Positions 1 to 64,000 of a DNA stretch of 64,000 nt are shown piece after piece. Each line of letters starts with the position of its first letter. Positions within the stretch are counted from its first letter, which is position 1. The notes beneath the pieces are model-generated. The model searched no databases. It saw only the letters and a list, made by a program, of their open reading frames with translations, and was not told the DNA's origin. A program made the translations under genes and the position numbers. The stretch comes from Candidatus Caenarcanales bacterium (lineage in GTDB: Bacteria > Cyanobacteriota > Vampirovibrionia > 2-02-FULL-35-15), in NCBI GenBank assembly GCA_020050435.1, contig JAGVKQ010000019.1, positions 33,644 to 97,643 of the forward strand. Reading direction: 5' to 3'.

Positions 1-450
1 AGTGTTGATGCTACTTTACAGCGCTTTTATTCTGAAGTTAAAAATGGAAGAGATGTTATTAAGGATGCTAAGGGTGTACTCGTTTTCCCAAATGTTTATA
101 AGGCTGGATTTCTCATTGGTGGTCAATATGGTCAGGGTGCATTAAGAATTAATGGTAAGACTGTTGATTACTATAGCACCACGGCTGGTTCATTTGGTTT
201 TCAATTTGGTGCACAAAAAAAATCTATTATTGTATTGTTCATGGGAGATGAAGCATTAAATAGTTTTCGTAAAGCTCCTAATTGGGTTGCTGGTGTAGAT
301 GCTTCTATTGCAGTTATCAATATTGGTGCTGCTGAATCAATCGATACTGCTAAGTTTAATCAACCCATACTTGCATTTATAATTGACCAAAAAGGTCTTA
401 TGTATAACTTGACATTGGAAGGTTCAAAGTTTACGAAATTAAATAAGTAA
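1..450 (+). CDS. YSC84/SYLF lipid-binding domain protein (5'-truncated by window edge)
   Basis: Frame open from base 1: ...AKGVLVFPNVYKAGFLIGGQYGQGAL...GSFGFQFGAQ...QKGLMYNLTLEGSKFTKL, typical SYLF motifs. Confidence 0.85.
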   Translation, partial: SVDATLQRFYSEVKNGRDVIKDAKGVLVFPNVYKAGFLIGGQYGQGALRINGKTVDYYSTTAGSFGFQFGAQKKSIIVLFMGDEALNSFRKAPNWVAGVDASIAVINIGAAESIDTAKFNQPILAFIIDQKGLMYNLTLEGSKFTKLNK

Positions 451-470
451 TTTTTAACTTGTTATAAAAT

Positions 471-1325
471 TTATTCATTACAAGTAGGGAGCTCTATTTT
501 ATCTAGGTTTCTATTACTTACAAATGGAGCAAAATGATTTTTTCTTGCTAGCTCTATAAATTTACACTGCTTGCTTTTTTTAGTAGGATAATCTATTGCA
601 AGAACAAATTTCCCCTCATCAGTAATCTTTTTTAAGAATCTGAGATCTCTGTTTACTGTTCTTTTCTTGACTTTTCTATTATCAAAAAAGAAAGTATCTT
701 CTTTGCCAAGCCCATCAATAACATTTAAATATTCACTATCATTTACGAGTTCAGGCGAATTTTGTGGGATTATAAGAAATCCTGGCTTTCTTTCTCTTCC
801 CCTTCTAGCAATTTCTATTACAAAATCTTCCATTTCTTTTCTTGCTGACGTTCTCCCTTTCTCTTCATAGTAGAAATAAGCATCAATAATATCTAAATAA
901 ACCCCATCATATCCAGCAGTTATAATTTCATCTAGTCTATTAAAAACAATTTGTTGCCATTCTGGATCCCAAAACTCAACTTTGTAATTATCAGGGAAAT
1001 CAGGGTTTCTTTCATCAATAAAACTTGGTGGATTATTGTCAAAATTACCCTCAATCCAGTAGTCCCTATAATTTTCAGCTTCACCAATGCTTAAATATGA
1101 AACAATAGATTTGTTTTGATTTTTTAACTCTAATACTTCGCTAGGTGAAAAATTTGCATCATCAATATCAATTACTCCTATATCAAAACTTGTGTTTGAA
1201 AGTGTCTTATGTTTTACATCCTGGAGCTGGTAGATAAATGAATTAATATCTTCCCCGTAGGATTTTAATGGGAAAACCATGGTTAAGATTAAGAGAGCTA
1301 ATAATAATTTTTTGTAACTTAGCAT
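471..1325 (-). CDS. Secreted MJ1477/TM1410-family glycoside hydrolase (GH114-like endo-alpha-1,4-polygalactosaminidase)
   Basis: Signal peptide; YLSIGEAENYRDYW, GYDGVYLDIIDAY, IIPQNS, GLGKED motifs. Confidence 0.85.
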   Translation of the reverse strand: MLSYKKLLLALLILTMVFPLKSYGEDINSFIYQLQDVKHKTLSNTSFDIGVIDIDDANFSPSEVLELKNQNKSIVSYLSIGEAENYRDYWIEGNFDNNPPSFIDERNPDFPDNYKVEFWDPEWQQIVFNRLDEIITAGYDGVYLDIIDAYFYYEEKGRTSARKEMEDFVIEIARRGRERKPGFLIIPQNSPELVNDSEYLNVIDGLGKEDTFFFDNRKVKKRTVNRDLRFLKKITDEGKFVLAIDYPTKKSKQCKFIELARKNHFAPFVSNRNLDKIELPTCNE

Positions 1326-1385
1326 AATTTAATAAATTTATCCTACTTATAAATTATAATCATAAAAGAGAAAAGAGAGGTACTC

Positions 1386-1778
1386 ATGAAAGAAAAAATA
1401 AAACCATTATGGATCTTAATTGCTGGTCCATATCGTTCAGGTACAAATGATGACCCTGAATTAATGGCTGAAAATGTACGTATAATGAATAGAATTGCTC
1501 TAAAGCTTTTCCGTGCTGGACATATGCCAGTTGTCGGTGAATGGTTTGCTTTACCTTTAGTTGAAACTGCAGGATCAAAAAAAGTAGGTGATGAGGCTTT
1601 TAATGAGATTTTCCATCCTAGTGCAGTATTGCTAGGAGAAAGATGTGATGCTTGTTTAAGAATTGGTGGTCCTTCTTCTGGAGCTGATGAAATGGTGAAA
1701 TTAGCCAAAGAACGTGGACAAAAAGTATTTTTTAAACTGGAAGATATTCCAGGGTGTGAGTTGGAAGCAGTAAAGTAG
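1386..1778 (+). CDS. DUF4406-like protein (nucleoside deoxyribosyltransferase-like fold)
   Basis: ILIAGPYRSGT...GHMPVVGEWFALP...RCDACLRIGGPSSGADEM; GAGG RBS upstream. Confidence 0.7.
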   Translation: MKEKIKPLWILIAGPYRSGTNDDPELMAENVRIMNRIALKLFRAGHMPVVGEWFALPLVETAGSKKVGDEAFNEIFHPSAVLLGERCDACLRIGGPSSGADEMVKLAKERGQKVFFKLEDIPGCELEAVK

Positions 1779-1926
1779 AAAATAAATGAGTTAGACACAA
1801 TGAGTGTTTGTAAGATTCTTGTATACATTAAATTTATTTAATCTTAAGTAGAATGAAAAACTTTTTATAAAATTTATTTTATGGAAGAATCTTTACAATC
1901 TTCTACTGTATAATTCTTATACTTAA

Positions 1927-3438
1927 ATGACTTTTCATATCCCACAAATTACTCGAAAAACCAATTTAGCTGAGGCTGCTATACATTGGAGAAGACATTT
2001 TGATTACAGGCGAGATCGGAGTCTTTTAAAACATGAAAAAATTAACCCCCCTAATGTTGTTGGAGATTTAGTAAATAGAATCCATGGAAATGGAAATGAA
2101 GTAAATATTGCTATTCAAGGACTTGGATCTGTAGTAGAAAGATTAATTGTCGGTGCTTATTCAAAGCTTAAGGGAAAATATCCAGGCGGAAATCTTCCTA
2201 TTAAATTTGTCCCTGTTGATGTTCATAAAGCTGGAATACAATCACCTAGATTTGGAGAAGATGGGGGAATTGTTGCAGCCAGAAGAGTGGCACAGCTTGC
2301 AGAAATGGGATTGCCTTTTCATGAATATGGTTATGTGGATTTTGATAGTTTAGCTGATCAGATGCAGACACAAGGAAATAAACTTACGGGATATGGAAGA
2401 CCTGCTCTTAATATTCATGGTGCATATGTAGCTTCTGTTCCGACTCAACATGTAGATAATTCTATTGTTTTCGCTGATGCTAAGATTTGGACTTTTCCTG
2501 ATAAACCCATCTTTCCACCTGGAACAAAAGCCACTGCTAGCCATGTAAGTGAAATAAGAAAGCGAAAAAAAATCTTAGCAACTGATTTCTTTTTACATAG
2601 TGCATCTAGAAACTATGCTAATCAAGAATGGCAAGGAAGAGTAGAAGAATTAACCAGAGGATTTGGAGATATAGAGGAAGTTCATATCCATTGTGGAGAA
2701 CCCTGGGGATTAGATCGACCTTTACTAGATCCAGAAATTGCTGGGTCTGGAATTTTTTCTGATACAGGCGGTTCACATGGAACAGCATTTTATAGAGATT
2801 TAATGTCTTGGAAAGGACTTGATTTAGGAGATACTGCTATCTTTAAAGACATCCATAGATTTAGATTACATTCTGATAATTTAGGGGCTAATGCAGGTGA
2901 CCCTAATTATGAAACTGATGCAGTTGCATTGTGGGAATTAAATAATAGCCAAAATACTGATTTGGTTATAGGGGGAGGAAAAGGTATTGGTTTTAGATAT
3001 GGTGGAACAAGGAATGAAGATCTTCCTTATTTAGGGGCTACTTTTATTTATAACAATGGCTATGTAAAAATAAATTTTGGTTACGATAATCATAATCCAT
3101 ACGTAGAAGTAATTCCACAAGATTTAGATAAGCCTATTACCACCATTGAATTTGAAAACAGCAAGCTTAACTATGAAGAGATTTTAGCTCTTTGGATATT
3201 AATCTGCCAGGGAGACAGTGATGGAGTTGCATTAAAAAGATTGAGTGAAGTTCATAATTCTTGTTTAGAGGGAATATTAATGTGTCACGAAGCATTAGAA
3301 GTTGCCCGTACAGATGACCTGACAACTTACAGACATGGAGAGCTTCCGCCTTCTTGTGTTGGCTGGGATCAGGGTGTAGTAAGTCATCAAATAGAAAGAG
3401 AATTGACAAAGTCTACCTTGGAAGGTTTAGTAAAGTAA
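1927..3438 (+). CDS. Highly divergent Gfo/Idh/MocA-family oxidoreductase-like protein
   Basis: IAIQGLGSV Rossmann start; YVASVPTQH...TFPDKPI resembles IATPxxxH...EKP; GSGIFSDTGGSH resembles GGGxxxDxGxH. Confidence 0.55.
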   Translation: MTFHIPQITRKTNLAEAAIHWRRHFDYRRDRSLLKHEKINPPNVVGDLVNRIHGNGNEVNIAIQGLGSVVERLIVGAYSKLKGKYPGGNLPIKFVPVDVHKAGIQSPRFGEDGGIVAARRVAQLAEMGLPFHEYGYVDFDSLADQMQTQGNKLTGYGRPALNIHGAYVASVPTQHVDNSIVFADAKIWTFPDKPIFPPGTKATASHVSEIRKRKKILATDFFLHSASRNYANQEWQGRVEELTRGFGDIEEVHIHCGEPWGLDRPLLDPEIAGSGIFSDTGGSHGTAFYRDLMSWKGLDLGDTAIFKDIHRFRLHSDNLGANAGDPNYETDAVALWELNNSQNTDLVIGGGKGIGFRYGGTRNEDLPYLGATFIYNNGYVKINFGYDNHNPYVEVIPQDLDKPITTIEFENSKLNYEEILALWILICQGDSDGVALKRLSEVHNSCLEGILMCHEALEVARTDDLTTYRHGELPPSCVGWDQGVVSHQIERELTKSTLEGLVK

Positions 3439-3548
3439 TAGGCACTATCATTGATGTGGATGTAAATAGCACTGATGTTTATCAAATACTTACTAGTTTA
3501 GGGTTTGAGATGGCAGATTTGTCTAACCCTGTACAAACCTAGCAATTA

Positions 3549-3604
3549 ATCATCCTTTTGATTATCTTTAGATGGATGTAAGTTGTGAATAAAACAACTA
3601 TGCT
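3549..3604 (+). promoter_or_regulatory. 17-bp box ATCATCCTTTTGATTAT (with overlapping second box) and -10 TATGCT 50 bp downstream
   Basis: Member of the repeated box family; -10 at 3599-3604. Confidence 0.7.
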
Positions 3605-3643
3605 TATAAGCTATATAAGTCTAAAAAAGGATGAATTAAAAAT

Positions 3644-3973
3644 ATGCCTGATACAAATGTTGAATCTAAAATAGCTTCAGTTAATTATGATAATGGAACT
3701 AGTAATTTTAAAAAAGTAGAAACTCGAAATTCTAACATAGGCAATTTAGGGTTTTTATTTGTAACAATGATAATAATTCTATGTGTAGTAGTTTTTACAC
3801 AAAAAGCTTTTATATTTAATACAATTACACCAGCAGCAGTCACAAATACACCAGAAGTAGTTACTGAAACAGAAACCACTTATGTGGAAACTGAAAAGCC
3901 ATCAGGTAATTCTGACACAAGTTTTATACAAACTGAAACTACAAAAACTGTTACTGAAACTGAAGTTGATTAA
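3644..3973 (+). CDS. Hypothetical single-pass membrane protein with Thr/Glu-rich tail
   Basis: One hydrophobic segment, AAGGA upstream, preceded by box promoter. Confidence 0.6.
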   Translation: MPDTNVESKIASVNYDNGTSNFKKVETRNSNIGNLGFLFVTMIIILCVVVFTQKAFIFNTITPAAVTNTPEVVTETETTYVETEKPSGNSDTSFIQTETTKTVTETEVD

Positions 3974-4362
3974 TCACTTCTTTTAGGACTTAATAGCTCT
4001 ATCTTATAGCCATCTGGGTCTTCCATGAAAGCTAATATGGAACCTCCATGTTTCATGGGACCTGCTTCTCTAGTGATCTTTGCACCTTTAAATCTAAACT
4101 CTTCACAGGATTTGTAAACATCTTCTACTTCTATAGCTATATGTCCAAAAGCATTACCAAGATCATATTTATCCGTATCCCAGTTATAAGTCAGCTCTAT
4201 GGCAGTGTGTTTTGATTCATCTCCATAACCTAAAAATGCCAACGTAAATCTGCCTTCAGGATATTCTTTCTGGCGAAGGATAGTCATACCCAGAACCTCT
4301 GAATAAAATTTAAGAGATCGTTCCAGGTTCGTAACTCTAAGCATGGTGTGAAGAATTCGCAT
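3970..4362 (-). CDS. gloA: Lactoylglutathione lyase (glyoxalase I)
   Basis: MRILHTMLRV...IELTYNWD..YDLGNAFGHIAI...EDPDGYKIEL. Confidence 0.95.
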   Translation of the reverse strand: MRILHTMLRVTNLERSLKFYSEVLGMTILRQKEYPEGRFTLAFLGYGDESKHTAIELTYNWDTDKYDLGNAFGHIAIEVEDVYKSCEEFRFKGAKITREAGPMKHGGSILAFMEDPDGYKIELLSPKRSD

Positions 4363-4469
4363 ACTAAGATTTTAGCGGATTTTAAATAAAATCTGACGTT
4401 TTTGTATTATGAAATCAAGCTTCTTAACATCCAAGCTATTTTTTTCATGAGTTTTTGAGTGAATGAAAA

Positions 4470-4790
4470 CTAAAAAACAGGAAGAGTTTCAATGTCTTCA
4501 GGTTTGATATTTTTAGCTTTACCATCTAGCTCATCTATACTTAAGCACATTCTATCGGCAGCATCTCTTAAAGCATGTCCCACTTTTCTAACTTTATTTA
4601 CTCCAACATCTTCAAGTTCTTCAAGCTTTTCTTTTGTTAGCTCTTTAAATTTTAAAGTTTTATCAACTAAATCTTTTCTTGTCTCATCTCCTGACTTTGT
4701 AGTCATGAGCACTCCTACCAATACACCCAAAAATAAACCGGATGTAAAAACATTTGCTGCTTTAATGGTACTTGCTAGTTGCTTAAACAT
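4470..4790 (-). CDS. YtxH-domain general stress protein
   Basis: GLFLGVLVGVLMTTKSGDETRKDL motif; start moved to ATG 4790 behind GAAGGTG RBS. Confidence 0.75.
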   Translation of the reverse strand: MFKQLASTIKAANVFTSGLFLGVLVGVLMTTKSGDETRKDLVDKTLKFKELTKEKLEELEDVGVNKVRKVGHALRDAADRMCLSIDELDGKAKNIKPEDIETLPVF

Positions 4791-4857
4791 ATTTTCACCT
4801 TCTTTATTGTAGTAGCTTGTTAATTTACAATTAAATAAATTTTTCTCTACATTAATA

Positions 4858-4914
4858 AGGTTACTCTTCAACTAAAAAAAATAAATCCTTCTTATGGTTA
4901 ATCAAAAGAATGAT
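4858..4914 (-). promoter_or_regulatory. 17-bp box ATCATTCTTTTGATTAA with -10 TAACCT (51 bp) for the YtxH gene
   Basis: Box 4898-4914 on minus strand. Confidence 0.55.
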
Positions 4915-5661
4915 TTAAGCTAATTGCTTTTCTTTAAGTAAACACTTTTCTAAGTCCTCTGAACCACCTATATATTTCCCACCAATAAATATTTGAGGAA
5001 CGGTGGTCTTTCCAGTTATAGCAAGAAGTGTTTTGACCGTAATATTTTTCCCTATAGAGATTTCTTCATACTTCATGCCTTGTTCTGTAAGCATTGCTTT
5101 TGCTTTAGTACAGAATGGGCATCCTTCTTTTGTAAATAATGTTACTGGTTCAGGTGATTTTTCTTTAGGATTTATGTACTTTAACATAGTTTCAGCATCT
5201 GATACTTCAAATGGATCACCTTCTTTTTCAGGCTCAATAAACATTTTTTCAATCACACTATTTTTAACAAGCATTGAATAACGCCATGATCTTTTTCCAA
5301 AACCAATAGCTTCTTTGCCAACAAGCATGCCCATTTTGTCTGTAAATTCACCATTTCCATCTGGAATAAATCTTATCTTCTCAGCATCTTCATCTTTTTT
5401 CCAAGCATTCATTACAAAAGCATCATTTACAGAAACACAAACAATTTCATCTATGCCATTTTTTTTAAATGTTTCTATCAGATTATTATAGCCAGGTACG
5501 TGTGCTGAAGAGCAGGTAGGAGTAAATGCTCCAGGAAGTGAAAACACAACTACAGTTTTATTTTTAAAAATATAATTACTTGTAACCTCAGCCCATTTAT
5601 TATCTTCACGAATTTTAAATGTTACATCAGGTACTTTTTGACCTTCCATATTTTTTAACAT
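4915..5661 (-). CDS. Hybrid peroxiredoxin-5/glutaredoxin (glutathione-dependent peroxidase)
   Basis: PGAFTPTCS Prx5 active site, CVSVNDAFVM, C-terminal Grx CPFC and TVPQIFIGG. Confidence 0.93.
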   Translation of the reverse strand: MLKNMEGQKVPDVTFKIREDNKWAEVTSNYIFKNKTVVVFSLPGAFTPTCSSAHVPGYNNLIETFKKNGIDEIVCVSVNDAFVMNAWKKDEDAEKIRFIPDGNGEFTDKMGMLVGKEAIGFGKRSWRYSMLVKNSVIEKMFIEPEKEGDPFEVSDAETMLKYINPKEKSPEPVTLFTKEGCPFCTKAKAMLTEQGMKYEEISIGKNITVKTLLAITGKTTVPQIFIGGKYIGGSEDLEKCLLKEKQLA

Positions 5662-5753
5662 AATGATCTCCTTGCGTTTATATTAATTTTACAACGATTG
5701 TCTTTTTATTGCTAATAAATTTAAATGACATTTTTAGGAGAATTGATAGTAAG

Positions 5754-5770
5754 CTCATCTAAAGGATGAT
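5754..5770. promoter_or_regulatory. Near-palindromic copy of the 17-bp box (CTCATCTAAAGGATGAT)
   Basis: TCATC-N5-GATGA in divergent intergenic region; no -10 at the usual 40/50 spacing. Confidence 0.5.
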
Positions 5771-5850
5771 TCTTAGTGGTAATACAGAGCAGGCATTTTT
5801 TTTAGGAGTATGCTGAGAGTGTAAACTTTGAAAAAATATTTGGAGACAAT

Positions 5851-6390
5851 ATGAAAAAAACGCTTAATCTCTTACTAATAGTGGCATTACTTCTTCCTTC
5901 TACCTTTTTGGTGCCTTTAGCTTCTTTGGCAGAACATGAGAAGTTAAAAGTCCCAAGTGATTTATCTATTCCTATAAGCTTTGCTGAACCTGTTACTAGT
6001 AATAAAATTGCCTCTGGTGATTCTATTCCTGTAATTATAAATAAAGATATTTATGTAGAAGAAACCTTGGTTTTTAAAAGAGGAACTGATGGAGTTGTTT
6101 TTGTAGACTCGAGTAAAAAAAGTGGACGTTGGGGAAGTGCAGGAAAAATTAAAATTACCAGTGGAAAATTGACAGATGTATTTGGAACTCAGCATGATGT
6201 GAAAATATCTGAAAAAGAAAAAGGTGACGGTAAACCTTCAGCAAAAATATTGCCAGTTGTAGGTTTAGTTGTTTTTTGGCCTTTAATTTTATTTGGACTT
6301 AAAAAAGGTGATCAGGCAGTTATTCCTGCTGGAAAAATAGCTTATGCCTTTACAAAAGATTCAGTAAGAGTTGATACTTCAAAAAATTAG
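5851..6390 (+). CDS. Secreted hypothetical protein, VirB10/TrbI-like beta domain
   Basis: Signal peptide; VPxxxxIxIxFxxxVTSxxxxxGD pattern shared with 11610-12575 protein. Confidence 0.55.
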   Translation: MKKTLNLLLIVALLLPSTFLVPLASLAEHEKLKVPSDLSIPISFAEPVTSNKIASGDSIPVIINKDIYVEETLVFKRGTDGVVFVDSSKKSGRWGSAGKIKITSGKLTDVFGTQHDVKISEKEKGDGKPSAKILPVVGLVVFWPLILFGLKKGDQAVIPAGKIAYAFTKDSVRVDTSKN

Positions 6391-6435
6391 ACAAATCAGT
6401 GCTTTTTACTTAGAAATAGGTTTATAATTTAACTT

Positions 6436-7788
6436 ATGACAAATAAATACGATTATATTGTTATTGGTGGTGGAAGTGGTGGAATTGCATCAGCAAGGAA
6501 AGCCGCTTCCTTTGGTGTAAAGGTTTTATTGGTTGAGGGAAAGCATATAGGTGGAACCTGTGTAAATGTAGGCTGTGTCCCTAAGAAAATCATGTGGAAT
6601 ACAGCAGAGTTGGCAGAATCCATTCATGATGCCAGTGACTATGGCTTTAATGTTGAATATAAAAACTTTGACTTAAAAAAATTAAAAGGTGACAGAGATG
6701 CATTTATAGAAAAACTCCATGGTATATATGAGAAAAATTTAAAAGGGTCTGGGGTTGAAAGAATAAATGGATTTGCAGAGTTTGTAAACGAAAAAGAAAT
6801 TGAAGTCAATGGGGAAAAATATACAGCAGATCACATTTTAATTTCAACAGGTGGCTATCCTGTTATTCCTGATTTACCTGGATCTGAGTTTGGGATTACC
6901 TCTGATGGAGTTTTCAATCTTGAAAAAATCCCTGCTAAGGTTGCAATAGTTGGTGCAGGCTATATTGCAGTTGAATTTGCAGGTATACTACAAAACCTGG
7001 GTTCGAAAGTAACTTGCATTATAAGAAAAGACAGAATGTTAAAGGAATTTGATAAAGACATTCAGAATTTTCTTTTTGAAGAATTGGTAAATTCAGGAAT
7101 TGAAATAATGCCAAATACTGAAGTTCTAGCGGTGGAAAAAAATGACAAAGGGCTTTTAACTATAAAAACTAAAGATGGAAAATCTTTCTCTGAATATGAT
7201 GCATTGATATGGGCTGTGGGCAGAAATCCGAATGTTAAAAATTTAAAACTTGAAAAAGCTAATGTAAAACTAGATGAAAAAGAACATATTATTGTTAATG
7301 AATATCAAAATACAACCACTAAAGGAATATATGCAGTTGGAGATGTTACTGGTAAAAAAGGATTAACACCCGTTGCTATTGCTGCTGGAAGAAGGCTTTC
7401 CCGAAGGCTTTTTAATAAAGAGACTGAATTAAAGCTTGATTATACTAACATCCCCAGTGTTGTATTTTCACACCCACCCATTGGAACTGTAGGATTTACA
7501 GAAGAAAGAGCAATAGAAAAATATAAAGCTGAAAATCTAAAAACATATAAAACAGTTTTTACAAATATGTACCATGCTGTAACTAAAAGAAAAACAAAAA
7601 CAATGATGAAACTTGTAACTCTAAAACCGGAGGAAAAGATAATTGGAATTCAAATAATAGGTATTGGGGCGGATGAAATGCTTCAAGGCTTTAGCGTTGC
7701 TGTCAAAATGGGAGCTACAAAAAAAGACTTTGATGAAACGGTCGCTATTCATCCTACTGCTGCTGAAGAATTGGTAACATTGAGTTGA
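6436..7788 (+). CDS. gorA: Glutathione-disulfide reductase
   Basis: [46 protein letters not shown]. Confidence 0.95.
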
Positions 7789-7998
7789 TTTAAGATTAGC
7801 TTAACTTACTCAGTATTTGATTTTTTAGTAGAAAATTTAGAAGTATTGATATTCTCTAAGTTTACAATGTTTAAGTTCTCTTTACAATTGGGTTTCGCAT
7901 AAGGATTCTTTAACCTAAATATATTTATAATTTTAGGAAGGTTGCAAAAAGGTTAATTTACCCTAAAGGGATCCTATAGAAACTTGGTGGATCATTTT

Positions 7999-10236
7999 AT
8001 GGAACATTATATAGATTATTTAAAAAAAACTTTTCAAAAATTAAAAAATGAATTGAATAATGCATTCATTGCATTAAAATACATTAAGCAAAAAGATACT
8101 AAATCATTAACATTTAAATATATGGTTCCTTTTTTGTTTCTTGTGGTATTACTTACAGCTGATTATTTACTTTTAAATAACTATATAAGCACCAATCAAA
8201 AACAAGCCATGGCTTTTATATTAACAGCAGATCAAAGAATGTTAACACAAAGAATTGCTCTGATTTCTAGAGAAATAACAAAAACAAAAGAAGAAGAAAG
8301 AATTAATAGACTTTCCAAACAATTAATAGACTCAATAAAGTTGCTGGAATCTACTCATAATACCTTGACAAATAAAAATAAAATGAATGCTGCACCTTCA
8401 ATACACTCAGAAAAAATACACTCAATATATTTTGAACCACCACATTCACTAGATTTGCAAATATCAACATTTTTGGAAAAAGCAAAAGCTGTTGCATTTA
8501 TTCCTTCTAAAAAAATATCTGCAAAAGATAAGAACTTGATATATATTTTAACAACTGCTACGGATGAAAAATTACTATTTGGATTAGAAGAACTAATTCA
8601 TCAACATGAAAAAGAATCAGAAGAATTTATATTAAATTCAAAAAAGTTAAATTCTTTATTATTCCTATTAAACATATTAGTAATTATATTCATTGTTAGT
8701 TATGTTTTTCGACCTCTTACTAAAAGAATAGAAAATGAGGTGTTGGCACTTCAAGAAAGTAATAAATTTATTGAAAATTTACGTAAACAAAATGAATTAA
8801 TCTTAAATGCAGCTGGTGAAGGTATATTTGGTATAAATAAAGAAGGACTCATAACATTTGTTAATTCGGCGGGAGCCACCATGGTTGGTTGGAGTATTCC
8901 AGAGTTAATTGGAAAGTACCCGCATGAAATCATTCATCATACAAAAGTTGACGGTTCTCCATGTTTAAAAAGTGAGTGCCCTATTTATGAATCTTTAAAA
9001 GATGGTAATTCATATCATACAGATAATGAATTGTTTTGGAAAAAAGATGGTATTGCTTTTCCAGTAGAATATTTGAGTACTCCTATTAAAGAAAATGAGG
9101 AGCTTATTGGAGCAGTAATAATTTATAGAGATATAACTGAGCAGAGAAAAGAACAACAATCAAAAAATAGATTAGCTTCTATCGTGGAATCATCAGAAGA
9201 TGCTATATTAGGTTTATCTCTTAAGGGAAATATTGAAAATTGGAATGATGGAGCTGTAAGAAGTTATGGCTATTCAAAAGAGGAAGCTTTTAATAAGAAT
9301 GTTTCAATTATTTTTCCTAACGATAATTTGGGCGAAATTGATGTACTTCTAGGAAGAATTAAAAATGGAGAACATATTAATCACTTTGAAACTATTCGTA
9401 AAAAAAAGGATGGAAGCTTAATTTATGTATCTCAAGCAATATCTCCCATTAAAGATTATGAAAATAAAGTTATAGGGGTTTCTTCTATAGAACGAGATAT
9501 TAGTGAAAAGAAAATATCAGAAGAAAAATTGAATAATGTTTTACTAGAGCTTGAACGCTCTAACAAAGAGCTTGAACAATTTGCATATATTACCTCACAT
9601 GATTTGCAGGAACCACTAAGAACAATAATAAGTTATTCTCAACTTACGCAAGAAATATATGCTGACAAGCTAGATGAAAAAGGTAAACAATTTTTAAACT
9701 ATGCATCTGAAGGTGCACAAAGAATGCAAAATCTAATAAATGATTTACTTGAATACTCAAGAATAGAAAAGGCTGGTACTACTTTTGAGCCAACAGTATG
9801 TAATGAAATTGTTAAAACAGCGATTACGAATTTAAATTTATCTATAAGTGAGAGCAAGGCAGAAGTAATATGTGATGATCTGCCAATAGTAATGGGAGAT
9901 AAGATACAGTTAATCCAACTTTTTCAAAACTTAATTGGAAATGCTATTAAATATAGAGGTAAATTGTCACCAAAGATTTTCATTAATGCTACAAAAAAAG
10001 AAAATATATGGTTCTTTTCAGTTAAAGACAATGGAATAGGCTTTAATAGTGAATATGCAGAACAAATATTCTTAATATTTCAGCGTTTACATTCTAGAAA
10101 AACCTATAAAGGAAGCGGTATTGGGCTTGCTTTATGTAAAAGAATTGTTGAAAGGCATGGCGGGACGATATGGGCAGAGTCTGAGCCTGAGAAAGGTAGT
10201 ATATTTAACTTTACGATACCATCAATTAAGGGTTAA
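7999..10236 (+). CDS. Membrane sensor histidine kinase (NarX/PilJ-like periplasmic domain, 2 PAS, HisKA, HATPase)
   Basis: QRMLTQRIA P-box-like motif between two TM segments; two PAS; SHDLQEPLR; DNGIGF, GSGIGL. Confidence 0.9.
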   Translation: MEHYIDYLKKTFQKLKNELNNAFIALKYIKQKDTKSLTFKYMVPFLFLVVLLTADYLLLNNYISTNQKQAMAFILTADQRMLTQRIALISREITKTKEEERINRLSKQLIDSIKLLESTHNTLTNKNKMNAAPSIHSEKIHSIYFEPPHSLDLQISTFLEKAKAVAFIPSKKISAKDKNLIYILTTATDEKLLFGLEELIHQHEKESEEFILNSKKLNSLLFLLNILVIIFIVSYVFRPLTKRIENEVLALQESNKFIENLRKQNELILNAAGEGIFGINKEGLITFVNSAGATMVGWSIPELIGKYPHEIIHHTKVDGSPCLKSECPIYESLKDGNSYHTDNELFWKKDGIAFPVEYLSTPIKENEELIGAVIIYRDITEQRKEQQSKNRLASIVESSEDAILGLSLKGNIENWNDGAVRSYGYSKEEAFNKNVSIIFPNDNLGEIDVLLGRIKNGEHINHFETIRKKKDGSLIYVSQAISPIKDYENKVIGVSSIERDISEKKISEEKLNNVLLELERSNKELEQFAYITSHDLQEPLRTIISYSQLTQEIYADKLDEKGKQFLNYASEGAQRMQNLINDLLEYSRIEKAGTTFEPTVCNEIVKTAITNLNLSISESKAEVICDDLPIVMGDKIQLIQLFQNLIGNAIKYRGKLSPKIFINATKKENIWFFSVKDNGIGFNSEYAEQIFLIFQRLHSRKTYKGSGIGLALCKRIVERHGGTIWAESEPEKGSIFNFTIPSIKG

Positions 10237-10244
10237 TTAAATAG

Positions 10245-10679
10245 ATGAAAAAAAATAATATAATTAATGTTTTGTTAGTTGAAGATAGTCCAAGTGATAT
10301 AGATCTGACTTTAGAAGCATTTAAAAGGATAACTACACCAAATCAAATTTCTGTTGTAGAAGATGGGGAGGAAGCGCTTTTATTTCTTAAGAAAGAGGGG
10401 CAATATAAAAATGTAAGCACGCCTGATATTATTCTTCTTGATTTAAACTTGCCAAAAATAGACGGTAGAAATGTCCTAATTGAAATTAAATCTAATGATA
10501 CTTTAAAACATATTCCAGTAATTGTTTTAACCACATCAAAATCAGAGGAGGATATATTAAAATCTTATAAGTTACATGCAAATTGTTATATTACTAAACC
10601 CGTAGACATAAAACAATTTTGGGAAATGATTAATTGTATTGAATTATTTTGGTTTAAGATTGCACGCTTACCTAGTTAA
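10245..10679 (+). CDS. Single-domain response regulator (Rcp1-like)
   Basis: LLVEDS, LLDLNLPKIDG, LTTS, ANCYITKPV, FW motif. Confidence 0.92.
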   Translation: MKKNNIINVLLVEDSPSDIDLTLEAFKRITTPNQISVVEDGEEALLFLKKEGQYKNVSTPDIILLDLNLPKIDGRNVLIEIKSNDTLKHIPVIVLTTSKSEEDILKSYKLHANCYITKPVDIKQFWEMINCIELFWFKIARLPS

Positions 10680-10720
10680 TTTATAACTCGATTTGAACAT
10701 AATAAATAAAGGAGATCAAA

Positions 10721-11128
10721 ATGACAAAAGATAGCAATGTTGACACTATAAAAATTTTAATCATAGAAGATAATGAAAGTGATGCCGTATTGGTTCAGCA
10801 TTTATTAGAGAGTCCAGAAAACAGTAAATTTAAATGCTCATCAGCAGAGTCAATTTTAGAAAGTATAGAACTACTAAAAAAAGAATCTTTTGATCTTGTA
10901 ATATTAGATTTAAATTTACCTGATGGTAAGGGCTTTAATACGTTTTCACAAATAAAAGAATTAGTTCCTGATCTTCCAATTCTGATTCTTAGTGGATCTA
11001 CCATGAAAAGGGAAGAGTTTAGACATTGTTTAGATAGTGCTGAGAATTATTTAGTCAAAGGATATCTTGATAGTGCAACATTAACTGAAACTATTATGAA
11101 AGCTTTAAATGAAAAGAAAAGTATTTAA
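10721..11128 (+). CDS. Single-domain response regulator
   Basis: ILIIEDNESD, LDLNLPDG, YLVKG. Confidence 0.88.
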   Translation: MTKDSNVDTIKILIIEDNESDAVLVQHLLESPENSKFKCSSAESILESIELLKKESFDLVILDLNLPDGKGFNTFSQIKELVPDLPILILSGSTMKREEFRHCLDSAENYLVKGYLDSATLTETIMKALNEKKSI

Positions 11129-11144
11129 AAATAATTTTATAAGT

Positions 11145-11591
11145 TTAATGAATACTTGCTGGGTTTGAAGCTTGTATACCTAATCTTTTTATAGTTCTAT
11201 AATGATGATTTATTATAATTGCATTACGAGCATCCATGAATGCTTCTTTTAAATCTTCTTTTTGAATACTGATGCCTGTTTCTAAATACTGAGCAACTTT
11301 TTCTAATTCTTCACTTGATTTGTTTAAAAGTTCTTCTCCTTCAATTGTTGTATTTAAAGAATCTTTTTTTACAAGTGCTAATGCTTTTCTTGTTTCTTTA
11401 GATGCAAGCTTCATGTCATTATTCAGGAAGTTTTCACTTGCTTCATTTGAGTACTCCTCAAAAGCATTCAACAAAGTTACTTCCTCTAACTTATTTACTT
11501 TAATAGGGGGAATTTGCATTTGAGCAAATGCATTACCTGTTGTAAAAACTGAAAGGGCTAATGATATTGCTATAAACCTTATACTATTCAT
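11145..11591 (-). CDS. Secreted YfdX-like helical protein
   Basis: Signal peptide; ASENFL..D.K.AS.E.RKA...L.KS.EELE..A pattern; paralog at 25365-25703. Confidence 0.55.
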   Translation of the reverse strand: MNSIRFIAISLALSVFTTGNAFAQMQIPPIKVNKLEEVTLLNAFEEYSNEASENFLNNDMKLASKETRKALALVKKDSLNTTIEGEELLNKSSEELEKVAQYLETGISIQKEDLKEAFMDARNAIIINHHYRTIKRLGIQASNPASIH

Positions 11592-11609
11592 TTTTATTCT
11601 TTTATTCCT

Positions 11610-12575
11610 TTATTCATTTATAAGAATTAATTTAGTGCCACTGTTTAATATTGCTTCATCTCCTTTAGAAAGAAGAGCAGCAGCAGCACCTATTCCGCCA
11701 CCAATTGCAGCACCTGACCATGCACCACGTCCCGGCATTCCACCAGCTATAGCACCTACTGCTGTTCCTAATGCAGCGCCAGTTCCAGCACCAATTGCAG
11801 TTTGTCCAAGACCCTTTGCTACTCTTTCAGCACCACTAGCTCCTTTGATGTTATAAGTGGCACCTATAGGATAATTACCATTAGGAGTTTTTATATTTGT
11901 GAATCTAATACCTAGTGATCCAGGATTTCCTATTTTAAATCTTCTAGCAGGCACACTAGTAATCACACTACCAGTTAATACACCGCCTGTTGGAATGATA
12001 ATACCTGAGGCTACAACAACAGGAGAACTAAGAGAGGCTCTTACAGAATCTCCTACCATACTCACGGCAGAGCTTAAAGTAGTTTCTAAATTAGTATCTA
12101 ACCTTGCACCAGCTGGTACATAAACAGTTCTTGCAATAACAGCATTCTGAGTCACGGTACCTGTTTCAGTTACAGATGTTGTTGTAATTTGTGAATATCC
12201 TTCAGGAATAGCTTGTGCAGGAATTGCTTTTGGTTGTACATAACTTGTACTTGGAGCAACTGGTTTTTTATATGTTGTCATTGTCGAAGCTGGTTTAGTA
12301 GGTGTATTTTGTTTACTAGGTACTTGTACATTATTTGCTACTGTTGGATTTTGATTTTCTAAAAGAGGTAAATCAGATACAATCTCTTGTTTAAAAGTTT
12401 TATTCATATAGATATTTTGTCCAATAATAACTAAAAGTAAAATTGCTACTACTCCAATTGATATAACCATTAGCTTATTTGACTTAGGCTTGCTTGCCCT
12501 TGTTCTTTCATGTGTAGAGGTAGATGAAGAACCGTTTTCAGTGTTTTTTTGATCGTTGTGTGTGTATATTGGCAT
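11610..12575 (-). CDS. Membrane-anchored protein with VirB10/TrbI-like beta domain and glycine zipper
   Basis: TM segment, P/T-rich linker, VPAGARLDTNLETTLSS..VGD, IGAGTGAALGTAVGAIAGG; GAGGAG RBS before ATG 12575. Confidence 0.65.
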   Translation of the reverse strand: MPIYTHNDQKNTENGSSSTSTHERTRASKPKSNKLMVISIGVVAILLLVIIGQNIYMNKTFKQEIVSDLPLLENQNPTVANNVQVPSKQNTPTKPASTMTTYKKPVAPSTSYVQPKAIPAQAIPEGYSQITTTSVTETGTVTQNAVIARTVYVPAGARLDTNLETTLSSAVSMVGDSVRASLSSPVVVASGIIIPTGGVLTGSVITSVPARRFKIGNPGSLGIRFTNIKTPNGNYPIGATYNIKGASGAERVAKGLGQTAIGAGTGAALGTAVGAIAGGMPGRGAWSGAAIGGGIGAAAALLSKGDEAILNSGTKLILINE

Positions 12576-12608
12576 AGTATAACTCCTCATTTATTTATTG
12601 ATAAACCA

Positions 12609-12702
12609 AGCATAATCTATTTGCAAGTAATTAAAATCCACCTAAAGATATCCAAAAGAATGATCTATTCTCCTATATTTATTACGAGTGTAAAGCTATC
12701 TT
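12609..12702. promoter_or_regulatory. Divergent promoter pair sharing box 12648-12664
   Basis: Minus strand ATCATTCTTTTGGATAT with TATGCT 50 bp on; plus strand TATCTT at 12697. Confidence 0.65.
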
Positions 12703-12750
12703 TAATGGTAAATTTAATTGTAGGTAGTAATAGAGAAACGGAGCAAAAAT

Positions 12751-12903
12751 ATGCTTGAAACTATTGCAATTATATTGTTAGTTATGTGGTTACTAGGCTT
12801 AGTTTCCTCATATACTATTGGCGGACTTATTCATGTCCTTTTTGTTATTGCACTTGTGTTATTTTTACTTAGGATTATTCAGGGACAAAATCCCCTTAAG
12901 TAA
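12751..12903 (+). CDS. lmo0937-family small membrane protein, copy 1 (50 aa, absent from ORF track)
   Basis: MLETIAIILLVMWLLGLVSSYTIGGLIHVLFVIALVLFLLRIIQGQNPLK; GGAG RBS. Confidence 0.92.
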   Translation: MLETIAIILLVMWLLGLVSSYTIGGLIHVLFVIALVLFLLRIIQGQNPLK

Positions 12904-12924
12904 AAAGCCTTTCTTGTGTAAAAT

Positions 12925-13224
12925 TTACTTTAAACGAGCAAGCGCTGAATCAAATCCATGTTTAAGTTCAGTACATGCTTTATCAACACTATTTTTTAAT
13001 TCTTCATAGGCTTCTGCTCCAGAAGTTTTTAGTTCTTCCACTTTTTTCATAACTACAATTTTCTTTGATTCTAATTCTTCTAATTCTTTTTGGTAGTTTA
13101 TTTTTGCATCTGCTGTAGCATTTTGAGTTTTTGCTTTTAATAAATTAATTTCAGCATCCCATTGATTGAGCTGAGCTTCAATTTTCCCATGATATTTTTC
13201 TTGATAGTCATTTTTTAAACTCAT
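12925..13224 (-). CDS. sll1863-like coiled-coil stress protein
   Basis: KIEAQLNQWDAEINLLKAK...ADAKINY...SGAEAYEELK.SVDKA..ELK.GFDSA; AAGGAG RBS. Confidence 0.8.
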   Translation of the reverse strand: MSLKNDYQEKYHGKIEAQLNQWDAEINLLKAKTQNATADAKINYQKELEELESKKIVVMKKVEELKTSGAEAYEELKNSVDKACTELKHGFDSALARLK

Positions 13225-13253
13225 AAATATTCTCCTTTATTAACTGATAAGTA

Positions 13254-13337
13254 AGCATAGTCTATTTATAAGCAATTGAAATCCTTCCAAAGATAACCAA
13301 AAGGAGGATGTATTCATTATGTATATAAAGCTATTCT
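13254..13337. promoter_or_regulatory. Divergent promoter pair sharing box 13293-13309
   Basis: Minus strand ATCCTCCTTTTGGTTAT with TATGCT 50 bp on; plus strand TATTCT at 13332. Confidence 0.65.
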
Positions 13338-13372
13338 TAAAGTTAGGCAGTTGATATTAAAGGGAGAAAAAT

Positions 13373-13525
13373 ATGCTTGAAACTATTGCAATTGTTTTGT
13401 TGGTTATGTGGATTCTAGGATTGGTTTCCTCATACACTATTGGTGGACTTATTCATATCCTTTTTGTTATTGCAGTTGTGTTATTCTTACTTAGAATTAT
13501 TCAAGGACGAAGCCCCATTAAATAA
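13373..13525 (+). CDS. lmo0937-family small membrane protein, copy 2 (50 aa, absent from ORF track)
   Basis: MLETIAIVLLVMWILGLVSSYTIGGLIHILFVIAVVLFLLRIIQGRSPIK; GGGAG RBS. Confidence 0.92.
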   Translation: MLETIAIVLLVMWILGLVSSYTIGGLIHILFVIAVVLFLLRIIQGRSPIK

Positions 13526-13558
13526 ACTGCTTACTTCTTAAAGTTATTGAAATCTAAA

Positions 13559-13594
13559 ATGTAGTTATATCTTAAGTATAGCTACATTTTTTTT
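13559..13594 (+). terminator. Intrinsic terminator
   Basis: ATGTAGTTATA...TATAGCTACAT hairpin followed by T run. Confidence 0.65.
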
Positions 13595-13662
13595 ATGCTT
13601 AAACATTGAAAAGCACCGATCTAAGTTAAAGACCAGTGCTTACAATTTTTTATGCTGAGAAA

Positions 13663-13686
13663 AGACGCGATTAATCGCATCTCTAG
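13663..13686 (-). repeat. GTAG-type REP-like palindrome starting at the stop codon of the ice-binding gene
   Basis: Minus strand cTAGAGATGCGATTAATCGCGTCT. Confidence 0.55.
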
Positions 13687-15245
13687 GGCTTCGTAATGAT
13701 ATTAGAGTCTAATGAAACTGCTCCAATTCTTGTCAATGCTCTGCCGTCTAATGTTGCACCGGTCTGAAATGTAATTGATTGATCAGCTAATATATTTCCC
13801 TTGAAAGCAGAAGTTGTCCCAATGGTTGCTGAAGTACCAACTTGCCAATAAATATTAGAAGCCATAGCACCACCACTCAGGATGACCTGGCGGGCTGGTG
13901 TTGTAGTAAGTGTAGATGCTATTTGGAAAACGAAGACAGCATTTCCATCACCCATTGCATCAAGAGTTAAATCTCCTCCTGAAATTGCAAGTGTAGATGT
14001 GGATTTATAAAGACCAGGAGCAAGTGTTTGCCCACCTAGATTTCCAGATACAGTAATGGGAGCCGTTGATCGTCCAGCAGCCTCATTGTATGCAGTAGTT
14101 AAATCAAGTTTAGCTTGGGTACTAGTAGCATCGTTTATATGTTGAGTACCATTTACACTTCCCGGTGGAAATCCAGTTACAGCACTTCCTGGACTTAATC
14201 CAAGATCACCATTAATGATGGTAGGACCAGTGTTTGTAACAGTAGAGCCAGCTAAAATTGCAAAAGTAGAGCCCGCAGCTCCAAGATCTATCGTTGCTTG
14301 TTGTGAGCCGCTTGAAGTACCTCCTGAAGAGGAAGAGGAAGAACTAGAACTAGAAGATGTACCACCTGAAGATGAGGATGAACTGGTGGAAGATGTACTC
14401 CCTGAAGAAGAAGTAGAACTACTTGATGAAGAGGTTGATCCACTTGAAGTACTGCTTGAAGATGTAGAAGAAGAAGTTGTTATTATTGTTGTGTTACCAG
14501 TTGTAAAATTCCATACAAAGTCACTTGCTAATGGATTCCCTGCAAGATCTTTAACTTGATTTGTAATTGTTGCAGTGAAATTAGAATTAGCTGGAAGATT
14601 GCTTGTAGGATGAAAAGTTGCAATGGTGCCATAGTAAGTTACAGTACCTGGAATAGATGTTGTTCCTTGTTTTAATGTAAATGTTGTTGCATTAATAGTT
14701 AAAGGATCTATAGCTTCACTAAATGATACGCCAAAATTTCTGTTAGTAGCTATATTTGCAGAACCACTACTAGGACTTACAAGTTGTACTGTGGGGGAGA
14801 TGGAGTCAATGTTTAATTTTGGACCTGTTCTGAAAGTCCACACATAATCGTTTTCCATTGCATTGCCATGTGTATCTTTTACGTTTGGTCCAGTAGTAGT
14901 GTCACCTTTAATTGTGACTGTGTATTGGACATCCTTTATAAGAGGTTGTTTTGGTCTGAAGATTAATTTTTTGTTCTTTGTAGAGTAGCGTATTTTTCCT
15001 AAAACTTGTGTTGTAGTACCTTCTTGGAGTACGATAAATGTTCTTTTATTAAACTTTAAAGGGTTCATTTGTTCACTAAAAGTCACTTTAATTTTTTGAT
15101 TAATTTCTATATTAGTTTCTCCACTAGCTGGAATTGTTAAAACTACTGTAGGTGCAGTTTGGTCTTTGCCTAATGCAATTAATGGACTACTTGTTGTAGA
15201 AATTAGAACAACTAATAACATTAATGCAATTATCTTTTTGTACAT
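13683..15245 (-). CDS. Ice-binding-like protein: signal peptide, two Ig-like (Big_5) domains, Ser-rich linker, DUF3494
   Basis: FAILAGSTVTNTGPTIINGDLGLSPGSAVTGFPPG, LAPGLY, LTLDA.GD.NAVFVFQI, NIYWQVGTSATIG; APTV...FSE.M...F..RT Ig-like repeats. Confidence 0.92.
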   Translation of the reverse strand: MYKKIIALMLLVVLISTTSSPLIALGKDQTAPTVVLTIPASGETNIEINQKIKVTFSEQMNPLKFNKRTFIVLQEGTTTQVLGKIRYSTKNKKLIFRPKQPLIKDVQYTVTIKGDTTTGPNVKDTHGNAMENDYVWTFRTGPKLNIDSISPTVQLVSPSSGSANIATNRNFGVSFSEAIDPLTINATTFTLKQGTTSIPGTVTYYGTIATFHPTSNLPANSNFTATITNQVKDLAGNPLASDFVWNFTTGNTTIITTSSSTSSSSTSSGSTSSSSSSTSSSGSTSSTSSSSSSGGTSSSSSSSSSSSGGTSSGSQQATIDLGAAGSTFAILAGSTVTNTGPTIINGDLGLSPGSAVTGFPPGSVNGTQHINDATSTQAKLDLTTAYNEAAGRSTAPITVSGNLGGQTLAPGLYKSTSTLAISGGDLTLDAMGDGNAVFVFQIASTLTTTPARQVILSGGAMASNIYWQVGTSATIGTTSAFKGNILADQSITFQTGATLDGRALTRIGAVSLDSNIITKP

Positions 15246-15306
15246 TTTTATTTATTTCCTTATTGATTGTTATTGTGACTCTTTGTATGTGTCATCAATA
15301 ATAGTA

Positions 15307-15429
15307 ATTGTCTGTTCTTTATTAAATAAAGATATCCATCCAAAGATAATCAAAAGGATGATCTTTAGAATTTAAAGAGATTAACCATCCTTTAGTTCAA
15401 TATCTATTTCAAATAAATAGAACTAAGCT
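15307..15429. promoter_or_regulatory. Two back-to-back boxes (15346-15362 minus; 15384-15400 plus) with -10 GACAAT (50 bp) and TAAGCT (40 bp)
   Basis: Direct sequence match to the box family. Confidence 0.7.
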
Positions 15430-15462
15430 TACTCGACTAAACAAATTAAAGGAGTCAGAATA

Positions 15463-16530
15463 ATGGACAAGACAAAAAAAATAATTGCAATTGCAATGTT
15501 GATGAGTGTTTTAAATTTCTCATCTGCATTTGCAAACAATGGAAATCATGGAAAAAATAACGGTAATCCTAACAGTCCGCAATGTTCTAGTGGTGAAGCA
15601 CAGTGCCCCGCAGGTAGGGTTCCACAATGTATGGGAAATGATGCTATGAGTATAGTTACATGCTCTAGTAATGAAGAAAGAGCTAAATGCTGTGACACTA
15701 ATGGTAAATGTACTTCAGAAAGAATTTCATGTTTAAAGATCCCTGATGGGTATTGCCCATGTTCTCTTCCTTCAGGAGTTTCTTCAACTAATTTAGCTTT
15801 TTATGTAGATGCAATGAATATTGATGGTTCAGGATTCAACTCTGCAGACTCTAATGATAGAACAACTATTTGGGATGACTTAAGTGGAAATGCTACTGAT
15901 GGACTATTAACAAATTTCACCTTCCAAGATTTAAATACGGGTTGGGAAGGTGCAAACAGAGTTTGTAATCCTTCTGATCTAGAATTTGATGGGGTAAATG
16001 ATTTTGTTAATATTGGAAATCCAGATTCATTAAATATTCCAGGCAATGAAACAATAGCCTTATGGGTTAAATTTAAAGATCCATCTAACCTTTCATCCTT
16101 ATTTAGTGATTTTGACGCAAATAAAAATATAACTCAAGGAAATCTTAGAGTTGGAAATAATGGATCAACAATTGGATACACTCAAACACATACTGATGGA
16201 ACTACATTAAGTTTTGATGGTTCTGATTCATTATCTGCTAACACTTGGTATAACATTGCATTAATAAGAAATGATAACTCAAAAACAATTCAACTATATT
16301 TAAATGGGCAGCCATATGGTAACTCACAAAACTATGTTGGAAAAACTATTGTTTCGAGTAATTTAGGAAATAAGGCTATAGGGCGTGCTGGAAGTTTTGA
16401 TGGAAACTATTTTAATGGAAAAATTGCAAATGTAAGAGTTTATAATGCTGCTTTAACAGGAAATCAGGTTAATATAAACTACAATGCAGAAGTCAATAAT
16501 TTCCAAAATCCTACTCCATCGTGTCCGTAA
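15463..16530 (+). CDS. Secreted protein, Cys-rich N-terminal domain plus LamG/concanavalin-like domain
   Basis: WDDLSGNATDGLL, FDGVNDFVNIG, LSANTWYNIAL, LYLNG, FNGKIANVRVYNAALT. Confidence 0.85.
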   Translation: MDKTKKIIAIAMLMSVLNFSSAFANNGNHGKNNGNPNSPQCSSGEAQCPAGRVPQCMGNDAMSIVTCSSNEERAKCCDTNGKCTSERISCLKIPDGYCPCSLPSGVSSTNLAFYVDAMNIDGSGFNSADSNDRTTIWDDLSGNATDGLLTNFTFQDLNTGWEGANRVCNPSDLEFDGVNDFVNIGNPDSLNIPGNETIALWVKFKDPSNLSSLFSDFDANKNITQGNLRVGNNGSTIGYTQTHTDGTTLSFDGSDSLSANTWYNIALIRNDNSKTIQLYLNGQPYGNSQNYVGKTIVSSNLGNKAIGRAGSFDGNYFNGKIANVRVYNAALTGNQVNINYNAEVNNFQNPTPSCP

Positions 16531-16572
16531 CTCATGAATTAAATTGATTGAAATCATTTGATTAATTAACTT

Positions 16573-16613
16573 AAAGCAACACTTAAAGATTTTCTTGAGT
16601 GTTGCTTTTTTTT
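16573..16613 (+). terminator. Intrinsic terminator
   Basis: AAAGCAACACTTAA...TTGAGTGTTGCTTT followed by T run. Confidence 0.75.
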
Positions 16614-16619
16614 ATGAAA

Positions 16620-16693
16620 ACAACCAAAAGGATGATCTAGAAAATAAACCATCCTTTAGTTCAATATCTATTTCAAGCTAATACAGTTAAGCT
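16620..16693 (+). promoter_or_regulatory. Boxes 16620-16636 (minus) and 16648-16664 (plus) with -10 TAAGCT at 16688
   Basis: AACCATCCTTTAGTTCAATATCTATTT identical to 15383 and 17252 copies. Confidence 0.7.
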
Positions 16694-16723
16694 TAATTAA
16701 TTAAAATAAATTGAGGAATTAAC

Positions 16724-17227
16724 ATGATGAAAAAAAATTGTACTTATTTGTTATTAGCATTTGTTCTTTCGTTGGGAGTAAGCTTTGTAAGTATAGGAAG
16801 TAATAAAGCTCTAGGACAAACAGTAGTTTTGAGTGACAAATTCTCAGGTGTCTGGACAGCAAAAGTAAATAGGACTGTTAGTGTAAACGGAGTAATAGTG
16901 AGAGAAGGTACTCGCACTATTCATCTAAGACTATGTTCAAAGAATGGAGAAATAAAGGGTATTGTAGCTCACCCAGGATTTTTTACAAAAGCTCTTATAA
17001 TTAACCAGAATGTAATATCTGATAAAGAAGTAGATGTAGATGTTAGAGATAGAAGAGGCAGAACAGCGACATTAAGACTTTCTTTGGTAGATGATCTTAA
17101 GTTGAATGGCTCTTTCTCAAATGGTGTCAACTTTGAATCTACTAAAAAATCTAACTTTAATCTTTGTGAAGCATTTAGAACATGCAACTTAAATGATTTG
17201 TTTAATACTAAAGAATTTAATGACTAA
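16724..17227 (+). CDS. Secreted hypothetical beta-rich protein
   Basis: Signal peptide, GAGG RBS, box promoter. Confidence 0.65.
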   Translation: MMKKNCTYLLLAFVLSLGVSFVSIGSNKALGQTVVLSDKFSGVWTAKVNRTVSVNGVIVREGTRTIHLRLCSKNGEIKGIVAHPGFFTKALIINQNVISDKEVDVDVRDRRGRTATLRLSLVDDLKLNGSFSNGVNFESTKKSNFNLCEAFRTCNLNDLFNTKEFND

Positions 17228-17252
17228 AGATAGTTGCTTTGCTAAAGGATAA

Positions 17253-17298
17253 ACCATCCTTTAGTTCAATATCTATTTAAAGTTAATAGAGTTAAGCT
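17253..17298 (+). promoter_or_regulatory. Box 17253-17269 with -10 TAAGCT at 17293
   Basis: Same 27-bp block as at 15383 and 16647. Confidence 0.7.
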
Positions 17299-17331
17299 TA
17301 ATGGATAAAATAAATTAAGGGAGTTAATATC

Positions 17332-17823
17332 ATGGATAAGACAAAAAAAATAGTTACAATGGCAATGTTGATAAGTGTTTTAAGTTGTTCTCAGTCACAA
17401 GCATATACAGGTAATATGGATTGGGATAATTTTAAAGCAAAGGCTGCTGCTGGTGAAACTACAAGAAAAAATTTCATAGGTGGAAATAACCTAAAGTATG
17501 AATGCAAATATAACCATAATAAAGATGGAGTATGTAAAAAATTCTATAAAAATGGGCATGTAGCAAAGGAATCAACATCTTCAAATAATGGACAAAATGT
17601 TACATATAGAACCTTTTTTGAAAATGGTGGAATAGCTAGTGAAAGTCGCTACATTGATAGTCTAAGAAATGGAAAGTTTAAACAATTCTACTGGAGTTCA
17701 GCTTCAGCATTATCTTATAGACAACCATCTTCAGAATCATCTTATAAGGATGGCTATAGACATGGTGTATCAAAAACATTCTCACCAAATGGTGCTCTTA
17801 CCTGGTCACAAAATTATAATTAA
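17332..17823 (+). CDS. Secreted MORN-variant repeat protein (YwqK-like repeats)
   Basis: KDGVCKKFYKNG, YRTFFENG, RNGKFKQFY, RHGVSKTFSPNG repeats; signal peptide. Confidence 0.7.
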   Translation: MDKTKKIVTMAMLISVLSCSQSQAYTGNMDWDNFKAKAAAGETTRKNFIGGNNLKYECKYNHNKDGVCKKFYKNGHVAKESTSSNNGQNVTYRTFFENGGIASESRYIDSLRNGKFKQFYWSSASALSYRQPSSESSYKDGYRHGVSKTFSPNGALTWSQNYN

Positions 17824-17826
17824 TGA

Positions 17827-17849
17827 GTAGGGGCAGATACAATCTGCCC
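17827..17849 (+). repeat. GTAG-tagged REP-like hairpin
   Basis: GTAG-GGGCAGAT-ACA-ATCTGCCC, 3 bp after a stop codon. Confidence 0.65.
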
Positions 17850-17920
17850 TCTCTTGTTATAAAAAACACTGGAGGATTATTTACTTAGTTCTCCAATATT
17901 TTATTGTTTAATTTGCGATA

Positions 17921-18096
17921 TGTCATTCTGAGCCCTTCATTACATTCAGGGTAAACTCTAGCGAAGAATCCACTAACGTAAGTAGATTCTTCGTTCGCTT
18001 CGCTCACTCAGAATGACAACCTGCGCTGGTTGGATTGCTTCGGGCTAAAGCCCTCGCAATGACAATAGGATTCCCTGATCAAGCCAGTGAATGACA
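17921..18096. repeat. Cluster of YGTC-tagged (CGTC-family-like) palindromic repeats
   Basis: TGTCATTCTGAG (17921) ... CTCAGAATGACA (18018) with inner GAAGAATC/GATTCTTC; two further units GGATT...AATGACA at 18032-18064 and 18068-18096. Confidence 0.75.
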
Positions 18097-18110
18097 TCAC
18101 CTCAGAGTCT

Positions 18111-18551
18111 TTACTTACACCTTACATCACTACTTAATTCTTTAAGCATATTCATCATGCATTGATCATCAAATTTAACCATAGAGTAAAGATTGCTAAT
18201 TGAAACAATTCCAACAAGCTCTCCATCTTTTTCTACAGGTAATCTTCTGTAGCCATTAGCACCCATTATGTCTAATGCTTCTTTGCAAGTAGTCTCTGGG
18301 GAGATTGTCATTGGCCACTTTATCATTATATCTTTAACAGTTGTTGTAGAAGGATCTCTTTCATATGCAATAGCTCTGATTACAATTTGCCTGTCCGTTA
18401 CAAAACCTAAAAGTTTTTTATGCCCATCTGATACCAGTACAGAGCCAACATTTTCTTCATTCATAAACTTTGCTATTTTATAAAGAGTTGTTTCTAGTCC
18501 TACTGTTACAGGATTTATTTCCATTACTTGACTTACGTTTGTTGTTAACAT
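18111..18551 (-). CDS. CBS-pair domain protein
   Basis: VGSVLV...GFVTDRQIVIR; YRRLPVEKDGELVGIVS. Confidence 0.9.
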   Translation of the reverse strand: MLTTNVSQVMEINPVTVGLETTLYKIAKFMNEENVGSVLVSDGHKKLLGFVTDRQIVIRAIAYERDPSTTTVKDIMIKWPMTISPETTCKEALDIMGANGYRRLPVEKDGELVGIVSISNLYSMVKFDDQCMMNMLKELSSDVRCK

Positions 18552-18771
18552 TATGTTTTTATTTCCTTTTGAAAAAAAATATTAAATTCTTTCTCTTTAT
18601 AAAGGTAAGTATGCTCTTTATTTGTTACCTTTATACGTTTATCTACCTAAACAATCTATTGAAAGTATCATTTACATTTGTGAAGCGTAAAGCCTCATGA
18701 TGTTTTTGCATTGTTAGTTGCCCATAGTTCCGTAAAGCAATAGCTTTAAACAAAATAAAAATCTTTAATGA

Positions 18772-18788
18772 ATCATCTTTAGGATGAT
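18772..18788. promoter_or_regulatory. Most symmetric copy of the box, upstream of the HK/NarL-type RR pair
   Basis: AATCATC-TTTAG-GATGATT perfect 7-5-7 inverted repeat (18771-18789). Confidence 0.7.
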
Positions 18789-18853
18789 TATTAATAAGAG
18801 CCCCGCAAATCATTTGTATTTAATCATGTAAGTCAGGTACTTTAAATGAATAA

Positions 18854-19993
18854 ATGACTGACTTGTCTAACATGAAAGAATCGGCTGAAGAAAAAAAGCT
18901 TAACATTGTTCCTTCAATTAATGGTTTGAAATCTTTATCTGAGGAAACTTGGCAATTTGCTAAAGCAAAAAAACTGGCAGATTTAGAAAGCTTATTTGAT
19001 AACTTAGGTGAAGGTATTGTTGCCTTTAGTTTGGATTTAAACGTCACAGATTCAAATAAAGTAGGAAAGCATATAATAGAAAACTTTATAAATTTTTATT
19101 ATGATGGAAAAAACTATAAATTAAAGGATCTTTTAATAATCCAAGAAGTTTTTATAAAAAATACTAACTCATTAGCTTTAATGGAAACAGCTTCTTATAA
19201 TCTTTTTGGAGAAAAACATATATTTAATATTAGTGCTTCACCAATATTTTCTGAAGCGCATGTTCTTACTGGAGCCTGCTTAATTCTTAATGATATAACA
19301 GAGTCTAAAAAACATACAAAAGAGTTGGAAGATCTAATTAGTGGATTAACGCATGATTTAAAAACTCCATTGATAGCTGCTGAAATAAACTTTATTCATT
19401 TGATAAATGAAGACTTTGGGAAAATATCAAAAGAGCAATTAGAAATTTTGACTTTATTAAATCAGAATAATACTGATGCACTAAGATTTGTGAAAAATTT
19501 ACTTGCTGTTTTTAAATATGAAGCAAAGGTGCAAAAAATAATACTTGAACCAGTTGAACTATCAGAGCTTTTTAAGCAAGTAAATAGTTCTATTAAATCA
19601 ATGCTTGAAGAGAAAAAGATTGATTTAATAGTTTCAACTTCAAACTTTCAATTTATTTGTGATCCATTTGAAATTGGCAGGGTTTTAGTGAATGTACTTA
19701 CAAATGCAATTAGTGCTACTCTTAAAGGTGGACGGATTGAACTTACAGCAGTAAAAAATGAAGAAGGAGCTGTAATTTTTACAATTGAAGATTTTGGAAA
19801 TGGTATATCTGAGGAAGATTTGCCAAACCTTTTTAAAAGATTTTGGCAATCATCAAGGTCACCAAATAGTAGTGGATTAGGTTTACATCTATGCAAACAT
19901 ATTTTAGCAGCCCATGGGGGTAAGATAAGGGCTGAAAGTAAACTGGGGAAATGGACAAGGATAACATTTGAAATCCCTGATCTTATTGCTTAA
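18854..19993 (+). CDS. Cytoplasmic PAS-like histidine kinase
   Basis: THDLKTPL, NVLTNA, DFGNGI, SGLGL. Confidence 0.88.
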   Translation: MTDLSNMKESAEEKKLNIVPSINGLKSLSEETWQFAKAKKLADLESLFDNLGEGIVAFSLDLNVTDSNKVGKHIIENFINFYYDGKNYKLKDLLIIQEVFIKNTNSLALMETASYNLFGEKHIFNISASPIFSEAHVLTGACLILNDITESKKHTKELEDLISGLTHDLKTPLIAAEINFIHLINEDFGKISKEQLEILTLLNQNNTDALRFVKNLLAVFKYEAKVQKIILEPVELSELFKQVNSSIKSMLEEKKIDLIVSTSNFQFICDPFEIGRVLVNVLTNAISATLKGGRIELTAVKNEEGAVIFTIEDFGNGISEEDLPNLFKRFWQSSRSPNSSGLGLHLCKHILAAHGGKIRAESKLGKWTRITFEIPDLIA

Positions 19994-20012
19994 AAATTAA
20001 CTGTAAATTACC

Positions 20013-20747
20013 ATGACAGAAAACCAACAAAAGAAAATTAGACTTATGCTCGTGGAAGACCATATCTTAATTAGAATTGGTATGAAATTGTCTCTTGAAA
20101 AACTTGAAAACATTGAAGTTATTGCTGAGACCTCAAATGGTAGAGAAGCCATTGACCTTGCTAGAGAAAAAAATCCAGATGTAATAATTATGGATATTGG
20201 TTTAATTGAATTAGATGGCATTGAAGCTACAAAAAAAATTAAGGAAACTAATCCAAATATAAAAATAGTAATGTTAACAGTTCATGAATCAGAGAAAGAA
20301 ATTTTAGCTAGCTTAACTAGCGGTGCCGATGGCTACTGTTTGAAAGACATCTCTCCAGAGCAATTATATATAGCAATAAAATCAGTTAATGCTGGAGAGA
20401 TTTGGCTTGCAAAAGAAGTGGCAGAAAAAGTTTTAAGAAATCTTTATGGTAAAGACTTAAGCGATATTAAAAAAGTTGATTTTGCTAATAAAGTCACTGA
20501 AACTAAAAATGAAATGGCTATAAAAAAGCCATATGAAAGAACATCAGTAACCCAATTGTCTGACAGAGAACTGGACGTTTTAAAGCTAATTGTTGACGGT
20601 AAAAGCAATCAAGAAATTGCAGGAAAACTTTTCATTACTTTAGCTACTGTAAAAACCCATGTTAGGAGTATCTTAACTAAGTTAAGTGTTGATGATAGAA
20701 CTCAGGCTGCAGTAAAGGGAATGAGAGAAGGATTAGTTTCATTTTAG
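20013..20747 (+). CDS. NarL/FixJ (LuxR-HTH) response regulator
   Basis: VEDH, MDIGL, GYCLKD; LSDRELDVLKLIVDGKSNQEIA...TVKTHV...DDRTQAA. Confidence 0.93.
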   Translation: MTENQQKKIRLMLVEDHILIRIGMKLSLEKLENIEVIAETSNGREAIDLAREKNPDVIIMDIGLIELDGIEATKKIKETNPNIKIVMLTVHESEKEILASLTSGADGYCLKDISPEQLYIAIKSVNAGEIWLAKEVAEKVLRNLYGKDLSDIKKVDFANKVTETKNEMAIKKPYERTSVTQLSDRELDVLKLIVDGKSNQEIAGKLFITLATVKTHVRSILTKLSVDDRTQAAVKGMREGLVSF

Positions 20748-20765
20748 CCAGTCTTGCAGATATAA

Positions 20766-20821
20766 ATCATCCTTTTGGTTACCAAGAGTAGGGGGTTTTT
20801 TCAAGAAGAATTTGCTAGTCT
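20766..20821 (+). promoter_or_regulatory. Box 20766-20782 with extended -10 (TGcTAGTCT) at +50; leaderless start at 20827
   Basis: ATCATCCTTTTGGTTAC; -10 at 20816-20821; ATG 5 nt later, no SD. Confidence 0.65.
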
Positions 20822-20826
20822 AGATC

Positions 20827-22332
20827 ATGAGAATTTTTACACTGGTTTTAATAAATCTAAGTTTGTTAATTTTGACTTGTAATATAGCAAATAGTGAAGA
20901 TTTAGCCATTCTTTTTAAGCAACAGATAGAAGAACGTATTGATGTAAGAGATCCAGAGTTAAAACAAATTTCTGATTTTACTTTTGATGAGCTTAAAGAA
21001 TTAAGTCAAACAGCTACACCTAAAGCAGATCTTCAAGCTAAATTAGATAATCATTTATCAATGGTCTATCTCGTAGAGCGCAATAACAGCCATAAATTGG
21101 ATAAACCATATCTTCGAATAGCACACTGGAATGTTGAAAGAGGACTTAATGTTGAAGATATTAAGGAAATTCTTATTAATCAACATGATTATGAAAATAA
21201 ACATATTTCAAATGTAAAACCTAGACTCAGGAAGAATTTTAAAGAAGAATTAAATACTTTTGCAAACACTGACATCCTTTGTTTAAATGAAATAGATATT
21301 GGAATGCCTCGTACAAAATATAAAAATATTGTCTCGGAATTGGGCGATACTCTTAATTGGGACTATGCTTATGCCACTGAATTTGTAGAAGTTGGACCTT
21401 TATTTCAAAATAAATTAGTTGATAAAGCCCTTTATAAAGGTTTGCATGGAAATGCAATAATCTCAAAATATCCAATAATTTCTACTAAGGTGATTAGAAT
21501 ACCTAATGAATATGACTGGTATAGAGCTGAAGCCGTTAAGCGTCAATCCCCTCTTGAACATGTGAGGCATTTTGGTGCAATGGCAATTTTCAGTGAAAAA
21601 ATTGAATATAAAGAAGTGAGGCATGGAAGTAGGAATGCATTAATTGCTGATATTCAACTTCCAGATGGTCAAATAATTACAGTAGTTTCTACACACTTAG
21701 AAGACAGAGCTTATGCTGATAAAAGGCTTAAACAATTTAAATATCTTTTAGAAAATCTAAAAGATAAAAAAACTCCTGTAATTCTAGCTGGGGATTTAAA
21801 TACCTCTACTACTGAGACCATACCTACATCTTTAAAGAAAGAAGTTGTAAAAAGAATTAGAGATCCACATTTTGTTTTAAGAGCGGCTGCTACTCCATTT
21901 ATCCCTGGATTGCCGATAGCATGTGCATTGGCTTCTGTTCCAATTAGTAAGCTCCTTGCATATAAAGATCCTTTTTTCCCTAGCATCCCCATAGTATTTC
22001 CAAACCATGAAAGACGATTTTATGCTTCCTTAAAGAAATTTAAATTTAATGATGGAAATACTTTTGATTTAAGTGGAGATAAAGAAAAAAGCTCAAATAG
22101 AAGAGGGGGGCTTCTTGCAAACTCTAATCAAAGACACTGGAAAGGATTTAAAAGCACTTTTAAATTGAAAGAACCTAGATTAATTGCATACTTTAAACTA
22201 GATTGGTTTTTTGTAAAACCAGTAGGAGAACACTTTATGCCTTTTAATGGAAAAACATTAAAAACTTTAAACTATTCTTCAATAGGTCATATTTCTGATC
22301 ATAATCCTATAACTGTAGATTTAACTCTTTAG
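20827..22332 (+). CDS. Secreted endonuclease/exonuclease/phosphatase-family protein
   Basis: HWNVERG, LNEID, HGNAIISKYP, STHLE, AGDLN, KLDWFF, SDHNPI. Confidence 0.88.
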   Translation: MRIFTLVLINLSLLILTCNIANSEDLAILFKQQIEERIDVRDPELKQISDFTFDELKELSQTATPKADLQAKLDNHLSMVYLVERNNSHKLDKPYLRIAHWNVERGLNVEDIKEILINQHDYENKHISNVKPRLRKNFKEELNTFANTDILCLNEIDIGMPRTKYKNIVSELGDTLNWDYAYATEFVEVGPLFQNKLVDKALYKGLHGNAIISKYPIISTKVIRIPNEYDWYRAEAVKRQSPLEHVRHFGAMAIFSEKIEYKEVRHGSRNALIADIQLPDGQIITVVSTHLEDRAYADKRLKQFKYLLENLKDKKTPVILAGDLNTSTTETIPTSLKKEVVKRIRDPHFVLRAAATPFIPGLPIACALASVPISKLLAYKDPFFPSIPIVFPNHERRFYASLKKFKFNDGNTFDLSGDKEKSSNRRGGLLANSNQRHWKGFKSTFKLKEPRLIAYFKLDWFFVKPVGEHFMPFNGKTLKTLNYSSIGHISDHNPITVDLTL

Positions 22333-22357
22333 ACTAGAAAATATTGAAATAACTATA

Positions 22358-23920
22358 ATGAATAAAAATACAGAAGATATTAAAAATACAGAACGAACAA
22401 ACATTGAAGTTGTTCAACGGGAAGCATTAACACTTGCAGAAAGTATTATAAGCACAGTTAGGGAGCCGCTTATAGTTTTAGATGCTAATTTAAAAATTCA
22501 AAATGTAAATAAATCTTTTTACGATACCTTTAAGGTACATGAAAAAGAAACAATAGGAACCTTGATTTATGATTTAGGAAACAAGCAATGGGATATACCT
22601 AAACTTAGAGAATTATTAGATGAAGTTCTAACAAAAAAACAAGATTTTATGAATTATGAAATGGAGCATGATTTCCAGCAAATTGGACAAAAATCAATGC
22701 TATTAAATGCAAAAAGAATATTTAGAAAAGATATAGGAACTGAGACTATTCTTCTTGCTATTGAAGATATTACTGAGCGTAAAAATGTTGAAGTTATCCA
22801 ACAAGAAGCATTAACGTTTGCAGAAAGTATTATAAGCACTGTTAGAGAACCACTCATAGTTTTAGATGCTAATTTAAAAATTCAAAATGTAAATAAATCT
22901 TTTTACGATACCTTTAATGTAAATGAAAAAGAAACAATAGGAACCTTAATTTACGATTTAGGAAATAAACAATGGGACATACCTAAACTAAGAGAATTAT
23001 TAGATGAAGTTTTAACAAAAAAACAAGATTTTATGAATTATGAGATGGAGCATAATTTCCAGCAAATTGGACAAAAATCAATGCTATTAAATGCAAAAAG
23101 AATATTTAGAAAAGATATAGGAACTGAGACTATTCTTCTTGCCATTGAAGACATTACTGAGCGTAAAAAGGCAGAAGAAGAAATTAAGCAGTATTCTTTT
23201 GAACTAGAGCGCTCAAATACTGAGCTAGAATACTTTGCATATGTAGCATCTCATGACTTACAAGAGCCTCTAAGAATGGTAGCGGGTTACACTCAGCTTC
23301 TGGAAAAAAAATATAAAGATCAATTAGATGATAATGCAAAAAAATATATTAATTTTGCTGTTGATGGAGCAGTTAGAATGCAAGCTTTAATTAATGATTT
23401 ACTTGACTATTCACGAGTTGGTGCAAAGAAAAAAGAAATTACAAAGATAAATTGTATAAGTGTAATAAATAGAATCTTAACAAATATGAAAGATGTAATA
23501 ACTACATCAAATGCACAAGTTAAGTTTAATAAATTCCCTGAAATATATGGAGATGAAGTGCAAATTGAAAGATTGTTTCAGAACTTAATAAGCAATTCAA
23601 TTAAGTTCCACTCTGATAAATCACCCATAATAGAAATTGAAGCAAAGGGAAAGGACAATAACTCATGCTTGTTTTCATTTAAAGATAATGGAATTGGATT
23701 TGAGAAAGAATTTAGTGAGAAAATCTTTCAAATATTTCAACGATTACATACAAAACAAAAGTATACTGGAACTGGAATAGGGCTTGCTGTTTGTAAAAAA
23801 ATAGTTGAAATACATGGCGGGCAAATTTGGGTAGACTCAGCAATTGGTGAAGGAAGCACTTTTTATTTTACCCTACCCATGACTCATAGAATCCATATTG
23901 GATACAAAACAACTAAATAA
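22358..23920 (+). CDS. Cytoplasmic histidine kinase with two nearly identical PAS domains
   Basis: Tandem 128-aa PAS repeat; SHDLQEPLR; DNGIGF; GTGIGL. Confidence 0.92.
   Translation: MNKNTEDIKNTERTNIEVVQREALTLAESIISTVREPLIVLDANLKIQNVNKSFYDTFKVHEKETIGTLIYDLGNKQWDIPKLRELLDEVLTKKQDFMNYEMEHDFQQIGQKSMLLNAKRIFRKDIGTETILLAIEDITERKNVEVIQQEALTFAESIISTVREPLIVLDANLKIQNVNKSFYDTFNVNEKETIGTLIYDLGNKQWDIPKLRELLDEVLTKKQDFMNYEMEHNFQQIGQKSMLLNAKRIFRKDIGTETILLAIEDITERKKAEEEIKQYSFELERSNTELEYFAYVASHDLQEPLRMVAGYTQLLEKKYKDQLDDNAKKYINFAVDGAVRMQALINDLLDYSRVGAKKKEITKINCISVINRILTNMKDVITTSNAQVKFNKFPEIYGDEVQIERLFQNLISNSIKFHSDKSPIIEIEAKGKDNNSCLFSFKDNGIGFEKEFSEKIFQIFQRLHTKQKYTGTGIGLAVCKKIVEIHGGQIWVDSAIGEGSTFYFTLPMTHRIHIGYKTTK
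22404..23169 (+). repeat. Tandem 384-bp intragenic duplication
   Basis: 22404-22787 matches 22788-23169 with few substitutions. Confidence 0.9.
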
Positions 23921-23949
23921 GTTTAAAAAAGTAAAAGAGTGAGAAAATT

Positions 23950-24408
23950 ATGACAAATAACAATATAAACAGTGAACCAATAGAAATACTTCTTGTTGAA
24001 GACAATCCTGGTGATGCTGAATTAACAGTAGAGGCTTTTAAAGAAGCCAAAGTGAACAATAATATTTACATTGTCGAAGACGGCAAAGAAGCCATTGCAT
24101 TTTTAAATAAAGAAGGGAAGTACAATTTATCAGTTACGCCAGATATCATTCTCCTTGATTTAAATTTGCCAAAAATGGGTGGACTGGAAGTTCTTTCTAT
24201 AATTAAAGAGGACGATAATTTAAAACATATTCCTGTTGTCGTGCTGACCACCTCAAGCTCAGACCAAGATATTTTAAAGAGCTATAAACTTCATGCAAAT
24301 TGTTATATAACTAAACCTGTTAAATTAGATAACTTTATTGAAGCTATTCAGAAACTAGACAGTTTTTGGTTAAGCTTTGTTAAGTTGCCTGTGGGGATAA
24401 AAATTTAA
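23950..24408 (+). CDS. Single-domain response regulator (Rcp1-like)
   Basis: EILLVEDNPGD, LLDLNLPKMGG, ANCYITKPV, FWL. Confidence 0.92.
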   Translation: MTNNNINSEPIEILLVEDNPGDAELTVEAFKEAKVNNNIYIVEDGKEAIAFLNKEGKYNLSVTPDIILLDLNLPKMGGLEVLSIIKEDDNLKHIPVVVLTTSSSDQDILKSYKLHANCYITKPVKLDNFIEAIQKLDSFWLSFVKLPVGIKI

Positions 24409-24411
24409 TAT

Positions 24412-24999
24412 ATGAATGAAGTAATTAAAATTTTATTAGTCGAAGATAACCTGGGTGATGCAGGGTTAATCCAAGAAAGCTTGGCAGAAAAAGCTGCATT
24501 ATTTGAAATTACGCATGTTGATAGACTTTCTGAAGCTATCAAGCTTCTTGAGGGAAATAATTTTGATCTAGTTTTATTAGATCTTTCACTTCCAGATAGT
24601 AGTGGAATTGATACATTTAGAAAAGTACAGTTAAAAATTCCAAATCTCCCAATTATCTTATTAACAGGACTTGATGATGAAGTATTGGCTCTTAAATTGA
24701 TTAAAGAGGGTGCTCAAGATTATTTAGTAAAAGGACAAATAAATAGTAAAGTTCTCATTAAATCTATTTGTTATGCATTTGAAAGACACAATAAAAATAG
24801 TGAAAAAGCTCAAAGAAAAGATGAGATCGTAAAAAGTGAGGAAACCGAGCATGCAGTTAGTGAAATTGAAAAATCAATTTTAACACTTATAGCAGAAGGC
24901 ATGTCTAATGAGAAAATTGCAGAGAAGTTACACTTAAGTCTTTCTACAATTAGAAGCCATATGGGTGTAGTAATTACAAAGCTGTATGTTTCTAACTGA
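24412..24999 (+). CDS. Response regulator with C-terminally clipped LuxR HTH
   Basis: REC domain; SEIEKSILTLIAEGMSNEKIA...TIRSH...KLYVSN then stop. Confidence 0.8.
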   Translation: MNEVIKILLVEDNLGDAGLIQESLAEKAALFEITHVDRLSEAIKLLEGNNFDLVLLDLSLPDSSGIDTFRKVQLKIPNLPIILLTGLDDEVLALKLIKEGAQDYLVKGQINSKVLIKSICYAFERHNKNSEKAQRKDEIVKSEETEHAVSEIEKSILTLIAEGMSNEKIAEKLHLSLSTIRSHMGVVITKLYVSN

Positions 25000-25012
25000 T
25001 CTTAAATAGTTT

Positions 25013-25237
25013 TTATACTTTCTTTGTACTACTCATGATAAGTAAAATTACTCCACTAGCTAATGCAATTGTTCCAAAAGCTGGTAGTAGTGGTACTTCT
25101 TTTGTTTTCTCACTTGTTATTTCCAGTGGTCCTAAATCTAGGACTTTTTCTTTTGATGTATAAGTAATTCCTTGATAAGCAAATGCTAGGATTCCCATAG
25201 AAATTAGCACGATTATAAGTATGGTATTTTGTTTCAT
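25013..25237 (-). CDS. DUF3185-like small membrane protein
   Basis: GILAFAYQGITYT.KEKVLDLGPLEIT.EKTK.VPL.P..G...L..G. Confidence 0.8.
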   Translation of the reverse strand: MKQNTILIIVLISMGILAFAYQGITYTSKEKVLDLGPLEITSEKTKEVPLLPAFGTIALASGVILLIMSSTKKV

Positions 25238-25243
25238 CTGCTA

Positions 25244-25340
25244 AGTTTAGCTTTATTGGTTTGGAAAAGATATTGAACTAAAGGATGATCCTTTTGGTTA
25301 TCTTTGGGAGGAATCGCATCGTATGCAAAAGATGTATTCT
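25244..25340. promoter_or_regulatory. Overlapping divergent boxes 25273-25289 (minus, -10 TAAACT at 40) and 25285-25301 (plus, -10 TATTCT at 50)
   Basis: Both box sub-types fused on a shared ATGAT. Confidence 0.72.
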
Positions 25341-25364
25341 TAAATCCAGGAATTAGCCAAAAAA

Positions 25365-25703
25365 ATGAAATGGGGAAATATGACACAACTAGAATACATG
25401 GAAGAGTTATTAACAGAAAGTGCTAATGTGGGAAAATGTGAAGAATTGCTCTCAAATGCATGTAATTGTTTGGATAACTACGATTCAGAAACTGCATTTA
25501 ATGAAATCAATAGAGCAATTGCTATTTTAAAATTAGATGTTAGAACTACTTGTTCTAAAGAAAGAAGAAATCTTCTTAAAGACTCTACTGAAACATTACA
25601 AATGCTTACACATGAGATGAAGCTAGGAAATAGAAATCAAGAAATAAGTCTCAGTGCATCATTAACAAGAGTTCACAAAACCATTATGCAATGTAATTGG
25701 TGA
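25365..25703 (+). CDS. YfdX-like helical protein without signal peptide (paralog of 11145-11591)
   Basis: EELLSNACNCLDNYD...EINRAIAILKLD...LLKDSTETL aligns by eye with EEYSNEASENFLNND...ETRKALALVKKD...LLNKSSEEL. Confidence 0.55.
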   Translation: MKWGNMTQLEYMEELLTESANVGKCEELLSNACNCLDNYDSETAFNEINRAIAILKLDVRTTCSKERRNLLKDSTETLQMLTHEMKLGNRNQEISLSASLTRVHKTIMQCNW

Positions 25704-25735
25704 AAACTTCCTGTAGATTTATTAGGAGCTAATAA

Positions 25736-26179
25736 GTGAATAGAGAAATCAAGTTTAGATCTTGGGTATTAAGATCTTCTGATAAAGATGAAAAAGGTAA
25801 TCCAAAAGGCCGTATGAATTATGATTTTTATCTAAATTCTGATGGGAAAACTCAATCTGTTACTTTTGATGAAGATGAAAGTGATTTTTTGAATGAAATA
25901 GCTCTTATGCAGTATACAGGCTTCAAAGATAAAAACGGAAAAGAAATCTATGAAGGAGATATTCTAGAATCCAAACATGGACTTGAGAAAGTCATATTTC
26001 GAGATGGTGGATTTTATCCTTTTATAAAGGTTGTATGGCAGTTCGCCTCTGATTCAACTGCAATCACAGTTTTAGGAAATATTTGTGAATCGCCAACATT
26101 AATAAATAACCAAACCATAGTTAAAACGCAGGACGCTTCTCAAATAGCTGATTTAGAAGCTGAGGCATTTAGCGTATAA
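25736..26179 (+). CDS. YopX-family protein
   Basis: REIKFRSW...LMQYTGFKDKNGKEIYEGDIL...VLGNICE. Confidence 0.88.
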   Translation: MNREIKFRSWVLRSSDKDEKGNPKGRMNYDFYLNSDGKTQSVTFDEDESDFLNEIALMQYTGFKDKNGKEIYEGDILESKHGLEKVIFRDGGFYPFIKVVWQFASDSTAITVLGNICESPTLINNQTIVKTQDASQIADLEAEAFSV

Positions 26180-26227
26180 TATTTATTTACAAGAGCTATT
26201 GTTACTTGATTGTTGGGAGAAATTATT

Positions 26228-26389
26228 ATGCTATTTAAAGAATGGTTTAAGAAAAATTTTTCTAACAATCGTGCAAACAATGAAAGAATAGAGCAACTGA
26301 TAAAAGAGTCCAAAGTTAAAGCTGCTGAGCTGGCTGTTTGTGAAGAAGCTGAAGCTATAAGTCTTAAAGAAACAGCAACAGAACATTAA
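26228..26389 (+). CDS. Small hypothetical protein (53 aa, absent from ORF track)
   Basis: GGGAG RBS; MLFKEWFKKNFSNNRANNERIEQLIKESKVKAAELAVCEEAEAISLKETATEH. Confidence 0.5.
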   Translation: MLFKEWFKKNFSNNRANNERIEQLIKESKVKAAELAVCEEAEAISLKETATEH

Positions 26390-26422
26390 ATTAAAGAAAG
26401 TTTAAATAGAATCAAAGAGTAT

Positions 26423-26704
26423 CTAACTCCAGTATTGAATAGAAAAATGAGGTTCTCTACGTGTATTAGCTAAGACTACTCCAATAGTTTTTCCTTGTAA
26501 CTTAGTCCCATTTAAAGCTTTTATTGCATGGCAAGCGTCCTTATGATTAAACATATTTATAAATGCAAAACCATTAGGCATATGTGTAAATTTTTCTTTT
26601 ATAAGTTTTGCAAATACAGTCTTGCTGAAGTGTCCAAATAAAATATCTAAGTCTTGCTTCAGTGTTATAACAGCTAAATTACTAATATATAATCGTGTTG
26701 TCAT
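26423..26704 (-). CDS. RRM (RNP-1) RNA-binding protein, divergent
   Basis: RLYISNL (RNP2), NGFAFINM (RNP1), AIKALNGTKLQGK. Confidence 0.8.
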   Translation of the reverse strand: MTTRLYISNLAVITLKQDLDILFGHFSKTVFAKLIKEKFTHMPNGFAFINMFNHKDACHAIKALNGTKLQGKTIGVVLANTRREPHFSIQYWS

Positions 26705-27012
26705 TTTTATTTCCTCTTTAAATAGTGCTAGCAGCTATATAAAAAATATGATTTACTTGCTAGTCTTCTTAAGTTAAATAATGCTTGTTTATGAATCTAG
26801 TGTACTCTTCTATAAATAAGCTTCTATTAATGACATGCCCTTATTTATAATCTTTCCACAATAAGTTTTGTAATTATAATTACTCCTTGAAAAGCTCATG
26901 AATACTAGCACTTATGAAAATATTTATCTAAAGTAGTAATCATAAATGATTAGTAGCTTACTCTTTACTAAATAAGATTTGATTTGATAAACTAATAAAA
27001 AAAGGAAAAACC

Positions 27013-27408
27013 ATGATTAGACTTGATCATATTGTATTAAATGTTGAGAATGTAGATAAAATACTAGACTTTTATATAAATGTTTTAGGTCTTGAGCCTG
27101 AACGTCTTGAAGAATTCAGACAAGGAAAAGTAAAATTCCCATCAGTAAGAATTAATGCTGATACGATAATTGATTTATTCCCAAAAGGTCCAAAACCTCC
27201 TGGTAATGTGCCTTCCCATGTTGATCTTAATCATTTTTGTTTAGTAATAGAAAAGAACGATATGGCAGGATTTATTGAACACATAAAAAAGCATAATGTT
27301 GTAATTGAAGATGGACCTGGTGAGCAGTGGGGCTCTCATGGCATTGGCATGTCTATTTACTTTCGTGATCCTGAGAATCGTCAGATAGAAGTCCGTTATT
27401 ATGATTAA
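27013..27408 (+). CDS. VOC/glyoxalase-family protein
   Basis: LDHIVLNV, FPSVRINADTIIDLF, SIYFRDPE..QIE. Confidence 0.88.
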   Translation: MIRLDHIVLNVENVDKILDFYINVLGLEPERLEEFRQGKVKFPSVRINADTIIDLFPKGPKPPGNVPSHVDLNHFCLVIEKNDMAGFIEHIKKHNVVIEDGPGEQWGSHGIGMSIYFRDPENRQIEVRYYD

Positions 27409-27412
27409 ACTC

Positions 27413-27965
27413 ATGAAAAAAAGTAGATGTCCATGGTCAGGTGAAAAAGATTTTTATATTGAATACCATGATACTGAGTGGGGAGTACCATCATAATGAT
27501 AGATTGCACTTTGAAATGCTTTGCCTGGAAGGTGCTCAGGCAGGTTTGAGCTGGGAAACCGTTTTAAAAAAGAGAAGTAATTATAAAAAACTATTTGCTG
27601 ATTTTGATCCTGTAAAAGTATCTAAGTTTACTGATGAAAAACTAGAAAAAATACTATTAGATCCGGGAATTATTCGAAATAGATTAAAAGTGTTTTCTGT
27701 TCGTCAAAATGCAATAGCATTTTTAAAAATCCAGAAAGAGTATAAAAGCTTTGATAAATATATTTGGGGATTTGTGAATCATAAGTCTATAAAAAATAAG
27801 CGAAAAAATTTAAAAGAAGTGCCAACTAATACAAAAGAGAGTGATTTGATCTCAAGTGATCTTAAGAAAAGAGGGATGAAGTTTATCGGAAGTACTATAA
27901 TTTATGCTTATATGCAGGCTGTCGGGCTAGTAAATGATCATATAACGTCTTGTTTTAAATACTAA
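27413..27965 (+). pseudogene. tag: DNA-3-methyladenine glycosylase I with a frameshift near 27491
   Basis: Frame from ATG 27413 gives MKKSRCPW...YHDTEWGVPS* (stop 27494-96); the rest (HNDRLHFEMLCLEGAQAGLSW...NDH..SC) is in another frame. Confidence 0.85.
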
Positions 27966-28893
27966 GATTATATTTTTTTAAAAGAGGGAGAGTTAAAAGA
28001 GTTGTAATCATCTTATCTTTAAAATTTAAATTTTCTTTCCACTCTTCATCAATTTTCAGCTTTATTACACCATTGTGAAATCTGTCAGGATTTCCCCAGG
28101 CTGAATGATTTACACCTAGTTTTACCTCAGTATCAGAGATAAAAGGAGTGTTAGTGACAGGCTCATTAATTAGATTCATGATGTTATTGAAAGTTTCTTT
28201 TGGATTTAAAATAAAATCTTTGTAACTAACTACAAGATGCTTATTATTTAATTTTTTGCATAATTGTTCAGAGGCTATATTTCTAGTGTTCCATAAAAGT
28301 GAATTTGATACAGCGTCATATTGACTCATAAAAATAACTTTATTTTTATCAGGTTGAACAACTTTTTTTTGTCTTGAGTAGGCAATTCCTCTTGGATCCC
28401 TAATTAAATGAACAAAATAAAGATCTATATTTTGCAATTGAGTTAATAAATACCCATAAAATGGAGATTTTGAGGAGTCAACTATAACTTTAGCGTTAGT
28501 TACATCTTTGATGGCTTTAAATAATTTTTCGTGATTCGATATATAGTAATTTAATTTAGATTGAATAAATTCCTTATCATTGGATGAAAAAATATGTGGA
28601 TAATATCTTACTCTGTCGTACTTCTTGGATAATGAAATCATTTTTTTGATATCAATATTCTCAATTCCATCAAATGCTTTATTTAAAATATCTTTCCATA
28701 AGCTGCATTCATTTATGGGAGTTCCACATCCACAAAGCCTGTTTTCAACTAAAACCCTGCCCCAAATATTCCTAATTTCACCACCATAAAATGAGCCTTC
28801 TGCTTCACCTAATATTTTTCCTAAAAGGGTACTACCGTTTCTTCCCCATCCGGTTATATTTATTACTTTTACTTTATTGTTGTTATCATTCAT
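27955..28893 (-). CDS. Sulfotransferase-family protein
   Basis: GWGRNGSTLLG PAPS loop, CGCG...C..W, IVDSSK, HLIRDPRG. Confidence 0.85.
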   Translation of the reverse strand: MNDNNNKVKVINITGWGRNGSTLLGKILGEAEGSFYGGEIRNIWGRVLVENRLCGCGTPINECSLWKDILNKAFDGIENIDIKKMISLSKKYDRVRYYPHIFSSNDKEFIQSKLNYYISNHEKLFKAIKDVTNAKVIVDSSKSPFYGYLLTQLQNIDLYFVHLIRDPRGIAYSRQKKVVQPDKNKVIFMSQYDAVSNSLLWNTRNIASEQLCKKLNNKHLVVSYKDFILNPKETFNNIMNLINEPVTNTPFISDTEVKLGVNHSAWGNPDRFHNGVIKLKIDEEWKENLNFKDKMITTLLTLPLLKKYNLSI

Positions 28894-29019
28894 AAAATTG
28901 ATTAAAAGTTAGTTTTTAATTTACTTGAATAGTAATTTTAACAAACAATGATTTGTAAATCTGTCCGTATTGGTAATACAGTTTCATGTTAGTCTTGTAA
29001 TGGGTAGAAGTTTTTAAGA

Positions 29020-30003
29020 ATGAATAATACAATTACTCAAAATTTTATACGTGAAATAGATTTAAAAAAATTCCTCGTGTTTTCTCTCTCTATTTCAAGT
29101 CTTATTTTAGCTTTTCCGCTTCTTTATTTCCCTATAATCAGAATAACTAAGTTGGCAAAATTTGAACAGGCAAATATTATAGAGATAATTGTAAGGCTGT
29201 TTGATTCTACTCCTGTTGTTGCATTAATTACTCTTTTTTCTATTGTTATTGCGCCATTACTTATGGCTTTATGTTGTATATTTTTTACTCTTTTTGATGA
29301 GGCTGTTAATGAACACAGTTTCTATTACAAAGCATATTTCTTTTCAAAGCAATGGATGATGCTAGATATTTTTACGATTGCTGTCTTTGCCAGCATGATT
29401 AAGTTAGGCGAGCTTGTAGATGTAGCTATTGGACTTGGTACATTTTTTTGTTTTTCTTTTTGGTTATTAGTCTTTTTCACAGATAAATCTCTTTGGTTTC
29501 AAGAAAGAAAGAAGACTAAAAAGAAATCAAATTTAAATGCATTTTGCTATGCTTTGGCAGCATTATTTCTTTTAATTCCTGCAAATATATTACCTATTAT
29601 GACTACAGCAAAACCTGGAATGGTAGAAAAAACTAATTTATGGGAGTCCATAATGCATTTATTTGAAGGACCTGCATGGCCAATTGGTATAATCGTTTTT
29701 TTAGCTAGTTTTTGTGGTCCTTGGTTTAAGATAGCCTCTTTGTTTTATTTAAGCTTGACGGCTAAAAGTAAAAAAAATATGAATTTTAAAAGAAATCTTT
29801 ATCATTTTTTTGAAAATGTAGGCAGGTGGTCAATGATTGATATATTTATAGCTGTAATATTGGTAAGCATAGTTAAACTTAATGCTCTAGCTAACATAAG
29901 TTTAGAAAGTGGTAGTTTAATATTTACAGCTATGGTAATTTTAACTTTGCTATCATCTGCAAGTATTGATTTAAAGGAGCCTATTGCAAATGAATCCGTT
30001 TAG
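29020..30003 (+). CDS. pqiA: Paraquat-inducible protein A (two PqiA domains)
   Basis: WMMLDIF, LLIPANILPIM, IVFLAS, GRWSMIDIF. Confidence 0.85.
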   Translation: MNNTITQNFIREIDLKKFLVFSLSISSLILAFPLLYFPIIRITKLAKFEQANIIEIIVRLFDSTPVVALITLFSIVIAPLLMALCCIFFTLFDEAVNEHSFYYKAYFFSKQWMMLDIFTIAVFASMIKLGELVDVAIGLGTFFCFSFWLLVFFTDKSLWFQERKKTKKKSNLNAFCYALAALFLLIPANILPIMTTAKPGMVEKTNLWESIMHLFEGPAWPIGIIVFLASFCGPWFKIASLFYLSLTAKSKKNMNFKRNLYHFFENVGRWSMIDIFIAVILVSIVKLNALANISLESGSLIFTAMVILTLLSSASIDLKEPIANESV

Positions 30004-30895
30004 AAAAATAAAAAAAGCTGCAATTCTAACTCTGCTTATTCCGTTTGCATCTCTTCTTGTTTCCGGATATGCTATTTATAAATACTATGATGATTTAGGA
30101 CCTATTATACATGTGGAATTTACTTCAGCCGAAGGAGTTGAAGAAGGAAAAACACTTTTAAAATATCATGGAATTCCTGTAGGAAAAGTTATTAAACTGG
30201 ATGTAAGTAAAGATCTTCGTAAAGTTGACCTTGTAATTAGACTTGTGAAAAATGCTTCTCACGTTGCCAACCATGGAGCAAAATTCTGGATTGTCAGACC
30301 AAAAGCTGGGATTAGTGGATTAGAAAATATTGAAACTTTCGTTACTGGGGATTATATTGCTGTTGATTTACCCACAAGAATTGCTAGAGATTCCACTGGT
30401 TTTAATCAATGTCATTTCATAGGACATGAAAAAAATACTAAAAATGTTGTTGACACTGCTGAAAGTGATTTCATCGTAAAGGTAAAATCGCCACATGTTT
30501 TTTCATCCATAATGATAGGATCACCTGTTCTTTATAAAGGGTATGTTGTTGGTGTTGTTGATGACATGGATCTTCCTGAGAGCGGGAAAAATGTATTATT
30601 GACGGTTAATATAAAAGAAGAACATGCTCACTTATTAAGAGAAAATTCAATTTTTTGGAATTTGAAAACTGTAGATTTTGATTGGAAACTATTTAAAGGA
30701 TTTATGATGAAAACTACTTCTAACCCATTAAAAACTTTATTGGTTGGTGGTATAGCATTCTCTACTCCCCCTTATTCAGGACCTATGGTTAAACCGGGTC
30801 ATACTTTTGCACTTCAGTCAGGTTTTGATGAATCATGGTTATATTGGGAGCCAAATATTCCACTCCTGAATACAAAAATAGGGCAAAATTTTTAG
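29990..30895 (+). CDS. pqiB: PqiB/MlaD-family MCE protein (two MCE domains)
   Basis: GP.I...F..AEGVEEGKT..KY.GI.VGKV, FWIVRP, GSPVLYKG..VG, L.GGIAF.TP. Confidence 0.8.
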   Translation: MNPFRKIKKAAILTLLIPFASLLVSGYAIYKYYDDLGPIIHVEFTSAEGVEEGKTLLKYHGIPVGKVIKLDVSKDLRKVDLVIRLVKNASHVANHGAKFWIVRPKAGISGLENIETFVTGDYIAVDLPTRIARDSTGFNQCHFIGHEKNTKNVVDTAESDFIVKVKSPHVFSSIMIGSPVLYKGYVVGVVDDMDLPESGKNVLLTVNIKEEHAHLLRENSIFWNLKTVDFDWKLFKGFMMKTTSNPLKTLLVGGIAFSTPPYSGPMVKPGHTFALQSGFDESWLYWEPNIPLLNTKIGQNF

Positions 30896-30898
30896 TCT

Positions 30899-31414
30899 GT
30901 GAATACACGGTTGAAAATAAATATTGCAAGTAAATTAGATTTAAAAACAGTTATTGATCTTGCAAATAAGATTTGGCCTATATCCTATAAAGGGATCCTA
31001 AGTGAAATCCAAATCCAAAATATGATGGATAAAATTTATTCTTTAGAAAATCTTACCTATGAAATTGAAAAGCTTGGGCATGTATTTTGGATAGCTAATG
31101 ATGAGATTGAACCAGTTGGATATATTTCTGCTTATGTAGATGGTGATAATCTGTGGATAAAAAAACTTTATATTTTACCTGAAAAACAAGGTAAAGGTTA
31201 TGGAAGCCATCTCACTAATACTGCTGTAAATTATTTTAAAGATGCAAAAGCAATTTGCCTTTTCGTTAATATAAATAATAAAGGGGCTCAAACTTTTTAT
31301 AAAGCAAAAGGTTTTGAAGTGATTGATACTGTTCCTGTAAAAATGGGTGACCATGATTTCACTGATTTTATTATGAGAAAACTACTTTATGGAAATAAAA
31401 CTAATAATAGTTGA
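30899..31414 (+). CDS. GNAT-family N-acetyltransferase
   Basis: KLYILPEKQGKGYG, VN..N..A..FY...GF. Confidence 0.88.
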   Translation: MNTRLKINIASKLDLKTVIDLANKIWPISYKGILSEIQIQNMMDKIYSLENLTYEIEKLGHVFWIANDEIEPVGYISAYVDGDNLWIKKLYILPEKQGKGYGSHLTNTAVNYFKDAKAICLFVNINNKGAQTFYKAKGFEVIDTVPVKMGDHDFTDFIMRKLLYGNKTNNS

Positions 31415-31499
31415 AACTTGAAGATTAATTTATTTTAACTTTAACTAAATCTTAAGATTAATTTTATATAAATAAATTAATTTGTATGTGGAGGATTCT

Positions 31500-32174
31500 A
31501 TGGCATTAAATAGAGTTATTGCTCAAGCACCTAAAAATGGTAATGAACAGATAAAACTAAATATTCTTACATTGGTTGATAGCAATGGTAGCTTAAAAAT
31601 TAGAGTTCTTGATGAAGATGTTGTTAAAAATAAATTACAAGATTTGTCCGTGGTTGAAAAGGGACAAAAAAGAAAACTAACAGAAGATGAAATTACAAAA
31701 CTTGTGCCTAATATAAAAGCTCAGACTGAAGAGTTTAATAAACTTGTTCAAGGGAAAAAATATGAAATTATTGTCCCTAAAAACAAAACAAATATTGCCC
31801 CAACAGAATTAACTAGTTCACCAGATGATGTTAAAGAAGACTTAGTGGTGAAAATTGGTGCACCGGTAATGAACATAGCAGACGGAAAGCCTATTGTTAA
31901 TTATGATTTTAAAAATATATCTTTGATTAAGTATATAGATCCCAAAGGTAAAAAAGAAAAAACAGGTGTCTTTATTCCTTACACTAAAAACACCACCGAG
32001 GGTCCTAAGCAAGCTGGCGCTGTATTCCCTTCTGATGTTGATGCAGTCTTTATTGATTCAAATAAAAAAATCTTTTATTTGAATCCAGCAATTAATAAGG
32101 CTTTACTGGAAAATAAAGAAAATAAGCCACAGCCTAAAAATAATCCTGCACAAAGTGGTGGAATAGTTGCTTAG
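31500..32174 (+). CDS. Hypothetical protein
   Basis: Long ORF; GGAGG RBS before ATG 31500. Confidence 0.65.
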   Translation: MALNRVIAQAPKNGNEQIKLNILTLVDSNGSLKIRVLDEDVVKNKLQDLSVVEKGQKRKLTEDEITKLVPNIKAQTEEFNKLVQGKKYEIIVPKNKTNIAPTELTSSPDDVKEDLVVKIGAPVMNIADGKPIVNYDFKNISLIKYIDPKGKKEKTGVFIPYTKNTTEGPKQAGAVFPSDVDAVFIDSNKKIFYLNPAINKALLENKENKPQPKNNPAQSGGIVA

Positions 32175-32293
32175 GTTTTAAGAAGAAAAGTTACTCTTTT
32201 CTAGATGAAGTTAAACTACTAGGAAGTCTCCTTATTAACATACATCCTACAAATGCTAAAATTCCTTTATTAGAAAATTGAGAGGAAAAATAT

Positions 32294-32476
32294 ATGTTAA
32301 AGTGGGCTGTGTTTTTTATGTTTCTATCTTTAATAGCAGGTTTCTTTGGTTTTAGTGGAATTGCTTCAGTTTCTGGAGATGTATCCAGGTTTTTACTTTT
32401 TCTATTTTTAGTAACTCTTGTTTTTGGTCTTATTATAGGTGTTGAAGCCATAAAGCTAATAACGAAGAAAAACTAA
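32294..32476 (+). CDS. DUF1328-family small membrane protein
   Basis: MLKWAVFF..LSLIAGFFGFSGIA......LLF.FLV. Confidence 0.85.
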   Translation: MLKWAVFFMFLSLIAGFFGFSGIASVSGDVSRFLLFLFLVTLVFGLIIGVEAIKLITKKN

Positions 32477-32485
32477 AAAATATTT

Positions 32486-32971
32486 TTAAGAAATCATGCT
32501 TCTTAGCATCCAAGCAGTTTTTTCATGAGTTTGCATTCTTTGTGTAAGTAAATCACAGGTCGATTCATCGCTAGCTCTTTCAGCTATAGGGAAAATGGAT
32601 CTGGCTGTTTTAACGACAGCTTCATTTCCTTCGACGAGAAGTTTAATCATTTCTTCTGCAGCAGGAATAGATGGTTCTTCTTTTATGCTGGATAATTTAG
32701 TGAATTCACTATATGAACCTGGTGAGAAAAATCCTAAAGCTCTAATTCTCTCTGCAATAAGATCTACTGCTAATGCTAACTCATTATATTGTGCCTCAAA
32801 CATTAGATGTAGAGTATTAAACATTGGTCCAGTAACATTCCAGTGGAAGTTATGTGTTTTTAAATAAAGAGTATAAGTATCAGCAAGCAATCTCGATAAG
32901 CCATCTGATATTTCTTTTCTATCTTTTTCATTAATTCCTATATCTATTTGAGGTAATATTTTTGTTTGCAT
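32486..32971 (-). CDS. dps: Dps DNA-protection protein
   Basis: [42 protein letters not shown]. Confidence 0.95.
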
Positions 32972-33079
32972 GGCATCTCCTATTTATTAATCTATTTGAT
33001 CTAATTATATAATCAAAAGTATAGTTAAGCTATTGAATTAATCTATAAAACAGAGATTATTCAGTATATAATCTCATCC

Positions 33080-33634
33080 ATGATCCTAATTTTTCACAAA
33101 CCCTATGGAGTTATTTCTCAATTTACTAAAGAGAAAGCAGAACATAGAACTTTAGCAGAGTTTGATTTTCCAAAAAATGTTTATCCGATCGGCCGTCTAG
33201 ATTGGGATAGTGAAGGATTACTTTTATTAAGCGATGAAAAAGAATGGAATGATAAACTTTTAAATCCACGTCATGAACATGAAAGAACTTATCATGCTCA
33301 GGTGGAAGGAATTGCTACTGAAGATGCTATAAACAAACTTCAAAAAGGTGTAGTTATTCAGGAATATAAAACAAAGCCTTGCAAAGCAAAACTGCTAAGT
33401 GATCCAGGTTATTCTGAGCGTAATCCACCTATTCGTTTTAGAAAGGCTATTCCTACTAGCTGGCTTGAGCTTAAATTGACAGAAGGTAAAAATAGGCAGG
33501 TTAGACGTATGACTGCTGCTGTAGGATTTCCAACTCTTCGTTTGATACGTGTGGCAATGGGGACCATTCAACTGGCTGATTTGAAGGCCGGAGAGTGGAA
33601 AGAGCTCAGTCCAGAACAAATAAAAACACTATAA
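33080..33634 (+). CDS. rluE: rRNA pseudouridine synthase (RluE-like)
   Basis: GRLDWDSEGLLLL, RNPPIRFRKAIPTSW, EGKNRQVRRMTAAVGFPTLRLIR. Confidence 0.85.
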   Translation: MILIFHKPYGVISQFTKEKAEHRTLAEFDFPKNVYPIGRLDWDSEGLLLLSDEKEWNDKLLNPRHEHERTYHAQVEGIATEDAINKLQKGVVIQEYKTKPCKAKLLSDPGYSERNPPIRFRKAIPTSWLELKLTEGKNRQVRRMTAAVGFPTLRLIRVAMGTIQLADLKAGEWKELSPEQIKTL

Positions 33635-33947
33635 CTATTTATCTTCCCTGAATCTTATGAAGTTTAGGATAGGTCAATTACACAATAAAAAAAGTATATC
33701 TATTTATATTTCGCTAAAACCTAGGTAATTATTACTAAAATACTTAAAAGCTCACATGTCTATAAACGTTGTACAGGAGATTATGCAATGTTATAATGGG
33801 GAAGTACAAGAGAAATTAAGCATTAATATTTTTTCTAGGGTAGAAATAAATAACAATCAAATACTCATTACTATTAATTAGTTGAAATCATAAAGAGTAA
33901 TAATTGGATTAATGTAAAGCTCTAAAAAGTGAAGAGATAACATAATT

Positions 33948-35078
33948 ATGGGAACAGCTACATTGAACATAGAAACAACTCCAGAATTAAAAGTAATAGA
34001 AGAATTAAAACTTATCTCAAAGAGTGAATATCGCTCTGTATTGAGAGAACACATTGCTGTTGAAGATTTTCAGCCAGATAAAAACGAACTTTTACGTTAC
34101 TCTTTATTTATGTCTATATATATAGTCGGAGTTTACAGCATAGTAAATCTTCCCTTAGTTCTTCCATTTAAGATGCTCATATCAATTGTTATGGGAATAT
34201 CGCTTGCTTCATTAACTTTTTTTCTCCATGATTTAATGCATGGAGCAGTTCTAAAATCAAGAAGAGCTACTTATCTTATTGGACTATCAATAGGAGTTTT
34301 AAATCTTTTTGCACCACTTTTTTGGCAAAGAGTTCATAATTTTCACCATGCAAAAACTGGTGGAATAGATGATCCTGATCGTTTATATATATGGACTGAA
34401 AAACCAAAAAATGCTTTTGAAAGATTTATATATAAGTTAAGAGTTTCCAATAGTGCATCTAATAAAATTGCAAGTGTTGCTGGAATGTCTTTTGGTTTTT
34501 TCTGGTACTTCTCTACCATGCTTTATGCAATGATGCAAAAACCAGAAAGCTATAAGGCTGATAGTCAATATCAAGGTATAAATCAGCTTTTTAAACCCAA
34601 AGAAAAACTTTTTATTTTTGGAGAATTGCTTTTTATCCTCTCATTCCAAGTTTTCATGTTTTCAGTAGTTGCCCAAGGAAACCTTATAACCTATGTTTTA
34701 ACGTCATTCTTGCCTATTCTAATAGCACACTTCACATCAATGCTATATATCCACACTAATCACTTTCTCTCACCACTTACTATGGAAATAGATGATCCTT
34801 TAATTAATTCTCTTTCATTGAAAAACAGTAAGGTCGTAGATGCAGTATTCTCAAATTTTTCGCATCACGTTGAACATCATTTATTCCCAGCAATGAGTTC
34901 ATCACACTATCCAAAAATCAGAAAATTGCTTTTAGAGATTTATCCAGGTCGTTTTCAGTTAATGCCAATGTATGATGCTGTAAAACAACTTTGCTCTACT
35001 CCAAGAATATATGCTGATCCTACAACCCTCGTTACTTATGATAAAGATGAAAAATTTAGTTGTTTAATGCCACATTAA
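33948..35078 (+). CDS. Membrane fatty-acid desaturase-family protein (paralog 1)
   Basis: His boxes HDLMH, HNFHH, HHVEHH. Confidence 0.88.
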   Translation: MGTATLNIETTPELKVIEELKLISKSEYRSVLREHIAVEDFQPDKNELLRYSLFMSIYIVGVYSIVNLPLVLPFKMLISIVMGISLASLTFFLHDLMHGAVLKSRRATYLIGLSIGVLNLFAPLFWQRVHNFHHAKTGGIDDPDRLYIWTEKPKNAFERFIYKLRVSNSASNKIASVAGMSFGFFWYFSTMLYAMMQKPESYKADSQYQGINQLFKPKEKLFIFGELLFILSFQVFMFSVVAQGNLITYVLTSFLPILIAHFTSMLYIHTNHFLSPLTMEIDDPLINSLSLKNSKVVDAVFSNFSHHVEHHLFPAMSSSHYPKIRKLLLEIYPGRFQLMPMYDAVKQLCSTPRIYADPTTLVTYDKDEKFSCLMPH

Positions 35079-35105
35079 TTGTTTTTTAAAATAAAGGAGA
35101 AGACC

Positions 35106-35402
35106 ATGCTTAAAAAGATCTCTATTGTTATATTACTAAGTGTTTTATTAATTAATTTTCATCCTGCAAATGCTCATGCAAGTGTTAGTTCTCAGCTTTG
35201 TAATGCTGCTACAAATGTATGTGTATCTAATGTTACTAATCCTGACACCGTTAAAGACGAAGCACTACTTAAAGCTTGTAAAGATTGCTGTAGCCATGCA
35301 GGAGATAATGCTCCACCATCAGTCAAGAAAATATATAAGGGTTGCATACCTAGATGTAAAACAAGCTGTGCAAAAGCATATAAAAAAGCTCTTTCAAAAT
35401 AA
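35106..35402 (+). CDS. Small secreted Cys-rich protein
   Basis: AAGGAG RBS, signal peptide ending AHA, 8 Cys (C-C, CxxCC, CxxxCxxxC). Confidence 0.7.
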   Translation: MLKKISIVILLSVLLINFHPANAHASVSSQLCNAATNVCVSNVTNPDTVKDEALLKACKDCCSHAGDNAPPSVKKIYKGCIPRCKTSCAKAYKKALSK

Positions 35403-35527
35403 ACTAGTTAATTGTAAACAATTTATTGTTATACCTGCAACTCTAATTCATTCTTAATGTCTTTATATTAACAATGGTAATGTAATCATTGAATTATTTA
35501 AAGGTTAAAAATTTGAGGTTGAGGGTT

Positions 35528-37381
35528 ATGAAAATAAAAAGTTTGTTGAGCATTCTTCTTTGTTTGTTTATTTTTTCAGGTCTATTAATAGATAAAGCAA
35601 GTGCAGAGTGTACTGGCTCAACCCCAATTTCCTGCTCAGATGGTAGTTGTGCTCAAACAGCAGCATTATGTCCATGTCCTAGTGGACAAAGTAAATGTAC
35701 AGATGGAACGTGTGCCGTTACATGCCCAGGTACTTGCAGTGGCTCCACGCCTATTACTTGTTCAGATGGAACCTGTGCAGTGGCAGCAGCAAATTGTCCA
35801 GTTGCTTGCCCTAATGAAAAACCTATCAAATGTTCTGATGGCACATGTACGGCAGTTATAGCAGACTGCTGTCCTAGCGATAAACCTATAAAATGTACAG
35901 ATGGATCATGTGCAACAGCCGCTGCAAATTGTCCAGTTACCTGTCCTAGTACTAAACCAATTTTATGCTCTGATAATACCTGTGCTTTAACTAAAGCAGA
36001 TTGCCCATGTGCTAGTGGATTAACTAAATGTTCAGATGGAACGTGTGCGACATCATGCCCATCAGATTGCCCTTCTACTAAACCTATAAAATGTTCAGAT
36101 GGATCATGTGTAGTCGCAGCAGCAGATTGTCCGGTTGCTTGCCCTAGTGAAAAACCTATTAAATGTTCAAATGGTACTTGTACTGCAGTTATAGCAGATT
36201 GTTCTACTTGTTCTTCTGAAACCCCAATTAGTTGTTTTGATGGAACTTGTTCAAAAACACAGGCTGATTGTCCATGTTCAACGGGAGAGGGTAAATGCAC
36301 AGATGGAACATGTTCAACTAAATGCTTCACATGTAGTGGAACCACACCAATAACTTGTTTTGATGGAACTTGCGCAAAAACTCAGGCTGACTGCTTATGT
36401 CCTGTTGAAAAACCATTTAAGTGTTCAGATGATATCTGTGCTCCAACAGAAGCAGAATGTCCGTCTGGTTGCCCTAGTACTAAGCCAGTTGTATGTTCAG
36501 ATGGAAGTTGTGCACAAATTAAAGCTGATTGCCCATGTTCTACTGAAAAACCATTTAAGTGCTCAGATGGAACATGTGCGGCAGTTAAAACAGATTGCCC
36601 AGTATCCTGCCCTAGTACTAAACCAGTTAAGTGTCCTGATGGAACTTGTGCTGCTAAAACAATATTATGTCCCATAGCTAATACTTGTGCTGATGATAAG
36701 CCTGTTCAATGTGCTGATGGGAGTTGTGTAGTAGAGAAAGAGCAATGCTTATTAAAAAATGGTTGCTCGCTTGAAAAACCAATTAAATGTTCTGATGGTA
36801 CCTGTGTTGAAAAAATAGCACTATGTTTTTTAGTTAATACCTGCCCAGAATCTAACCCTGTTTTATGTTCTAATGGGACCTGTGTCGCTGATAAAATCTT
36901 ATGCGATACCCCTTCTTCCCTGTGTCCAGAATCTAAACCAGTTAAATGCTCTAATGGTATATGTGTGTTAAAACCTGAAGAGTGTGTATCAAGTGGAACA
37001 GGTTCCTCTAATCCAAGACAGCAAACTACTAAGGCTCTTAGAAGCTTGGATTTGGCTGCAAAAAAACTTGCAAAATCTACAAAAGCTAGTCGTATAGTTT
37101 CAAGAAAAATTCTCATTGCTATCAATAAAACAAGATTAGCTGTAGGTATAAAAGGAGATAGTTGTGAAGAGAATATAACTAATGCTATAAATAACCTTGT
37201 TGAAATTCTTGATGAAGTAAATAGCAAGATTTGTACAGGCTCAACATCTCAAAGTTGTATTCCAGAACAGATTGTAAATGACTTTTTTGATGCAGCTAGT
37301 GATTCTATTGATATTATTCTTTCAGCTCTTGACATAGATACTAATGACGATTCTGTTCCTGATCTTTGTGGAAAGAAGTAA
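35528..37381 (+). CDS. Secreted protein with 20 Cys-rich repeats and helical C-terminal domain
   Basis: Signal peptide; 20 copies of Cx(D/N)GxC-type core within CPxxKPIKCSDGTCxxxxxxC; terminal DTNDDSVPDLC. Confidence 0.8.
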   Translation: MKIKSLLSILLCLFIFSGLLIDKASAECTGSTPISCSDGSCAQTAALCPCPSGQSKCTDGTCAVTCPGTCSGSTPITCSDGTCAVAAANCPVACPNEKPIKCSDGTCTAVIADCCPSDKPIKCTDGSCATAAANCPVTCPSTKPILCSDNTCALTKADCPCASGLTKCSDGTCATSCPSDCPSTKPIKCSDGSCVVAAADCPVACPSEKPIKCSNGTCTAVIADCSTCSSETPISCFDGTCSKTQADCPCSTGEGKCTDGTCSTKCFTCSGTTPITCFDGTCAKTQADCLCPVEKPFKCSDDICAPTEAECPSGCPSTKPVVCSDGSCAQIKADCPCSTEKPFKCSDGTCAAVKTDCPVSCPSTKPVKCPDGTCAAKTILCPIANTCADDKPVQCADGSCVVEKEQCLLKNGCSLEKPIKCSDGTCVEKIALCFLVNTCPESNPVLCSNGTCVADKILCDTPSSLCPESKPVKCSNGICVLKPEECVSSGTGSSNPRQQTTKALRSLDLAAKKLAKSTKASRIVSRKILIAINKTRLAVGIKGDSCEENITNAINNLVEILDEVNSKICTGSTSQSCIPEQIVNDFFDAASDSIDIILSALDIDTNDDSVPDLCGKK

Positions 37382-37385
37382 TATC

Positions 37386-38570
37386 TTAAGAGTTATTTAG
37401 TTTTAATGCTTTTGCAAGAGCAGGAATGGTAGTTCCTTGTACCACCATAGATATAAGAACAACGAAAAAGACTACATTAAAAATCATTTCTGATTTTGGT
37501 ACATGGGCTAATAATGGAAAAGTTGCCAGTATTATTGGGACTGCACCACGTAGTCCTAGCCAGGAAATAAGGATTTTTTCTTTAAAACTTAGTTTTGTGA
37601 AAATTAAGCTTGCAAAAACACTAATAGGACGAGCAATCAAAGCAAGAAATATAGATGCAAGTATGCCTTTATCCATTACGTGAACTAAGTGTGATGGATA
37701 AACTAAGAGTCCAAGTGTAAAAAACATTATTATTTGCATTAACCATATAAGTCCATCATGAAAGTTCATTATTTCAATTTTGTTTTGAATTATGGATTTA
37801 CTAAGCATTATGCCAAGAATATAAACCGCTAAAAACCCACTACCATGAAAAAAAGTTGTTATACCATAGGTAAACAGAACAAATGAAATAGAAAGAACTG
37901 GATACAGTCCTTCATACTCAAGGTTTATAGAATTTAGAATTGATACTGCTAGCATCCCCATGCATAAGCCCATTGCTGTTCCGATAACAAACTGGCTAAA
38001 GAAAAAGCCTATAAACTCAGCATAGCCAGATAGTCTATTTGTAACTAAGCTTGTCAAAGCTATAGTCATAAAAACAGCCATAGGGTCATTTATTCCTGAC
38101 TCCAGCTCAACCAATGATAAAAGTTTATGATTAATGGCAAGTTTTTTTTCTTTTATAAGTGAAAAAACTGCAGCTGGATCTGTGGGTGAAATAATTGCAC
38201 CTAGTAGAAGCCCTTCAAATAAAGTAAAGCCAAGTAAATTTTTTGAAAGTATACAAATTAATACTGCAGAAAAAACTACACCTACAGTGGAAAGTGAAAT
38301 ACCTTCCCATATAATAGCTTTTGTTCGTTTCCATTTTGAACTTAATCCACTTGAAAATAAAATAAATATCAATGCAATAATTCCAAGAAATTGTGCTAAT
38401 CCAGCATCATTAAAATAAATACCTCCAGGTCCGTCTGATCCCGCCAGCATTCCAATAATTAAAAAAAGTAAAAGAGCTGGAATGTTAAGTTTTGAAGAAG
38501 CTTTGCTGGAAAATACACTTAGCATTAAAAAAACTGATGAAATTAAAATTATTTGTTCGGTTTCAAGCAT
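37386..38570 (-). CDS. K+/H+ antiporter, NhaP2/CvrA-like (membrane domain only)
   Basis: GMLAGSDGPGGIYF, TDPAAVFS, LESGINDPMA, GLRGAVPIILA; no TrkA-C tail. Confidence 0.88.
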   Translation of the reverse strand: MLETEQIILISSVFLMLSVFSSKASSKLNIPALLLFLIIGMLAGSDGPGGIYFNDAGLAQFLGIIALIFILFSSGLSSKWKRTKAIIWEGISLSTVGVVFSAVLICILSKNLLGFTLFEGLLLGAIISPTDPAAVFSLIKEKKLAINHKLLSLVELESGINDPMAVFMTIALTSLVTNRLSGYAEFIGFFFSQFVIGTAMGLCMGMLAVSILNSINLEYEGLYPVLSISFVLFTYGITTFFHGSGFLAVYILGIMLSKSIIQNKIEIMNFHDGLIWLMQIIMFFTLGLLVYPSHLVHVMDKGILASIFLALIARPISVFASLIFTKLSFKEKILISWLGLRGAVPIILATFPLLAHVPKSEMIFNVVFFVVLISMVVQGTTIPALAKALKLNNS

Positions 38571-38573
38571 AGC
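38523..38573. repeat. 51-bp direct repeat, copy 1 (5' end of antiporter gene)
   Basis: CATTAAAAAAACTGATGAAATTAAAATTATTTGTTCGGTTTCAAGCATAGC identical to 46144-46194. Confidence 0.95.
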
Positions 38574-39082
38574 TTTAATTTTACAGTACTCTTTTTAATT
38601 TTTTTTGAATTCAGGAGTTCTTTACAAAGTAATAATCCATTTAATATTTCACTAGGAGTAGGGGGATTGCCTGGGATATAAATATCAACCGGTAAAAAAT
38701 CATCTACTTTTCCTAAGCAAGCATAACTTTTCTCATATATAGAACCATTGCAAGCCCCATCTCCAATAGCTATAACTATTTTGGGAGAAGGCATTGCATT
38801 GTAAGTTTTTTCCATTGCAATTTTTAAATGTCTTGTTACGGGGCCACTTACAGTTAAAACATCTGCATGTCTTGGAGAGGCGGTAAAATCAATTCCAAAT
38901 TGTGTGAGATCATAAATCGGGTTAGACAAAGCTAATAACTCAGCTTCTTCTGCATTACAAGACCCAGTATCTAAATGACGTATAAGCAATGATTTACTTA
39001 GAGCATGTTTAGTATTTTTATCAAGCTTTTTAATCCTAGATAATTCAGTTCTGATGATTTCAGTATTTAACATTTTTAACAT
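38549..39082 (-). CDS. HyfI/NuoB-like small subunit with atypical Fe-S ligands
   Basis: IRHLDTGSCNAEE, ASPRHADVL.VSGPVT, IAIGDGAC, VDIYIPGNPP. Confidence 0.85.
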   Translation of the reverse strand: MLKMLNTEIIRTELSRIKKLDKNTKHALSKSLLIRHLDTGSCNAEEAELLALSNPIYDLTQFGIDFTASPRHADVLTVSGPVTRHLKIAMEKTYNAMPSPKIVIAIGDGACNGSIYEKSYACLGKVDDFLPVDIYIPGNPPTPSEILNGLLLCKELLNSKKIKKSTVKLKLCLKPNK

Positions 39083-39094
39083 TCCCCCCCCCTC

Positions 39095-40672
39095 TTATCT
39101 GTCAACGCATGCATAACAAAGATTAAAACTTTTATTAACTAGTGGACTATCAGGAACTATGTTTCTTCCTTTTGTTGCTTGGATTACCCCTCTCCAATTC
39201 ATATATGATGCACTTCTTACATGCCACCTTGAAATTTTATTTTTCTTATCTAAAATCAAACAGTGAATTAAAGAGCCTTTTGCTGATTCTACTGCTCCGA
39301 TTCCAGGTTCTAGCATAGATGAAAATAGTTCTGGGATTTCTTCTTTTATTTTTCCTGTAGGTAGTTTATCTATAATTTTTCGAATAAAATCAAAAATTGA
39401 ATAAATATCTTTAACTCTAACCTTAGTTCTAGCTAATGCATCTCCTTCCGTTTCAATATTGATTTCTGGAGTGAAATCATGGTAACCTGCATATTTGAAA
39501 TCTCTTCTTAAATCAATATCTATTCCTGAAGCTCGTGCTGCTGGTCCCACTATTCCAAATTTCTTTGCTTGAATAAAGCTTAACTCTCCTGTAGTTTCAA
39601 GACGATCAAGAAGTGTATCAGAATCGATAATGATTTTTTCTAATGATTTGAATTCTTTTTTTAAGTTTTGTAATTCGTCTTTTAAAGATTTAAACTCATC
39701 ATCATTAATATCTCTTTTTAAACCACCAACAGTATTTAATCCTCTGAAAAATCTATGATTTGTAAGATTGAAAGTGATTTGCATAGCTTTTTCTCTAAAG
39801 CTAGCTGCTTGCATGGAAGCTATAGCAAAACCACTAGCAGAACATATAGCAGACAAGTCAGCCAGATGGCTATTTAATCTTTCTAGTTCTAAGCAAATAG
39901 TTCTTATATATGTTGCTCTTTTAGGAATATTTATTTTACTTAGACTTTCTACAGCCTGACAGTATGCCGTAGAATGCGAATAAGAACACATTCCACACAC
40001 ATGTTCTGCCAGTATAAGCCCTTCTTCTATGGTTTTTCCTTCTGCACTTTTTTCAATACCTTTATGTGTATAGAAAAGCTGAGCATTAAAATCAAGTATT
40101 TGTTCACCAATAGTGCAAAACCTTAAATGTCCTGGCTCTATTATTCCTGCATGGATTGGTCCTACTGCTACTTGATGCATTCCTTCAGCATGAGGCTGTG
40201 TGAACTGATGAGGGACTTCTGAGATTTCAATTTCTGTATTTAACTTAAAATCTTTTCGCATAGGGAAGTGTTTTCCATGAGGAAAGTCTCCATGCAGAAC
40301 TAGTGGTAGCAAATCTACTCCTTCAGCAACTATTCCAAACATATCATGAATCTCACGCTCAAACCATTCTGCCGCTGGAATTAACTTACTGATGGTGGGA
40401 TATGAGGGTTTTGTCTCATCTAAACAAACTTTAAATGTAAGTAAAGAAGCTGTATTTAAAATTAGAAAAATTAAATGCAGTTTATATTTCTTATTTAATG
40501 ATCTTTCATCTATGGCAAACATTGTTAGAAATGATACTTTTTCTTTCAATAAAACTTCAATGGAATCTTGTAAATCTTCTTTTTGAATGTTACACAATAA
40601 ATGATTGGTGTTGATGGTGCTTTCATCAAGGTTACATTTTTTTAATACAGATATTATGTTTGATTTATTCAT
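39095..40672 (-). CDS. HyfG/HycE-like large subunit (NuoC+NuoD-like fusion) of group 4 hydrogenase / Ehr-type complex
   Basis: FEREIHDMFG, VGPIHAGIIEPGH, EHVCGMCSYSH, ELERL, NKSFNLCYACVDR at C-terminus. Confidence 0.9.
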   Translation of the reverse strand: MNKSNIISVLKKCNLDESTINTNHLLCNIQKEDLQDSIEVLLKEKVSFLTMFAIDERSLNKKYKLHLIFLILNTASLLTFKVCLDETKPSYPTISKLIPAAEWFEREIHDMFGIVAEGVDLLPLVLHGDFPHGKHFPMRKDFKLNTEIEISEVPHQFTQPHAEGMHQVAVGPIHAGIIEPGHLRFCTIGEQILDFNAQLFYTHKGIEKSAEGKTIEEGLILAEHVCGMCSYSHSTAYCQAVESLSKINIPKRATYIRTICLELERLNSHLADLSAICSASGFAIASMQAASFREKAMQITFNLTNHRFFRGLNTVGGLKRDINDDEFKSLKDELQNLKKEFKSLEKIIIDSDTLLDRLETTGELSFIQAKKFGIVGPAARASGIDIDLRRDFKYAGYHDFTPEINIETEGDALARTKVRVKDIYSIFDFIRKIIDKLPTGKIKEEIPELFSSMLEPGIGAVESAKGSLIHCLILDKKNKISRWHVRSASYMNWRGVIQATKGRNIVPDSPLVNKSFNLCYACVDR

Positions 40673-42150
40673 AATATTCCTTTTCCATGAATAATTTCTA
40701 CGGATCTATTTAATAATTTAAACAAGGGTGCTGGTATCCAGACACTTAATAATGTAATGATAAACAGTGGTATTACTAATGCTAAAACTCCTAATTTGCT
40801 TACTTCTTCTCTAAGATTATTCTTTTCTTCAGTGCTGTTTCCTATAGTCATATTCATAGTTTGGTACATTATTGCACCAAAAATAATAAGTGAAAATAAT
40901 ATAAATAATGAGCTAATAACCCAATGCTTTTCAAGTATTCCAGCTCTGATTATATAAAACTCACTTAAGAAAACTGAAAAAGGTGGTGATCCCATTAAAG
41001 CAAGTGCTCCGATTAAAAATATTGTTCCACTAAATGGCATTATATTTATGGCAGATTTGATTTTACTTATATCTTTTGTTTGAAATTTTAATGAGAGGTT
41101 TCCTGCTGTAAAGAACATTAAAGTTTTTGTGATTGCATGATTAAACATGTGGAATACTGCTCCGAATATAGACAGTGGACTTCCTATTCCTAATCCAGTC
41201 ACAATTATTCCTATGTGTTCAAGGCTGCTATATGCTAATAAACGTTTGATCTGATTTTGTGTCATTATAAATGGAACTGATAGTGCAATAGAAAACATTC
41301 CAAAAAACAGTAACATGTTATTGGTAAATGCTGCACCGATAGATTCATTAGCAATAATAGTAAATCTAATAATGCTGTAAAGACTGCACTTTAAAAGAAC
41401 TCCGGAAAGTAATGCACTGACTGGTGTAGGTGCTTCACTGTAAGCATCTGGTAACCATGAATGCATAGGAGCAAGACCTACTTTTGTTCCATAGCCGATT
41501 AGTATAAATGCAAAAGCTAACTTTATTATATTGGGATTAAATTTCTTTGATATAGAAAGTAAATAATCCCAGTTTAAACTTAAAGACTCAACTCCTCCAG
41601 AGTGAATTGCAGCATAGAAGCATAGAATGATTCCTATCATTGCAAATGCAATTCCAACACTACAAAGTATTATATATTTCCAGGCAGCTTCAATGGAAGT
41701 GCTCTTATTGTAGTACCCTACTAGGAAAGCAGAAATCAGTGTAATTACCTCTATTCCAACCCAGACAAGTCCTATGTTATTAGAAATTACAACTGTTAGC
41801 ATTGTGAGCACAAAAATATTCAGTAAAAAATAGAATTTTTTCAATTTCCATAAAGGGAAAGAATATTCCTCATTACTTTTAATCATATAATCGGCTGAAT
41901 ACAAAGAAACAAGCAAGCTAACAGTGCCAATTATTAAAATTAGTAATCCACTGAAAGCATCTATATAAACCAGATTGTTGAAAGATTTAATTACGCCTAG
42001 TTTAATTACGTTATTTAATAATTTAATTACAACTAAAAGTAAACACAAAGATCCCGATATCTGAATAGGAGCAAACTGTTTTTCATTTTTAGGCAATAAG
42101 CAAAGAATCGCAGTAATGAAAGGAATTAGTATAAGTAAAATTATTTCCAT
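40669..42150 (-). CDS. hyfF: HyfF-like antiporter-like membrane subunit
   Basis: EAAWKY, GYGTKVGLAPMHSWLPDAYSEAP, KRLLAYSSLEH. Confidence 0.85.
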   Translation of the reverse strand: MEIILLILIPFITAILCLLPKNEKQFAPIQISGSLCLLLVVIKLLNNVIKLGVIKSFNNLVYIDAFSGLLILIIGTVSLLVSLYSADYMIKSNEEYSFPLWKLKKFYFLLNIFVLTMLTVVISNNIGLVWVGIEVITLISAFLVGYYNKSTSIEAAWKYIILCSVGIAFAMIGIILCFYAAIHSGGVESLSLNWDYLLSISKKFNPNIIKLAFAFILIGYGTKVGLAPMHSWLPDAYSEAPTPVSALLSGVLLKCSLYSIIRFTIIANESIGAAFTNNMLLFFGMFSIALSVPFIMTQNQIKRLLAYSSLEHIGIIVTGLGIGSPLSIFGAVFHMFNHAITKTLMFFTAGNLSLKFQTKDISKIKSAINIMPFSGTIFLIGALALMGSPPFSVFLSEFYIIRAGILEKHWVISSLFILFSLIIFGAIMYQTMNMTIGNSTEEKNNLREEVSKLGVLALVIPLFIITLLSVWIPAPLFKLLNRSVEIIHGKGIL

Positions 42151-42152
42151 TT

Positions 42153-42824
42153 TTATCCTTTTAATTTACTTAATTTGCTTACATCTATGGAGTCGAATGA
42201 TTGTTTTATTCTAAGTGTCCAGACTCCCATAATTAGTACTCCTATAAATAAATCTAGAGAAATTCCCATTTCAACTACAAAAGGCATTCCAAATACTGTG
42301 TCTAATGTAAGGGCGAAAATCCCATTTTCCATTACATACAAGCCAATAATTTGTGTGAGAGCTTTTTTTCTACTTATCATTATTAATAAGCCAATTAATA
42401 TAATGGATATTGCAGCATTAAATAGTCCTGGGTAATATGCTATCCTTCCAAAATTTTGTGTCATTGATAAGCCGTAAACAAATGCAATTAATGCAGAGGC
42501 AATTAATACTGTAGTTGAAGGACTTATTATCGGTACAACCTCTTTGTTTGCCTGACTTTTATCAATTACAAAATTCAAAGCAAGTGGTATTACAATGCAT
42601 TTTCCTAAAAGAGTTATTATTGCTATTCGCAGAGTTTCTGGATTATTAATTGAAAATCCTATTATCAGGGTTATTATTACCAGGCATGAAGATTGAAGTA
42701 AATAAAATTTAACTATAGATTTTAGTCTATTACTTCCTGTAATTAAAATGCTCATTAAAAGTAAAACTACAGTAAAGTAACTGATTATTGGAGTTGTAAA
42801 TTCTTGTGTTAGAAAGTTATTCAT
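42153..42824 (-). CDS. hyfE: HyfE-like membrane subunit
   Basis: SRKKALTQIIGLYVMENGI, PFVVEMG..LD. Confidence 0.85.
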   Translation of the reverse strand: MNNFLTQEFTTPIISYFTVVLLLMSILITGSNRLKSIVKFYLLQSSCLVIITLIIGFSINNPETLRIAIITLLGKCIVIPLALNFVIDKSQANKEVVPIISPSTTVLIASALIAFVYGLSMTQNFGRIAYYPGLFNAAISIILIGLLIMISRKKALTQIIGLYVMENGIFALTLDTVFGMPFVVEMGISLDLFIGVLIMGVWTLRIKQSFDSIDVSKLSKLKG

Positions 42825-43792
42825 GGCATTGAAACCCTTCCTAATTCTTGAATAACCAGAATTAATGCTAGTACTGAAATTGCAAAAGAAGTTACAAGTA
42901 TGTCTTTCACTCTAAACAATCTGACCTTTGCAATAACAGTTTCACCTAGAGTAATAATAATTGAAATAATAAGAATTTTTAAAATATAAAATGCTAATCC
43001 AGTACTTATGCTAATTAAAGTAAATTTGTTTATAATTCCCCAAGGAAAAATTAAATTACAAATTAAAGAAATTATTATTAATTGCTTTAACCAATTAGCC
43101 CAAACCATTAACCCAAGTAATTTTCCGGAGTACTCTAATAACATTCCTTCATGAATCATAGTAAGTTCATAGTGAGTTTCCTGATTGTCAAATGGAATCC
43201 TTCCTATTTCAGCAATAGAAATTATAAACAATGCAAATATGGCAAGAACATAGCTAATGGAAGGAAAAGTTAAATCATGTTTTACAAGTGAGGTTATTAT
43301 AGTAGGAATTTGCGTTGAGTTAGATAGTAAACATAAAACAATGAGAGAAAGAAGCATAACTGGCTCAATTAAAACAGAAAGCATCATTTCTCTACTGCTA
43401 GCCATTCCACAAAACCCACTTCCTGGTTCCATTGCTGCAAGAGACATAAAAAATCTTCCTAAACTAAGCAAGTAAACAAAAAGAATTACTCCGCCAAACA
43501 TACCAATACTCTCAATTTCAAAAAACATTGGTACAAATAGTCCTGCAGTAAGAGTTGAAGAAAAAACAATTAAAGGAGTTGTAGAGAAAATCCATGATGT
43601 TTGATCTGATATAACTGTTTCCTTGTGAAAGTATTTAGTTAAATCATAGTATCCTTGAAACAGTGGAATCCCTTTTCTTCCCTGTAATAAACCCTTCATT
43701 TTTTTAATTACAGAATTTACCATTGGAGAAAGTAAAAGCAGTCCAATTATTTGACTTAATATTAGTATTATATTTTTTGTTTCAATATTCAT
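42821..43792 (-). CDS. hyfC: HyfC/HycD (NuoH-like) membrane subunit
   Basis: QGRKG.P..Q.YYDL.K, SSREM....L.EP, EIGRIPFDN.ETH.ELTMIHE.M.LEYSG; ATGA overlap with hyfB stop. Confidence 0.88.
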   Translation of the reverse strand: MNIETKNIILILSQIIGLLLLSPMVNSVIKKMKGLLQGRKGIPLFQGYYDLTKYFHKETVISDQTSWIFSTTPLIVFSSTLTAGLFVPMFFEIESIGMFGGVILFVYLLSLGRFFMSLAAMEPGSGFCGMASSREMMLSVLIEPVMLLSLIVLCLLSNSTQIPTIITSLVKHDLTFPSISYVLAIFALFIISIAEIGRIPFDNQETHYELTMIHEGMLLEYSGKLLGLMVWANWLKQLIIISLICNLIFPWGIINKFTLISISTGLAFYILKILIISIIITLGETVIAKVRLFRVKDILVTSFAISVLALILVIQELGRVSMP

Positions 43793-45753
43793 AAGCTTAC
43801 CCAAATAATAGAAATTACTAAAGCAATAAAAATATAAGTCAAGTAAACCTGCACAACTCCTGACTGAACGGTTTTGACTTTGTAGGAGAATTTATTTAAG
43901 ACATCATAAATGGGAAGATAAATCCACTTGTAGTAAAAATCTTTTGGGATATGTAGTCCTGAAAAAATGACCTCTATGGGTTGAATGAAGCCAGTAGGAG
44001 TGTATTCAAACTCAGCCTTAGGACTTATTCCACAACTCCATGTTTCATCTTTTCTTGTAGTGGTTTTATTATTAACTAACTTAGGGATAATAAATCCAAG
44101 AAAAGAGAAACTTAAAAGTAGCAAAAGAATTAGAGTTGGTGAATAATGTCCTGAAACAGTATTATTTATGTGTAATATTTGATTATTAGAAAATGCCGCT
44201 GAGTTAACTTGACTTAAATTAATTAAAGTAGAAGCAGCTGGACAAATCAATGAAATTGTAAATAATGGAAACAGTCCTATTAATAAACATAGACTTGAAG
44301 ATATAAATAAACTGAATATCATAGACTTGGAAGATTCTTGAGCATACTCTACTAAATGCGTTCTAGGCATTGCCATAAATATTCCTGAAAATAATTTTAT
44401 AAATGTTGCAATGCATATAGCACCAGTTAAACCTAATAATGAAGCGGAGATTATTCCTATAGTTTTTATAACATTTGAAGAAGTGTTAAACAGAGCCAGT
44501 AAATTCTGAAATATAAGCCATTCACTTGCAAAGCCATTTAGTGGAGGAAATGCACAGATAGCCAGGACTCCGATCAAGAAAAACAAAGATGTTTTTGGCA
44601 TCTTTTTTATTAATCCGCCTAATTTGGAAAAACTTCTTGTATGAGTTGTTGAGATTACTGAACCTGAAGCCATAAAAAGTAATGATTTAAAAATAGAGTG
44701 ATTTAGGGTGTGAAATAAGCTTATAACTAAAGAAATAGCTGCAAGGTCATAGAGTCTTAAGCTGTAAAAAATAATTCCAGTGCTGATGGGAATGAAAATT
44801 ATGCCAATATTTTCTATGCTGCTATATGCAAGAAGTCTTTTTATATCATTTTCCTGAGAAGCGTAGATAATTCCAACCAATGCTGTAGATACCGCTACTA
44901 AAAGTAAACAAACTCCCCACCAATATGAATTAGGGTTTAAAAACTCAAAAGTTACACGTAATAATCCATATATTGCTGTTTTAATCATAACTCCAGACAT
45001 TAGGGCAGATATATGGCTAGGTGCTGCTGGATGTGCTTCTGGAAGCCAGATGTGTAATGGAATTAATCCTGCTTTAGTTCCAAAACCAATCAATGCAAAA
45101 ATAAACAATAAAAGATTTAAATTATCAGGCATTTTTTTATAAACGCCATGGAATGATTCAAATGAAAAGCTTCCAGAATAGTTTGCCATTATTAAAAATA
45201 AAAATAATAAAAAAGCTGATCCAATATGCGTCATTAAGAGATAGATAAAACCTGCAGATCTTGATTCATCACTAGAAGTGTTAGAAATAATTAGCCCATA
45301 GGATATTAAGGTCATTGATTCCCAGAAGATTAAAAACAGCAGTGCATCATTAGCACTTACCAAAAGAATCATTGATAATAAAAACAAATTGTATAAAAAT
45401 ACTAAAAGAGGTATTGATGTTTTTGTAGATTCTGATTTTAAATAGCCAATTGAAAAAATTGAAACAGAAATTGAAATTAATGAGATTAAGAAAATAAAAA
45501 ATGCTGAAAATGGGTCTACTGAAAGAATGGGAGTTAATAATGGAATATTTATAGGTAATTCTATTTTAAAACTGTTCTTGTGGAGTAAAACATTGACTGA
45601 ACTAAGAAGGCTGAAAAGTGCAGCAATTATTGCGAAAATACTAGATGTATATATGCCAAGCTTATTTGAATACAGTCCTAATACGAGTGAAAATAATGCC
45701 CCGATAATAAAAAACAATATAGAGAATTCAAGCAGTAAAATATTATTTTCCAT
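43789..45753 (-). CDS. hyfB: HyfB-like antiporter-like membrane subunit
   Basis: FWESM, GFGTKAGLIPLHIWLPEAHPAAPSHISALMSG, KRLLAYSSIEN, PPLNGFASEW, TWSCG. Confidence 0.88.
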   Translation of the reverse strand: MENNILLLEFSILFFIIGALFSLVLGLYSNKLGIYTSSIFAIIAALFSLLSSVNVLLHKNSFKIELPINIPLLTPILSVDPFSAFFIFLISLISISVSIFSIGYLKSESTKTSIPLLVFLYNLFLLSMILLVSANDALLFLIFWESMTLISYGLIISNTSSDESRSAGFIYLLMTHIGSAFLLFLFLIMANYSGSFSFESFHGVYKKMPDNLNLLLFIFALIGFGTKAGLIPLHIWLPEAHPAAPSHISALMSGVMIKTAIYGLLRVTFEFLNPNSYWWGVCLLLVAVSTALVGIIYASQENDIKRLLAYSSIENIGIIFIPISTGIIFYSLRLYDLAAISLVISLFHTLNHSIFKSLLFMASGSVISTTHTRSFSKLGGLIKKMPKTSLFFLIGVLAICAFPPLNGFASEWLIFQNLLALFNTSSNVIKTIGIISASLLGLTGAICIATFIKLFSGIFMAMPRTHLVEYAQESSKSMIFSLFISSSLCLLIGLFPLFTISLICPAASTLINLSQVNSAAFSNNQILHINNTVSGHYSPTLILLLLLSFSFLGFIIPKLVNNKTTTRKDETWSCGISPKAEFEYTPTGFIQPIEVIFSGLHIPKDFYYKWIYLPIYDVLNKFSYKVKTVQSGVVQVYLTYIFIALVISIIWVSL

Positions 45754-45759
45754 TTATTT

Positions 45760-46083
45760 TTATCTCTTCGATAGTCCCTTTAATAAATTTTGTATATCTA
45801 TCAATTGTTCATTAAATATTTTTTTAGTTTCATCAAGTAGTTTAAAAATAATAGAATGTCTAATAGAGTAGTAAATATTATTTCCAGATTTTCTAGTGAT
45901 TACTATATTATTATTTCTAAGGATTGCTAGCTGTTGAGAAACGTTTGGAGCTTCAATACCCAGTCTTTTTTTTAATTCATTTACCGTAAGCTCTCCATTG
46001 CGGAGTTCATCTATTATTTGAATCCTAATTGGGTTGGCAAGTGCTTTAAAAAATGTTGCTTTAAATTCTCTTAGTCTCTTCAT
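45760..46083 (-). CDS. ArsR/SmtB-family transcriptional regulator (no cysteines)
   Basis: FFKALANPIRIQII..L..GE.TV.EL...LG.E..NVSQQLAILR; ATG 46083 preferred over GTG 46128. Confidence 0.88.
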   Translation of the reverse strand: MKRLREFKATFFKALANPIRIQIIDELRNGELTVNELKKRLGIEAPNVSQQLAILRNNNIVITRKSGNNIYYSIRHSIIFKLLDETKKIFNEQLIDIQNLLKGLSKR

Positions 46084-46110
46084 TTTTTTTGTTCTGTTTG
46101 TTCGTTTAGT

Positions 46111-46130
46111 ATATGCGAATATTCGCACAT
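46111..46130. promoter_or_regulatory. Palindromic operator, probable ArsR autoregulatory site
   Basis: ATATGCGAATATTCGCACAT (perfect 14-bp core TGCGAATATTCGCA) abutting minus-strand -10 TATACT. Confidence 0.7.
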
Positions 46131-46143
46131 AGCTATTTTAACA

Positions 46144-46194
46144 CATTAAAAAAACTGATGAAATTAAAATTATTTGTTCGGTTTCAAGCATAGC
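46144..46194. repeat. 51-bp direct repeat, copy 2 (orphan 5' end of antiporter; reads MLETEQIILISSVFLMC* on minus strand, 46138-46191)
   Basis: Identical to 38523-38573; extends to 59/61 including the -10 TAAAAT. Confidence 0.95.
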
Positions 46195-46217
46195 CATAAT
46201 TTTATATTATGATATGG

Positions 46218-46949
46218 CTAGTTCTGCTTCCTTTCTAATCTAATATTTGCTTCTTGTTCTTTACCATTAGCATTTGCAGAATTAGAGTTTCTTTGATTAA
46301 TAGGGAGTTTAGAAATAACTAAATTGTAAAAGGGCAGACTTCTTACCCACTCATTAATTGCAAACTGTTCAACTGTACGGCAACCTACACCTACAATTGG
46401 ATTTTCTGTATCAATAAATAAAAGTCTGCATAGTGTTCTACTTAAAAATTCATCTGATAGGGTTTTATAATCAAATTGGCTAGCCTTTAAAACTCCTATT
46501 CCAATAAGACCTATTCTTGAGCCTAATCTAGCGAACATATTTAAAAACCCTGTTCCCATTCTTTTAAACTTATCTATTTGTCTGTTTGGATCGACTATGG
46601 CTGTACCCATAGTAATCTCTAATGATTTTCTAATTCCAGTAAGAAACATATTTAAATTAATTTCTTTTATTTGCTTCTGGAAAAGGTGTAAAAGCGAACG
46701 AGAAGAAAGATATCTGACATTTTCAGTTATAAAACGAAAGCCTATTCTATTTGCGTAGTTTTCCATATTTGTCTCATAGTATCTACCAGCACCCCTAATA
46801 AAAGAATCAAGAATACTAGGAAGTCCCATGATGGGAGTGTTATTAGCATTTTCCATAGAAATCTTTTGCAGATCATTTTTACCAGAAGATGGCAATGTCC
46901 TAATAATAGGTTGAGGAATAAAATATGAATATATAGGATTTATAGGCAT
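46218..46949 (-). CDS. Hypothetical protein downstream of a poly-Cys leader
   Basis: 243-aa ORF, no motif recognised. Confidence 0.65.
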   Translation of the reverse strand: MPINPIYSYFIPQPIIRTLPSSGKNDLQKISMENANNTPIMGLPSILDSFIRGAGRYYETNMENYANRIGFRFITENVRYLSSRSLLHLFQKQIKEINLNMFLTGIRKSLEITMGTAIVDPNRQIDKFKRMGTGFLNMFARLGSRIGLIGIGVLKASQFDYKTLSDEFLSRTLCRLLFIDTENPIVGVGCRTVEQFAINEWVRSLPFYNLVISKLPINQRNSNSANANGKEQEANIRLERKQN

Positions 46950-47010
46950 TTAAAATAAAAAAAAGCAAAAAAAATCATAATAAAAAAATTCTTTCTAGAC
47001 CCAAAACAAC

Positions 47011-47038
47011 AAAAAAGTTAGTCTAAGGTCAGACTAAC
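47011..47038 (-). terminator. Attenuator-like terminator hairpin overlapping the leader stop codon
   Basis: Minus strand GTTAGTCT-GACCTT-AGACTAAC-TTTTTT. Confidence 0.75.
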
Positions 47039-47096
47039 AACAACAGCTTTTACAGCAGCATTGAATTGTTATTTGGTTTGTGAAAGAAATAATCAT
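47034..47096 (-). CDS. Putative cysteine-sensing leader peptide MIISFTNQITIQCCCKSCCC (absent from ORF track)
   Basis: 6 Cys codons in the last 8 codons; stop inside terminator 5' arm. Confidence 0.7.
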   Translation of the reverse strand: MIISFTNQITIQCCCKSCCC

Positions 47097-47221
47097 TATG
47101 AAAGTTCTTGCTTAACCTTGTTTTCTTAACTTATAGGCTTTTTATTATATACTAATCTTCAATTTACAATAATAAAAAAATTATAAAAATAGATTTTATA
47201 ATAAAAAGCTAGAGTAATAGT

Positions 47222-48064
47222 ATGGAGTTTGAGCATAAAATAGTTAAAACTGAAATTGGTGATGTGGAGTATACAGACATTGGATCAGGTCCAGTTATTG
47301 TTCTTTCACATGGTACTCCTGGAGGCTCAGATGTCGGTCCATTGATTTTCAGCGAAATAATCTCTCATGATTTCAGACTGATTACCCCATCAAGACCTGG
47401 ATATTTAAAAACTAGCCTTGATCTGGGAAAGACACCAGAAGAACAAGCAAAAGTTTTTTACCATTTTATTGAAGCATTAAATATTGAAAAAGCTTCATTC
47501 CTTGCATGGTCTGGTGGTGGACCTCTTGCTTTGAATTTTGCTATAAACTATCCAGAAAAAATTTCATCTTTAGTCATGCTATCCACGGTAACAAAAAAAC
47601 TTGTTGAAAAAAGTATGCTCTTCAAACTTTTTGTTAAAAATGAATTTTTGCCAAGAACTTTGTTAAGTGCAAAAAAATCATTACCTTTTTTAAATAATTT
47701 AATTTGTAAGGAGTTGGGTGCTAATCCAAAGATTGCATTGAGTGATGAGAAGAAATTAAAAATTTTAGATGCACTTATAGCATCAACAATGCCTTCAAAC
47801 TTGAGATTCCATGGGTATGCAAATGATGCAGAACAATTTGCAAAGCTAGAAGATATGGAATTTCATAAAGTCCTTTGTCCTACAATGATTTTATTTGATG
47901 AAAAAGATACCCAAGTCCATGTGCATCATGGTGATCATTTATCTGAAAAAATACCACACAGTGTTTACCTGAAATTTACAAAAGGCGGACATACTCCTAT
48001 GCTTGATGAGGAGTCAATTGTAGTAATAGAACATATGGTTAAATTTTTTAAAGAACATGTTTAA
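47222..48064 (+). CDS. Alpha/beta hydrolase
   Basis: HGTPGG, SRPGY, AWSGGG nucleophile elbow, D..V, GGH. Confidence 0.88.
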   Translation: MEFEHKIVKTEIGDVEYTDIGSGPVIVLSHGTPGGSDVGPLIFSEIISHDFRLITPSRPGYLKTSLDLGKTPEEQAKVFYHFIEALNIEKASFLAWSGGGPLALNFAINYPEKISSLVMLSTVTKKLVEKSMLFKLFVKNEFLPRTLLSAKKSLPFLNNLICKELGANPKIALSDEKKLKILDALIASTMPSNLRFHGYANDAEQFAKLEDMEFHKVLCPTMILFDEKDTQVHVHHGDHLSEKIPHSVYLKFTKGGHTPMLDEESIVVIEHMVKFFKEHV

Positions 48065-48072
48065 TTTAAGAT

Positions 48073-49092
48073 TCAACAATGAGTTGCTTTATATTTTATA
48101 ATCGAGGAAAGCCCACCTGGTAGAAAAGATTTAAGCAAATCATATGCCAGTTTTAATTTTACTTTTTTTGGATAAAAGCAAAAAGAGTTCTCTTCCCAAT
48201 AATTTGGCTCAAACTTATCCTTAAAGTATTCTAGTGATTGAAAGTGATATATAAAAGATAATTTTTCATAAGAATATCTAAGAACTTTATTTACAATAGG
48301 ATGATTGATATCTGAGCTGGGTAATTTAGATAAAGGTGCCAAACCATAGCTAGCCATACTATAACCTTCCTCTGCAAGCAAGTTTAATGCAGAGGTAATT
48401 AAAAGTTCGCTACAACCATGAGGGGCATTTTCTTCTCTTACTAAATCGTGCAAATTCCAGCCATTTCTTTCATATATGGGTGAGCAGCTTAGAAAAGCTT
48501 TTAATCTGTTTTCATCATCTATTAACAAGAAATATTTTTTATACTCTTTTAGTTCGAGAGGATTTAATTCAAACAAAAATTGCATGGCTGGCATTTCTCT
48601 TGTTCTTTCCCATCTTCTGGAATATGTGCTTATATCTTTTTCATAGATTGAATTAAAGGGGACTACTTTAAGTCCTTTTTTTATTGCTCTGCTTATACTA
48701 TTTCTGACTTTTCCATCTTGTTTTTTTAAATTCTTTAAATCAAATATAGGTTCTTTTCCTATACTTATACTGTCAAAGCCTATTGCTTTTAAAATTGGCT
48801 GTGTTCTTTCACTGACAGGAATAAAACCTACATACTCCGTTTCTTTAAGAGAAAGTTCTAAAAATATCTTAGCTAATAAATAGATATTTTCCGGGTCGCA
48901 AACAGGTTCACAAGCGCCTAAGGTTAAATCATTATTTCTTATGTAGGGAATAAAACCTTCTATTCCAGGAACAGAAAAGAACCTTATGCCAGGGTATAAG
49001 CTTACAAATGATAAAGAGCCATAGCCGTATTTTTTTAAACTTGATTCAATACAGTCTTTTTCATTTAATTTAGCTTTTATTGCAACTGTCAT
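48073..49092 (-). CDS. Stand-alone MprF/DUF2156-type aminoacyltransferase domain
   Basis: EPVCDP, IGKEP.FDL, DLVRE..APHG.SE.LI, GLAPLS, Y.FQSL.YFK.KF.P.W; no TM flippase domain. Confidence 0.78.
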   Translation of the reverse strand: MTVAIKAKLNEKDCIESSLKKYGYGSLSFVSLYPGIRFFSVPGIEGFIPYIRNNDLTLGACEPVCDPENIYLLAKIFLELSLKETEYVGFIPVSERTQPILKAIGFDSISIGKEPIFDLKNLKKQDGKVRNSISRAIKKGLKVVPFNSIYEKDISTYSRRWERTREMPAMQFLFELNPLELKEYKKYFLLIDDENRLKAFLSCSPIYERNGWNLHDLVREENAPHGCSELLITSALNLLAEEGYSMASYGLAPLSKLPSSDINHPIVNKVLRYSYEKLSFIYHFQSLEYFKDKFEPNYWEENSFCFYPKKVKLKLAYDLLKSFLPGGLSSIIKYKATHC

Positions 49093-49382
49093 GTGGCAAT
49101 TATGACAAGTATGGGCAGAAGTTATCTCTTAGCGCTCCTAACAAAAGCCATGAAAGCTCTAAAATAGAGATAAACAATTCAAGCAATAAGTGAGAAAATG
49201 CCTCTTTCAAAAACTGTACCTAAGATAAGTTTGTTTATAACAGTTAATTAGGCTCAATTATTATAAGATTATTAAATCGTCTAGTTTATTTGATTTTAAT
49301 ATGTATTCTTCACCATTGATAGAAATATGGAATAATTTAAATCTGGCATTGTCTATTCTAATGAAAGCTTGAGAGCAAATAA

Positions 49383-50087
49383 ATGAAGTCTATCAAATTA
49401 CTAATTCTTACAACAATATTTTTAATAAACTCTTTTCCTGCATTTGCTCTGGAAAATGACTTAGGACTTTGGACCCCTGTTTACATAAAGCTTCCAGTCA
49501 CTAAAAAACTTCAGACACAATTAGAAATAAATCCTCGTATTCAGGAAAATGTTTCTGATTTCAATCAGTTATTAATTAGGCCATCTGTTGGATATCAAGT
49601 AACTAAACATCTTTCTCTCTGGCAAGGTTATGCATGGATAACGAATTACATTCCTAAATTTGTAAGTGAACAAAGATTATGGGAGCAAATTCTTTATGAA
49701 AGAGAGTTTGGTAGGTGGGGTCTTTCAAGTAGAACCAGACTAGAAGAAAGATTCATACAAAATGTTCATGGAGTTCCTGTACGGTTTCGTGAAATGCTTA
49801 GAGCACAATATACTCTTGATAAAAAGAAAAACTGGGCTTTTGTAGTTTATGATGAATCATTTATAAATCTTAGTACTCATTTTCGTGGACCACAGGCAGG
49901 AGTAGATCAGAATAGATTTTTTGTGGGGCTAAATAGAAAAGTGACTAAATATGCAAATGTAGAGGGGGGATATTTAATGCAGTACTTTAATATTCAGTCC
50001 CCTACTCAGGACATAATTAATCACAATGTTTTAGTAAACTTGTACATTAACCTACCTCAACTAGCTCATTTGAAAAGCCTTGATTGA
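49383..50087 (+). CDS. DUF2490 outer-membrane beta-barrel protein
   Basis: Signal peptide; LIRPSVGY, EQRLWEQ, RTRLEERF, DE.F, DQNRFFVG. Confidence 0.85.
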   Translation: MKSIKLLILTTIFLINSFPAFALENDLGLWTPVYIKLPVTKKLQTQLEINPRIQENVSDFNQLLIRPSVGYQVTKHLSLWQGYAWITNYIPKFVSEQRLWEQILYEREFGRWGLSSRTRLEERFIQNVHGVPVRFREMLRAQYTLDKKKNWAFVVYDESFINLSTHFRGPQAGVDQNRFFVGLNRKVTKYANVEGGYLMQYFNIQSPTQDIINHNVLVNLYINLPQLAHLKSLD

Positions 50088-50203
50088 TATTTATTACCGC
50101 AACTCTGATTAAATAGCTAAATCGTAAATGCATATAATAGATTTTTGTTATTAAAATTTTGAGTATACTTTCTTAAAATGCTACTATTTTTTAGAGAAAA
50201 ATT

Positions 50204-51352
50204 ATGGAATTAAGCAGTCACCCGAACGTTAAGTTGTTATCAAAAAAAGATTACAGAGATCAACTAGCAAGTAGTTTGAGTGAAGATGATCATAAAAGTG
50301 ATAAATCTGAACTCTTCAGATATTTTGTATTAATGTCAGTCTATCTTTTTGGAATATATACTTTATCTGCGTCTGAAAATTTACTTTTAAAAATTATACT
50401 TTCTTTGGGTTTAGGTATTATTCTTGCAGCTATAAGTTTCTTTCTTCATGATTTAATGCATGGTTCCATAGTTAAATCAAAAACCTTAATGTATTTCATT
50501 GGTATAACTGCAGGAGTCTTTAATTTTTTCCCACCATTGTTTTGGCAAAGATTGCATAATTTTCATCATGCAAGAACAGGGAAATTAGATGATCCAGATA
50601 GAAATTGGACATTAGATGAAATGCCAGTGAAACCTCATGAAATTATTATTTATAAATTAAGGATGTCTAATGAATGCTATAACAAAATTTCCAGTTTTAT
50701 TTTTATTGCAGTTGGTTTTTTAGCATATTTTATAAGCAATATTTTTTATGGTGTTTATGCTACGAATCTTAGTGAGCAAAGTTCAATTAAATATAGAGGA
50801 CTAAGAAATCTCTTTAATACAAAGGATAGGATGTTTGTTACTCTTGAGCTTTTGACCATATTTTCTGTTCAGTTATATCTTTTTGCAGTGATTTCCAACT
50901 TCTCACTAATCACTTTTCTTTTGGTTTCTACTATTCCTTTACTTATCTGTCATTTTATTCTAATGTTATATATTCACACTAATCATATATTTTCTCCTCT
51001 TACTGGTGAAGTTGATGATCCTCTTATAAACTCTGTATCTATAAAAAACAGTAAGTTCGTAGATTTTATTTTCTCTAATTTTTCTCACCACGTCGAGCAT
51101 CATTTATATCCTTCCATGTGTTCAGCTAAATATCCTAAAGTCAGAAAACTAATTCAGGAAAAATTCTCTGATCGTTTTCAACTTATGACTATGAAAGATG
51201 CTATCTCTTACCTTTTTAATTCTCCTAGAATCTATGCAAATGCATATAGCTTGGTAGGAATTCATACTGATGAAAAGCATCACTGTGTAATGCCTGAAGA
51301 ATTAAAAAATTTATTTAAGGTTCAAACTAAGCAACCTGTAAGCCATATATAA
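50204..51352 (+). CDS. Membrane fatty-acid desaturase-family protein (paralog 2)
   Basis: HDLMH, HNFHH, HHVEHH; YIHTNH..SPLT.E.DDPLINS shared with paralog 1. Confidence 0.88.
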   Translation: MELSSHPNVKLLSKKDYRDQLASSLSEDDHKSDKSELFRYFVLMSVYLFGIYTLSASENLLLKIILSLGLGIILAAISFFLHDLMHGSIVKSKTLMYFIGITAGVFNFFPPLFWQRLHNFHHARTGKLDDPDRNWTLDEMPVKPHEIIIYKLRMSNECYNKISSFIFIAVGFLAYFISNIFYGVYATNLSEQSSIKYRGLRNLFNTKDRMFVTLELLTIFSVQLYLFAVISNFSLITFLLVSTIPLLICHFILMLYIHTNHIFSPLTGEVDDPLINSVSIKNSKFVDFIFSNFSHHVEHHLYPSMCSAKYPKVRKLIQEKFSDRFQLMTMKDAISYLFNSPRIYANAYSLVGIHTDEKHHCVMPEELKNLFKVQTKQPVSHI

Positions 51353-52148
51353 TATTTCCAAATCTCATTCCTCTATCTGTTCTAAAAGTACATTTTTCAT
51401 CTATTTGAAACCCAGTTAATTTAATTAAAGCTTCTAGCTCTTTTTCATCATAAGCTGTTGATCTAGATTTTTCATTTGAATTCCTTATAGGAAAAAGACA
51501 ATCTACACAGGTAATTCCCAGACTGTTGTGCTCTCCTTCTACTAGGTATGTTGCTTCTTCATTATGCTGAGCAGGAATATCTTTATTAAAAGTAGCAAAG
51601 TTTATAAAAAATCTGGATGTTGAATCTTTCCTCATTAGCAAATTTACGTTATCGAGTAAGTATTTTAAATCTTGAAAATTTCTTTTGTTAATAACTCCTG
51701 TGCAAACTATGAAATTGTTATCGTCTGGAATTTCTAAAAAGGAACCATTTTTAAAAATGTCTCTTTCATAAAAAGAACATTCTTGACATGTTGAAGCCTT
51801 AAAAATTTCTCTAGCATCAGCCCCTGCTCTATTAAGAGCAGCTTTGTCAAAATCTACTCCTACGTATCGAGGAATATTATTAAAACCATTAGCTATTAAA
51901 AATTCTGGATAATGAGCTGTATAACAGCCTATATCCAACATTTTCCAAGGTGCATTAACTAATGGACTGTTTTTAATTAAGTCAGTTACTTTAATTGGCA
52001 TTAAGTATAATGCTTCATTTTGACTATTATGCCAAGGAATGCCTGGTCTATCAAAGGTGGCCCCTTCAGTTATTTTAATTGCAGAAGAGTTTACCAATAT
52101 AAAATCTATAACTGGTTTTGGAGGGATTTTGCCAATTTCTAGTGTCAT
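51327..52148 (-). CDS. Class I SAM-dependent methyltransferase-like protein
   Basis: MLDIGCYTA motif I, YVGVDF, FIVCTGVIN. Confidence 0.7.
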   Translation of the reverse strand: MTLEIGKIPPKPVIDFILVNSSAIKITEGATFDRPGIPWHNSQNEALYLMPIKVTDLIKNSPLVNAPWKMLDIGCYTAHYPEFLIANGFNNIPRYVGVDFDKAALNRAGADAREIFKASTCQECSFYERDIFKNGSFLEIPDDNNFIVCTGVINKRNFQDLKYLLDNVNLLMRKDSTSRFFINFATFNKDIPAQHNEEATYLVEGEHNSLGITCVDCLFPIRNSNEKSRSTAYDEKELEALIKLTGFQIDEKCTFRTDRGMRFGNIIYGLQVA

Positions 52149-52224
52149 GAAACTAATTCTAAAATTAGAAAGTTATTTAGCTCTTAATTTTATATTTCCA
52201 TAATGTTTTGAAGATTAAATTTAT

Positions 52225-52635
52225 TTAAGGTTCTGGACCCTCAAACATAGACTTCCACTTTTTACGCATGGAATCAAATTTAACTTCCATTTTGTCGAGT
52301 TTTATTTGTTGGTCTTTGTTTAAAATTGCTTTTATTTCTTCATGGGTAGATTTTCTAAGTGCTTCGAATCTAGGACGAAGGTCACCTCTTAATTTATCCA
52401 TTTCCTTTTTCTTTTCTGCAAAAATAGCTTTAACTTTAACTCTTTGTTCGAGAGTAAGATCTAATTCTTTACTGAAATGATTAAGCATTTTCTCTTTAAA
52501 CATCTTCTTGTCTTTCATGCAATGTGGTTTAGAGCTAGAGCATGGACAATTACAATCTCTGTTTTTTTCAAAAAAGACACCAATGGAAATCCCAAGAATA
52601 AGAGAAAGTAAAATTTGTATCCATGCTATTTTCAT
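52225..52635 (-). CDS. Spy/CpxP-like (LTXXQ) periplasmic helical protein
   Basis: ELDLTLEQR.KV..IF...IKAILNKDQQ. Confidence 0.7.
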   Translation of the reverse strand: MKIAWIQILLSLILGISIGVFFEKNRDCNCPCSSSKPHCMKDKKMFKEKMLNHFSKELDLTLEQRVKVKAIFAEKKKEMDKLRGDLRPRFEALRKSTHEEIKAILNKDQQIKLDKMEVKFDSMRKKWKSMFEGPEP

Positions 52636-52650
52636 TTTTTTACCCTTTTT

Positions 52651-52679
52651 AAAAATAGGCTCTAATGTTAATAGAGCCT
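52651..52679 (-). terminator. Hairpin between the two LTXXQ genes
   Basis: AGGCTCTA/TAGAGCCT stem with T run on minus strand. Confidence 0.5.
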
Positions 52680-52695
52680 GCTAATGAACATTGAT

Positions 52696-53067
52696 TTACT
52701 CAGGTGAGTGCCATTCCTTATGTCTTTCTGCCCTTTTTTCAACCATCTTGTCGAACTTTGCTTGTTGTTCTGGATTTAAGACTGCTCTTATTTGCTGGTC
52801 CGTAGACTTTCTAATAGCTTCCATTTTTGGATGGACCTCATCAAAAATAGAATCAACTTTTGTTTTTTGTTCAGCAGTTAAATCTAATTTACTATTTAAG
52901 CGATTTGAAATCTTTTGTTTAAATTTCCCCTTCTCTCCTTTTTTACAGCCACAACCTTGATGTTTATCTGATTTAGCTGCTCCTTGTTTATTGCATGCAA
53001 ATGCATAGCCACTAGTTATACATGTGCTGATAGCAACTACAGTAAGTATTTGTTTCCAATTAATCAT
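52696..53067 (-). CDS. Spy/CpxP-like (LTXXQ) periplasmic helical protein
   Basis: Signal peptide; KLDLTAEQK.KV..IF...IRAVLNPEQQAKF. Confidence 0.75.
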   Translation of the reverse strand: MINWKQILTVVAISTCITSGYAFACNKQGAAKSDKHQGCGCKKGEKGKFKQKISNRLNSKLDLTAEQKTKVDSIFDEVHPKMEAIRKSTDQQIRAVLNPEQQAKFDKMVEKRAERHKEWHSPE

Positions 53068-53432
53068 ATTTCCTCCCTTGACTCACCTATTAGAACTTCT
53101 AAATCTGAATCTTCACTATTTGAAAATGCCCAGTAGTATGAATCTGGCACTTCAGCTAGTAAAATATTTTCTGTACTTATAGACTCATTTATACTGAATA
53201 TACTAAAAATAAAAGAAGCGGCTATTGCTGTAATCGTAACAAATGATATTGATTTTTTAAATGGAATGACAGTTGCTTTTTTCTCATCTTCTTTCTTAAG
53301 TTCATAAATTTGTTGCATTACATTATCTGTGAAATCGGAGGAGAAATCAGCTTTCCTGGTTTTCCCAACCAGACTAAATAATTTTTCTTCTATTTCTTCG
53401 TAATTCATTGATTCCTCTACTTTTTTAGACAT
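53064..53432 (-). CDS. Putative membrane anti-sigma factor
   Basis: Directly downstream of ECF sigma; DFTDNVMQQI followed by one TM. Confidence 0.65.
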   Translation of the reverse strand: MSKKVEESMNYEEIEEKLFSLVGKTRKADFSSDFTDNVMQQIYELKKEDEKKATVIPFKKSISFVTITAIAASFIFSIFSINESISTENILLAEVPDSYYWAFSNSEDSDLEVLIGESREEI

Positions 53433-54006
53433 TTATCGGCTCCGTTAAGTGTCGAACTTGCTTAGCCACCTCTTTTCTTGCCCTTTTTAATCTTCCTTTA
53501 ACTGAATCAATTGAACAATGGAGAATATCTGCTATTTCTTCATAACTTAATTCATTGACTTCACGTAGTATTAAAATTGTTCTGTATCTTTCTGGAAATG
53601 CTGAAATTAGCTGCCTAAGCAATTCTTCTTCTTCAATTACCAGAGTGTGATCTTCAGAAGTAAATAATAAAGCCTCTATTTTATCCCCTTCTTTTTCTAT
53701 CAACCCTTCTAGGGAGATAAGATTCTGCTTATTTCTTTTTCTAAGTACATCACTACAGTGATTAAAGGTTATTCTAAATAGCCATGTGGAAAAGGATGAT
53801 TGTCCTTTAAAGCTTTTTAGTCCTTGGTAAGCTTTTAGAAAAATTTCTTGGGCAGTATCATCAGCTAAGTCCTTATCTGATAAAAAGTTAAAACAATAAG
53901 TCCGCACTTTTTGCTGATACTTATTAATAATTTCCCTATAGAGGTTTTTATCCCCAGAAAGAATTTTTTGTATTATTTTTAAATCTTCTATGTTTTTGTC
54001 CCACAA
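53425..54006 (-). CDS. ECF RNA polymerase sigma factor
   Basis: DDTAQEIFLKAY..L.SFKG.SSFSTWLFRI..N; LSYEEIA.IL.CSI.SVK.RL.RAR. Confidence 0.92.
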   Translation of the reverse strand: MWDKNIEDLKIIQKILSGDKNLYREIINKYQQKVRTYCFNFLSDKDLADDTAQEIFLKAYQGLKSFKGQSSFSTWLFRITFNHCSDVLRKRNKQNLISLEGLIEKEGDKIEALLFTSEDHTLVIEEEELLRQLISAFPERYRTILILREVNELSYEEIADILHCSIDSVKGRLKRARKEVAKQVRHLTEPINV

Positions 54007-54054
54007 TAATTCTTACACTTATTTAGACTTTCCATCTATTTTTGAAGTGTCATA

Positions 54055-54849
54055 TTAGGACTTTTGCTTATTATTACTGTCTTTTTCTTTCCTAAATGCA
54101 GGATCTGCTAAATTTATTTTTTCACTGACTTGTCCAGATGGTGTAGAAATAGTGAAAATGACCCTGCTTAAGTTTTTGCTTGGGATAGAAAATTTAGCAA
54201 TCATACGGGAATTACCTTTTTTATTTGTTCTGATTTTTACTCTTTTAATCTTTGATGCTGGAATAGTTGAGAAAGAAGAGTTCTTTTTATTTGATAAATT
54301 CTTCCCTTTAATAATTAATTTAAGATCTCTGCCATGTCTTCTTAGTTTAAATCGTTGTAATGAAGGGGAGTTCGCACTATCGGGATTTAAAATGTCAGAT
54401 TGAATAACATTTGTAGTCACATTTGCTACAGTAATTCCAGCCGACTTGAGACTTATAACTGCACTTCCAGTAGCTACGCTAGATGGAACAACCTCTGTAT
54501 TAAATATAAAATTTACACTAGGATTTGATGGAAAATTTATTTCAGTACTTACTACTTCAGTATCTATAGTAAAAGTCATACCTTGTGAATCAGTTATTGT
54601 AATTGAGTCATCAAAATTTCTTGATGATACTGGAAGTTCATTAGTAGAAACTGAAAAAGCAGTTTTTATTCCTGAGACTATAGAATTTGGAGTTGTTGAA
54701 GTAATGCCAGAAGGTAAAGGTATAAATACTGCATTGAGAGTAGGTATACTCTGAGAAAAAGAAGACAAAGAGCAGAATAAAAAACTAAAGATAATAATTA
54801 TAGAAATCTTTAATATATTTAAATTAGGCCTAAACTTTGCTAAAAACAT
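54055..54849 (-). CDS. Secreted protein consisting of the module also found at the C-terminus of 55140-59453
   Basis: Signal peptide; GGAG RBS before ATG 54849; see findings for alignment. Confidence 0.7.
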   Translation of the reverse strand: MFLAKFRPNLNILKISIIIIFSFLFCSLSSFSQSIPTLNAVFIPLPSGITSTTPNSIVSGIKTAFSVSTNELPVSSRNFDDSITITDSQGMTFTIDTEVVSTEINFPSNPSVNFIFNTEVVPSSVATGSAVISLKSAGITVANVTTNVIQSDILNPDSANSPSLQRFKLRRHGRDLKLIIKGKNLSNKKNSSFSTIPASKIKRVKIRTNKKGNSRMIAKFSIPSKNLSRVIFTISTPSGQVSEKINLADPAFRKEKDSNNKQKS

Positions 54850-55139
54850 ATGAATTTCTCCAGCTTGTATATCTGTCTGATATATTAACTTTATTGAAAA
54901 ATAAATAAAATAAAGATACATATGTATCTCGCTTTCTTTGTTTTATTCTTCTTTAAGTCTAGGTGAATGGCTAATTATAAAAGGCTCTTTGTGACTGGGT
55001 TTAATTATTTTAATTGTTTTAATCTCTCATACTTTTTCATACTCATTTATTATCATAAGAAAACTATTTAGATAATAGTTCTTTGTAGGACGAATTCCTC
55101 TATGAAAATAGGATAGATTTTATTTATACTATTAATAGA

Positions 55140-58100
55140 ATGACTTATAAATTAAAATTTATAGTGGCACTTTTTTTCATATTATTTTTATTTGGAATTG
55201 TATCCTCTTTTGCTCAAACACTTTTACAAAGTAATTTAGCTCCAAATAATACAGTTCATACAATACTAAATGCAAATGGAGTCACTTATATAGGAGGGGA
55301 TTTTACTAAAATTGCTCCTAATATTGGTACAGGACTTCCTATTAATAAAACAAGCGGCCTGGCAGAAAACTTATTTCCTAAGGTGAATGGTGAAATATTT
55401 GCTGTAGCTGCTGATGGTAGTGGTGGCTGGTACATAGGTGGTAATTTCACTGCCGTAGGTAGCTCTTCTAGATTAAGGTTGGCACATATTTTATCTACTG
55501 GTGTTTTAGATAGTAGCTGGGTTCCTACAGCTAATGGAATTGTGAATTGTATTCTTGTTTCCGGTTCAAATATTTATATTAGTGGTGCTTTTACTACTGT
55601 TAGTGGTTCAGTTAGAAACAGACTAGCTGCTATAGATACTAATGGAAATCTTCTTGGTTGGAATCCAAATGCAAGTAATACAGTTAATTATTTAAGTATT
55701 GATGGAAGCACTATTTATGCAGCTGGTAGCTTTACTACTATTAGTGGTTTAGCAAGACCGTTTGTAGCGGCAATTAATTCAATCACTGGATTGCCTACGT
55801 CATGGAGACCCGTTCCTAATGCTGCAGTATTAACAGTAGAGGCATTAAGTGGAATTGTTTATTTAGGTGGTTCTTTTACTTCATTTGGTCCCTTTACAGG
55901 AGCAGGAGTTCCTCTGGATTTAGCTACTGGTGTTAAGCTGGCAACATTTCCAAAAATCACTGGCACAGTTAGTACTGTAATTCCTGATGGTGGTGGTGGT
56001 TGGTATGTAGGTGGTACTTTTTCTGACATTGATGGAATTACAAGAAATAATATTGCTCATATTAGTCCTGATGGAACTCTTGATCAAACCTGGAATCCAA
56101 ATGCTAATGCTGCAGTTACATGCTTAGCTTTAAATGGAATGACTCTTTATGCTGGTGGTTCATTTACTACTATAGGAGTTCAGACTAGAAATAGATTAGC
56201 TGCTATAGATACAACTACAGGAATAGCAAATAGCTGGAGTTCTGGTACTGATGCTACTGTTTCATCAATATTAGTTGATGCAGGTAATGTATACGTAGCA
56301 GGTAGTTTTACTACTCTTGGTGGAGTTGCTAGAAATAGAATAGGCTCAGTTGATGAAACAACAGGAGTAACAACTGCATGGAATCCAAATTCTGATGCTG
56401 CTGTTTCAGTGATTATTTTAGATGGAGCAAATATCTATGCTGGTGGTTCTTTTTTAAATATCGGCGGTTCTGCTAGAAATAGAATTGCAGCTATAGATAA
56501 AACTACAGGTGTGGCTACTGGCTGGAATCCAAACTCTAATAACGTAGTCTCAACAATTTTTATTAATGGAAACAATGTTTATACGGGAGGCAGTTTCTCT
56601 ACTATAGGTGGACAATCCAGAGCCTTCCTGGCTGATGTTGATAAAGTTACAGGCTTAGCTACTGCATGGAATCCTGGTCCTAATGCTGCAGTTAATTCCA
56701 TTGTCGTATCAGGTGGTAATGCTTATATTGGAGGGGCTTTTGCTACTGTAGGAGGATCTACTAGAAGTTTTCTGGCTGCTTTAAGTGAAGCTACTGGACT
56801 AGCCACTGCATGGAATCCAAACTCTAATGCTGCTATTAATGTTCTGTCTTTAAGTGGTGGGAATCTTTTTGTAGGAGGAACCCCTACTAGTGTAAATGTA
56901 CAAATAAGAAATAGAATAGCTGCTTCTAATGCTACTACGGGAGAAGTAACTTCATGGGATCCTAATTCTAATAATACTGTAAATGATATTGTGCCTACTG
57001 CTACTAATATTTATGCTGGTGGTTTATTCACTAGTATCGGTGGCTCTAATAGAAATAGGTTAGCTGCAATAGGCACTAATACTGGGGTTGCTAGTAGCTT
57101 CGATCCTAATGTGAATAATACAGTTAATGTTATTAAACTTGATAGCAATACTTTATATCTTGGTGGATTGTTTACAAATATAGGTGGACAAGAAAGAAAT
57201 AGAATTGGTGCTATAGATATAACTAGTGGAAATACGACTAGCTGGGCACCAGATTTAGGAAACTATGTTAATCCAAACTCACTTGATGTAAGTTCATCAT
57301 CAGTTTATGGTGGTGGATTGGTTACGACTATTGGTGGTACAGCTAGAAATAGATTAGCAGCTATAAATAGTGATGGAACTTTAAATAGCTGGAATCCAGA
57401 TGTAAATGGATCTGTAAGAGAAATAATTAGCAGCAGCGGCAATATTTATATTGGTGGTCTATTTACTACTGTAGGTTTATTGGCAAGAAATTTTATTGCT
57501 GCAATCGATTCAAGTACTGGAATTGCAACTACTTGGAATCCTAATGCAAATACAAATGTTTTAACTTTACTTGCTGATTCAGGAAATATTTATGCAGGTG
57601 GTACATTTACTACTATAGGTGGACAAGCAAGAAATATGATAGCAGCATTAGATATTACTACAGGACTGGCTACAGCATGGAATCCTAATGCAAATACGAC
57701 TACAGTAAATGATATTCAAATTAAAGGTATGACTTTATACGCAGGTGGGGATTTTACCACTATAGGTGGACAGGCAAGAAATAGAATAGCGGCATTAGAT
57801 ACTACTACTGGACTCGCTACAGCATGGAATCCTAATTCTAATAACACGATAAATTCTATTACTATTAATGATACGACTATTTATGCAGGAGGAACATTTA
57901 CTACTATAGGTGTACTAACTAGAAATAGACTGGCTGGAATTGATGAGACGACTGGACTTGCAACTGCTTTTGACCCTAATGCAAATGGTACAGTACAGTA
58001 TATTACTAATTATGATATGACCTTGGTTGCTGGCGGAGACTTTACTGCACTGGGAGCTACTGCTATAAACAGACTTGCAGCATTTAATCTTACTACTAAT

Positions 58101-59453
58101 AATATTACAGCTTTAAATCCTGATATAAATATGATAGTTAGATCTATTGAGACCACTAGTAGTGGTTCTTCTATATATGTAGGTGGTGATTTTACGAGCA
58201 TAACTGAAAAAGCTCAATCATTTTTTGGACTTCTTACAGTCAATCAAAATCCAAATGCTCCATCCATATCTTCTTCTACTATAGATGCAACTAATTCAGG
58301 TACAGGTGGCTCTTATAGTCTTGCACCTAATCAAATGCTTACTATAAATTTTTCTGCAACAGATCCAAATGGTTTAGATACGGCTACCTTATCTACTCCA
58401 GATGCTCCTTCAGTAGGCACATTCACTTCTGCTACTGCCTCTAATCCTGCAACAGCTACTTATACATTTACTCCTACGAATTCTGATGCTGGAATGTCAT
58501 TTGGCTTTACTATTAGAGCTACTGACAGCGGTGGACTTCAATCGGGAAATTTTCAAATAACTATTACTGTTCCTGCTTTTGTTGGAGCTGGTGGTGGTGG
58601 TGGTGGTTCTGGTGGTATTTCGATTTTGCCGCCACCATCTACACCTACGCCCACGGCTACTCCCACACCATCTGTAACACCCACACCATCTGCAACACCT
58701 AAGCCTAGTGCTACACCAAGTCCTACATCTACTCCTAGACCTACTGCTTCTCCTAGACCTACTGCTTCTCCAGGCTCTACATCTACACCTTTTCCATTTC
58801 CTACTCCTGATTCAAATCTTATTGAAGTTAACTTAGATGAAAGTTTAGTCTTTCCTGTCAATTCGTCTGGCGAAGAAATAGATTTAAATCCCGGCTCTCA
58901 AATAGTGTTTTCTATACCTGTTGATGTTTTGGATTTAAAAGAAGATTTAAAAAAAGAAGATGTTAAGTTGGCAATTGTAGATGAGAATGGAAATTCTTTT
59001 ACTCTAAACTCAGATTTTTCTTTAATAAAAGGAAAGAATTTAATAATATTTTCTACAGATACTATTCCAGGCAATATTGCTCTTGGGGAGGCTACTTTAC
59101 TTATAAGTATTGGCGAAGATATATACTCGGCAACGATATTGCTTAAACAAAATTCTAATCCTTTATTAGACCTTAAAGTCAACTCTATAAAAACGGTTCT
59201 AAATAGAAAAACACTTACACTGACCGTATCAGGGGATAATCTATTTCTACTTCCAGACATATTTCCAAAAGTAACCATTCTTGACAATGAGTTAATAACC
59301 TTAAAGCAAGTATCAGTATTAAGAAATAAAAAAGCATTAGTTCTGAAATTAAGTATCCTTGATAAAAAGCCCGTAAAGTCCTTTTTGATTTTTATATCAA
59401 ATCAAAACGGACAGGTGGCATTTAAAGTAAATCTTGCAAAGGGGATCAAGTAG
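55140..59453 (+). CDS. Large surface protein: ~21 beta-propeller blade repeats (delta-60/DUF5122-like), Ig-like domain, Gly and Pro/Thr linker, C-terminal module
   Basis: Repeat IYAGGxFTTIGGxxRNRIAAxDxxTGxATAWNPNxNxxV; signal peptide. Confidence 0.85.
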   Translation: MTYKLKFIVALFFILFLFGIVSSFAQTLLQSNLAPNNTVHTILNANGVTYIGGDFTKIAPNIGTGLPINKTSGLAENLFPKVNGEIFAVAADGSGGWYIGGNFTAVGSSSRLRLAHILSTGVLDSSWVPTANGIVNCILVSGSNIYISGAFTTVSGSVRNRLAAIDTNGNLLGWNPNASNTVNYLSIDGSTIYAAGSFTTISGLARPFVAAINSITGLPTSWRPVPNAAVLTVEALSGIVYLGGSFTSFGPFTGAGVPLDLATGVKLATFPKITGTVSTVIPDGGGGWYVGGTFSDIDGITRNNIAHISPDGTLDQTWNPNANAAVTCLALNGMTLYAGGSFTTIGVQTRNRLAAIDTTTGIANSWSSGTDATVSSILVDAGNVYVAGSFTTLGGVARNRIGSVDETTGVTTAWNPNSDAAVSVIILDGANIYAGGSFLNIGGSARNRIAAIDKTTGVATGWNPNSNNVVSTIFINGNNVYTGGSFSTIGGQSRAFLADVDKVTGLATAWNPGPNAAVNSIVVSGGNAYIGGAFATVGGSTRSFLAALSEATGLATAWNPNSNAAINVLSLSGGNLFVGGTPTSVNVQIRNRIAASNATTGEVTSWDPNSNNTVNDIVPTATNIYAGGLFTSIGGSNRNRLAAIGTNTGVASSFDPNVNNTVNVIKLDSNTLYLGGLFTNIGGQERNRIGAIDITSGNTTSWAPDLGNYVNPNSLDVSSSSVYGGGLVTTIGGTARNRLAAINSDGTLNSWNPDVNGSVREIISSSGNIYIGGLFTTVGLLARNFIAAIDSSTGIATTWNPNANTNVLTLLADSGNIYAGGTFTTIGGQARNMIAALDITTGLATAWNPNANTTTVNDIQIKGMTLYAGGDFTTIGGQARNRIAALDTTTGLATAWNPNSNNTINSITINDTTIYAGGTFTTIGVLTRNRLAGIDETTGLATAFDPNANGTVQYITNYDMTLVAGGDFTALGATAINRLAAFNLTTNNITALNPDINMIVRSIETTSSGSSIYVGGDFTSITEKAQSFFGLLTVNQNPNAPSISSSTIDATNSGTGGSYSLAPNQMLTINFSATDPNGLDTATLSTPDAPSVGTFTSATASNPATATYTFTPTNSDAGMSFGFTIRATDSGGLQSGNFQITITVPAFVGAGGGGGGSGGISILPPPSTPTPTATPTPSVTPTPSATPKPSATPSPTSTPRPTASPRPTASPGSTSTPFPFPTPDSNLIEVNLDESLVFPVNSSGEEIDLNPGSQIVFSIPVDVLDLKEDLKKEDVKLAIVDENGNSFTLNSDFSLIKGKNLIIFSTDTIPGNIALGEATLLISIGEDIYSATILLKQNSNPLLDLKVNSIKTVLNRKTLTLTVSGDNLFLLPDIFPKVTILDNELITLKQVSVLRNKKALVLKLSILDKKPVKSFLIFISNQNGQVAFKVNLAKGIK

Positions 59454-59465
59454 TACAATTAACTT

Positions 59466-59858
59466 ATGCAGATTACTACTTTTTATGCTGGAATCTTTGG
59501 AATCTTTTTAATACTTTTAAGTACTAATGTAATTAGACACAGAATTAAGAAAAGAGTTTTACTCTTAGATGATAATGACTATGAATTAAGCCTTGCTATA
59601 AGAGCTCATGGAAATTTTACTGAATATACCCCCATTTTTTTAATCCTACTTTTTCTATTAGAGCTAAATCACACTTCTACAGTTTTTCTTTCTTCCATTG
59701 CTATTGCTTTTTTTGTTGGAAGGTCATTTCATGCATATAGTTTTATATTTAGAGAAAATAAAAATAAATTAGACTATAAGTGCAGGCAGACAGGAATGGT
59801 TCTTACTTTTTTAGTGATTATTATTTCTAGTGTTTTTTTAATAATTAAATCTTTTTAA
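59466..59858 (+). CDS. MAPEG-family membrane protein
   Basis: IRAHGNFTEYTP, GR..HA. Confidence 0.88.
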   Translation: MQITTFYAGIFGIFLILLSTNVIRHRIKKRVLLLDDNDYELSLAIRAHGNFTEYTPIFLILLFLLELNHTSTVFLSSIAIAFFVGRSFHAYSFIFRENKNKLDYKCRQTGMVLTFLVIIISSVFLIIKSF

Positions 59859-60451
59859 GCTAACATAAGCTTTGATGGTGCTTCTTGATTAATCTCTACT
59901 ATTGGATGGATTATTGTTTTAATCAATTCAGGGTTTGATGTTTTATTTTTGATACCTAAAGCTGTTAAAACACCTTGTCTGAGTCCACCAACCATAAGTG
60001 AATCTAAGATTTTTCTTCTTTGTGCTTTATCTCTTTTTCTTTCTGTTTTATCAGCTAATAATGTAACCATTGCTATTTCTGACATATTGGGTCCACCTTT
60101 TCTATGTGTTCTAATGGCAGATAAAATTTCTTCATCTTCTATTCCTAATTCATCTCTAGCTATAATAGCTCCGACTCTATCATGTAATTTCTTTGGATGT
60201 CTAACATCTGCAGCCTCTAGAGGAATTCCATTTTTAATGGCTATTCTATATAAATCAGCTGGATGTATTTCTTTTGCCAGGTCATGAAGAAGTCCAGCTA
60301 ATCTTGCTTTCTCTTCATCTACAACAAACTCTTTTGCTATTTTCACTGCTTGCTTACTTACCCTTTTACAATGGTTATACCGCTTATGGCTAAGGTGGTC
60401 TTTAAGCCATGGACGATAAGAATCGACAGCTTGGACTGAGTGGATTTTCAT
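59855..60451 (-). CDS. YqeK-like HD-domain hydrolase (Ap4A hydrolase family), divergent
   Basis: KRYNHCKRV, AGLLHDLAKE, EEILSAIRTH, LADKTE. Confidence 0.78.
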   Translation of the reverse strand: MKIHSVQAVDSYRPWLKDHLSHKRYNHCKRVSKQAVKIAKEFVVDEEKARLAGLLHDLAKEIHPADLYRIAIKNGIPLEAADVRHPKKLHDRVGAIIARDELGIEDEEILSAIRTHRKGGPNMSEIAMVTLLADKTERKRDKAQRRKILDSLMVGGLRQGVLTALGIKNKTSNPELIKTIIHPIVEINQEAPSKLMLA

Positions 60452-60573
60452 AATATGAGTATTGAGCTTATTCTATCATTTTTAAAACATAGGGTAAATG
60501 CTCTTATTAAGATAGATTGCTAGGTAATTAAAAACCCTTTATATTTGGGTAGATATCTTTAAGTGAGGAAAAA

Positions 60574-61155
60574 ATGAATATTGGGCGCTGGCTTTTTAAT
60601 CTTTTAATAAATAGATGGAGACATTCTAGCTCGAATGTGCCCCCATCTAATGCTCCTCTACCATCTGATGACAATTTGCTACCCCTGCCACCTAGGGCTG
60701 CTTCGTTACCTCGTGGTTTACCATCATCTGAATTAGATCAGATAAATAGAGAACCGGTAGATCAAAAACTAGTTGATGGTTTAGCTGATGCTGTAATAAA
60801 GTCAGTGGAAGACATCTTAAAAAGAGATGGAAAACTAAAAGAAGATCTTTACCTTCCTGATTCTATAAAATTAGATGTAGATGCTGGTGGAAGTGAACTA
60901 GGGTCAGAATTAGCCTGGTTAATTATGAAAAACAGTAGTGGGAAAAATTATGTTTTAACTATTCTTATTCAAAGATGTGGAGAAAGTGCTAAAGATACTG
61001 GGGCATTTGAAGGAATTACATTATCAAAAGGTTTAAAAATTGAAGATCTTCCAGCTTTAAGAAATGAAATTGAACCAAGTATATATAATCTTATAATAGG
61101 TGCTGATATCTTAAGAGTAAGTGCTTTTCATCGAGCTACTAATCGCCCTACTTAA
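60574..61155 (+). CDS. Hypothetical protein with Pro-rich N-terminus
   Basis: ORF with GAGG RBS. Confidence 0.6.
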   Translation: MNIGRWLFNLLINRWRHSSSNVPPSNAPLPSDDNLLPLPPRAASLPRGLPSSELDQINREPVDQKLVDGLADAVIKSVEDILKRDGKLKEDLYLPDSIKLDVDAGGSELGSELAWLIMKNSSGKNYVLTILIQRCGESAKDTGAFEGITLSKGLKIEDLPALRNEIEPSIYNLIIGADILRVSAFHRATNRPT

Positions 61156-61673
61156 GGGACCACTTCCTGATTTGTATCATTAGCATTATTATCAGGTAAA
61201 ATCCATACGTAACTATTAGTATTTTGATCAAAATAGCTGTTCCCAGCGCTTTGATTATTTTGATCATCAATATTGAAATTGCTTACAAAAGCATCTTGAT
61301 TTATTTGAGGATAACTATTTCCAGGTATATAACTAGCATTGTATGAGTTTTGATTACCCCCTACAAAATTTCCATTAACATTAGTGTTTATTAGACTTGA
61401 AGCAGTTGTTACTCCATAACCTCCAGGAATATATCTGTTTACCGGATTACATGGGCTTAATAAACTTCTTGGATTTCTTGCAGTGTTTACTATATTTCTT
61501 GCTTGAAAATATGGATTTGCAATTCTTTGTACTGAAGCAGGTGCAAAATAATTATAGAGAAGATTGAATCCACTTGGTCTACAGTTTCCACACTGTGCAA
61601 AAACACTATTTATGCTTAATAAAAAAATTGTTGTTAATAATAAAGCAATCTTTTTCATAAGATTATTATTCAC
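61152..61673 (-). CDS. Secreted Asn-rich hypothetical protein
   Basis: Signal peptide MKKIALL...VFA; co-oriented with upstream genes. Confidence 0.6.
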   Translation of the reverse strand: MNNNLMKKIALLLTTIFLLSINSVFAQCGNCRPSGFNLLYNYFAPASVQRIANPYFQARNIVNTARNPRSLLSPCNPVNRYIPGGYGVTTASSLINTNVNGNFVGGNQNSYNASYIPGNSYPQINQDAFVSNFNIDDQNNQSAGNSYFDQNTNSYVWILPDNNANDTNQEVVP

Positions 61674-61681
61674 TTTTCAAG

Positions 61682-62062
61682 TTAATTATTGGTTAAGGGA
61701 GTTCTCGCAATAATTTCTTTCATTAAGTGCACTATTTCTTTGTTTTCTCCAATTGGAGGTAAAAGTTCTATGGAAATATTGTTAAATTTCTCTTTTATTT
61801 CTGCAATTTGTTTAGGTATATCTTTGTCTACATGACCACCACCAGCCATAAAAAGAGGAAACACTTTAAAATTTTCTATTCCATTTTTTATGGACAGATT
61901 TATTACATCAGAAAGGCTGGGAGAAATAAAATCTAAATAAGCCAGAGCAACCTTTTCTTCTCCAAGAGTATTTTTTAAATCAATATATAACTCTTCAAAT
62001 GGTTCTCTCCATCGCGGATCTTTGCTTCCATGTGCTATTAAAATGATTTGAGAGTTATTCAT
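61682..62062 (-). CDS. Short CbiX/SirB-type chelatase
   Basis: LIAHGSKDPRW, LAYLDF.SPSL, PLFMAGGGHV.KDIP. Confidence 0.85.
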   Translation of the reverse strand: MNNSQIILIAHGSKDPRWREPFEELYIDLKNTLGEEKVALAYLDFISPSLSDVINLSIKNGIENFKVFPLFMAGGGHVDKDIPKQIAEIKEKFNNISIELLPPIGENKEIVHLMKEIIARTPLTNN

Positions 62063-62966
62063 AAATATTTTTTAAAGCAGCACCCACTTTTTTATATTTA
62101 AAATCATACCCGCTCTTGGTAAGCTTTTCAGGAATTGCATGCTGCCCACCTAAAAGCATGTCAGCCATTTCACCCAGTAAAACCTTAAGTGCTATTCCTG
62201 GTACTGGTGCCCAAGAAGGGCGTTTTATAACCTTACCTAGTTCATTACAAAAATCTTTCATAGTCACACACTCAGGAGCTACTGTATTAATTATGCCTGA
62301 AACACTTTCATTTTCTAAAGCATAAAGAATTATTCCTATAACATCATCTCTATGTATCCATGGAAACCATTGCTTTCCAGATCCCAATGGTCCACCAGCA
62401 AACATCATAAATGGAGGAGTTATTTTTTCAAGTGCACCACCACCTTTTTCAAGTACAATTCCTGTTCTAAGAAAAACTACCCTGACATTTTCTTTTTGAG
62501 CTGGCTTTGCTGCATTTTCCCACTCTTCACAAATGTCTGCTAAAAAACCACTTCCTTTTTTGTAGCCTTCATTTACTAAATCATTTTCTACATTTCCATA
62601 GTACCCCACTGCTGAAGCATTAATAAGTACTTTTGGTTTTTTCTTTGCTTTGTTGATGGCTTGTATTAAAGCATTTGTAGAATCTAATCTACTGGATAAA
62701 AGTACTTTTTTTTGTCTATTTGTCCATCTCTTTCCAGCTATAGGCTCACCGGTAAGATTTACTATGCCATCTACATTCTCTATTTCAGAAACCCAGTCAC
62801 CTAGAGATTTTCCATCCCATTGTTTTAATATGAGTTTTTCATTTTCAAGATCTTTATATTTTTCTGGATCTCTTGCAAGAAGAACAATGCTATGCCCTTT
62901 TTCTTTTAGCTCTTTAATAAGCTCTTTTCCTATAAAACCCGTGCAGCCAGCTAGTAATAATTTCAT
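62055..62966 (-). CDS. TIGR01777-family NAD-dependent epimerase-like protein
   Basis: GCTGFIG, VNLTGEPIA..RWT, SAVGYYG, GGPLGSGKQWFPWIH. Confidence 0.92.
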   Translation of the reverse strand: MKLLLAGCTGFIGKELIKELKEKGHSIVLLARDPEKYKDLENEKLILKQWDGKSLGDWVSEIENVDGIVNLTGEPIAGKRWTNRQKKVLLSSRLDSTNALIQAINKAKKKPKVLINASAVGYYGNVENDLVNEGYKKGSGFLADICEEWENAAKPAQKENVRVVFLRTGIVLEKGGGALEKITPPFMMFAGGPLGSGKQWFPWIHRDDVIGIILYALENESVSGIINTVAPECVTMKDFCNELGKVIKRPSWAPVPGIALKVLLGEMADMLLGGQHAIPEKLTKSGYDFKYKKVGAALKNIYE

Positions 62967-62969
62967 TGT

Positions 62970-63842
62970 TTACCTACAAAGTAAAACAGGACATTGTGCT
63001 TCCATTAAAATTTGATTAGTTGTACTATCAAAAATTAATTCTAAAAGTTTATTTGAGCCGAATGCACCAATTGCTATTATCCCAGGGTTATATACTTTCG
63101 CTTCATCTAAAATTACTTTCCATGGCGTCGTTGCACCGATTCCTGTTTTATAAGTAGCTTTTAAATTGTAAGGTGTTAAAAACTCTTTTGCCTCATCAAG
63201 TGGTTTTTGAGCCATTTCTAAATCGTTGGCTACGCTCATAATTAATATTTCAGCATTGAGAATACTTGCAATTTGTGCAGTAGTACTTAATGTTCTTTGA
63301 GAGGCCTCGCTACCGTCATAAGCTAATAAAATCCTTTTACTAGATTTCGCTTGGCTTTCAGCAGGCACTACAAAAATGGGTCTTGTTACTTGGCGAAGTA
63401 ATTCTTCAGCAACTTCACCCGGTTCTTTAGAGTCTTTCTTATAACCTTCTCCTCTTTTTCCAATTACTACTAAATCTACAGTTTTTGAAGCGTGAATTAA
63501 AGACTCTTCTATTACCCCTCTTATTGATTTAAAAGTACCAGTTACGTTGTTTTTTTTACAAGTGGTCTCAAAAAGTTCTTTAAGATTAGTTCTTTCTTTT
63601 TCAAATTCATTCTCTGTTTGTAATTGCTCTTCTGTGTCTCTTACATGTGGCGCAGCAGTAGTAACACCTAATGCTGATCCTATTAATTCAGCAGGTTCCC
63701 ACTCTAATAAACGAGCAATATTTTCTATATATAAACCTTTGATCTCTGCTTTTGAAGCCTTTGCCAACTCACAAGCTAAATCTAATGCAGCTAAACTGGC
63801 TTTGGATTCATCTATAGCTATTAATATACTTTTCACTTTCAT
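62970..63842 (-). CDS. Tandem universal stress protein
   Basis: ILIAIDES, DLVVIGKRG, ILLAYDGS, IGAFG...ST. Confidence 0.9.
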   Translation of the reverse strand: MKVKSILIAIDESKASLAALDLACELAKASKAEIKGLYIENIARLLEWEPAELIGSALGVTTAAPHVRDTEEQLQTENEFEKERTNLKELFETTCKKNNVTGTFKSIRGVIEESLIHASKTVDLVVIGKRGEGYKKDSKEPGEVAEELLRQVTRPIFVVPAESQAKSSKRILLAYDGSEASQRTLSTTAQIASILNAEILIMSVANDLEMAQKPLDEAKEFLTPYNLKATYKTGIGATTPWKVILDEAKVYNPGIIAIGAFGSNKLLELIFDSTTNQILMEAQCPVLLCR

Positions 63843-64000
63843 CTCCTTTAACTATTTATACTAGTTTACCATTTTTTTTATAGGGGATCTCCTATATATT
63901 TCCTAATTAATTTTGCATAAGCTAAGCTTGTTTTTTATATAGTCCTTAAAGTATTATACTTAGTAGAATAAAGCGATTTTTTAATTATGGACCCAATTCA

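Follow-up and report, generated by a model that had tools for sequence, protein, structure and literature searches.

Does the short, cysteine-rich open reading frame (ORF) that precedes the gene for an unannotated 243-aa protein act in cis as a leader-peptide gene, such that translation of its Cys codons governs the larger gene, and if so, at which cysteine supply would that gene be switched on? The window analysed here is a 64,000-nt stretch of DNA, and its source genome is denoted G000. The ORF listing and a reading of the sequence both place on its minus strand the poly-Cys ORF of the preliminary description (47096-47034), a 20-aa ATG-start ORF, MIISFTNQITIQCCCKSCCC. Its codons run ATG ATT ATT TCT TTC ACA AAC CAA ATA ACA ATT CAA TGC TGC TGT AAA AGC TGT TGT TGT TAG, with six Cys within the last eight codons in the order CCC, K, S, CCC; this CCC-K-S-CCC ending holds the run of at least two or three consecutive Cys codons that we adopted as a criterion from the mycobacterial work (Canestrari et al., 10.1101/834739). 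The features discussed below are as follows, with G006 denoting a related melainabacterium of a different genus.

47144..47149, minus strand: TATAAT, a −10-like putative promoter element (position and conservation)
47097..47137, minus strand: putative 5′ UTR of ~41 nt (transcript start assumed 7 nt past the −10)
47111..47105 and 47101..47099, minus strand: 5′ strands of helices P1 and P1b, inside the putative 5′ UTR
47034..47096, minus strand: putative leader ORF, 20 codons plus TAG, MIISFTNQITIQCCCKSCCC (ORF listing, conservation in G006)
47089..47085 and 47080..47077, minus strand: 5′ strands of helices P2 and P2b, in ORF codons 3-7 (consensus fold)
47060..47052, minus strand: Cys codons 13-15
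47045..47037, minus strand: Cys codons 18-20
47036..47034, minus strand: stop codon TAG of the leader ORF
47017..47038, minus strand: hairpin P3, 9 bp, loop of 4 (terminator scan and fold; kept in G006)
47011..47016, minus strand: U6 tract directly 3′ of P3 (terminator scan; missing in G006)
46965..47005, minus strand: 3′ strands of the nested helices (P2b 47005..47002, P2 46996..46992, P1b 46977..46975, P1 46971..46965), a region holding GGGTCTAG (consensus fold)
46947..46962, minus strand: TTTTTTATTTTAAATG, a U/A-rich tract with the main-gene start codon (same in G006)
46218..46949, minus strand: candidate controlled gene, 243-aa orphan protein (ORF, homologs, AF2)

The Cys-codon ORF and its leader RNA

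Cys-codon ORFs upstream of genes, which it had been proposed to look for elsewhere in the genome, are few: five of 3653 short ORFs (from 1299 upstream regions of G000) contain a CC pair and at least three Cys, and the leader ORF alone has six, the remaining four having 3 or 4. A short ORF at G000:C5:69090, encoding MTCCSPC, is part of a GC-rich palindromic element that precedes a methyltransferase, and was judged unrelated. The leader is present once in G000, and an origin from a repeat or mobile element was rejected because it matches nothing but itself there beyond 29 nt (remaining self-genome matches all at most 29 nt). Neither the leader ORF nor the main gene is preceded by a Shine-Dalgarno motif, a motif found before 32% of G000 genes against an 11% background. 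TAG makes up 23% of stops and TGT 75% of Cys codons in this genome, and neither 20-aa peptide, from G000 or from G006, has a Pfam match at E up to 10.

A conserved TATAAT stands 47 nt before the short-ORF ATG in G000 and 42 nt before it in G006, a spacing that would imply a 5′ UTR. In both genomes the leader folds more stably than its shuffled versions (z −4.74 in G000 and −3.77 in G006, none of 200 shuffles reaching that stability in either genome), and the G000/G006 consensus fold has 31 nested pairs (62 of 62 cells paired, six pairs compensatory, none broken) as against 33-55% paired and 0-1 compensatory in slid controls, the structure being scored here on the same two sequences from which it was derived. 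P3 carries one compensatory pair in G006. In both species, and in the single folds as in the consensus, pairing of the Cys tract is local or falls within P3; the 3′ strand of P1 sits 18-24 nt before the main ATG, and the 17 nt preceding that ATG are unpaired in the consensus fold. Also unpaired there is TTTTTTATTTTAAATG, in which 16 of 18 columns are identical between G000 and G006 and the other two are gaps; the U tracts reported before the ATG at 46949 are indeed present in the sequence. Comparison of the window and of 10 related loci with Rfam yielded no family at gathering score, and the region 46850-47300 gave chance-level rows alone (E at least 5.5).

Conservation and genomic setting

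The closest ortholog of the 243-aa gene, that of G006, also has a 20-codon ORF upstream (MLIFSKIKVTYQNCCKCCCC-TAG), whose stop codon likewise carries a hairpin. The search for the short ORF upstream of homologs, which effectively leaves out the paralog at locus L011, succeeded in a second genus and failed in G001 and L015/L016, so that the ORF is present in two of the four distinct orthologs with readable upstream DNA, the four that this count covers; 12 further orthologs are known from metagenome assemblies alone. The main-gene proteins of G000 and G006 are 57-62% identical, and supports in an ortholog tree with P0001 as the G006 protein were moderate (0.70-0.86). The distance from ORF to main gene is 84 nt in G000 and 71 nt in G006; the G006 ORF has six Cys among its last seven codons, and both ORFs end in [C/N]CCK[S/C]CCC-TAG. 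There are no alignment gaps in the 63 ORF columns, as against 18 (six indels, none a multiple of three) in the other 128 leader columns. Between the two genomes, codons 1-12 are identical at 22 of 36 nt, with seven amino-acid changes, and the Cys block plus stop at 24 of 27 nt. Drifting early codons beside a kept Cys block would suit a leader peptide in which the regulatory codons alone matter, and the retention of a Cys-tract ORF with the 243-aa gene in two genera with differing neighbours likewise seems to fit such a peptide. A chance origin appears unlikely given a G006 ortholog with the ORF, the hairpin and a shared fold.

What the two leaders do not share is the U tract: the scan that was applied to G000 detected neither a U tract after the hairpin nor any terminator-like site in the G006 leader. 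Termination is therefore not the conserved output, and the exact combination of P3 and U6 cannot be the conserved mechanism. The pattern was found in three of 401 genomes of the class (the two carriers G000 and G006, and G385), and a covariance model of the leader (R1) matched, among the 12 family genomes, just its two training genomes, the best E across 17 other loci being 0.53. A contig of ~93% identity from a public run has, among the differences listed, two changes in the 3′ arm of the hairpin, with both pairs kept as G-U. Among the runs listed there was no RNA sequencing run carrying the leader, and three DNA runs had 5-6% of words and yielded partial contigs of relatives.

The candidate controlled gene encodes an Arg-rich protein predicted to form an all-helical bundle (AF2 pLDDT 85.8), and its family is confined to one family of Melainabacteria (54 clusters at 50% identity, no annotation). 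It was earlier called unrecognisable, and it remains so: Pfam, NCBIfam, PHROG and PADLOC gave no match, the best hit of a PDB profile search had an E of 0.55, and the suggested Foldseek comparison returned nothing from PDB at E at most 0.001. VIA wide reached a best Z of 8.3 over 83 residues (SipA), inside helical-bundle noise, and the protein atlas a best score of 0.79, under its lead threshold; family, fold and atlas searches together yielded no recognisable tie to cysteine or sulfur. Paralogs of the gene have a different, strongly conserved non-coding upstream block without a conserved ORF. No known peptide-modifying enzyme family was found near the locus.

A Hyf-type group 4 [NiFe] hydrogenase cassette does come next downstream on the same strand, as the preliminary description had it, past an ArsR-like gene, but the link is not conserved: the G006 ortholog has no ArsR or Hyf genes nearby, and its other neighbours also differ from those in G000. 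The cassette lies outside the conserved unit. A pairing of ArsR with a metallothionein was considered and rejected, as the ArsR-like regulator has no Cys and has its own palindrome, and as neither ArsR nor Hyf genes stand beside the G006 ortholog.

The stop-codon hairpin and a possible response to cysteine

The terminator scan recovered the hairpin that had been described with the last Cys codon and TAG in its 5′ arm and U6 behind it, at a length of 9 bp: GTTAGTCTGACCTTAGACTAAC at 47038..47017(−), with nine pairs (three of them G-C), a loop of 4 and the tail TTTTTTGTTG. The same scan gave 4 sites in 3 kb as against 1.4 in shuffles. The 5′ arm (47038..47030) starts at base 2 of Cys codon 20 and includes TAG, and P3 folded alone has an energy of −10.3 kcal/mol. 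Together, P3 and U6 look like an intrinsic terminator in sequence and predicted fold, and this candidate would lie 60-85 nt into the leader ORF. When the nascent RNA was folded up to the U tract, no upstream antiterminator and no obvious pause hairpin appeared; the fold consists of the terminator and an adjacent, non-overlapping helix, and masks at codons 13-15 yield no competing structure. In a ribosome-footprint model, an A-site at codons 18-21 removes P3 and an A-site at codons 2-15 leaves it intact. As for the alternative pairing claimed earlier, GGGTCTAG (47002..46995) does pair with the 3′ arm of P3 in the minimum-energy fold when the 5′ arm is masked (in the ribosome-mask model, with the A-site at codons 8, 13, 18 and 19), but it is made after the U tract, therefore has no say in termination, and does not fill the antitermination role given to it.

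The explanation that we tentatively prefer is a cis-acting Cys-codon leader ORF in which a ribosome at the stop codon masks the hairpin, so that read-through occurs when Cys-tRNA is charged; with either polarity allowed, a cis-acting Cys-codon leader ORF has about an even chance of being correct. The 20-codon ORF would be a translated leader-peptide gene at the tip of a leader RNA of ~190 nt that forms one long nested hairpin, in which the stop codon would carry P3, while P1 and P2 would connect the sequence preceding the main ATG with the 5′ UTR and the beginning of the ORF. The two Cys triplets would make ribosome progress dependent on charged tRNA-Cys, and the output in G000 would be an intrinsic terminator formed by P3 and U6. 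A ribosome at codons 18-20 or at TAG would cover the 5′ arm and RNA polymerase would continue into the 243-aa gene, while with no following ribosome, or with one held at codons 13-15, P3 would form and transcription would stop; the gene would thus be ON with plentiful cysteine. Such a polarity is plausible, but a stall at the second Cys triplet would likewise give read-through, which leaves the polarity ambiguous. What the sequences show directly is the ORF, the hairpin and the U tract, together with their conservation and the fold; we infer translation of the ORF, its coupling to RNA polymerase, the polarity and the link to cysteine physiology from a sequence-based case built on two genomes. 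Stated in its most specific form, as a ‘cysteine-plenty’ switch (an inverted-polarity attenuator from the non-photosynthetic sister group of the cyanobacteria, without an antiterminator, in which arrival of the ribosome at the buried stop is the ON signal and the Cys triplets gate that arrival), the proposal is possible though doubtful; if true, the orphan Arg-rich helical protein would be a first handle on a response to cysteine surplus, and the peptide might also act in trans.

There is experimental precedent for part of this scheme: in E. coli, termination at tR2 fell from ~90% to <10% when a stop codon 28 bp ahead of this terminator was shifted to 5 bp ahead of it, and uncoupling translation restored termination (PMC4824070). 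The same source reports that a terminator located less than 100 bp into a coding region is efficient despite translation, so that, with the candidate terminator 60-85 nt into the ORF, the first ribosome may arrive too late. The ribosome block at the stop codon put forward in the preliminary description thus has the tR2 precedent and the footprint model on its side, and the efficiency of early terminators and the G006 leader without a U tract against it. Rho was not found above cut-off in G000 (best 50.9 bits vs 509.45), which, with the terminator-like site in the 5′ leader, counts in favour of the preferred explanation.

In the trp, his, leu and thr attenuators, overlapping 1:2, 2:3 and 3:4 hairpins turn the operon ON at starvation. 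Like the trp/his class, our leader has a short ORF with a run of codons for a single amino acid, and a terminator-like site is present in the G000 leader though not in that of G006; unlike that class, our leader has no alternative hairpin to set against the terminator, its stop is inside the stem, its predicted polarity is the reverse, and its candidate controlled gene is not recognisably biosynthetic, with no cysteine-related family or fold match. In the pyrBI and pyrE leaders of E. coli, a ribosome close behind the polymerase prevents the terminator stem without an antiterminator hairpin, and pyrBI responds to UTP-dependent pausing of the polymerase rather than to an amino acid. Here too the leader ORF ends in the terminator-like stem (stop 47036..47034 in the 5′ arm) with no competing hairpin, but unlike in pyrBI the Cys codons would slow the ribosome, and both coupling and pausing are hypothetical at our locus. 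In the E. coli tryptophanase operon, the leader tnaC detects free tryptophan within the ribosome and prevents Rho action; our leader peptide is, like tnaC, proposed to turn its gene ON at amino-acid plenty with a ribosome held at the stop, whereas no Rho was found here at the cut-off given above and sensing would be through tRNA charging.

In the literature searched, Cys-codon leader ORFs were found for Actinobacteria alone, controlling cysteine metabolism. Poly-Cys short ORFs are described as proven attenuators in mycobacteria, at Ms5788A and five further loci (Canestrari et al., 10.1101/834739), which bears out the earlier statement that such attenuators are known there. [quoted passage not shown] The differences are several: the mycobacterial ORFs are reported as leaderless, whereas a putative 5′ UTR would precede an ORF with a conserved −10-like element 42-47 nt before its ATG; their Cys tract is said to pair with the Shine-Dalgarno region of the next gene, whereas here pairing is local and the following gene lacks that motif; the mycobacterial targets are given as cysteine-metabolism operons and ours is an orphan protein; a terminator-like hairpin holds the stop codon here; and the phylum is Actinobacteria there and Melainabacteria here. 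Cys leader peptides have also been predicted before cys/cbs operons of Mycobacterium, Propionibacterium and Bifidobacterium, with Cys runs near the stop codon as the described form (Seliverstov et al. 2005, PMC1262725), and our ORF resembles these and the mycobacterial attenuators (10.1101/834739) in having its Cys run near the stop codon. As far as that account goes, the actinobacterial leaders mostly lack a classical terminator/antiterminator pair, a further likeness; they are also described as having no conserved hairpin, with Rho suggested, and as controlling cysteine genes (PMC1262725), in contrast to the conserved stop-codon hairpin, the lack of a Rho above cut-off and the orphan gene seen here. 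A conserved case in Melainabacteria would broaden Cys-codon leaders to an orphan gene family, with the stop inside a hairpin and no antiterminator; if true, ribosome-based cysteine sensing would have arisen independently elsewhere, possibly with opposite polarity, and there would be a testable clue to the function of an unannotated family of 54 clusters.

Competing explanations

It is possible, if doubtful, that the short ORF functions as an independent gene for a Cys-rich micropeptide of 20 residues (either metal- or redox-binding or the precursor of a modified product), co-expressed with the 243-aa protein as its partner, with the hairpin as a leaky terminator or stabiliser that sets the ratio of the two products. 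A hairpin sets the product ratio in this way at small precursor genes such as pqqA or those of lantibiotic precursors, and the usual layout of precursor-peptide operons (small gene, then hairpin, then partner genes) counts for this explanation. So do the C-terminal CCK[S/C]CCC, kept residue for residue with its Lys, the constant presence of the 243-aa gene wherever the peptide is found, and the existence of other small Cys-rich proteins in G000: five intergenic ORFs of 41-51 aa have a signal-like N-terminus and a Cys-rich tail, and of three that were scanned, two have weak metallothionein-like Pfam matches (19.1 and 22 bits vs a cut-off of 23; one ORF at G000:C8, one at C27) and one has none. 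However, the basal orthologs of the 243-aa protein and its paralogs all lack such a peptide, so the protein does not need it; the first 12 residues vary freely, with 7 of 12 differing between G000 and G006; and no known peptide-modifying enzyme family is nearby. The metal-sensor/metallothionein version is unsupported because the ArsR-like regulator lacks Cys and G006 lacks ArsR and Hyf genes. The two small Cys-rich genes that were read at G000:C8 each have a strong Shine-Dalgarno motif, and one has a terminator ~14 nt past its stop codon; on this comparison the leader ORF appears to differ from genuine small Cys-rich genes in Shine-Dalgarno motif and terminator placement, just as it differs from stand-alone Cys-rich proteins (metallothionein) in having neither that motif nor a Pfam match.

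The same Cys-codon leader ORF might instead work much as in mycobacteria, a reading that we consider rather unlikely for this locus: the helices would close the landing site of the main gene, stalled or queued ribosomes would open the leader, and the gene would be ON at scarce cysteine through translation or RNA structure, not termination. [quoted passage not shown] In addition, the ORF, at 60 nt, should have room for two ribosomes, and if a second one queued behind a ribosome stalled at codon 13, the beginning of the ORF and the P2/P1b strands would be covered. Against this, the local pairing of the Cys tract in both species does not involve the main-gene start region, whose last 17 nt are unpaired in the consensus fold, and the main gene has no Shine-Dalgarno motif to hide; the model shows the outer helices closing again behind a single stalled ribosome, and the target is not a cysteine-metabolism gene.

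We also think it unlikely that the conserved unit is non-coding, a structured leader or a small RNA serving, for example, in protein binding or stability, in which the GU-rich block GCUGUUGUUGUUAGUC and the nested helices are functional and the ORF is incidental and untranslated. In the Cys block the two genera share even the synonymous positions, as well as the rare TAG stop (24 of 27 nt), which argues for constraint on the RNA itself; G000 and G006 alike give a strong fold signal, the ORF lacks a Shine-Dalgarno motif, and the conserved non-coding block upstream of the paralogs suggests a gene family that tends to elaborate non-coding leaders. With a sample of two sequences, a frame that stays open across a conserved GU-rich RNA motif is, on a rough estimate, not very improbable, and this counts against the leader-peptide explanation. 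It is difficult to reconcile with this explanation that indels are absent from the ORF as against six elsewhere in the leader, that the ATG is in frame with the sole one of three frames that yields Cys codons, that the ORF has exactly 20 codons in both species though its first half diverged, and that the leader has no Rfam match.

A chance occurrence of a Cys-rich short ORF in a T/G-rich stretch beside an unrelated hairpin is highly improbable and, given the G006 ortholog, seems close to refuted, for although such patterns are common by chance, the 20-codon ORF, the hairpin and their position recur in a second genus despite diverged flanking leader sequence, and such an ORF occurs once among 3653 upstream short ORFs in G000. 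Across the 12 family genomes, a loose CCC-stop pattern occurs 5-30 times per genome as against 2-13 in a reversed control; three clusters of it that resembled tandem small genes were rejected as out-of-frame matches in repeat proteins. The degenerate CCKxCCC-stop pattern occurs in at least 120 stretches across species genomes, and the 120 listed loci are mostly without an in-frame start, inside Ala-rich coding sequence. Our own family was not among the matches listed, so that this all-species scan is uninformative on distribution. Real short ORFs among the matches listed were three Chryseolinea loci (54-55 aa) and one Rickettsiales locus (37 aa).

A conserved Cys-rich leader ORF

The 272 nt between the 243-aa orphan gene and its divergent neighbour hold a 20-codon Cys-rich frame, and the preliminary description of this frame, its stop-codon hairpin, the T tract and GGGTCTAG was borne out in every item.

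Features of the locus (positions in the window)
47222..48064, plus strand: alpha/beta-hydrolase gene, divergent
47096..47034, minus strand: leader ORF, encoding MIISFTNQITIQCCCKSCCC, stop TAG
47038..47017, minus strand: hairpin P3, GTTAGTCTGACCTTAGACTAAC, then TTTTTT (terminator scan)
47002..46995, minus strand: GGGTCTAG
46949..46218, minus strand: 243-aa gene
45760..46128, minus strand: ArsR-like gene
37386-45753, minus strand: Hyf-type group 4 [NiFe] hydrogenase set, then Na+/H+ exchanger gene

In the terminator scan P3 has nine pairs (three G-C) and a loop of 4, and is one of four terminator-like sites in 3 kb, where 1.4 are expected. Its 5′ arm, which includes the stop codon, begins with base two of the final Cys codon; folded alone the hairpin reaches -10.3 kcal/mol. 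The leader is single-copy in its genome (2.49 Mb, 33% G+C, 30 contigs). Of 3653 short ORFs in 1299 upstream regions of this genome, five combine a CC pair with a total of three or more Cys, and the leader ORF alone among these five has six; ORFs of 8-60 aa with at least six Cys, not overlapping an ORF of at least 100 aa, number 10 of 60,265, the leader ORF included.

Conservation is the strongest argument that the leader ORF exceeds chance. Homologs of the 243-aa protein occur in 10 of the 11 other genomes of the family and in none of 29 sampled genomes from other families of the class, the sole organism name attached to a homolog in the sources being ‘Candidatus Melainabacteria bacterium’. 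The best ortholog, from another genus (genome G006, 57-62% identity), has MLIFSKIKVTYQNCCKCCCC 71 nt ahead of it, likewise with 20 codons, a TAG stop and a hairpin on the stop codon. The G006 gene lies between an unknown 415-aa gene on its upstream side and a convergent sulfotransferase on the downstream side, with neither ArsR nor Hyf genes beside it, and because these neighbours differ, the conserved unit is the pair of short ORF and 243-aa gene. A search for Cys-codon ORFs upstream of homologs, the check first proposed, succeeded in part: such ORFs precede two of the four orthologs with readable upstream DNA (the window's genome, G000, and G006), and are absent from the orthologs of G001, a further genome of the class, and of the identical metagenome loci L015/L016 (53% identity each). 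Across the class, three genomes out of 401 (G000, G006 and G385) contain a CCKxCCC-stop pattern (reversed control, 0). Run over 12 family genomes, a covariance model of the leader recovered no sequence beyond the two on which it was built, and at 17 other loci it gave nothing below E 0.53. In a paralog-rooted FastTree phylogeny the orthologs lacking the leader ORF branch first, and G000 and G006 fall on opposite sides of the remaining crown group (supports 0.70-0.86), which would fit a single gain in that group, its remaining members being protein sequences only. On this comparative evidence we regard the Cys-codon leader element, documented in only two genomes, as real and conserved.

Coding and RNA-level constraint

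The two leaders align with no gap column in the 63 ORF columns, while the other 128 contain 18 gap columns in six indels, whose lengths are never divisible by three. Codons 1-12 agree at 22 of 36 nt, with seven amino-acid changes and one synonymous change; codons 13-20 and the stop at 24 of 27; and the 16 nt up to and including the main ATG are the same. A free first half, a fixed Cys block and a kept frame suit a leader peptide. An RNA-level constraint is also present, since the Cys block is identical at synonymous sites too and ends in TAG, an uncommon stop (23% of long-ORF stops in G000); coding and RNA-level constraint are not separable with two sequences. That the frame is open by accident is, on a rough estimate of chance, unlikely, yet not very improbable.

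Both leaders fold more stably than any of 200 dinucleotide shuffles (G000, -49.4 kcal/mol, z -4.74; G006, -39.3 kcal/mol, z -3.77), and in their RNAalifold consensus 31 pairs form one nested structure:

P1 and P1b: predicted 5′ UTR paired with a segment that lies 18-30 nt upstream of the main ATG
P2 and P2b: ORF codons 3-7 paired with a segment 3′ of the hairpin
P3: stop-codon hairpin

In six consensus pairs both bases differ between the leaders, and every pair is kept. All 62 of 62 cells are paired, against 33-55% with 0-1 compensatory pairs in slid-partner controls, which are lenient because the structure was derived from the same two sequences. Among the differences listed for a ~93% identical contig from a public run, two fall in the 3′ arm of P3, and both pairs are retained as G-U. 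The G006 hairpin is longer (13 bp) and spans the last four Cys codons.

How the leader might act

The earlier proposal was a cysteine-sensing attenuator, ON when cysteine is plentiful. When the nascent RNA is folded up to the U tract, P3 forms. In a model of the ribosome footprint (-12 to +14 around the P site) it stays intact at A-site positions 2 to 15 and is removed at positions 18 to 21. In its layout the element matches the pyrBI type of ribosome-occlusion attenuator. Since read-through in G000 would require a ribosome already beyond the first Cys triplet, charged tRNA-Cys would turn the gene ON, and such ribosome-dependent read-through is, by model and analogy, the reading we prefer. Intrinsic termination is the expected mode, as no Rho scored above cut-off in this genome (96.6% complete). 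In E. coli tR2, PMC4824070 reports, a stop codon 5 bp upstream lowers termination from ~90% to <10%, and termination is restored without translation. The same source also counts against read-through: it reports efficient termination at sites within 100 bp of the start of a coding region. A stall at the second triplet would likewise give read-through, no pause element is evident in the leader, and the terminator scan finds neither U tract nor terminator-like site in the G006 leader, all of which weaken the model.

A translational or structural mode of control, like that in Mycobacterium smegmatis, stays a serious rival because the feature common to the two genera is the nested fold; the M. smegmatis case is a proven one (10.1101/834739). 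However, the Cys tract does not pair with the start region of the main gene, and the consensus leaves the 17 nt just 5′ of the main ATG unpaired. Actinobacterial Cys leader ORFs, work on which is cited for M. tuberculosis in a 2026 paper (PMC13236596), are the closest known systems. They would have the sensing principle in common with the present element, which differs from them in its predicted 5′ UTR, its stop codon inside the hairpin, the lack of pairing to a ribosome-binding site, its orphan target and its phylum. In the literature searched, subscription-only papers and supplements aside, we found no Cys-codon leader ORF outside Actinobacteria and nothing on small Cys-rich proteins of Melainabacteria.

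We think it rather unlikely that the short ORF is instead a stand-alone Cys micropeptide gene, an idea that keeps its weight because CCK[S/C]CCC is retained at each residue and the peptide, where present, always comes with the 243-aa gene. Yet the 243-aa protein's basal orthologs and its paralogs manage without it, neither 20-aa peptide matches Pfam, and the leader ORF lacks the strong Shine-Dalgarno motif, and the terminator ~14 nt past the stop, of the small Cys-rich genes on contig C8 (below). A trp-type attenuator is rejected: unlike classical attenuators, the nascent RNA forms no competing upstream hairpin, and GGGTCTAG, the proposed alternative partner, pairs with the P3 3′ arm once the 5′ arm is masked but is transcribed after the U tract and so cannot decide termination.

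The 243-aa protein, its neighbours and other Cys-rich genes

As first described, the 243-aa protein is unrecognisable, with no match in Pfam, NCBIfam, PHROG or PADLOC; among 1.84 billion cluster representatives, a profile search picked out 54 relatives. AlphaFold2 (60 sequences) confidently predicts an all-helical bundle (pLDDT 85.8, pTM 0.78), for which Foldseek, the check suggested at the outset, found nothing in the PDB at E <=0.001. The best VIA-align match (Z 8.3, 83 residues) falls in the noise range stated for helical proteins; a PDB profile search reached E 0.55 at best and a protein atlas 0.79 at best, nothing clear. The family-invariant residues are mostly Arg (R52, R56, R72, R79, R141, R175; plus E59, G134, Q195). 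Family, structure and profile searches found no tie to cysteine. Upstream of one ortholog without the Cys ORF (L016:1445-3403) lies a gene whose product joins a cysteine-dioxygenase-type cupin (28.7 bits, cut-off 23) to an FAD/NAD(P)-binding domain, perhaps a faint hint of a cysteine link. The 243-aa gene, too, ends with its TAG stop inside a hairpin, TAGCCATA-N14-TATGGCTA (46191-46220, minus strand, no U tract), echoing the leader ORF layout.

Paralogs in nearly every genome of the family carry a strongly conserved upstream block of ~90 nt, ..ATTTAAT..TTTA.CTTAA..ATTAAAAT.TTTAATCTT.....TTAT.TTT..., located ~215 to 125 nt before each ATG (loci L004-L010 and L012-L014, L013 being G000:C3:36138-39629). 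Two hairpins follow it, one variable and G+C-rich, the other CTGAT..ATCAG. The block lacks a conserved short ORF, does not match Rfam, and is a candidate for a new cis-regulatory element or promoter architecture.

The hydrogenase-like cassette noted on the same strand proved to be a Hyf-type group 4 [NiFe] set beyond an ArsR/SmtB-type regulator gene (NF033788): it is complete-looking (HyfB, C, E, F, a fused 30/49-kDa large subunit and a small subunit) and followed by the Na+/H+ exchanger gene. In front of the ArsR-like gene lies TGCGAATATTCGCA, a perfect palindrome of 14 bp (46114-46127; unique in the window, 0.16 expected). It overlaps the listed GTG start, so the gene probably starts at an ATG 15 codons further in; the palindrome is likely the autoregulated operator of the ArsR-Hyf unit. 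The regulator contains no cysteine, and beyond the general ArsR/SmtB model all its NCBIfam matches are below cut-off, BigR being next best. We take regulator and hydrogenase genes as a unit separate from the 243-aa gene. On a metagenome contig (L018:2859-3629), Hyf F/G/I-like genes are directly followed by an 85-aa C-terminal remnant of the 243-aa gene (67% identical), a second, differently arranged pairing of this family with a hydrogenase cluster.

Elsewhere in G000, five intergenic ORFs of 41-51 aa combine a signal- or membrane-like N-terminus with a CxC-rich tail, e.g. ...GNCPCGTSCACSPCNCGK:

G000:C8:127400-128086, minus strand
G000:C14:119407-119535, minus strand
G000:C27:224705-224830, plus strand
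G000:C12:278120-278272, minus strand

Three were scanned against Pfam: two had metallothionein matches just below cut-off, and one had none. Both genes read on C8 have strong Shine-Dalgarno motifs, and the only terminator seen there begins ~14 nt after its gene's stop. The two C8 ORFs lie on either side of a gene that has a metal-binding-like CCPGC motif; given this motif and the Shine-Dalgarno motifs, this is probably a metal-handling cluster. Among the matches listed in an all-species pattern scan, ORFs ending in CCCKCCCC-stop look real in Chryseolinea (54-55 aa, conserved in three genomes; L038, L076, L105) and in Rickettsiales (37 aa; L097).
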